A stretch of 32,000 nucleotides of DNA from Promethearchaeota archaeon (GCA_030606485.1 JAUWGH010000007.1:30001-62000); one strand, 5' to 3'. Positions 1 to 32,000 are shown, numbered from the stretch's first letter. Numbers and translations are program-made. Notes: generated from the letters alone by a model not told the origin.

Positions 1-996
1 AAAGCTAATAAACCAATTATTTCAATTTGTGCTGTAAGGACTGGATGTGGGAAAAGTCAAGTATCTAGGGCTGTATATCGCTATTTAAAAAATAGAGGTT
101 ATAAAGTTGTTGCGATCCGCGAACCAATGCCTTATGGAAATTTAATTGAACAAAATGTAATGCGTTTTGAAACTTATGAGGACTTGGATAAATTTAAATG
201 CACTATTGAAGAGCGAGAAGAATATGAACCGTATATTAAACAAAGATTGGTAATTTATTCTGGAGTTGATTATGAAAAAATTATTCGGGAAGCAGAAAAA
301 GAAGCAGATGTAATTATTTTCGATGGAGGCAATAACGAAATATCTTTCTATATTCCGGATTTACTTTTTGTTGTTGTAGATCCACTAAGACCCGGCCATG
401 AAACGAAATATTATCCAGGGGAAGTAAACGCACGGATGGCAGATGCATTTGTTATTAACAAAATGAATAGTGCAAAAATAGAAGATGTTTTAAAAGTTGA
501 AAAAAATCTCCAAGATTTAAATCCTGATGCGAAAAAGATTTTTACAAATTCTGTTGTTAGCTTAGAAAATTCTTATAACTTGAATGGTAAAAAAGTAATT
601 GTAGTTGAAGACGGTCCTACTCTAACCCATGGGGGTATGTCGTATGGGGCAGGGTATGTCGCGGCAAAAAATAAAGGAGCTGTTATTATTGACCCAAAAC
701 CTTATCTCACGGGTACATTGATAGAAATTTTTAAAGAATTCCCCCAAATTAAAGAAATTGTGCCTGCAATGGGATATAATGATCAACAAATAAAAGCTAT
801 GGAAGAAACGCTTAATAAATCAAAATGTGATCTTATTGTTAATGGGAGTCCAATTGATCTTGCGAAGTTAATTAATTGTAACAAACCAATAGTTAGAGTC
901 ACTTATGATATAGAAGCGGTAAGTAGTCCTACAATTGAGGAAGTTCTTGATGAATTCATTCAAAAGTTTTTAAAAAAACAAAACGGTAAAAATTAA
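1..996 (+). CDS. arcE: 5'-truncated arginine synthetase (ArcE)-type P-loop ATPase (COG2403, cyclic 2,3-diphosphoglycerate synthetase-like 'GTPase')
   Basis: Frame +1 is open from base 1 (KANKPIISICAVRTGCGKSQVSR...REPMPYG), so the gene starts upstream of the window, not at 127. It carries the family motifs AVRTGCGKS, CTIEEREEYEP, DGGNN, VEDGPTLTHGGM and PAMGY. Clustering with OTC and carbamate kinase favours ArcE over cDPGS. Confidence 0.72.
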   Translation, partial: KANKPIISICAVRTGCGKSQVSRAVYRYLKNRGYKVVAIREPMPYGNLIEQNVMRFETYEDLDKFKCTIEEREEYEPYIKQRLVIYSGVDYEKIIREAEKEADVIIFDGGNNEISFYIPDLLFVVVDPLRPGHETKYYPGEVNARMADAFVINKMNSAKIEDVLKVEKNLQDLNPDAKKIFTNSVVSLENSYNLNGKKVIVVEDGPTLTHGGMSYGAGYVAAKNKGAVIIDPKPYLTGTLIEIFKEFPQIKEIVPAMGYNDQQIKAMEETLNKSKCDLIVNGSPIDLAKLINCNKPIVRVTYDIEAVSSPTIEEVLDEFIQKFLKKQNGKN

Positions 997-1095
997 AAAA
1001 AAAGAGAAAGAACAGAATTCAAATAGAAGTCCTATTGTTAATTAATAATTATTATTTTTTATTTTTTATAAGACAAATTTGAAGAAATTAATAGA

Positions 1096-3285
1096 ATGAA
1101 AATGTTGATTTTAGTAGAAAAAAAATATGAATTAAAAAAAATAGCAAGAGGTTATACAAATCGGACCCTTTATATCAATTTAACAAAAAATGAAATCGTA
1201 ATTAAACCAATTACCAATGAAATGAAAGATAGATTTATTGGTGGCAAAGGATTCGATCTTTGGCTTATGTGGAATGCTCTACCTAAAGACCGAATTGTAA
1301 AATGGGATGATCCAGAAAATGAAATTTGTATCTCATCTGGTCCGCTTGGAGGTAACACATTTTACCCGGGTTCTGGAAAATCAATAGTCACAACAATATC
1401 TCCATTAACAGGTATAATAATTGATAGTAATGTTGGTGGTTATTTTGGGCCATATTTGAAATTTTCTGGATTTGATGCACTGGAAATTCATGGAAAAGCA
1501 AAACAAGAAATCATAATTTTTATTGATGGAATAAATGGAATTATTCGCATTGAAGAAATAAATGATTTTGAAAATCTTTCAAATGACTCTCATTTACTCA
1601 CGCAACAATTAACGGAAAAATATGCAAAAGATGAAAATGAAAAAACTCAAATTTCTGTTGTAAGTACTGGTCCAGCTTCTAAACATACCAAATGGGGAAT
1701 GTTAAATTTCTCTTGGTATAGTCGCAAGCGTAAATGGGCTTCATGTAAACAAGCAGGACGCGGTGGAGTTGGAACTGTCTTTGCTGATAAAAATATCAAA
1801 GCTTTAATTTGTCGGTCTCCAAAAGTTGATTTAAAAATAAATAATCCAGCAGATTTTGATACAGCTCGTAAGATCGGTAAAAAATATAACCAAGAGATTA
1901 TTAAATATGATCCAATACAAAATGAAATGAGATCTGTGGGAACAGGACATCTCCCAGGGATCATGAATGTATATGATCTTCTCCCAACTGAAAATTTTCG
2001 TTTTGGGTCTCATAAGGTAATAAAAGATAATAAAATTCCTCTCAATCGAGAAACATGGCGTAAAATCTTTTCTGGGGAATCTGGTAGTGATGGTTGTTGG
2101 TTTGGTTGTACACTCAGTTGTTCCCACTATTGTAGGGGGCATAAAGTAATAACTGGTCCTTATAAAGATCAAAAAGTTATTGTAGATGGTCCGGATTATG
2201 AAACTATTGCAGGTTGCGGTCCAAACTGGGGTGTGTGGGACCCCAAATGGTTATTAGAAACAAATTTCTACTGTGATACATATGGTCTCGATACAATCTC
2301 TGTAGGAACAGGAATTGCTTTTGTTATGGAATGTTATGAAGCTGGAATTTTAAATAAAGAAATCACTAATGGACTAGAACTTAATTTTGGTAATGCTTTT
2401 GCTGCTTTAGAACTAATCCATCAAATGGCTGAAGGGAAAGGGTTTGGTTTAATTGTAGGACAAGGTATTCATATAATGAAAAACATTTTTGCTGAGAAAT
2501 ATGGAGCAGATCCTAAATTTCTTCATGATATTGGTATGGAACATAAAGGTTTAGAATTCTCTGAATATGTTACCAAAGAATCATTGGCTCAACAAGGAGG
2601 ATATGGACTTACTCTAAAAGGACCGCAACATGATGAGGCATGGTTAATATTTGAAGATATGGTTAGAAAATCTATTCCAACATTTGAAGACAAGGCTAAA
2701 GCATTATGTTGGTTTCCTTTCTGGAGAACATGGTTCTCATTAAATGGACTTTGTAAATTACCATGGAATGATGTTCAACCACCAAATAATGTTGAATATC
2801 CTGTTAGAGACCCAAAAACTAAAGAACTTGTCCGTGCAAGGATTCCAAACCATGTTGAGTGGTATTCAGAATATTTTTCAGCTGTAACTGGTCGCAAATC
2901 TACTCCTAAGGATCTTATTAGAATGTCTGAGCGAGTGTATAACTTTCAGAGAATTTTTAATATCCGACAAGGTAAGGGTCTTCGAGAACATGATTCCAAT
3001 TTACCCTATAGAGCTGTTGGTCCTGTAACACCTATTGAATATGAGAGTCGTTTAGAGAGATATGATGATCAAATTAAAGATATTGGAATTGATATTAAAG
3101 GAAAAACAACAGAAGAAAAAATTAGGATTCTACGGGAGTATCGAGAAAAACAATATGAAATGCTCCAAGATGCTGTTTATAAACAACGTGGCTGGAATAA
3201 TAAGGGTTGTCCAACGATTGAAAAAGCCAAAGAATTAGGAATTGCATATGATGATGTTATTTCTGTGATTCTTCCCTATCAATAA
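1096..3285 (+). CDS. Tungsten/molybdopterin aldehyde:ferredoxin oxidoreductase (AOR/WOR family, long ~720-aa type)
   Basis: GYTNRTLYINL, FIGGKG, GPLGG, SPLTG, GGYFGPYLKFSGFDAL, AGRGGVG, GCWFGCTLSC, GPDYET, CDTYGLDTISVG motifs. Start could be ATG 1096 or ATG 1102. Confidence 0.93.
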   Translation: MKMLILVEKKYELKKIARGYTNRTLYINLTKNEIVIKPITNEMKDRFIGGKGFDLWLMWNALPKDRIVKWDDPENEICISSGPLGGNTFYPGSGKSIVTTISPLTGIIIDSNVGGYFGPYLKFSGFDALEIHGKAKQEIIIFIDGINGIIRIEEINDFENLSNDSHLLTQQLTEKYAKDENEKTQISVVSTGPASKHTKWGMLNFSWYSRKRKWASCKQAGRGGVGTVFADKNIKALICRSPKVDLKINNPADFDTARKIGKKYNQEIIKYDPIQNEMRSVGTGHLPGIMNVYDLLPTENFRFGSHKVIKDNKIPLNRETWRKIFSGESGSDGCWFGCTLSCSHYCRGHKVITGPYKDQKVIVDGPDYETIAGCGPNWGVWDPKWLLETNFYCDTYGLDTISVGTGIAFVMECYEAGILNKEITNGLELNFGNAFAALELIHQMAEGKGFGLIVGQGIHIMKNIFAEKYGADPKFLHDIGMEHKGLEFSEYVTKESLAQQGGYGLTLKGPQHDEAWLIFEDMVRKSIPTFEDKAKALCWFPFWRTWFSLNGLCKLPWNDVQPPNNVEYPVRDPKTKELVRARIPNHVEWYSEYFSAVTGRKSTPKDLIRMSERVYNFQRIFNIRQGKGLREHDSNLPYRAVGPVTPIEYESRLERYDDQIKDIGIDIKGKTTEEKIRILREYREKQYEMLQDAVYKQRGWNNKGCPTIEKAKELGIAYDDVISVILPYQ

Positions 3286-3326
3286 AATAAATAGAATAAA
3301 AAATCTTATCAGAAAATTGAGTTTTG

Positions 3327-5414
3327 ATGGAAAATATAACTAATCATCCCATCCTCAAGATACCTAAAAGAAAATTAGTTAATTTTAGTTTTAATGGGAA
3401 AAAATTAACGGGGTTTGAAGGAATGGTGATTTCCTCAGCTCTCTTTATGAATAAAATCAAAATTTTTGGTCATCATGTAAAAGATAACAGCCCTCAAGGT
3501 ATTTTTTGTTCTAATGGGCAGTGTGCTCAATGCACAGTTATTGTCAATGGCAAACCTGTAAAATCTTGCATGACTCCACTTGCAGACGGCATGATAATAG
3601 AAAGCTGTGAAGGTTTGCCGGAATTACCTGATGATGATAAATTGGTCTCAGTGGGAGATCCACCAATAATAGAAACTCAAGTGTTAATAATAGGTGCTGG
3701 ACCTGCTGGTCTTTCAGCCTGTCAAATCCTTGGAGAAAAAGGGGTTCAAGTAATTATAATTGATGATAAAGACAGACCTGGTGGAAAATTAGTCCTTCAA
3801 ACTCATAAATTTTTTGGCTCTCAAGAAGATGTATATGCAGGTAAACGAGGCATTGATATTGCAGAAATTCTCAGCGAGGCAGTTCACTCCTTATCTAATG
3901 TGGATGTTTGGCTTAACAGCACTGCTTTAGCTGTTTTTAGCGATGGTTTGATTGGCATATTAAAAAATAATGAAGAATATATAATAGTAAAGCCAAAATA
4001 TCTCTTAGTAGCTACAGGGGCAAGAGAACAAATGCTAGTATTTCCAGGGAATACCCTTCCAGGAGTGTATGGTGCTGGTGCATTTCAGACCTTGGTTAAT
4101 CGGGATTTAATTAAAGCTGCAGAACGTATTTTCATCGTAGGTGGCGGTAATGTCGGATTAATTGCAGGATATCATGCACTCCAAGCTGGAATTGAAGTTA
4201 TTGGCTTGATTGAAGCATTACCTCAATGTAGTGGATACAAAGTTCATGAAGATAAACTTAGATTCTTAGATGTTCCGGTTTATACCAGTCATACAATATT
4301 ATCTGCAAATGGAGATAATCAAGTAGAATCTATTACTATTGGACAAATAGATAAAAATTTTAATATTATTTCTGGAACTGAAAGAACTTTCGCTTGTGAT
4401 GCTATTTTAATTGCAGTTGGCTTAAACCCAGTAGATGAATTCTATCATAAAGCTAAGGAATATGGATTGAAAGTTTGGGTGGCTGGTGATGCTCAAGAGA
4501 TAGCAGAGGCATCTACAGCAATTTTTACTGGTAAAATTGAAGGAATTAAAATATTAAAGGAAATGAGACTTAATACAATAGATAATCTTGATAAACTTGA
4601 AGAAAAAGCAAGTATTATGAAATTAAAACCCCTTCCTCCAGTTCAAATAGATGTTCCAGATATAGAAGAAGGAATCTTTCCTGTTTTCCATTGCAATCAA
4701 GAAATCCCATGCAATCCTTGCACTTCTGTATGCCCTCAAAAGCAGATTGAAACGATTGATGATTCAATAATGCAATTACCATATTTTAAAGGGGAGAAAG
4801 AATGCACTGGTTGTGGACGATGCGTAGCTGTATGCCCTGGTTTAGCAGTAACTTTAATTGATTATCGTAAGGATAAAAACAATCCAATTGTTACTTTTCC
4901 ATTTGAAATGACAATTGAAAAGTTAAAGGTGGATCAAATAATCACAGTAGTTGGAAATCATGGCGAATTAGGCCAATTTAAAGTAATTAAGTCTAGAATT
5001 ATTAAAGAGTTTCCACTCACTCAACTTGTATCCATCAAATTAACATCTAAAATTGCTAAATATGCCGTGGGTATTAGATTACAACCATCAATTGTTAGAG
5101 AACCTTTAGAACTTTACTATAAACACCCTCTTGCTAATGATACCATTGTATGTCGATGTGAACGAGTAACAGTTGGTGAAATCAGAAAATGGATACATAA
5201 AGGAATAACTGATTTTAATGAGCTTAAAGCTTTAACTCAAGTTGGAATGGGAGCATGTGGAGGCAAAACATGCACTCCTCTTATTTATCGCATCTTCAGT
5301 GAAGAAGGAGTATCTCTTGATGAAATTACCCCCGGAACATTACGTCCTTTATTAATAGAAGTCCCCATGGGTCTTTTTGCTCGAACAAAGGAGGAGGATA
5401 AATATAGAATATGA
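3327..5414 (+). CDS. Multi-domain flavo-FeS subunit (proline dehydrogenase / sarcosine oxidase alpha-like): [2Fe-2S] + FAD/NAD oxidoreductase + 2x[4Fe-4S] + BFD-like [2Fe-2S]
   Basis: GIFCSNGQCAQC..C (fer2), GAGPAG and GGGNVG dinucleotide folds, CNPCTSVCP and CTGCGRCVAVCP ferredoxin motifs, CRCERV..GACGGKTC at the C-terminus. ATG at 3327 follows the TTG at 3324. Confidence 0.88.
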   Translation: MENITNHPILKIPKRKLVNFSFNGKKLTGFEGMVISSALFMNKIKIFGHHVKDNSPQGIFCSNGQCAQCTVIVNGKPVKSCMTPLADGMIIESCEGLPELPDDDKLVSVGDPPIIETQVLIIGAGPAGLSACQILGEKGVQVIIIDDKDRPGGKLVLQTHKFFGSQEDVYAGKRGIDIAEILSEAVHSLSNVDVWLNSTALAVFSDGLIGILKNNEEYIIVKPKYLLVATGAREQMLVFPGNTLPGVYGAGAFQTLVNRDLIKAAERIFIVGGGNVGLIAGYHALQAGIEVIGLIEALPQCSGYKVHEDKLRFLDVPVYTSHTILSANGDNQVESITIGQIDKNFNIISGTERTFACDAILIAVGLNPVDEFYHKAKEYGLKVWVAGDAQEIAEASTAIFTGKIEGIKILKEMRLNTIDNLDKLEEKASIMKLKPLPPVQIDVPDIEEGIFPVFHCNQEIPCNPCTSVCPQKQIETIDDSIMQLPYFKGEKECTGCGRCVAVCPGLAVTLIDYRKDKNNPIVTFPFEMTIEKLKVDQIITVVGNHGELGQFKVIKSRIIKEFPLTQLVSIKLTSKIAKYAVGIRLQPSIVREPLELYYKHPLANDTIVCRCERVTVGEIRKWIHKGITDFNELKALTQVGMGACGGKTCTPLIYRIFSEEGVSLDEITPGTLRPLLIEVPMGLFARTKEEDKYRI

Positions 5415-6567
5415 TGTAATTATAATAGGTTCGGGAAGTATTGGAGTTCCAACTGCATTAGCCACAGCTCATGATGGACTTAAAACACTCGTTATTGAAG
5501 TATTACCTTCTGTTGCTCAAGGAGACAATAAACATGCAATTGGTGGAATTCGAGCAACTCATTCACAAAAAAGTAAAATCTGGATTTGCCAAAGATCCAT
5601 AGAAATCTTTTCTACTTGGAAAAAGAAGTACGGGGATGATATTTGGTGGGATGAAGGGGGTTATGTTTTTATAGCATTTACAGAAGAACAAGAGAAATTG
5701 CTAAAAGACACTGTTGATCTTCAAAAAAAATATGGCTTAAATATTGAATATGTTGGTGCGGAAAAAATTAAGGAACTTATACCTGGTATTAATGATCAAG
5801 GGTTATTGGGTGGAACTTTTAGCCCTAAAGATGGAAATGCTTCCCCTTTATTAGCCTTACATTCCTTTTTTCGGCAGTCAATAAATTGGGGGGCAGAATA
5901 TAAATTTAAAGAAGAAGTTATTGATATTTTAAAAGATAATAAGAAAGTAACTGCTGTTAAAACTATAAAGGGCACCTATAAAACAAAAAATATTATTAAT
6001 GCAGCTGGAGCTCTTGCAAAAAAGATTGGTCAAATGGCTGGGATCGATATACCCATGCAACCTGATTCTCATGAAGCTGGAATTACTGAACCTATTAAAA
6101 AATTTTTTTCACCCATGGTTGTTGATATACAACCCTTCATAGATCCTAAATTTGGAAATTCAAAAAATTATTATTTCTATCAGAATAAAGAAGGACAAAT
6201 TATTTTCTGCCTTACTCCTGATCCAAGCAAATTTGGCACAGATCGAAGAGAAACAAGTTCCTTCTTACCGCAAATCTCAAAAAGGATGATTAAACTTTTA
6301 CCTCGTTTGCGCAATATAAAAATAAGACGAACATGGCGTGGGTTATACCCAATGACTCTTGATGGAAATCCTATTATTGGACCTGTTAATGGCCTTAAAG
6401 GATATATTAATGCAGTTGGGATGTGTGGACAAGGCTTTATGCTTGGTCCCGGGGTGGGGGAACTTCTAAGTCGTCTTTTAACTAGAAAAATTAATTCTCA
6501 AGATAATGAAATTCTTGAAGATCTTTCATTATATCGAAATTTTTATCAAGTAGAAAATTTTAAGTAA
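5377..6567 (+). CDS. FAD-dependent DAO-family oxidoreductase (proline dehydrogenase / sarcosine oxidase beta-like catalytic subunit)
   Basis: YDVIIIGSGSIG, GGIRA, INAAG, RTWRGLYPMTLDGNPIIG, GMCGQGFMLGPGVG motifs; overlaps the upstream alpha-like gene. Start is uncertain: TTG 5377, or ATA 5404 behind GGAGG. Confidence 0.88.
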   Translation: MLEQRRRINIEYDVIIIGSGSIGVPTALATAHDGLKTLVIEVLPSVAQGDNKHAIGGIRATHSQKSKIWICQRSIEIFSTWKKKYGDDIWWDEGGYVFIAFTEEQEKLLKDTVDLQKKYGLNIEYVGAEKIKELIPGINDQGLLGGTFSPKDGNASPLLALHSFFRQSINWGAEYKFKEEVIDILKDNKKVTAVKTIKGTYKTKNIINAAGALAKKIGQMAGIDIPMQPDSHEAGITEPIKKFFSPMVVDIQPFIDPKFGNSKNYYFYQNKEGQIIFCLTPDPSKFGTDRRETSSFLPQISKRMIKLLPRLRNIKIRRTWRGLYPMTLDGNPIIGPVNGLKGYINAVGMCGQGFMLGPGVGELLSRLLTRKINSQDNEILEDLSLYRNFYQVENFK

Positions 6568-6669
6568 AAATTTAAATAAAAAAATTATGGTATTACTCAA
6601 GTTAATAATTAAAGTAGAAAAATTATGATAATAAATAATTAAAATTAATGAAATTAGTGGTGCAGAAAA

Positions 6670-7602
6670 ATGACACGACATTTATTAAAGATCTCTGATT
6701 TCACAAAAGAGGAATCCGAGAAAATTATTAATAAAGCAATTGAAATCAAGGCAAATATGGAAAAATATAGTAATATTTTAAAAAACAAAACCCTTTTAAT
6801 GCTTTTTGAGAAACCATCTTTAAGAACTCGTATTTCTTTTGAAACGGGAATGGAACAACTTGGTGGCCATGCAATTTTTTATTCAATAAAAGATTCTCCT
6901 CTTGGAAAGAAAGAGAATATACATGATACAGCAAAAGTTGCCTCAAGATTTGTTGATTTAATTGCTGCTCGGGTTTTTAAAAGGGAGGATATTCGTGAAC
7001 TGGCAAAACATTCAAATGTTCCCGTTATAAATATGTTGGATGATTTCGCCCACCCTTGTCAAATTCTCAGCGATTTTCAAACTATTAAAGAGAAAAAAAA
7101 TCGTCTTAAAGACTTGAAACTCTCATATTTTGGAGATGCTCATAATAATGTTACCTATGACCTTATGAGGATGACTGCAATGTTTGGTTTAAGAATGGAT
7201 GTTGCTTGTCCCAAGGGTGTGGAGTATTCCCCTGAACAAGAAGTTCTGGATGAGGTTGCAGAACTTTCAAGGAATACTGGAGCCGAAGTAAGTATAATTA
7301 ATAATGCAATGGAAGCCGCAAAGGAATCTGATATTGTTTATACCGATTCATGGATGTCTTATGGAATTCCAGAAGAGCAAGAAGAGGAAAGAAAGAAAAT
7401 TTTTATGCCTTATCAAGTAACCTCCAATGTTATGTCAGCAGCAAAATTAGATGCAATTTTTATGAATTGTCTACCCGCAATGCGAGGATATGAACAGACT
7501 ACCGATGTTATTGACGGTTCTCAATCTATAGTATTTGATCAAGCAGAAAATCGCTTGCATGCGCAAAAAGCAATAATATTATTTTTACTAGACAAATTTT
7601 AA
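6670..7602 (+). CDS. arcB: Ornithine carbamoyltransferase (probably catabolic)
   Basis: FEKPSLRTR (carbamoyl-phosphate site), HPCQ, YTDSWMSYG, FMNCLPA, DQAENRLH motifs; adjacent to carbamate kinase. Confidence 0.92.
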   Translation: MTRHLLKISDFTKEESEKIINKAIEIKANMEKYSNILKNKTLLMLFEKPSLRTRISFETGMEQLGGHAIFYSIKDSPLGKKENIHDTAKVASRFVDLIAARVFKREDIRELAKHSNVPVINMLDDFAHPCQILSDFQTIKEKKNRLKDLKLSYFGDAHNNVTYDLMRMTAMFGLRMDVACPKGVEYSPEQEVLDEVAELSRNTGAEVSIINNAMEAAKESDIVYTDSWMSYGIPEEQEEERKKIFMPYQVTSNVMSAAKLDAIFMNCLPAMRGYEQTTDVIDGSQSIVFDQAENRLHAQKAIILFLLDKF

Positions 7603-7637
7603 AAAAAGAATTGCATACATTTTGGAGAAAAATTGTT

Positions 7638-8543
7638 ATGAAAACTTTAATCGTTGCGCTTGGTGGAAATGCGCTAATAAGATTTGGAGAAGAAGGAACT
7701 ACTGAAGAACAGTTTAGAAATCTACGAACTCCAATCAAACAAATTGCAGAATTATCAAAGGAATATAATATCATTATCACACATGGAAATGGACCTCAAG
7801 TTGGAAACCTTCTATTGCAACAAGAGGGAGCCAGTGAAGTCATAAAAAGACACCTGGGAATTTTAGTAGCTGAAACCCAAGGACAAATTGGTTATATGAT
7901 CGAATCAACCTTAGACGAGGAACTTATGCACCTTAATATTGATGTTGAAAAACTATTTCTTACCGTCTTAACATATGTACAGGTTGATCCTGAAGATCCA
8001 GCATTTAAGCATCCAACGAAACCAATCGGACCTGCTTATTCAGAACCAAGGTCTGGGTATATAAAAACTCCAAAAGGATGGCGACGGGTTGTTCCTTCAC
8101 CGAAACCAATTAAGATTTATCAATGGCGTGAAATAAAAAAATTGATGCAAGAAAATTTTATTGTAATCGCTTGTGGTGGCGGAGGAATTCCAGTTATAAA
8201 AGAGGGTAAACGATTGCAGGGAGTAGAAGCCGTTATTGATAAAGATCTTGCAAGTGCAAAACTGGGCGAACAAGTTGAAGCAGATATTCTATTAATTGCA
8301 ACTGATGTTGAGTATGTTGCTTTAAATTATAAAAAATCAAATCAAAGGAATTTACATAAGCTTTCAATTTCGGAAGCAAAAAAGTATTTAAAGGAAGGTC
8401 AATTCCCAGCTGGAAGTATGGGCCCAAAAATAGAAGCTGTTATTAGTTTTATAGAATCTGGTGGAGAAAGGGCAATTGTAACATCAATTGAAAATATTAA
8501 AACAGCATTGGAGGGAAAAGCAGGAACACATATATACAAATAA
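7638..8543 (+). CDS. arcC: Carbamate kinase
   Basis: VALGGNAL, THGNGPQVG, TQGQIGY, PTKPIGP, WRRVVPSP, GGGGIPV, AVIDKD, GSMGPK motifs. ATG 7638 (MKTLIV) lies behind GGAG and is preferred to TTG 7611. Confidence 0.96.
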   Translation: MKTLIVALGGNALIRFGEEGTTEEQFRNLRTPIKQIAELSKEYNIIITHGNGPQVGNLLLQQEGASEVIKRHLGILVAETQGQIGYMIESTLDEELMHLNIDVEKLFLTVLTYVQVDPEDPAFKHPTKPIGPAYSEPRSGYIKTPKGWRRVVPSPKPIKIYQWREIKKLMQENFIVIACGGGGIPVIKEGKRLQGVEAVIDKDLASAKLGEQVEADILLIATDVEYVALNYKKSNQRNLHKLSISEAKKYLKEGQFPAGSMGPKIEAVISFIESGGERAIVTSIENIKTALEGKAGTHIYK

Positions 8544-8620
8544 CTTATTTTTTAGTTTAATTATTATCCTCCTTGAAAATAGAAAAAATAGTTAGGAAAA
8601 AAAATTAGATTATGAAATAC

Positions 8621-9880
8621 TCATTCAACAATTACATCTTCAATTATCTTCAATGCCCAATCAATTTCTTCCTTGGTAATTATTAAAGGTGGAGCGAAAC
8701 GAATAGTTGTTGAGTGAGTATCCTTCGCTAGAATTCCCTTTTCTTTTAGGTTCTCTATGAAATGTCTTACATCTCCCTTAAACTCAATGGCGATTAATAA
8801 TCCCCTCCCTCTTACTTCTTTAACTGGGACTTTGGTTTTTTTATTTGTAATCTTTCGTAATTCCTTAATAAAATAAGCTCCAACCTCTCTTGCTCGTTCT
8901 GCGAGATTTTCATTAATATGAATATCCAATGATTTCATAGCAACTGCAGCTGCTAAAGGATTACCACCAAAAGTACTTCCATGAGTTCCTGGAGTTATTA
9001 CATCTGGACCGATAATTTCAGTTGTTGTTACAACTGCCGAAACTGGATATACTCCCCCTCCAAGTGCTTTACCTAGTAGAAACATATCTGGTTTAACATT
9101 TTCATGATCACACGCGAAAAGCTTACCAGTTCTACATAAACCCGTCTGTATTTCATCAACCATTAATAAAACATTATATTTAGTGCAAATTCTTCTAATC
9201 TTTTTTAAATATCCCTCTGGAGGGATTTTTACTCCCGCCTCTCCTTGTATTGGTTCAACCAAAAATGCTGCTACATTTTCGGGGCCAATTTCTAAGATTG
9301 TATTTTCTAATTTTTGTGCGTCTCCGTAAGGAATAATAATAAATCCTGGCGTAAAAGGACCAAAATTCCCAAAATATCTTGCATGTTGAATATCCGTACT
9401 TAATCCTACAATTGTAATTGTTCTACCATGAAAATTATCACCACATACTATAATTTTCGCCTCTCCTCTTGGTATCTTTTTCTTTATATAACCCCATGCT
9501 CTTGCGACTTTCAAACCAGTCTCCACTGCTTCTGCACCTGTATTCATCGGTAGAGCCATTATCCCTGTTTTTTTTGGATCATACACATGTGGTCCAACAA
9601 TATCACATAATTGCTTTAAATAAGGTCCCATCATGTCATTATGGAATGCTCGAGAAGTTAATGTAACTTTATCAGCTTGCTCTTTCAATGCTTTTATTAT
9701 TTCAGGATGACAATGACCTGTATTTTGACTTGAATATGCTGATAAACAGTCAAGATACTTTTTACCTTCTGGATCATATACCCAACACCCTTCTGCTTTT
9801 GATATTACTACAGGGATGGGATGATAATTATGAGCACCATATTTTAAATCCATTTCAATGAATTCTTTTGAACTTGGCAT
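8621..9880 (-). CDS. rocD: Ornithine delta-aminotransferase (class III PLP)
   Basis: GAHNYHPIPVV, DCLSAYS, LTSRAF, MNTGAEAVET, NFHGRT, EPIQGEAG, DEIQTGLCRTG, LGKALGGG, HGSTFGGNPLA motifs. Confidence 0.93.
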   Translation of the reverse strand: MPSSKEFIEMDLKYGAHNYHPIPVVISKAEGCWVYDPEGKKYLDCLSAYSSQNTGHCHPEIIKALKEQADKVTLTSRAFHNDMMGPYLKQLCDIVGPHVYDPKKTGIMALPMNTGAEAVETGLKVARAWGYIKKKIPRGEAKIIVCGDNFHGRTITIVGLSTDIQHARYFGNFGPFTPGFIIIPYGDAQKLENTILEIGPENVAAFLVEPIQGEAGVKIPPEGYLKKIRRICTKYNVLLMVDEIQTGLCRTGKLFACDHENVKPDMFLLGKALGGGVYPVSAVVTTTEIIGPDVITPGTHGSTFGGNPLAAAVAMKSLDIHINENLAERAREVGAYFIKELRKITNKKTKVPVKEVRGRGLLIAIEFKGDVRHFIENLKEKGILAKDTHSTTIRFAPPLIITKEEIDWALKIIEDVIVE

Positions 9881-10162
9881 AAAATTTCAATATTTGAAAA
9901 GAGTTTATCATATCTATTTTTTTATAATATATTTAATCAATTCTCTTAAAATAATTAAATTTTATTATGATTTTCCTGCTCATAAATTCTTGAAAATTAT
10001 TATTAAATTTATCTACAATATCTTTATTGTAAAATTCAGATTTAAGGCATTTGAGAGGAAAAGCCAAATAATAAATAAAAATGTACTCTTTAAATACTTA
10101 AAATTTGAGAAATATAGTATAAATGGATATAAAATCCATTTCTAAATTAATAATTTTAGAAG

Positions 10163-11146
10163 GTGTTTCTTTTTTTGAAAAAAAATTTAAAATCATTATT
10201 AAGTCAAAATAAATTCATTCTTTTTGGTGGAAAAGGCGGAGTGGGGAAAACCTCCATCTCGTCTGCTTCAGCAATTTGGGCTGCAGAGCATGGCAGAAAA
10301 ACATTAATAATAAGTACTGATCCAGCACATTCCTTAGGGGATTCTTTAGATCAAAAATTACCAAAAGGAGAAACAGTTCAAGTAGAAAATGTTAGTAATT
10401 TATATGCCTTAGAAATTAATCCTAAAATCAATCTGGATGAATATCAATCAGCTATGAATGTAAATCCGCTTGAATCTATGCCTTTTGGAAATTCTCTGCC
10501 TTTTATGGAAGATATAGGAAGTTTTGCGAGCATGAATCCTCCAGGAATAGATGAGGCAATGGCTTTTGGAAAAGTTTTAGAATTTATTGAGACAGAATCA
10601 GATTTTGATTTGGTAATTTTTGATACAGCTCCAACAGGACATACTTTACGCCTTCTTGCACTACCGGATCTTTTATCTGGCTGGATTGGCAAACTAATCT
10701 CTCTGCGTTTGAAATTAGGTAAAATTTTTGGTGTGTTTAAAAAAATGTTCTCAAAAACAGAAGTGGAAGGAGAAGATCCATTTGAAATGTTTAAAAAATT
10801 AAAGAATTCAATAGTAAATGCTAGGGATGAATTAAAGGATCCTTCAAAAACATCCTTTGTTATTGTTATGATCTCGGAGGCTATGGCTCTTTATGAAACT
10901 GAGCGATTAAGAAGTGGCCTTTATCAATATGAAATCCCCTTTTCCAATATAATTGTTAACCAGATTTTCCCAGAATCTATTGATTGCAAATTTTGCCAAT
11001 CTCGACGCAATATGCAGTTGAAGAACTTAAAAGAAATTAGATATCTTTACGAAGATGATTTTAATTTAATAGAAATTCCACTATTTGATACTGAGATAAG
11101 GGGTTATGAACAGCTAAAAAAGTTGGGTAAATATTTATTTCAATAA
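10163..11146 (+). CDS. get3: ArsA/Get3(TRC40)-family ATPase, single domain
   Basis: GGKGGVGKTS, STDPAHSL, PPGIDE, FDTAPTGHTLRLL motifs and a C-terminal CKFC. Start may be TTG 10175 behind AGGTG. Confidence 0.88.
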   Translation: MFLFLKKNLKSLLSQNKFILFGGKGGVGKTSISSASAIWAAEHGRKTLIISTDPAHSLGDSLDQKLPKGETVQVENVSNLYALEINPKINLDEYQSAMNVNPLESMPFGNSLPFMEDIGSFASMNPPGIDEAMAFGKVLEFIETESDFDLVIFDTAPTGHTLRLLALPDLLSGWIGKLISLRLKLGKIFGVFKKMFSKTEVEGEDPFEMFKKLKNSIVNARDELKDPSKTSFVIVMISEAMALYETERLRSGLYQYEIPFSNIIVNQIFPESIDCKFCQSRRNMQLKNLKEIRYLYEDDFNLIEIPLFDTEIRGYEQLKKLGKYLFQ

Positions 11147-12099
11147 GGAGCTATTTTTTCCTTTATTTCACAAAAAAGGCAGATTTCTCTATTTTTTCCG
11201 CAAAGTTGATTACAAATTTTACAAGTATTAAAGTTAATTTTTTTTCCCCTTAATTTTTTATTAAATTCCCATAAAATATCAGATAATTCCACAAAGCCTT
11301 TGAAGAGGTTAAATTTTATTTCAGGACTATATTCTTCACAATTATTTAGAAATGATTGCACTCTTTTACGTAAAATCGGGTATTTTATTTTATAAGGGCA
11401 AGGAACATTAACAAAATTTAACTCTTTGTTTTGAGCATACAGAAGAATTTCTTTTTCGGGAATTTTCATTAAAGGTTTTATCTTTTTCATGTATATTTTA
11501 TTATTTTCTTCAAGAAATGGATTCATTCTTGAAATTTTGTTAAAATCTTTTCTTAAAAAATTCATTAAGAATGTTTGAGAAACATCATCCAAGTTATGTC
11601 CTAGAACTAAAACGGTTCCACCTAATCTTTTTCCTTCATCATTGAGCAAACGGCGTCTAATTGTTGCACATATATTACATGGATAAATTTCTCCATAATT
11701 ATTTTTATAAATTTCCAAAATTTCATCCATACTTTTTCCTAATTTCTCTTTAAATGAAACAATTTTATGTGTGATGCTATTATTTTTACAAAATTCTTTA
11801 GATTTTCTTATACTCTTCCCTCTATATTCTGAAATACCTTCATTAATGGTTAATGCAATAATTGAAGGAGAATTAGAAATCTTTTTTTGTATTTTAATTA
11901 AATTATATAAAAGTACCATCGAATCTTTCCCACCAGATAAACCTAAGATTATCTTATCTTGTGGTTTCAACATTTTAAATTTAGAAATTGTTTTGTATAT
12001 TTGGTGCTCAATAGATTTATTAAAACAATTGATGCACAAATTTTCACCAGAATAGTTCAGGTGATATATACTGTCATTTTTACAATAACTACATTTCAT
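11140..12099 (-). CDS. ncsA: tRNA 2-thiolation protein (NcsA/TtuA/Ctu1 family, PP-loop)
   Basis: N-terminal CSYC..CINC zinc finger, LSGGKDS, CNICATIRR, GHNLDD, CPY, C-terminal CKIC..CLFC. Confidence 0.9.
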   Translation of the reverse strand: MKCSYCKNDSIYHLNYSGENLCINCFNKSIEHQIYKTISKFKMLKPQDKIILGLSGGKDSMVLLYNLIKIQKKISNSPSIIALTINEGISEYRGKSIRKSKEFCKNNSITHKIVSFKEKLGKSMDEILEIYKNNYGEIYPCNICATIRRRLLNDEGKRLGGTVLVLGHNLDDVSQTFLMNFLRKDFNKISRMNPFLEENNKIYMKKIKPLMKIPEKEILLYAQNKELNFVNVPCPYKIKYPILRKRVQSFLNNCEEYSPEIKFNLFKGFVELSDILWEFNKKLRGKKINFNTCKICNQLCGKNREICLFCEIKEKIAPY

Positions 12100-12116
12100 A
12101 TTTTTCTATTTTGGCC

Positions 12117-14225
12117 TTAAAAATTAAATATACTTAAAATATTCCCAAATCTCATAAATGATAAAATAATATTAGCTAAAAAAGCTAATGTAATAATCAA
12201 CCTGATCGAATTTATTATTTTTTTCTTGATTGGACTCTTACTATCAAATTGATATTCATAATTAACTACCAAAATTGACTTTTCTTTAATTTTTGATGTC
12301 TCTGGAAATGTTAAAGCCAAAACATCCTTAAAACCATCTCCAGTTCCATCAATTAAATGATAGTTATCTAAGCCAATAATTATTTCTCCTTCTTCAGATT
12401 TTAATTTTAATGAATTTATTTTGTTTATTCTATATTGATTTAATGGATACTCTTTTTTCTCTCTTTTATAGTAAAATTCTTCTGTCTTCTTTTCTGTAGA
12501 ATCATATTTTTCACCTATTATTTTATTAATAATCTCTTTAACTATTCGATCTCCATCAAAAATTGGAAGAGGCAACATATTAAATAATGTGACACTAAAA
12601 GCAACAACAAAAAACCATAAAAGTTGTCTTAATAAATAAAAAGGAAATGTGCCTGAAAACCAAATAGATAAAAAATTTTTTGGTATCCAATAATTCTCAT
12701 TACTAAATATGCCAATTTTAACTGATTTAGTAGGAATTTCTAATGTATTTGCATTAATTTCTAAAATTTCTTGGTCTCGTTTAATTTTAAAATTGATAGG
12801 TTCACTAGGATTTAAAGTCAAATTATCAATTATATTCTTAAAACTATGTTCGTTCGATTGTATATCAATCCCTTCTACCTCAAGGATTTGATCACCTTCC
12901 TTAAATATCCCCTCATTTATACCAGATTCAGTTAAATTATTAAAAACCTTTGAAATATGAATATCATTATTACCTAGATCTTCATAAAGGATTCCCATAT
13001 ACAAATTTTCAAAAATAAATGCCCCGGGAACCAAAGGTACAGCATCAACATCCAATAAATAGGATACTCCGTTATTTGCTGTAAGATTTAGATAATCACC
13101 CGGTTGGACTTGAGTTAAAGTATAATCTATTGTTATGTTTTTGGATACATCAACTTGAGTTCCATTAATCTTAGTAATGAGAGTTCCAACTGTTAGATTT
13201 TTATCGTAATTATTTCCTCCTTGAAGGGCGGAATATACTTGGTTTATTTTTAATTCTCCATTTGAAATATTTTCATAGGAAATTCCAATAAAATTGTAGA
13301 TCCCCAAAATAACAGACTTATATAAATATGAATTGGAATTTACATTATAAATCGTAAAATTAAGAGAATCTCCAACTGAACATTTAATTTGAGTTTTATT
13401 TGTTAATATTTTGTTTAAATCCACTTCATTGTCAATATCAATTAAGGTCTCGTTTATCGCTACCACAACATCTCCCTCGATTAAATTATAATAATTATAC
13501 CCACCTTCATATGGATAAGAAACATAATCAATTTGAAACACTCTAGGTCCATAAAAAGGAAAAATTAGAGTTGTAAAATTTAATATGAGTAAAATACCAA
13601 TACCAGCCATTATTGCATTTGAATATGTGCCTGCTGCTGCTATTCTCAGACGCGTTTTCCATAAACTTGGTTTTGAATTTAACGTGTGTTCATCAACTTC
13701 AACATAGGCTCCAAAACCTAACAAATAAAATAACCCTCCTGCAAAAACTCCTGTTGATAAAACATTAATATTATCTGACCCTGCAGCAATTGCATGAGAA
13801 AATTCATGAATGGTAACAACGAATAGTATTGGAATTATTAAGTACGCAAATGTTGGAAGATCAATTGTTAACCCAGGTACCAAAGGAAGAATAGCATTTT
13901 CAATCGATGGACTAATTATTAATGATACTAGATTATAAAATATGAACCAAATTCCATAAATCATAAAAAAAAAAGAAACAAAAAATCCACAACTCCAAAA
14001 TATACGCCAAAATTTTGGGTGCCATTGAGATACTCTCTTCAAAAATTTATTTAACCGTTTTGTTCCAACCATTGCAAATAATGGAATAAAAATATTTATC
14101 AATCCTTTTCTTTTTTTTCCGAATACTATGATAATGATGAGCATAATTATCCAAAATATTGAGGATATTATAAAAAAAGGATTTAACACTATTTCTAATA
14201 AAATTTCAATTAAATTTATTGACAT
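12117..14225 (-). CDS. Site-2 intramembrane metalloprotease (M50) with three PDZ-like inserts
   Basis: HEFSH zinc motif, GAYVEVDE, AAAGTYSN, NMLPLPIFDG; several TM helices; three repeats resembling G.N...L..GD.I..ING..ID. Confidence 0.9.
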   Translation of the reverse strand: MSINLIEILLEIVLNPFFIISSIFWIIMLIIIIVFGKKRKGLINIFIPLFAMVGTKRLNKFLKRVSQWHPKFWRIFWSCGFFVSFFFMIYGIWFIFYNLVSLIISPSIENAILPLVPGLTIDLPTFAYLIIPILFVVTIHEFSHAIAAGSDNINVLSTGVFAGGLFYLLGFGAYVEVDEHTLNSKPSLWKTRLRIAAAGTYSNAIMAGIGILLILNFTTLIFPFYGPRVFQIDYVSYPYEGGYNYYNLIEGDVVVAINETLIDIDNEVDLNKILTNKTQIKCSVGDSLNFTIYNVNSNSYLYKSVILGIYNFIGISYENISNGELKINQVYSALQGGNNYDKNLTVGTLITKINGTQVDVSKNITIDYTLTQVQPGDYLNLTANNGVSYLLDVDAVPLVPGAFIFENLYMGILYEDLGNNDIHISKVFNNLTESGINEGIFKEGDQILEVEGIDIQSNEHSFKNIIDNLTLNPSEPINFKIKRDQEILEINANTLEIPTKSVKIGIFSNENYWIPKNFLSIWFSGTFPFYLLRQLLWFFVVAFSVTLFNMLPLPIFDGDRIVKEIINKIIGEKYDSTEKKTEEFYYKREKKEYPLNQYRINKINSLKLKSEEGEIIIGLDNYHLIDGTGDGFKDVLALTFPETSKIKEKSILVVNYEYQFDSKSPIKKKIINSIRLIITLAFLANIILSFMRFGNILSIFNF

Positions 14226-14348
14226 AGTTTAAATTTATTTTAAAGCCTGTTGAAAAAACTAAATTAGTATATTTAAATTTTAATTTCAAAAAAAGTCTTT
14301 TGTTAATATTTTTTAATTCTCTCTTTTTTCATGAAAAATTGAAAATAA

Positions 14349-14448
14349 TGGTAGAGGGGGTTGGATTTGAACCAACGATCTCAGGGTTTCTTAATGGCAG
14401 ATACCAATTATGAGCCCTGTAGCATAAACCAGGCTAGCCCACCCCTCT
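14349..14448 (-). tRNA. Initiator tRNA-Met(CAT) with 21-nt intron at 37/38 and encoded CCA
   Basis: Minus strand reads AGAGGGG-TG-GGCT-AGCCTGGTTTA-TGCT-A-CAGGG-CT-CAT-A-[intron]-A-CCCTG-AGATC-GTTGG-TTCAAAT-CCAAC-CCCCTCT-A-CCA. A1:U72, G11:C24 and three G:C pairs at 29-31/39-41 are archaeal initiator hallmarks. Anticodon at 14410-14412. Confidence 0.95.
14388..14408 (-). other. tRNA intron with relaxed bulge-helix-bulge motif
   Basis: Intron ATTGGTATCTGCCATTAAGAA. The central helix pairs C32-G, U33-A and A35-U with a C34.A mismatch; the inner stem is TGG/CCA. Confidence 0.88.
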
Positions 14449-14815
14449 ATTCTTAACTCTTTACTAATATTCTCGTATTTATTTTTATTAAAAATTATAT
14501 TAATTTATGATTAAATGTTAACAAAGATAAATATTATATTAATTTTAATATTCGCTTTTTTATTTAAATAATCTCCTTGAAGCAGACCCCACTATTGAGT
14601 AATGTATATTTTAAATCCATGTTAAATCGAAATCTTTTTGTTTTTTTTATGATTGAAATAAATCGAATTAAGAAAAAAATTTTCAAATTAGTAATTTTAA
14701 AGTAAAATATTATGATATTAATGGGGAAAATTTATATTTGAAACTTCCAAAAAAAATAATAAAAATTAGGATTTTTCCTAAATATTAATAATAATTATTA
14801 AATTTAAGAATTAAG

Positions 14816-15526
14816 ATGAGTAATAATACTCAAAGATTAATAAGGTACCCGGCATTAAGATGCTGGATAAAACATATTCTTGAAGGAACATACTTACCCG
14901 ACGAGAAAATACTATTTACTATTTTTGGAAAATATAAACGAGTTAGGATCTACGCAACGGTTTTGGATAAAAAGGAAATTATTAGTCAAAAAATTGAAGA
15001 AAAATCAGATTTTAATTCAAGGTTAGAGTTCGATTTGGATGATGGAACTGGCATAATAAGGGCGATTCTTTGGGGTGTTGTTGCTGAACAGTATTCCCAT
15101 ATTGTGAAAGGAGATCTGGTTGATGTAATGGGCATTATAAGACAGTGGAAAAATTATTTTTCTATTTCTCCCGAAATGATTAAACATATTGAAAATCCCA
15201 ATTTTGTGCTGTTAAGAGATGCAGAAATAATCAAAAAACTTAAAACCACTGTTCTAATGGAAATTCCAACGAAAATTGAAGATAATTTTCCTATTGATGA
15301 GCTTTCTGAAGAATATGAAATGAATCATTTATTTAAAAGTGATGATGATAAAGAACAAGTTCTAGAAAAAATTAAAGAATTAGGCGGTGAAATTAAAGGA
15401 ATTCCGTTTGAAGAATTACAGAAATCATTAGCTTTTAATGAAAATGATTTAAAAAAATATCTTAACGAATTGGAAATTGAATCAAGAATATATCAAGTTG
15501 AAGAAAATTATTATCAACTGATATAA
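14816..15526 (+). CDS. rpa2: RPA32/Rpa2-like OB-fold ssDNA-binding protein with C-terminal winged helix
   Basis: RVRIYATV..LDDGTGIIRA..GDLVDVMG..NPNF OB-fold signature, an acidic linker, and a wHTH-like end (LNELEIESRIYQ). Confidence 0.78.
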   Translation: MSNNTQRLIRYPALRCWIKHILEGTYLPDEKILFTIFGKYKRVRIYATVLDKKEIISQKIEEKSDFNSRLEFDLDDGTGIIRAILWGVVAEQYSHIVKGDLVDVMGIIRQWKNYFSISPEMIKHIENPNFVLLRDAEIIKKLKTTVLMEIPTKIEDNFPIDELSEEYEMNHLFKSDDDKEQVLEKIKELGGEIKGIPFEELQKSLAFNENDLKKYLNELEIESRIYQVEENYYQLI

Positions 15527-15674
15527 TGGATATTTTAGATATATTTTATATCAAGATGTAAAAACTACAAGATTGAGAGCAAATCGAAAAACTTTTTTTT
15601 TTCTGAGAATTAAAATATTTAAGGAGTATTTAAAGTATTAAACAAAAAAAATAAGATATTAGGGAAATATAAAG

Positions 15675-16085
15675 TTGGAGTTTGAACAATATAAAAAATA
15701 TTTAAAACAAGCAATGGATCAAATTCCCGAAGGGGCTAAACAAAAAGAGCGATTTATCATTCCAGATGTTGAAATAAGACCTGAAGGAAAAAATATAATA
15801 ATTTTAAATTTTTCAAAAATTATTCAAAAGATAAATAGAGATGTAAAACATTTTTTACCAATTTTTTTAAAAAATATTGGTACGATGGGCGAAGATCGAG
15901 GAGGGCAATTGTTTTTAAAAGGACGACCTAAAAAAGATGTTCTAAATCGTCATATAAATGAGTATGTTAATAAATATGTTTTATGTAAAATATGTAATAA
16001 ACCTGATACTAGTATATCCAAAGAAGATAAGAAATTATATTTAATCTGCCAAGCATGTGGAGCACGAACTCCAATTATTGAATAA
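15675..16085 (+). CDS. eif2b: Translation initiation factor aIF2 beta subunit
   Basis: ERFIIP, IILNF..I...INRD, YVLCKICNKPDT, CQACGA motifs; TTG start. Confidence 0.95.
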   Translation: MEFEQYKKYLKQAMDQIPEGAKQKERFIIPDVEIRPEGKNIIILNFSKIIQKINRDVKHFLPIFLKNIGTMGEDRGGQLFLKGRPKKDVLNRHINEYVNKYVLCKICNKPDTSISKEDKKLYLICQACGARTPIIE

Positions 16086-16102
16086 AATAAGGTGTACTAT
16101 TA

Positions 16103-16399
16103 TTGCAAGTTTATCTTAAAATTCATTCTCAAGGAGGTACTGAGGTTATTGCAGTTTGTGATAATGATCTTCTTAATAAAGAATTATGCGAAGATAATTT
16201 TAAATTGAAGATTTCTAATGATTTCTATGGAGGAAAATTAATTGATATAGATGAAGCGATAAATTTATTAGCAATATCTTCGAATTTTAATATTATCGGT
16301 AATAATATCATTAGAAAAGCAATCAAAAGTGGAATTATCAATGAATCAATTATTAAAAAAATTAATAATATACCTTTGGCGTTAAAGATGATATTTTAA
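16103..16399 (+). CDS. DUF424 family protein
   Basis: VIAVCDNDLL, FYGG, NIIGN..I motifs; TTG start behind GGTG; conserved neighbour of aIF2b/NMD3. Confidence 0.85.
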   Translation: MQVYLKIHSQGGTEVIAVCDNDLLNKELCEDNFKLKISNDFYGGKLIDIDEAINLLAISSNFNIIGNNIIRKAIKSGIINESIIKKINNIPLALKMIF

Positions 16400-16400
16400 T

Positions 16401-17342
16401 ATGTCTCCAAACCGTCCAACCCGTTTTTGCTCTATTTGTGGAAAACAATTTTCTACAAATGAAAAAATTTACGATAAATTTACTTGTCTGAGATGTTTTC
16501 TTAAAAATAAGCCATTATTTCAATTTCAGGATATATTTTATTTAAATATATGTTTAGAATGTGGTAGTTTTTCTAAGGACTCTAAAGTAAAAGTTTGGCT
16601 AACCCCTTCTACAGAAAATATATTAGAGATTGTTAAATCAGCTATTAATTATTATTTATTAGAACCATATGGAAAAAAGGAAAATATTGAATTCAAATTA
16701 ATAATCTTGGAAGAAAAAATTTCCCCAAATGCCAAAATTATTGAAGATATTTATCTTATGATTACTGGAGTTCATATATATGATGAAGATTTAATTTATA
16801 CCCAAGAGATCAAAGTTAAATTAAAATATGGCCACTGTGACAACTGTATTAGTTTAAAACAAAAAAAGATTAATGCAATTATTCAGTTAAGAGTTATTTT
16901 CGACGAACAACATAACTTAATTGAAATCGTTAAAGAAAAGATAAAAAATTTTATAGATAATGTATCAAAAAAAGATTCTACTGAGTATATTACAAAAATC
17001 GAATATGTTAAAAATGGTGTTGATATTTTTTTAAGCACACTAAATCAAACCAATAAAATAATTCGATTATTAAAACCAGAATACAATTTTTTAATAAAAT
17101 CTTCTAAAAAATTGATGAGTAGAGATGTTCAACGCGGTAAAAACATATATAGAATAAAAACTTTAATAAAATTTTTACCAATCGAAAAGCAGGATGAGGT
17201 AATTACCAAAAACATTAAATATATAGTAGATAAAATTGGGAAGAATAAAGTATATTTAATAGATACCCATGGAAATAGAATAATAAAGAACTATCAATTT
17301 TTTTTCAGCAAAAAAGTTAAAATACAAAAAAAGAATTTATAA
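16401..17342 (+). CDS. nmd3: NMD3-family large-subunit biogenesis protein
   Basis: FCSICG, CLRC, CLECG and CDNC zinc sites; AIIQLR; NGVDIFL; KLMSRDVQRGKNIYR. Confidence 0.9.
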   Translation: MSPNRPTRFCSICGKQFSTNEKIYDKFTCLRCFLKNKPLFQFQDIFYLNICLECGSFSKDSKVKVWLTPSTENILEIVKSAINYYLLEPYGKKENIEFKLIILEEKISPNAKIIEDIYLMITGVHIYDEDLIYTQEIKVKLKYGHCDNCISLKQKKINAIIQLRVIFDEQHNLIEIVKEKIKNFIDNVSKKDSTEYITKIEYVKNGVDIFLSTLNQTNKIIRLLKPEYNFLIKSSKKLMSRDVQRGKNIYRIKTLIKFLPIEKQDEVITKNIKYIVDKIGKNKVYLIDTHGNRIIKNYQFFFSKKVKIQKKNL

Positions 17343-17352
17343 ATTTTTAGAG

Positions 17353-18180
17353 ATGGAAGAAAATAATACAGATTTTGAGGAAATAGAAGAAGATTTTATC
17401 GAAGAATATGATTTGGAAGACTCGAGAGATTTGGAAATAAAAAAAATCGATAAAAGACGAATTAAAAAGAAAGATCAATCAGCAATTAGATTGGCGGTGG
17501 ACAGTGTTTTTGATGAAAGAACAGTCTTTTTATTAAGAAAATTATTAGATAAGCAAATAATCGGGGAATTTGTTGGAATTATAAATGCAGGTAAAGAAGC
17601 CAATGTTTATTTAGCTTATGATAAAGAAGGAAATGAAATTGCAATAAAAATCTACAAAATTGATAGTAATACTTCTCGGTGGATGAGAAATTATATTACT
17701 GGGGATCCGCGCTTTAAGAAGGTGGGTAAAAATCCTTCCCAGATTATTTTTCTATGGGCTAAAAAAGAATTTAAAAATTTAAAACAAGCATATCGTGCGG
17801 GTTTATCTGTCCCTCAGCCAATACATGTCAAAAATAATGTTTTAATTATGGAATATATTGGAGATGGACCTACCCCAGCACCAATATTAAAAAAAGCCAA
17901 GAGTTTGGAAAATCCTGAGAAGTTATTCGATGAGGTGTATCAATTTATAAAAGTTTTATATAAAGCGAAATTAGTCCATGGCGATTTAAGCGAATTTAAT
18001 ATCCTCATGTTGGATCAAAAGCCTATAATAATTGATATTTCGCAAGCCGTCTCTATCGATCACCCTAAATCTGATCAGTATTTAATTCGAGATATAAAAA
18101 ATGTAATAAATTTTTTCTCTAAATTTGGAATAGAAACTCCAACAGTAAAAGAGGCATATTATGATATTATTAAAAATTAA
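17353..18180 (+). CDS. rio1: RIO1-family Ser/Thr kinase/ATPase
   Basis: GKEANVY, AIKIY, WAKKEFKNL, LIMEYIG, LVHGDLSEFNIL, IDISQAV motifs. Confidence 0.95.
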   Translation: MEENNTDFEEIEEDFIEEYDLEDSRDLEIKKIDKRRIKKKDQSAIRLAVDSVFDERTVFLLRKLLDKQIIGEFVGIINAGKEANVYLAYDKEGNEIAIKIYKIDSNTSRWMRNYITGDPRFKKVGKNPSQIIFLWAKKEFKNLKQAYRAGLSVPQPIHVKNNVLIMEYIGDGPTPAPILKKAKSLENPEKLFDEVYQFIKVLYKAKLVHGDLSEFNILMLDQKPIIIDISQAVSIDHPKSDQYLIRDIKNVINFFSKFGIETPTVKEAYYDIIKN

Positions 18181-18232
18181 TAATTTTTAAAAAAAGAGAT
18201 TTATTTTTAATGTTTATACAATTTGATATAAT

Positions 18233-18796
18233 ATGAAAATCCCTGAGGCTCGCATTCCCATCCTTATTGGACATAATGGAGAAATTAAAAAGGAAATTGA
18301 AAATTTAACAGGTACAAAATTAAATATTGATAGTAAGACAGGAGAAGTTGACATAGTTCAAAATTTTGAACCAAATAGTGAAAATTATAATCCTTTTAAT
18401 GTTTTATTAACTGAAAAAATAATCTCCGCAATAGGCCGAGGTTTTAATCCTAAAAAGGCTTTAAAATTACTAAAAGAAGATATATTTTTAGAAGTAATAA
18501 AGTTGGAGGATAAAATTGGTAAATCTCACAAAAAAATTAAACGAATAAAAGGTAGAATTATTGGTCGAAATGGGGAAATGAGAAAATCAATTGAAAAATT
18601 TTCTGGTGTATCAATGTCCGTTTACGGGAGAACTGTGAGCTTTGTTGGAGGATTTGAAGAAATTAAAATTGCTAGAAAAGCTCTCTCAATGATACTTTCT
18701 GGAGCTCCACTAAATGTAGTGTTAAGCTTTCTAGAAAAGAAATATAGGGAGATGAAAAAAGAAGAATTTCGTAAAATCTATAAACCCGAATTTTAG
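18233..18796 (+). CDS. dim2: Dim2/Pno1 KH-domain pre-rRNA processing protein
   Basis: RIPILIG..G, AIGRGF, RIKGRIIG..G, ISVYG-like (MSVYGRTVS) motifs; directly after rio1. Confidence 0.93.
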   Translation: MKIPEARIPILIGHNGEIKKEIENLTGTKLNIDSKTGEVDIVQNFEPNSENYNPFNVLLTEKIISAIGRGFNPKKALKLLKEDIFLEVIKLEDKIGKSHKKIKRIKGRIIGRNGEMRKSIEKFSGVSMSVYGRTVSFVGGFEEIKIARKALSMILSGAPLNVVLSFLEKKYREMKKEEFRKIYKPEF

Positions 18797-18802
18797 TGAG
18801 TT

Positions 18803-19174
18803 TTATAAAAATCCTTTTAAATCTTTTTTAGATGCATAACTTAATATATCAACACCACAGAATACTTTCTTTAAATTTTTTAACAAATCCTCTCTGTTCT
18901 CAATTTCTTTGATTGAATAAAGTTCAATAAATTTTTCTTTACCCGCCTTAATATCAAATGTTCTTTCATAAGAATAAATTGAGAAATTATTATTATCATA
19001 TTTTTTGTGAATAACAATTAAACGGGGATAAATTTTATCTTGCTCTTCTAAAAATAATGTATATCCCTCTAGAAAGTATTCTTTTTTTATTTTGAAAATA
19101 TAATTCCAAATGCTTAGATTAAATATGATATATTCAATCTCAGTTTGAATATCATCATTACTTTCTATATCCAT
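18803..19174 (-). CDS. Hypothetical protein (123 aa)
   Basis: ATG-started ORF with normal composition that fills the gap between ftsZ and dim2; no family recognised. Confidence 0.7.
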   Translation of the reverse strand: MDIESNDDIQTEIEYIIFNLSIWNYIFKIKKEYFLEGYTLFLEEQDKIYPRLIVIHKKYDNNNFSIYSYERTFDIKAGKEKFIELYSIKEIENREDLLKNLKKVFCGVDILSYASKKDLKGFL

Positions 19175-19274
19175 ACATTAGAAATATAAAAAGAACAATA
19201 TTTAAACTCAACAATAATATTTTAGAAAAAATAATTCTTCTTTTTAAGAGTTATTAAATAAAAAATTGATGAAT

Positions 19275-20381
19275 TTATTCAGTAGAAACTTCATTTAATT
19301 TAAACATTGCATCACTTAGTGTAGGTCGTGATCTAGGAATTTTAGGATTCAATATAGCTGGTCTTGGAGTATAACCAGTTCCTGTTATTTGAGGTGATTT
19401 AATGCCAGTAAGTAATAACATAACTCGAATATATCCTTCAAGATCGTCTGCAATCCTCGCTCCCCAAATTACTAGCGCATCTTTTGAATCCATTTTCTCT
19501 GAAATTATTTCAGCAACCTTATTGACTTCCCCTAATGTCATATCAGGCCCACCACTTACATGTATTAATGCCCCTTTTGCACCTTGAATATCCAAATCTA
19601 ATAAGGGGGAATTCAACGCATCATTAATCGCTTCATCAACTCGGTTTTCAGGACTATTTGATTCTCCTACGCCCACTATGGTAACACCACCAGCACATAA
19701 TATAGTTCTAACATCTGCGAAATCTAAATTTATTAATGACGGTAATGAAATCGTTTCCGTAATTCCTTTCACGATCGTAGCCAACACCTCGTCCGCAACG
19801 CTAAATGCCTCTAATAAAGGTAAATCTGGGGCGATTTCTAATAAATTATTATTATCAATAACGATTAAAGTATCTACATATTGTCTTAATATGTTAAGCC
19901 CCTTTAGGGCTTTTGCCATTCTTCCTTTTTCAGATTTAAATGGTAAAGTGACAACACTAACTACAATTGCTCCTTCTAACTTTGCAATTTCTGCAATTAC
20001 AGGAGCACTTCCAGTTCCTGTTCCACCACCTTCCCCACAGGCAATAAAAACGAGATCTGAATCTCTTAATGCATGAGTTAATTCTTTTCTTGATTCCTCC
20101 GCTGCTGCTTTTCCTATTGATGGATTTCCACCGGCACCCAACCCCCTCGTTAAATTTCTGCCAATTAATATTTTTTGATGAGAATCTATTGCATCTAGAT
20201 GTTGTTTATCTGTATTTATTCCAATACAAGTTGCACCTCTAATTCCTATTTTCATAAGACGATGTATTGTATTATTTCCGGCTCCTCCAGTCCCAATAAT
20301 TTTTATATTGGCTGAACATAATGTTTGAGCTTTAGGTCTAACTAATTCTCTCTTTTTTGCTGCTTTGATGAAACTTTCCAT
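19275..20381 (-). CDS. ftsZ: Cell division protein FtsZ
   Basis: IKIIGTGGAGNN, INTD, TRGLGAGG, GEGGGTGTG, PFKSE, IDN, LINLDFADV, IWGA motifs. ATG 20381 (MESFIKAAK) is preferred to 20432. Confidence 0.96.
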   Translation of the reverse strand: MESFIKAAKKRELVRPKAQTLCSANIKIIGTGGAGNNTIHRLMKIGIRGATCIGINTDKQHLDAIDSHQKILIGRNLTRGLGAGGNPSIGKAAAEESRKELTHALRDSDLVFIACGEGGGTGTGSAPVIAEIAKLEGAIVVSVVTLPFKSEKGRMAKALKGLNILRQYVDTLIVIDNNNLLEIAPDLPLLEAFSVADEVLATIVKGITETISLPSLINLDFADVRTILCAGGVTIVGVGESNSPENRVDEAINDALNSPLLDLDIQGAKGALIHVSGGPDMTLGEVNKVAEIISEKMDSKDALVIWGARIADDLEGYIRVMLLLTGIKSPQITGTGYTPRPAILNPKIPRSRPTLSDAMFKLNEVSTE

Positions 20382-20469
20382 AAAAAATTCACTTAATATT
20401 ATATATCTGGTTATAAAAAAATCAAAAAACAAAAATTTGAAATAATATATTACGTGGATGATACCAGAA

Positions 20470-21690
20470 TTAAAGTGAAAAATCTTGGTGTTTTGTGGGA
20501 TTAAATATTGTTTTATATTCTTTACTTTTAACTAGCAAAATAGCTGGTAGCTTATATGGAAATCTATTAGAAAACGTTAAACAATAAGCACCAACATTGG
20601 AAATAAGAACTCTATCTCCAATTTTTAAAGTAGGAGTAAAATAATAATCCTTTGCCAAAACGTCTTGATCAGAAGGTATTATACCCGCAATAGATGTTTT
20701 AGTATTATAAGATTCGTTTAAATTATTCAAATTATAAAACCTTAAATTACAACGCGCAAATTTAGGAACAATATGATTTCCAATATTTAGAAATATCCAT
20801 CTATTATCAGTAATATTTATTATTTTTGACATTAAAATACCTGCATCACCAACTAGAAAGCGTCCTGGCTCAAAATAAACGTTTAAATGAGAAAAATCAT
20901 ATTCTTGTAGTAATTTCTTTACACTTAGTGCAAAATTTTCAAGTCTTTCCTTTTTAAATACGACAGCTTCAGGAAACCCTCCACCAAAATTTATATTTTT
21001 TATATCAATATGCAAATTTTTTTGTAATTTCTTTAAACTTGTTAATAAAGAAATACAATTTTTTTTTAAGAGATCGATACTATTCATCTGAGTACTAAAA
21101 TGGGAAAGAATTGTAGTTAATTCTATATTTTTGCACTCAGATAAAATTAGATGCAATTTTTCTATTGTACTTTCATTAATTTCAACACCTAAACGTGCAT
21201 TATATTTCCCCGAATTAATTCTTAAACATATTTTTTGAGTTTTATTATAATTTTTTGCAAGATCATTGATTCTTTTTATATCTAAGAGACTGTAGGCTAT
21301 AATTTCTTTTATATTATTGTCTAGACATTTTAAAATTAACTGATCGGTTAAATAAATACCCCCTACAATTATTTTATTGGGAGAAAAATTAAGTTTTAAT
21401 GCTAATTCTAATTCAGGCAGACTAATAATTTCAGCACCAAAATTTCCCTCTTTAATAATTCTACAAATTTCATGCAAGTAATTTGCTTTAAATGAATAAA
21501 ATCCTTCATATCTTTCAAAATGTGAAGAAAATACACTATTAAAAATATTTATATTATCTTTAATCCGGTTTTCTAAAAACACAAAATAAGGCGTACTAAA
21601 ATCCTTTTCCAAAATAGAGTATTCTAATTCATCAAAATAAAATTTTCCTTGATCTTTCTTTAGATACGGATTTCCTGCAATAACTTTCAT
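20470..21690 (-). CDS. Fold-type III PLP enzyme (LysA/ODC family), atypical
   Basis: YSFKANY (PLP lysine), ARLGV, HFSTQ, NFGGGF, FEPGRFLV, NVGAY motifs. The usual GPxCxxxD reads GIIPSDQD. Confidence 0.85.
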   Translation of the reverse strand: MKVIAGNPYLKKDQGKFYFDELEYSILEKDFSTPYFVFLENRIKDNINIFNSVFSSHFERYEGFYSFKANYLHEICRIIKEGNFGAEIISLPELELALKLNFSPNKIIVGGIYLTDQLILKCLDNNIKEIIAYSLLDIKRINDLAKNYNKTQKICLRINSGKYNARLGVEINESTIEKLHLILSECKNIELTTILSHFSTQMNSIDLLKKNCISLLTSLKKLQKNLHIDIKNINFGGGFPEAVVFKKERLENFALSVKKLLQEYDFSHLNVYFEPGRFLVGDAGILMSKIINITDNRWIFLNIGNHIVPKFARCNLRFYNLNNLNESYNTKTSIAGIIPSDQDVLAKDYYFTPTLKIGDRVLISNVGAYCLTFSNRFPYKLPAILLVKSKEYKTIFNPTKHQDFSL

Positions 21691-21703
21691 GATGTTATTT
21701 ACT

Positions 21704-22993
21704 TTAAGAATTATTTCCTTCGATTAATTTATTATAGATTTTAAATATTTTTTCAGATATATGACTCCATAAATAATTCTTGTCTTTTATTTTCTGATAT
21801 CCTGCTTTGCCAATTTGTTTAGCATATTTTTTATTTTTCAAAAGATAAACTATTTTACTGCAAATATCTTCAGTATTATCAAATTCTACTAATAACCCAT
21901 TTTTTCCATTATCAATAACCTCTGGAGTGCTCCCAATATTAGCACCTATAACAGGCTTCTTGAATACCCATGCTTCTAAGAATGATATGCCAAAAGCATC
22001 TGAGCGGGAAGGCATAACATAGATATCACATTCTCTAAATGCAGATATTTTTTTTGTATCAAAATAACCTTTCAAATTTGAAGGAGATAAATTAACGATA
22101 TATTTATTTTTGAGTTTTTTAACCTTTTTTAACTCTCTATTAAAAGCCTCAGTGCTGGGACCTATAAATGTAAAAATTACATTCTTCTTATTCTTTAAAA
22201 TTAATGGAATTGCTTTAAGAAGAGATATTGCTCCTTTTTCAAAATTTTTATTACCGCAAAACAAAATCATTGGAGATTTTTGCTGTTTATTTCCAAAAAA
22301 AGTCCTTTTAAAATTAATTTTATTACACTTTTCATAATATTCCAAATCTATACCCATAGGAACAATTTCAATTTTTTCCGATTTTACCCCATTTTTAATT
22401 AAATATCTTTTCTCTAAAGATGTACAACATATTATCATATCAAATTTCTTTAGCAGTTCAATATAAAACGGATTTTGATACCTTTGATTTGCAAAATGGA
22501 AAAAAGGAGTACAAACAGTTGGAATATTATACATTTTACCTAAAACTAAGCTGATTAAATTATTTAAATAAGGTAGATAAGTGGAATGAATTAAATCATA
22601 TTTCATTTCATTTTCTTTTTCAAAATAATTTAAAATTTCAGAAATATTTGGACCGTTTTTAAGGAATAACTCTAAAATCTCACGAGAAATACTTAAACTT
22701 TCATAACTTGGAAATTTTTTAATAAAAGATATCTGTTCATCTAAGGTTTGGTTATATTTTATAGGAATGCGATTGATCGTTAAATTATTCACTTTCTTAA
22801 AATACATACTTTCCGTGGTAATTCTTTTTCCTTTTTGAGTGGTTAAAGCTGAAAAATCAAGAGCATTTGAACAATATATTTCAATTTCGCAATGATTAAT
22901 TTCTGATAAAATCTCAGAAATCCTTTGAAAATAAAGCTCTGCACCTGATATTGAGGGAAAAAATTTTGTAGAAAAATGTAAAATTGTTTTCAC
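21704..22993 (-). CDS. Glycosyltransferase family 4 (GT-B)
   Basis: FFPSISGAE, VPMGID, KGA..LLKA, YVMPSRSDAFGISFLEAW, PVIG, NGKNGLLV motifs. GTG 22993 (MKTILHF) is preferred to TTG 23011. Confidence 0.92.
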   Translation of the reverse strand: MKTILHFSTKFFPSISGAELYFQRISEILSEINHCEIEIYCSNALDFSALTTQKGKRITTESMYFKKVNNLTINRIPIKYNQTLDEQISFIKKFPSYESLSISREILELFLKNGPNISEILNYFEKENEMKYDLIHSTYLPYLNNLISLVLGKMYNIPTVCTPFFHFANQRYQNPFYIELLKKFDMIICCTSLEKRYLIKNGVKSEKIEIVPMGIDLEYYEKCNKINFKRTFFGNKQQKSPMILFCGNKNFEKGAISLLKAIPLILKNKKNVIFTFIGPSTEAFNRELKKVKKLKNKYIVNLSPSNLKGYFDTKKISAFRECDIYVMPSRSDAFGISFLEAWVFKKPVIGANIGSTPEVIDNGKNGLLVEFDNTEDICSKIVYLLKNKKYAKQIGKAGYQKIKDKNYLWSHISEKIFKIYNKLIEGNNS

Positions 22994-23057
22994 AATTATT
23001 AAAAATTTCAAGTTTAAAAAAACTATGACTTTTTAAAATTAATTATGATAAAAGGTT

Positions 23058-24851
23058 ATGCAAGCAAAAAAAAATGGATCAGATGAGATAATTCAAGCAG
23101 AAAGTTTGAAGTTTGCAAAATATTTATCGAACAATATGAATCAAGAACAAATAAATCATACTAAGAGAGTTTCCCCATTCCAAGAGTTTAAATCATTACC
23201 AAAATTATTTAAGGATAAATCAAATCACCCGAATAATTCAATTCTCTCGATTTATTCTACACTTTTATCTTTCTTCAAAAATTCTTCATTTAAAATTATA
23301 CAATTTCCTTTTATTAAAACCCCATCTTTCATTTTTATTATTCATGGCAAAATTTTCCATAAAAACCGGATAATATTTAGAGCTTTTGGAAAAGGACTAA
23401 CAATTGCATTAGCAATGGCTAGTCTTTACGGAGAATTTATTGAAAGAATTCAAGCAGGGTTTTTTTTTTCCCAAAATCCTTACAAACCTCGGATCATCCC
23501 TTATTATGAACCAAGTAATTCTAAAATAATTACAGATGAAATGAAAAAACTCAATTTTCAAGATTTTTTACCTCTTTTTAAAGAAAAATGCCATCCGTTT
23601 GTCGAAAAATTTCTACCTTCTTCTGAAAAAGAATTATTATATTATTGCCCTTATCAAGATTTAACCTCTAAAAAAATTACCTGGATAATGACTAGGGTGA
23701 ATAGATTCACTACTGGATTTGCAAGCGGAAATTCTTACGAAGAAGCATTTGTGCAAGCTTTTTGTGAAATTGTTGAACGTTATTCTTCATTTATGGTTTT
23801 AAAAAATCAAATTAAATTGCCAACAATTCCTAACCATAAATTTTCTTCGCAAATTCAAAATATTATTAAGAAATTCGAACAAGAAGGCATACAGATTATA
23901 GTTAAAGATGCTTCTCTCGATTTGAATATTCCTAGTGTTGGAGTATTATTTAATTTTAAAAATGGAAAAACAAAAAGATTTCTGCTTACTTTTGGAGCAG
24001 CATCTTCATTGGATGTTGCAGTAGAACGGTGTCTCGGTGAAGCCGAACAAGATGCAAATAGTTTAACAACACGTAGTATATTTAATCATCAATATTGTCG
24101 TTCAATTATTAATCTATACAAAACATTTCATTTAGAGACGGTTTTACCTCTTAGGGATTATTTTGTGGAAGCGTACGCACAATCTAATTTTTTCCCTTCT
24201 GAATATGTAGAATTCTTAAAGGAAGATTATGGATCCCCTGAATATGAAGAATTTTATAAAATTGATTTACTGGATGAAATTAATTATATTTTTCATTTCC
24301 TAGGTAAAAAGGATTATCGAATTTACATGAAAGATTGTAACTGGTTAGGTTTTCCTTGCATAAAACTTTTTATACCAGAGTTAAATGTTGGTTATGGTCA
24401 ATTGATTAAATATTCTAATTTTAAGTTCGAGAAATTTAAACAGAAATTATTAACTAACTTTTCTGATATTACTAAGGATGATTTGAAAATTTTGGATACT
24501 CCTGAATTCATCTTATTGCTTTCTCATTTAAAAACTTTAAATAGTTTTTTTCAGATTGATTGTGAAAGTTTAGAGCGATATAGTTCGTGGAAGTTTTTTG
24601 GACTATTGGCATTTGCACTAAATCGTGAAAACTTAGCAATAAAGTATCTCAAACAGGTTGCACTTTCAATTCCAAGATTAAGAAATAAAAATGAGGTTCT
24701 TTCTGAATTAGCTCAGATTCTTCCGGATTGCCAAAGGTCATGTGAAGAATGCCGATTTATGGAAGAATGCAAATTTCTTATTCTAAAAGAATTTGAATCA
24801 AAGGTTGTAAAGGCATTTCCACGTTATTTGCGTAGATTAGAAGAAATATAG
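23058..24851 (+). CDS. ycaO: YcaO-family ATP-dependent peptide backbone-modifying enzyme with C-terminal Cys4 domain
   Basis: FGKG..AMASLYGEFIER, TTGFASGNSYEEAFVQAFCEIVER, AVERCLGEAEQ, LGFPCIKLFIP motifs; tail CQRSCEECRFMEEC. Confidence 0.9.
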   Translation: MQAKKNGSDEIIQAESLKFAKYLSNNMNQEQINHTKRVSPFQEFKSLPKLFKDKSNHPNNSILSIYSTLLSFFKNSSFKIIQFPFIKTPSFIFIIHGKIFHKNRIIFRAFGKGLTIALAMASLYGEFIERIQAGFFFSQNPYKPRIIPYYEPSNSKIITDEMKKLNFQDFLPLFKEKCHPFVEKFLPSSEKELLYYCPYQDLTSKKITWIMTRVNRFTTGFASGNSYEEAFVQAFCEIVERYSSFMVLKNQIKLPTIPNHKFSSQIQNIIKKFEQEGIQIIVKDASLDLNIPSVGVLFNFKNGKTKRFLLTFGAASSLDVAVERCLGEAEQDANSLTTRSIFNHQYCRSIINLYKTFHLETVLPLRDYFVEAYAQSNFFPSEYVEFLKEDYGSPEYEEFYKIDLLDEINYIFHFLGKKDYRIYMKDCNWLGFPCIKLFIPELNVGYGQLIKYSNFKFEKFKQKLLTNFSDITKDDLKILDTPEFILLLSHLKTLNSFFQIDCESLERYSSWKFFGLLAFALNRENLAIKYLKQVALSIPRLRNKNEVLSELAQILPDCQRSCEECRFMEECKFLILKEFESKVVKAFPRYLRRLEEI

Positions 24852-24994
24852 TTGGGGGAATTGATCACAAAATTTAAAATTGGTATGGTGATTATATTGA
24901 AAAAGGAGAAAAACCTTGGTTTGTTTCCGATTTCTTAGTTTTACATAAATATTTTCCCAACGTTCAAAATGTCAATTAGGACTGGTACTAAACA

Positions 24995-25107
24995 GTAAAT
25001 TGGAGGTCTGCCAAGTTATAAATATGAAATTTTCTTTTTTATTTATAAATAATTATAAAAATATGTAACTATAAATTAAGATATAAGGTAAAAGAACCTC
25101 CAAATAC
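24995..25107. repeat. Inverted repeat pair TTGGAGGT / ACCTCCAA flanking an ~88-bp AT-rich spacer
   Basis: TTGGAGGT at 25000-25007 and ACCTCCAA at 25096-25103, with an imperfect GTA/TAC extension outward. Confidence 0.45.
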
Positions 25108-25154
25108 ATATCATATTTTCATTTTAAGAACGAGTTTTTTAGAAAATAAAGGAT

Positions 25155-25437
25155 GTGTCGCAGATAAGAAAAAAATTAGATGAAAGAATGCAAAAAGAAA
25201 GAGAAGAGGAAATTCGTCAGAATCCAACCGATAAGGGACGTTCCTAATCTTGAGCTCGTGTCATTCTTTAACCCGGATTCTTTTTCAAGGGCAGATATTG
25301 ATGAGATAAATAAGGAATTAAAAGAAGAGGAATTCGAATTATCTTTATGTGAGAAAGGAGAGGGATATGGGGTACATTCTCACGTTCTTGAGATATGGGC
25401 AAAGCCCGAAAATAATGAAGATTATGAAGGAGATTAA
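25155..25437 (+). CDS. Small acidic protein (~93 aa) apparently split across two frames (+1 shift near 25236-25247)
   Basis: GTG 25155 gives MSQIRKKLDERMQKEREEEIRQNPTDKGRS then TAA 25245-25247. The +1 frame continues NLELVSFFNPDSFSRADIDEINKELK...YEGD to TAA 25437, which overlaps the next ATG. Confidence 0.5.
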
Positions 25438-25838
25438 TGTTTATGAGAAAAAATGTTTTTAATTCCCTTTTAAAAAAAATTGAAGAAAAGAGTGAATTAA
25501 CGGAGGATATAATAGAGGAACTAAAAGAACTTTTTCCAGATAAAATCGAAAAAACCTTAGAAATTTTGAAAAAAGGAATAATCCAATATACTTTTTCCCC
25601 TTCGGGAAGAAAAATATGGGCAGTAGTTGGCAGTAAAAATGATTTACATCTCATTTATCCCTATACATACTGTAGTTGCTTGGATTTTTATAAGAGTGTT
25701 GTGATAAATAGAAAGAGTATTTTATGCAAACATTTAATCGCACATTTAATCTCTTCTAGTTTGAACAGTTTTGAGGAGGTTTCTTTAAAAGACGAGGATT
25801 TCAGTAAATTTTTAAAACAATTTAAAATTAAAATTTAA
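25437..25838 (+). CDS. SWIM zinc-finger protein (archaeal Sws1-like)
   Basis: IWAVVG...YCSCLDFY...LCKHLIA (CxC..CxH); TAATG coupling to the upstream small ORF. Confidence 0.85.
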   Translation: MFMRKNVFNSLLKKIEEKSELTEDIIEELKELFPDKIEKTLEILKKGIIQYTFSPSGRKIWAVVGSKNDLHLIYPYTYCSCLDFYKSVVINRKSILCKHLIAHLISSSLNSFEEVSLKDEDFSKFLKQFKIKI

Positions 25839-26473
25839 ATCTCAATTATCTCCGCTTCTTTTATTGATTGATCAATCAATGATAAAATTGGAATATTTTT
25901 TTCTGATTCCTCAATTATTGGAACTTTAGCATGGGTTTCGGGGTATTCTGGAAAATTTGTACAAAAATCTGATTTCTCTGAGCAAACCTCATATAGACCA
26001 ATTTTTCTGCTTATATTAAAAACATCCAATTTATTGAAACCTATTAGTGGTCTTATTATAGTTGCATTCTCTGAAATTTGCTGATATGTATATAGATTAT
26101 CCAATGTTTGACTTGCTTGTTCTCCTAATATATCACCTGTTAAAATTAAATTTGTTCCTTCCGATTCCCCAATTTTTTTTGCAATTCTGATCATAAATCT
26201 CTTACATAAAATACAAGTTAATTTCCTCTCACAATTTTCTTTTAAAAATGTTAAATTATTGGTATGATTAATGAAGAGTATCTTTATCTTTTCATTTTGA
26301 ATAAAAGATGAGAGAATTTTTACGATCTTTATTATTTTACTTTTAAATTTATTAATAATTTCATTATTTGTGATAAATGAGACGCAAACTGGGAGAAAAC
26401 CTTGTTTTATCATCAAATAAGTGGCAATAGGGCTATCAAATCCTTCAGAAAGTAAACTAATTATTTTCTTCAT
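25835..26473 (-). CDS. ThiI-like PP-loop sulfurtransferase, catalytic domain only (no THUMP)
   Basis: LLSEGFDSPIA, CILCKRFM, TGDILGEQASQTL, RPLIG, DFC motifs; only 212 aa. Confidence 0.85.
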   Translation of the reverse strand: MKKIISLLSEGFDSPIATYLMIKQGFLPVCVSFITNNEIINKFKSKIIKIVKILSSFIQNEKIKILFINHTNNLTFLKENCERKLTCILCKRFMIRIAKKIGESEGTNLILTGDILGEQASQTLDNLYTYQQISENATIIRPLIGFNKLDVFNISRKIGLYEVCSEKSDFCTNFPEYPETHAKVPIIEESEKNIPILSLIDQSIKEAEIIEI

Positions 26474-27105
26474 ACTCTAATTTCAACCCTTTCCCATTGT
26501 TTTAGATATTTATTGAAATTTATGTTTGAAATTTTCCTAAATATTTTAATCTTGTTTGCTTTCTCTAATTCTCTTAATTTTAACATAATACTCTTGTTTC
26601 TATTTAGATGTTCTTGTGCATATATATATTCACGTGGAAAGATTTTTTTAATTTGCTCAAGATCAATATTGTATAAATTATCATAGTTTTCAATGACCCA
26701 TTTACATAAAGGATCTATGCTAATTTTAAAATTAAAAGCATCCTCTTGCTTTATTGCCAATGGATAAGCTCTACATGCAAGTGGTTTCACATCATGTACT
26801 TGGCAACCATTTTTAATATGAAAGGCGCACTGCTTATTATTATTATCCAATCTAATTCGCCATGTAACAACTAAAATTTTTTGATTTTTTTCATCTGGAA
26901 AAACTAAATCTTCAATTATTTTAAAAGAAACATTACTCTTTTTTGCAATTTCAATTAATCTATCTGCTTCATTAGGATAAAGTGGAATCCTTTTATAAGT
27001 AGGATATTCGATTGTCCCAGGCACCTCTGAGCAACAAGTACCGCAATTTTTGCATCTATACTTTAACTCTTTCATTAATATCATCTTAGAAACATTATTT
27101 CGCAT
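26470..27105 (-). CDS. YkgJ-family cysteine-cluster (Fe-S/Zn) protein
   Basis: CKNCGTCC, CAFH...CQVHDVKPLACRAYP motifs; 4-bp overlap with the thiI-like gene. Start may be at a later ATG. Confidence 0.87.
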   Translation of the reverse strand: MRNNVSKMILMKELKYRCKNCGTCCSEVPGTIEYPTYKRIPLYPNEADRLIEIAKKSNVSFKIIEDLVFPDEKNQKILVVTWRIRLDNNNKQCAFHIKNGCQVHDVKPLACRAYPLAIKQEDAFNFKISIDPLCKWVIENYDNLYNIDLEQIKKIFPREYIYAQEHLNRNKSIMLKLRELEKANKIKIFRKISNINFNKYLKQWERVEIRV

Positions 27106-27245
27106 ACTTAAATATTATGTTGGTATTGTTGTAAAGATATTTTAAATCTTATCTGAATACTCTCTTCGATATTACATCATTTAAATAAGAATATTTTTAG
27201 CATTAATTTTAGATAAAATCGATTTTTTAAAGGTAAAATAAAAAT

Positions 27246-28052
27246 ATGAGAGATTTTAGAATTATTCAACATATCAACCTTTCACTTGACTCGATAAATG
27301 ATCCGATTTGTCTCCTCGGTATGCCCGGCATAGCCGATGTAGGCAAGTTCGCAATCGATCAAATTATTGGTCTCCTAAAGGCAAAACCATATTTAGAAAT
27401 TATATTTAATGATTATCCAGCTGGAGCAATAGTTGATGATTGTTTATTGTCTGCACCTAAAGCAGAAGTAATGTTTTGGAAGGATCCAAACAATAAAAGA
27501 GATTTTTTCTTAGTAACAGCAGATTCTCAGGCACTTAATCCTAAGGGAATTTATAAAATATCAGATTTTATCGCAAGTTTAATGTATAAATTTAAAATAA
27601 AATTAATAATTTCTCTGGGAGCTTTTCCAACTAATAATCCATCTAAATCTCCTTCGATATTTTTTAGTACAACAAATAAAGATTTTATAGATCAATTTAT
27701 CAAGGATGGAAAATGTAAAAGGATTAAAAAAGGAGTTATTGTTGGTGCTAATGGTTTAATTCCCACATTAGTAAAAGCCAGATTTAATATTGATGGAATT
27801 GTATTTTTAGCAGAAACTGATAATATTGCGGTAATTAATGACGAAATCACAGATCTAAAGGCATCAATATCCTTAATAAATTTATTAAAAGAAAACTTTA
27901 ATTTACCAATTGAAAGAAAATATACTTTAGAAAAAATTGAAGAAATTACTAAAAATCTACAAATCAAGAAAGAGAAATTGGAGCGCGATTTAGACAATTT
28001 CCACTTAATGGATAAAAATTCTGAAGAGAAAAGGAAATCGCTTTATATCTAA
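27246..28052 (+). CDS. PAC2-family proteasome assembly chaperone
   Basis: LLGMPGIADVGK, IISLGAF, GVIVGANGLI motifs; C-terminal LYI (HbYX-like). Confidence 0.85.
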   Translation: MRDFRIIQHINLSLDSINDPICLLGMPGIADVGKFAIDQIIGLLKAKPYLEIIFNDYPAGAIVDDCLLSAPKAEVMFWKDPNNKRDFFLVTADSQALNPKGIYKISDFIASLMYKFKIKLIISLGAFPTNNPSKSPSIFFSTTNKDFIDQFIKDGKCKRIKKGVIVGANGLIPTLVKARFNIDGIVFLAETDNIAVINDEITDLKASISLINLLKENFNLPIERKYTLEKIEEITKNLQIKKEKLERDLDNFHLMDKNSEEKRKSLYI

Positions 28053-28120
28053 AATATTTATAGAAGTAGCAATTTTTTAAGTTCTATTTATAATAAAACA
28101 CTTAGTCTTTCTATTTTTTT

Positions 28121-28267
28121 TTATATAGCCTTGATTCGTTTAATTACACCTGGTCTCTTCTTATAGAGAATTCGATACCCACAATGACTACATTTAATTC
28201 CGGGTAATGCCTTTAATTCATCACGAGTAACTTCTTTATTGCAACCTTTTCTAGCGCAATAATACAT
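28121..28267 (-). CDS. rpoP: DNA-directed RNA polymerase subunit P (Rpo12), 48 aa; missed by ORF track
   Basis: Manual translation: MYYCARKGCNKEVTRDELKALPGIKCSHCGYRILYKKRPGVIKRIKAI*, with the typical IKC..CGYRILYK.R signature. Confidence 0.93.
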   Translation of the reverse strand: MYYCARKGCNKEVTRDELKALPGIKCSHCGYRILYKKRPGVIKRIKAI

Positions 28268-28373
28268 AATCAAATTAATAATTGATTCATAGTTAAAAAA
28301 TTTTACTTTCAGAATTTATTAAATTTAATTGTGAGTTTTATGAATGATGGTTTTCACTTATCTTGCCTGTCAG

Positions 28374-28416
28374 TGGAATTTTAATCGATACCACATCGCT
28401 CTACTGTAAAATTCCA
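28374..28416. ncRNA. Candidate structured RNA element (nested hairpin) between tfb and rpoP
   Basis: Perfect 10-bp stem TGGAATTTTA (28374-28383) / TAAAATTCCA (28407-28416) enclosing CGAT-ACCAC-ATCG; GC-richer than the flanking intergenic DNA. Confidence 0.35.
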
Positions 28417-28451
28417 AAGCTTTTTTAAGAAAATAAAAATAATAGGATAAT

Positions 28452-29387
28452 TTAATGTTCTATATTAAAATTTAATTTTGATATTAGCTCTTTATACCGA
28501 GTTCTTACAGTTGCTTCTGTTATTCCAGCAATATCTGCAATTGCCTTTTGTGTGCGACGTTCATCAGTTTGAATTGCGGCGATGTAAAGTGAAGCTGCAG
28601 CTAAACCTGTAGGTGCTTTTCCTGCAGTAATATAATGTTTTTGAGCTAACTGTAGGATTTTTGCAGCTTTATTTTGAGTTCTACCTGATAAACTCAAATC
28701 CGCACAAAATCTTGGAATAAAGTCGATTGGTGATGATACTCTTATATTTCTTATTTTTAATTCTTTTAATATTAATCTATAGCAACGCCCCAACTCTTTT
28801 TTTGTAATGGAAGAAAATTCGATAAAATCGTCTAAAGTCTTAGGTAATCCCTTTAATCTACAAGTTGTGAATAATGAAGCTGCCAACATAGCTTCAATCG
28901 ATCGACCTCTTATTAAATTCTTATATACCATTTTTCTATATATTATTGCAGCCGATTCTTTAATAGAACTTGGTAGATTTAATTGAGAACAATATCTATC
29001 TAATTCGTTCATCGCATTTGCCAAATTTCTATCAATGGATTTATGTATCCGTGATCGAGTATGCCATTTTCTCAATCTATGAACTTCGGCTTTCATTTTT
29101 GGGCTAATTTTTTTACCATGTGCATCTTTATCTTTCCAATCGATTGTTGTGCTTAAACCTTTATCGTGTAGTGTAAATGTTGAAGGAGCTCCAACTCGAA
29201 TTTTTTTAGCTTTCTCTTCTGATGAAAATGCTCTCCAATCCGGTCCGGAATCAATAATTCTTTGATTAATTACTAATCCACATGTGTTACAAATGATTTC
29301 TCCTCTAGATAAATCTGAAATAACCGTGAAATTTCCACATTCCGGGCATTTCTCTAAATTTTTCTCGTTTTCATCTTGAGTAGTCAC
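28452..29387 (-). CDS. tfb: Transcription initiation factor IIB
   Basis: CPECG..CNTCG zinc ribbon, IDSGPDWRAF, two cyclin repeats (LIRGRSIE, GKAPTGLAAA, TEATVRTRYKEL); GTG start. Confidence 0.97.
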   Translation of the reverse strand: MTTQDENEKNLEKCPECGNFTVISDLSRGEIICNTCGLVINQRIIDSGPDWRAFSSEEKAKKIRVGAPSTFTLHDKGLSTTIDWKDKDAHGKKISPKMKAEVHRLRKWHTRSRIHKSIDRNLANAMNELDRYCSQLNLPSSIKESAAIIYRKMVYKNLIRGRSIEAMLAASLFTTCRLKGLPKTLDDFIEFSSITKKELGRCYRLILKELKIRNIRVSSPIDFIPRFCADLSLSGRTQNKAAKILQLAQKHYITAGKAPTGLAAASLYIAAIQTDERRTQKAIADIAGITEATVRTRYKELISKLNFNIEH

Positions 29388-29446
29388 AAAAAGTTAACCC
29401 TCAAACCAAGAAACCAATCTATTATTACAAAAAAAAGAAATAAACA

Positions 29447-29462
29447 CTTTTAAATGTTTGGG
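29447..29462 (-). promoter_or_regulatory. Putative BRE-TATA promoter of tfb
   Basis: Minus strand CCCAAACA-TTTAAAAG about 60 bp upstream of the GTG start. AT-rich context makes this motif weakly discriminating. Confidence 0.4.
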
Positions 29463-29517
29463 TTTTGTTAATGTGTAGAATAATAATTTACTTTAAAGCT
29501 TTTGATGATTTAATATC

Positions 29518-29534
29518 GACAAAAAATTTAAATA
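29518..29534 (+). promoter_or_regulatory. Putative BRE-TATA promoter of the zinc-finger gene (near-leaderless)
   Basis: CGACAAAAAA-TTTAAATA ends 24 bp before ATG 29559. Confidence 0.45.
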
Positions 29535-29558
29535 ACTTTTATAGCTTTTTAATATTGA

Positions 29559-30050
29559 ATGACATTAAATATGTTTAGGAGTATTCATGGACCGCATTGT
29601 TTATTAAGAGCTTTTAAAACTATTTGTCCCAAATGTAAAAATGATGTGTTCTATTGGGAATGCTCTCATGGATCTAAGGTATTTTTTGAATATCCAATAT
29701 ATGGGCGATTAATTCGGCATAAATGTAAAAAACACTCAACTAAAGAAAACTCAAAAAAAAAAAACCACATTAAGGTAAAAATCCCATTATTTATAATAAA
29801 AGATAATTTTAGTTGCCCAATTTGTGGAAAAATTTTTAGTAAAAAAAATCAACTTGTTGATCACATAAAACAGTTAAAAAAAAGTGATGAAGCTCATCAT
29901 AACTTCTATAATAATAAACTTAATTTAAAGACGGATTCAGAAATACTCAACTATGATTTAAATAAAAATTTAAGTGAAAATGAGAATAAAAATCATTACA
30001 AACCGACTTTTGGTAAGATTACAATTGTCAATAAAAAATCAAGTAAATGA
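29559..30050 (+). CDS. Two-zinc-module protein: CxxC..C/H module plus C2H2-like finger
   Basis: CPKC...WECSHGSKVFF...HKC, then FSCPICGKIFSKKNQLVDH...H. Confidence 0.8.
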   Translation: MTLNMFRSIHGPHCLLRAFKTICPKCKNDVFYWECSHGSKVFFEYPIYGRLIRHKCKKHSTKENSKKKNHIKVKIPLFIIKDNFSCPICGKIFSKKNQLVDHIKQLKKSDEAHHNFYNNKLNLKTDSEILNYDLNKNLSENENKNHYKPTFGKITIVNKKSSK

Positions 30051-30137
30051 AAAAATAATAATATTAAAAAATTAAAAATTTAATATATTTTAACAAATTT
30101 ATTTTTAATATAAACAAAAAAATAATTATTGATTTTT

Positions 30138-30743
30138 ATGTCTATTGATTATGATGGAATTGTATCTGAATTGATGCAAAGAGATCCATCTATAATTGCC
30201 GTTGCGGTTATAACAGGAGCTCAAGATATTGTTTATTCAACAGATAATTGGGATATTAGCTCAGATATTAGTAAGGTTTCATCTGCATGGAGTTCAATGA
30301 ATGCTCAGTTTGTAATAATTTCTGGTGTAAAATACTCAATGTTACAATGTACTATTGAAAGAATGGTATGTACTAACATAAAAGGGCAGGGACACATTGT
30401 TGGGGCTAAGGATGACGAGCATAAAATTATTGCATATGTCGAACCCGAAGCGGATATAAATGGTGCTTATATGGATACAGCTCGAATCTTAGATAAAATG
30501 AGTTCAAAAACCCCTTATTTGGATGAAAATGCCCAATTAGGAACTTCCCAACCAGTAGCTCCCGTTTCTGGAGGAGTAGCTATCGATCCCCAACTAAAAA
30601 GTGAAATTACGGCTTTTCTTGATTGGATAAAAGCCGAAGATGGCCTTTCGGGATATCTAAATTATTATCTTCAACAAAATAATGCAAATATCATGAGCGA
30701 ATTGGCAAAAATTTATAGCGATTTACGCAATATTTGTCAATAA
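30138..30743 (+). CDS. Asgard (Loki-type) profilin with ~75-aa C-terminal extension
   Basis: DPSIIAVAVI..IVYSTDNWDIS, VIISGVKYSMLQCT.ERMV.TNIKGQGHIVGAKDD..KIIAYV..AYMDTAR matches the recalled Loki-profilin pattern. ATG 30138 is preferred to TTG 30129. Confidence 0.85.
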   Translation: MSIDYDGIVSELMQRDPSIIAVAVITGAQDIVYSTDNWDISSDISKVSSAWSSMNAQFVIISGVKYSMLQCTIERMVCTNIKGQGHIVGAKDDEHKIIAYVEPEADINGAYMDTARILDKMSSKTPYLDENAQLGTSQPVAPVSGGVAIDPQLKSEITAFLDWIKAEDGLSGYLNYYLQQNNANIMSELAKIYSDLRNICQ

Positions 30744-30919
30744 TTGGTATTTAACGCAATTTTTTAAATGAATATACTTGTATTTTCTTTTTTCCTTTAA
30801 AATTCTTTTTTAACAATTTCTAATTTTAAATTTTAACTATGAAAATAAAAAATTATTTTAATCTCATTGTTTCTTAAATTAATAAATAGTAATGAAAACA
30901 AATTAATTGGTGAAATCAA

Positions 30920-32000
30920 ATAAAGCTATATTTAATTCAAGATAAAGAAATCATATCTTCTAAAAAATTGTCTTATGATAATTTTATATTTATATTTGAT
31001 GCTCAAAATAAAATTGGGGGTTTTTGGAAAGGTGAATTTGCTGAAGAATTTGATGAAATTTTTGCTAAGGAAATTATAGAAAAAATTATTAAGAAATTTG
31101 GTGACTTAGATTTTAGGATTTTCGATACATTAGATCCAAAAAATGAAGAAGATAATAATAACAAAATCTTAAAAATTGAAATCTTAAAAAGATTACCTAA
31201 TAAGACCCTTTGGAAAATTAAAAGAAGGATTTCGTCCTTATTTGTATCTAAAAAAATTAGGTCTAAAATTGGAGAATTTCGCACATTTGATAGTTCATGG
31301 AAATGGCGTAGAGACTTATTAAATTTAGAAAATATTAGTAAATTGTCAATTACAAATATATTAATTATGTTTATTACCATAATCTTTATTTATAATATAG
31401 GAATTTTACAATTGTATGATGGAACTCTTTCTTTTTTGTTTATTATTTTTCTTTTATTAGCTTTAACTATAGTTAACTTAATATTTGTTTTATTTCCAAT
31501 GAGATTTCCTGGAGTTATAAAAAAAATAATTAATTTAGAAGATAAGGAACATGAAGAGGAAGAAGTCCAGACAAGAAAAATTGAAGAAATAAAGGTCATT
31601 AAAGAACCTCTTAAACCATCTATCCCTATCTTACCTTCAGAGCAGAAATCAGAAGAATCGTCAAAACTTCGATCTTTAATTAAATCTACTACTCCATTAA
31701 AAAAAAATGAAAATGAAAAAACAAAAAAAGAAAAAGAAAAATCATTAGAATCTCTTAAAGATGGAAAATCTGACCTAAAGATCCCAGAAGTTCCAGTAGC
31801 TCCTCCAAAACAGATAATCAAACTCGATTCCCCCGAAGTTTCTCCCGAACTCTTAAAAAAAATAACTAAAGGAGAAACTAAAGAACTAAAATATGTGCTT
31901 GTTAAATGTGATAGATGTAATAAAATAATTGCATTTCCTGTTCCGAAGAAAAAAGTTCTTAAATCAGAATTACCTGTTGTTCCCATTTCATATATTCATG
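30920..32000 (+). CDS. 3'-truncated membrane protein: gelsolin-like N-terminal domain, 2 TM helices, charged/Pro-rich linker, CxxC domain; missed by ORF track
   Basis: I translated this frame codon by codon from 30914 to 32000 and found no stop (at least 360 codons). It reads IKLYLIQDKEIISSKKLSYDNFIFIFDAQNKIGGFWKGEFAEEFDEIFAKEIIEKIIKKF...ILIMFITIIFIYNIGIL..TLSFLFIIFLLLALTIVNLIFVLFPM...KIPEVPVAPPK...VKCDRCNKIIAFPVP...PVVPISYIH. Start is inferred at ATA 30920 behind GGTGA; the first standard start is TTG 30968. Confidence 0.85.
   Translation, partial: MKLYLIQDKEIISSKKLSYDNFIFIFDAQNKIGGFWKGEFAEEFDEIFAKEIIEKIIKKFGDLDFRIFDTLDPKNEEDNNNKILKIEILKRLPNKTLWKIKRRISSLFVSKKIRSKIGEFRTFDSSWKWRRDLLNLENISKLSITNILIMFITIIFIYNIGILQLYDGTLSFLFIIFLLLALTIVNLIFVLFPMRFPGVIKKIINLEDKEHEEEEVQTRKIEEIKVIKEPLKPSIPILPSEQKSEESSKLRSLIKSTTPLKKNENEKTKKEKEKSLESLKDGKSDLKIPEVPVAPPKQIIKLDSPEVSPELLKKITKGETKELKYVLVKCDRCNKIIAFPVPKKKVLKSELPVVPISYIH

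Follow-up and report, generated by a model that had tools for sequence, protein, structure and literature searches.

A gene cluster of a Loki-type archaeon that joins arginine- and proline-related enzymes to a tungsten-type aldehyde oxidoreductase, a candidate for glutamate semialdehyde oxidation

Genes of the cluster

The window analysed here is a stretch of 32,000 nucleotides from an Asgard archaeon of a Loki-type family (Promethearchaeota), whose genome is 100% complete by marker genes. The following features lie at its beginning.

1..996, + strand: ArcE-like P-loop protein, C-terminal 331 aa, truncated by the window start
997..1095, + strand: AT-rich spacer, read from the sequence; it contains T-runs and, about 30 nt 5' of the AOR start, a TATA-like TTTATAA
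1096..3285, + strand: enzyme of the aldehyde:ferredoxin oxidoreductase (AOR) family, 729 aa, with AFOR_N and AFOR_C domains
3324..5414, + strand: alpha flavoprotein fusion with Fer2_4, Pyr_redox_2, 4Fe-4S dicluster and BFD-like 2Fe-2S domains; likely ATG start at 3327
5377..6567, + strand: DAO-type beta subunit (Pfam DAO, 1.1e-56); start codon uncertain, homologues having 388 aa
6670..7602, + strand: ornithine carbamoyltransferase (OTC, arcB/argF; TIGR00658, NF001986)
7611..8543, + strand: carbamate kinase (CK, arcC; TIGR00746); probable start at the ATG at 7638
8621..9880, - strand: ornithine--oxo-acid aminotransferase (OAT, rocD type; TIGR01885), convergent with the CK gene

The original prediction of six same-strand genes and a convergent OAT was confirmed for all seven, at these positions. 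CK (TIGR00746, 376.8 bits for a cut-off of 358.25) and OAT (TIGR01885, 536.5 for 378.4) pass their NCBIfam equivalog models, and OTC is above the cut-offs of both of its models (TIGR00658, 372 bits for 280.85; NF001986, 380.8 for 306). About 40 related genomes share this gene order, so that the arrangement is not a matter of chance. The alpha gene begins 38 nt past the end of the AOR gene, in a gap free of T-runs, and the AT-rich spacer possibly combines a putative arcE terminator with a promoter for AOR-alpha-beta. Four transcription units are likely: arcE, AOR-alpha-beta, OTC-CK and OAT. Two cold-seep runs labelled 'RNA-Seq' contain small parts and are probably DNA.

The ArcE-like protein

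The complete ArcE-like protein has 452 aa, and its gene (L001:1138-2496) starts 363 nt 5' of the window, at G000:C6:29638. It carries a P-loop (GCGKS) and passes no Pfam or NCBIfam model; a thymidylate-kinase-like assignment was discarded at 22 bits, under the cut-off. Full-length relatives, with 37 to 58% identity, bear the source labels 'predicted GTPase' or 'GTPase'. In the study of the Thermococcus kodakarensis arginine synthetase, homologues of ArcE (TK2200) are likewise labelled 'predicted GTPase', and are found in Lokiarchaeota (PMC11032458). Synteny of this gene with OTC and CK extends to 36 related loci, and in the present genome, which is free of arginine deiminase (ADI), the three lie on one strand within 7 kb. 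By family label and synteny, the protein probably belongs to the 'predicted GTPase' family that includes ArcE.

The original prediction had set this protein apart from true cDPGS, and the distinction held. Its sole PDB match, to cDPGS 9sxb, is weak (E 2e-6) and spans 114 residues (214-327), the CpgS_N domain was not found at E values up to 0.1, and among the Atlas clusters cDPGS comes only 35th (score 0.91, as against 0.99 for 'putative GTPase' clusters). Judged by its sequence, the protein is distinct from true cDPGS. OTC and CK were not found near distant homologues (loci from Thermoproteota, Gaiella and one metagenome cluster), which says little, since the T. kodakarensis genes are dispersed too.

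The alpha/beta flavoenzyme

The reading of the alpha/beta pair as a dye-linked proline dehydrogenase is supported by the beta subunit, which is closest to the solved beta subunit of Pyrococcus horikoshii PDH1 (1y56_B, PH1364; 1.1e-53), with glycine oxidase (1.4e-24) and sarcosine oxidase beta (5e-24) as runners-up. For alpha, the PDB matches are 2gag_A (3e-24) and 1y56_A (PH1363; 5e-21). For these two proteins, NCBIfam gave nothing beyond sub-threshold soxA/soxB-family matches. The pair is kept as a unit across Asgard families. By these comparisons beta is most like the beta subunit of dye-linked L-proline dehydrogenase, and the predicted substrate is proline.

The AOR-family enzyme

In Asgard archaea and Bathyarchaeia, few redox enzymes are as numerous or as highly expressed as the tungsten AORs, and AOR-family enzymes are often broad in substrate range; to our knowledge, most members of the family have no known physiological substrate. 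The enzyme encoded here has both family domains (AFOR_N, PF02730, 2.9e-46, 158 bits; AFOR_C, PF01314, 1.5e-89, 301 bits) and is about equally distant from the solved AOR (1aor, 1e-47), FOR (1b25, 3.5e-42) and WOR5 (4e-35). Residues Cys334/338/342/553, Thr283, Tyr368-Glu369 and His512 align with the 4Fe-4S ligands and second-shell residues of P. furiosus AOR, the cluster motif having the spacing Cx3Cx3C; in 96 orthologues all of these are invariant but for Thr283, replaced by Ser in 3. The score is far below every NCBIfam subfamily cut-off (for instance 96 bits for NF007354, with a cut-off of 868), and an assignment to GAPOR was rejected at 47 bits for a cut-off of 1300. On these grounds the protein is a member of the tungsten/molybdopterin-type AOR superfamily outside the characterised subfamilies. 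Its clade, with members in Asgard archaea, Bathyarchaeia and a few others, is uncharacterised. The genome carries 10 AOR paralogues.

Enzymes around GSA and P5C in the genome

According to the original prediction, the window lacks ADI, arginase and an NAD-dependent P5C dehydrogenase. This is correct, and genome-wide there is no match to ADI and no dedicated P5C dehydrogenase either; the sole arginase-family gene is on another contig. The one gene of the Aldedh family, also on another contig (G000:C12:93642-95030), scores under the P5C-dehydrogenase models (NF002852, 155 bits for 648; TIGR01237, 131 for 660), and its best matches, to SSADH and lactaldehyde dehydrogenase, are sub-threshold too, so that it is generic by all specific NCBIfam cut-offs. 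ProA, ProB, ProC and ArgJ were not found in the genome, nor was any ArgG above the cut-off. CarB is present, and genes for an ArgC/LysY-like protein and for the glycyl-radical enzyme HypD (1334 bits for a cut-off of 1100) lie elsewhere in the genome. Three enzymes that produce glutamate semialdehyde (GSA) or P5C are thus encoded (OAT, proline dehydrogenase and HypD), and no dedicated consumer.

Linkage in Asgard archaea

The AOR orthologue is present as a single copy in 165 of 301 Asgard genomes. The orthologue group spans six Asgard families and is vertically inherited, its tree following the organisms. In about 40 Loki-type genomes, the AOR-alpha-beta core lies within the ArcE/OTC/CK/OAT cluster: among 80 AOR loci, alpha follows AOR in 42, and the neighbours include beta (36), ArcE (36), OTC (35), CK (26) and OAT (22). 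Linkage is found in genera g1, g2, g4 and g5 of family f1 and in genus g11 of family f2. Insertions (flavodoxin, TetR-like, ThiC) split ArcE from AOR and occasionally AOR from alpha, AOR-alpha-beta being the least interrupted part of the cluster. A flavodoxin gene is found beside the AOR gene in relatives, and in 9 related loci the gene after beta codes for a D-aminoacylase-like amidohydrolase.

Elsewhere in the phylum, the Loki-type linkage to proline dehydrogenase and OAT is absent, namely in families f7, f9, f24 and f29, in genera g3, g6, g8 and g9 of f1, and in genus g10 of f2. Arginine and proline genes were not found near the AOR orthologue in 20 sampled loci of f9, f7 and f29, nor in Heimdall/Hod-type loci; the neighbours of unlinked AOR genes include PEPCK, an Arf GTPase, FeoB and aconitase/IsoDH. 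In f7, f24, f29 and genus g10, alpha and beta form a two-gene unit far from AOR, and genus g3 has the AOR and none of proline dehydrogenase, OAT and HypD. In f9, 60 of 76 genomes have the AOR, 73 a glycyl-radical match (at least 40 of the genomes listed being over the HypD cut-off) and none ProC. Aldedh-family genes are common in the phylum (33/33 in f9). Cluster-linked AORs show no sign of specialisation: 2 of 729 positions separate linked from unlinked enzymes, and no pocket signature was seen. In the Loki genus g6, proC adjoins the AOR orthologue.

Linkage in Bathyarchaeia and beyond

Among 80 metagenome loci of Bathyarchaeia, 16 have proC at 400 nt or less from the AOR orthologue and 22 at 5 kb or less, the AOR-proC pairs occurring in three arrangements. 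Four Bathyarchaeia genomes with such a pair have neither ProA nor ProB. In one Bathyarchaeota locus (L077), the genes come in the order HypD activase, HypD and AOR, the last directly after HypD and on its strand, while proC is divergent and ProRS convergent; HypD beside AOR was seen in this locus and in none of the 80 metagenome loci. The pairing with proC is also found in one Thermodesulfobacteriota contig. The proC linkage in Bathyarchaeia is independent support for a P5C-related role of the AOR. The expected linkage of this AOR clade to arginine and proline genes was therefore found in part: it is seen in Loki-type archaea (proline dehydrogenase, OAT) and in Bathyarchaeia (proC, and HypD once), but not in four of the six AOR-bearing Asgard families. 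Judged by its gene neighbourhoods, the entire Asgard/Bathyarchaeia clade seems to be connected with P5C metabolism.

Proposed pathway

The pathway that we propose would convert arginine to ornithine by an ArcE-type arginine synthetase together with OTC and CK, with two ATP made at the substrate level, as family and synteny suggest. Ornithine would be converted to GSA by OAT, proline to P5C by the alpha/beta flavoenzyme, and hydroxyproline to P5C by HypD, encoded elsewhere in the genome. The enzymes of the cluster would thus all meet at GSA, whose cyclic form, in equilibrium with it, is P5C. Oxidation of GSA to glutamate would fall to the AOR, with ferredoxin, or the flavodoxin whose gene adjoins the AOR gene in relatives, as the electron acceptor. 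The AOR is proposed as the GSA sink because the genome lacks ProC, ProA, ProB and a recognisable P5C dehydrogenase, and we regard it as a somewhat probable candidate for a GSA/glutamate:ferredoxin oxidoreductase. The linkage to P5C genes in two archaeal phyla speaks for this part of the original prediction; the lack of sequence specialisation and the frequency of other aldehyde dehydrogenases weaken it. One may also speculate that the alpha fusion might bring together electrons of high potential, from proline oxidation, and electrons of very low potential, from aldehyde oxidation.

The AOR reaction may run in either direction. In a wider form of the proposal, which we judge rather unlikely, the whole clade would be a reversible GSA/glutamate:ferredoxin oxidoreductase that replaces P5C dehydrogenase and ProB/ProA in Asgard archaea and Bathyarchaeia. 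If so, AOR and ProC would form an ATP-independent route from glutamate to proline, and AOR, OAT, OTC and ArcE of the Loki cluster a route to arginine without acetylated intermediates.

Three other scenarios are considered: an AOR of broad specificity, the same enzymes with anabolic flux, and another substrate for the alpha/beta pair.

The AOR may serve peptide fermenters as a general aldehyde:ferredoxin oxidoreductase of broad specificity, clearing aldehydes derived from 2-oxoacids, its place in the cluster reflecting co-regulation with amino-acid catabolism or a neutral drift of gene order, while GSA/P5C would go to the sole Aldedh enzyme or be excreted. Vertical inheritance in six families amid mostly unrelated neighbours would be expected of such an enzyme, as would the want of group-specific residues in the cluster-linked clade; the 10 paralogues of the genome fit as well, and the Aldedh genes widespread in the phylum could provide an NAD(P)-linked sink. 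Papers on Asgard metabolism also treat AORs as multifunctional (bioRxiv 10.1101/2023.11.21.568159). However, the recurrent adjacency to proC in Bathyarchaeia, in three arrangements, and the HypD-AOR locus would not readily be expected of an unrelated housekeeping enzyme. Moreover, five genera keep AOR-alpha-beta together, whereas interruptions recur in the other parts of the cluster, and three producers of GSA/P5C would be left with no dedicated consumer in the genome. We consider this scenario rather unlikely.

Alternatively, the same enzymes may work in the anabolic direction, AOR reducing glutamate to GSA with low-potential ferredoxin, OAT then giving ornithine, OTC with carbamoyl phosphate citrulline, and ArcE arginine; in relatives with ProC, P5C would give proline too, again without acetylated intermediates or ProB/ProA. 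Ferredoxin-driven reduction of an acid is uphill unless later steps pull, which counts against such a flux, and both carbamate kinase and an OAT of rocD type are marks of catabolism. ArgG being absent, ArcE is the only arginine-citrulline enzyme of the genome, so that the flux may run either way and ArcE may also make arginine; the absence of ArgJ, ProA and ProB, the presence of CarB, and the AOR-proC pairs of Bathyarchaeia genomes devoid of ProA and ProB go in the same sense. The paper on ArcE raises a biosynthetic role for exactly such a gene pattern (PMC11032458). However, ProC is missing from the source genome, the ArgC/LysY-like gene could give ornithine via the LysW route, and Loki relatives in culture are amino acid fermenters with auxotrophies for most amino acids (PMC11316595). 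This flux seems to us distinctly unlikely. The catabolic use of arginine in the original prediction stands as far as the enzymes go (an ArcE-like protein, OTC, CK and OAT present, ADI absent), its direction being uncertain given the missing ArgG.

Finally, it is very unlikely that alpha/beta is another amine or opine dehydrogenase (of sarcosine, opine or D-amino-acid type) with AOR oxidising the released aldehyde, for example formaldehyde. In favour of this scenario, the family does include opine oxidases, HCN synthase and the heterotetrameric type of sarcosine oxidase; the folate-binding C-terminal part of SoxA has no counterpart in alpha, so that a demethylase would release free formaldehyde; the D-aminoacylase-like amidohydrolase gene comes after beta in relatives; and AOR matches FOR nearly as well as AOR. 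But beta is far closer to proline dehydrogenase beta (1e-53) than to sarcosine or glycine oxidases (5e-24 or weaker), and P5C, rather than C1 units, is what the neighbouring genes and the contexts in Bathyarchaeia all suggest.

If GSA oxidation by the AOR is confirmed, it would explain how anaerobes finish the breakdown of arginine, proline and hydroxyproline without an NAD-dependent dehydrogenase, with reduced ferredoxin gained for H2 or formate production in syntrophy, and how ProC is used in genomes without ProA and ProB. The recently discovered arginine synthetase pathway would also be extended to the closest archaeal relatives of eukaryotes.

Comparison with known systems

No paper in the literature searched joins AOR with glutamate semialdehyde or P5C, or Asgard AORs with arginine or proline. 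The original statement that no AOR with a GSA role is described agrees with this, but it must be tempered: a C5 semialdehyde has long been proposed as the physiological substrate of P. furiosus FOR, which binds glutarate (PMC12096430). The window enzyme shares with this FOR (1B25/1B4N) and with P. furiosus AOR (1AOR) the fold family, the W-pterin and 4Fe-4S ligands and the catalytic Glu, Tyr, His and Thr, but it is about 100 aa longer and has the Cx3Cx3C cluster motif.

The RocA/PutA P5C dehydrogenase and ProB/ProA carry out the reaction proposed for the AOR, from GSA to glutamate or back. In contrast to these, the AOR belongs to an unrelated protein family, with a tungstopterin cofactor and ferredoxin or flavodoxin in place of NAD(P), and in the reductive direction it would need no ATP, unlike ProB/ProA.

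Thermococcales dye-linked L-proline dehydrogenases also include the alpha-beta-gamma-delta PDH2 type. The pair of the window resembles P. horikoshii PDH1 (PH1363/PH1364, PDB 1Y56) in its DAO-type beta and in the FAD/NAD(P) oxidoreductase core of its alpha. Its alpha differs in being a single 696-aa fusion, which adds an N-terminal 2Fe-2S, a 4Fe-4S dicluster and a BFD-like 2Fe-2S domain.

In the HypD and P5C reductase system of gut Clostridia, the likeness is with the Bathyarchaeota locus L077, where HypD, its activase and proC are together; there, however, HypD is followed, in the same orientation, by an AOR orthologue, and most HypD-bearing Asgard genomes have no proC.

The arginine synthetase pathway of T. 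kodakarensis consists of ArcE (TK2200), OTC (TK0871), CK (TK2158) and OrnAT (TK2101) (PMC11032458). In both organisms a P-loop protein, ArcE in the one and a putative ArcE-family member in the other, is combined with OTC, CK and OAT in a genome without arginine deiminase, and both T. kodakarensis and the Loki-type organism live on peptides and amino acids. An outlet from ornithine to proline was shown in T. kodakarensis, whereas it is missing from the Loki genome, which has no ProC; the Loki genome also differs in being without ArgG and with CPS. Whereas the T. kodakarensis genes are dispersed, those of the Loki-type archaeon are clustered, around the AOR and the proline-dehydrogenase pair.

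Gene content of the cluster

The source genome (3.75 Mb, 13 contigs, rated 100% complete) carries the window at positions 30001-62000 of contig C6, with a G+C content of 25 to 35%. An ORF listing combined with Pfam and NCBIfam scans recovered all the genes of the original prediction; OTC, carbamate kinase (CK) and the convergent ornithine aminotransferase (OAT) each score above their NCBIfam equivalog cut-off. The other features are as follows.

ORF1, truncated by the window start; 452 aa in the genome
1096-3285, AOR, both AFOR domains
3324-5414, alpha, fusion of a Fer2_4 2Fe-2S domain, a Pyr_redox_2 flavoprotein core, a 4Fe-4S dicluster and a BFD-like 2Fe-2S domain
5377-6567, beta, DAO-type flavoprotein
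10163-11146 (+), downstream of the cluster, Get3/ArsA-type ATPase
11140-12099 (-), downstream of the cluster, TtuA/NcsA-type tRNA thiolation enzyme
12117-14225 (-), downstream of the cluster, 702-aa M50 site-2 protease with a PDZ domain

The predicted lack of arginine deiminase (ADI), arginase and P5C dehydrogenase in the window was borne out, and a genome-wide search extended it: ADI has zero matches in the whole genome, while the arginase and Aldedh families are represented by a single gene each, on contigs C10 and C12, the latter falling far under the cut-offs of the SSADH, lactaldehyde dehydrogenase and P5C dehydrogenase models. AFOR paralogues number ten in this genome.

Directly before arcE, on the same strand (C6:23145-29527; 7145-13527 of locus L003), lie genes for a fused aconitase, both ATP-citrate lyase subunits and an isocitrate/isopropylmalate-type dehydrogenase. 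At locus L069 of a near relative, this block is preceded by proC, which is lost in the source genome. The closest AOR relatives (96 to 97% identity) are from Promethearchaeota MAGs, which identifies the source organism as an Asgard archaeon of Loki type. Positions 1-9880 were found complete in four sequencing runs of one 2025 study; in run X3 they form one contig, at a depth of about 120, that differs at 181 places (about 98% identity), and the material is rich in a close strain.

Identity of ORF1, alpha/beta and AOR

ORF1 passes none of the curated models, and its sole solved relative is the cyclic 2,3-diphosphoglycerate synthetase (cDPGS) 9sxb (E 2e-6 across 114 residues). Among 1.8 billion representatives searched, 416 clusters match it at E below 1e-30, the named members being 'predicted GTPase' or 'GTPase'. 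The Atlas likewise places it among 'putative GTPase' clusters (0.99), with the cDPGS family (CpgS_N) first appearing at rank 35, in line with a protein distinct from true cDPGS. In the paper describing arginine synthetase, homologues of TK2200 carried a putative GTPase annotation, resembled cDPGS weakly and were present in Lokiarchaeota (PMC11032458). Because of this description, the synteny with arcB and arcC and the lack of ADI, ORF1 is very probably an ArcE-family enzyme, tied to TK2200 via labels and gene context.

Beta matches the Pyrococcus horikoshii proline dehydrogenase beta subunit (1y56_B) at 1.1e-53, against 1.4e-24 for the best glycine oxidase and 5e-24 for sarcosine oxidase beta. 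Matches of alpha to sarcosine oxidase alpha and PH1363 are confined to its N-terminal half, and the two subunits are invariably paired across Asgard families. Proline dehydrogenase (PDH) appears to be the best reading of the pair. At nine Loki loci (L017:8255-9877 and eight others), and not in the window, a 540-aa Amidohydro_3 (D-aminoacylase-like) gene follows beta; its product may supply the alpha/beta substrate.

AOR is about equally far from P. furiosus AOR (1e-47), FOR (3.5e-42) and WOR5, and far under every NCBIfam subfamily cut-off. In alignments, its cluster cysteines (Cx3Cx3C and a distal Cys), as well as Thr283, Tyr368-Glu369 and His512, match the catalytic residues of solved enzymes, and these cluster and catalytic residues are invariant in 96 orthologues, save Thr283 replaced by Ser in three. 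In a tree of the 96, branching follows the organisms and the branch of the cluster-linked clade is short; cluster-linked AORs are set apart from the others by just 2 of 729 positions. By this pattern the cluster AOR is no specialised paralogue, and orthologues elsewhere probably share whatever role it has.

Linkage within Loki-type genomes

Eighty genome loci with AOR orthologues (59 to 97% identity) were compared. AOR is followed by alpha in 42, and beta is found in 36, OTC in 35, CK in 26, OAT in 22 and ArcE in 36, counts that are minima, several contigs breaking off within the cluster. AOR, alpha and beta form the core that holds together best: ArcE and AOR are often split, be it by a flavodoxin-like gene (at 16 loci), by one resembling TetR or by others, and OTC and CK likewise by inserted genes, whereas only five loci have anything between AOR and alpha, either ThiC or two other genes. 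In L014, L015, L018 and L038 the inserted gene is ThiC (radical SAM, thiamine pyrimidine synthase). The flavodoxin-like gene (Flavodoxin_5, 187 aa, e.g. L011:1422-1985), directly upstream of AOR at its 16 loci and absent beside AOR in the window, may encode the electron acceptor of AOR.

In the window, about 100 nt separate arcE from AOR and beta from OTC, and both spacers are AT-rich, with T-runs and TATA-like motifs; between AOR and alpha there are 38 nt, with neither. Spacer lengths and motifs thus point to four transcription units: arcE, AOR-alpha-beta, OTC-CK and OAT.

Distribution across Asgard families

About 300 Asgard genomes were surveyed (301 in the count of HypD, trans-4-hydroxy-L-proline dehydratase).

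Distribution by family (f) and genus (g); f1 and f2 hold the Loki genera
AOR orthologue, single copy, 165 genomes: f1 47/68, f2 6/7, f7 24/28, f9 60/76, f24 17/21, f29 10/11; other families none
PDH beta: f1 44/68 (g1, g2, g4, g5 only), f2 5/7, f7 15/28, f24 8/21, f29 5/11, f9 0/76
OAT orthologues: f1 (g1, g2, g4, g5), f2, f7, f24, f29, f16; not f9
proC: f1 48/68, f2 2/7, f24 15/21; f7, f9, f29 none
ProA: f1 g3, g6, g7, g8, g9 (and 1/2 in g5), f2 g12, f3, f21; g1, g2, g4 none

By coordinates, AOR adjoins beta only in f1 g1/g2/g4/g5 and f2 g11; in f2 g10, f7, f24 and f29 the two are distant or on separate contigs. The expected linkage of AOR to arcE, arcB, arcC and rocD fails at 20 loci from f9, f7 and f29, where no cluster gene lies near AOR; the genes found beside it there encode, among others, PEPCK, an Arf-type GTPase and an Ldh_2 enzyme. 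In f7 (L100-L103), the AOR orthologue is followed by the Arf-family small GTPase and the Ldh_2-family dehydrogenase; the Ldh_2 family includes pyrroline- and piperideine-2-carboxylate reductases. Heimdall/Hod-type loci have IsoDH, a ThiS-like gene, DUF362 and aconitase genes alongside. In Loki g6, which has neither PDH nor OAT, proC lies about 2 kb from AOR in two genomes.

HypD exceeds the NCBIfam cut-off in 136 of 301 genomes, including the source genome (C5:131827-134175, 1334 bits) and at least 40 of 76 in f9. This last family has AOR and lacks PDH, OAT and ProA; proC is found in 0 of 76, so that the usual HypD/proC pairing is missing there. Because HypD is present and proC absent, f9 would fit a scheme in which P5C is made from hydroxyproline with AOR as its sink. 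There are counter-examples, however: g3 has AOR without HypD, PDH or OAT, and f14 and f15 have HypD without AOR. Moreover, Aldedh-family genes are common in Asgard genomes (33/33 in f9), so that a NAD(P)-linked GSA/P5C sink is possible in genomes other than the source genome.

Linkage in Bathyarchaeia

Outside Asgard, proC is divergent from AOR at three Bathyarchaeia genome loci and convergent with it on one Thermodesulfobacteriota contig. HypD converts hydroxyproline to P5C, and therefore adds a third type to the P5C enzymes encoded next to this AOR orthologue group: Bathyarchaeota locus L077 (5473-13630) has the order proC (-), HypD activase (+), HypD (+), AOR (+), ProRS (-), with HypD at 1288 bits (cut-off 1100) and proC at 270 (cut-off 197).

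Metagenomes scanned with the Bathyarchaeia orthologue gave 80 loci, with proC within 400 nt of AOR in 16 and within 5 kb in 22. Eleven show AOR then proC, co-directional, with gaps of 26 to 375 nt (L128, L131, L132, L140, L154, L164, L165, L167, L168, L171, L185), and in five (L124-L127, L177) proC is divergent upstream. Related loci are not independent counts, but the differing arrangements argue for selection. Four Bathyarchaeia genomes with the orthologue, three of them with proC beside it, have neither ProA nor ProB above cut-off, and AOR plus proC is a candidate for making proline from glutamate without ATP. The orthologue is often adjoined by another AOR paralogue, only distantly similar to it at 26 to 30% identity (L123, L126, L127, L137, L140 and others).

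Direction of flux

In a rival reading, the same enzymes would run anabolically, ArcE working toward arginine. ArgG (argininosuccinate synthase) and ArgJ were not found in the whole source genome, which carries CarB and an ArgC/LysY-like gene. Since ArgG is absent, ArcE would be the sole arginine-citrulline enzyme and may serve biosynthesis too, a role suggested for genomes that share this gene pattern (PMC11032458). However, carbamate kinase, the rocD-type OAT and the habit of cultured Loki relatives, amino-acid-fermenting auxotrophs (PMC11316595), favour the catabolic direction.

Comparison with known systems

The arginine synthetase pathway is already known, and its occurrence in Lokiarchaeota was noted (PMC11032458). 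Asgard metabolism papers term the AORs multifunctional and uncharacterised (bioRxiv 10.1101/2023.11.21.568159), and our literature search found no paper connecting AOR with GSA or P5C. In P. furiosus FOR, glutarate is bound and a C5 semialdehyde is the supposed substrate (PMC12096430). The gene cluster itself is confirmed; the proposed role of AOR as a GSA:ferredoxin oxidoreductase appears partly supported, and among its weakest points is that AOR is unlinked in most Asgard families. Of the new points, the strongest is that a single AOR clade, vertically inherited, adjoins PDH and OAT in Loki-type genomes, and in Bathyarchaeia proC and, at one locus, HypD.
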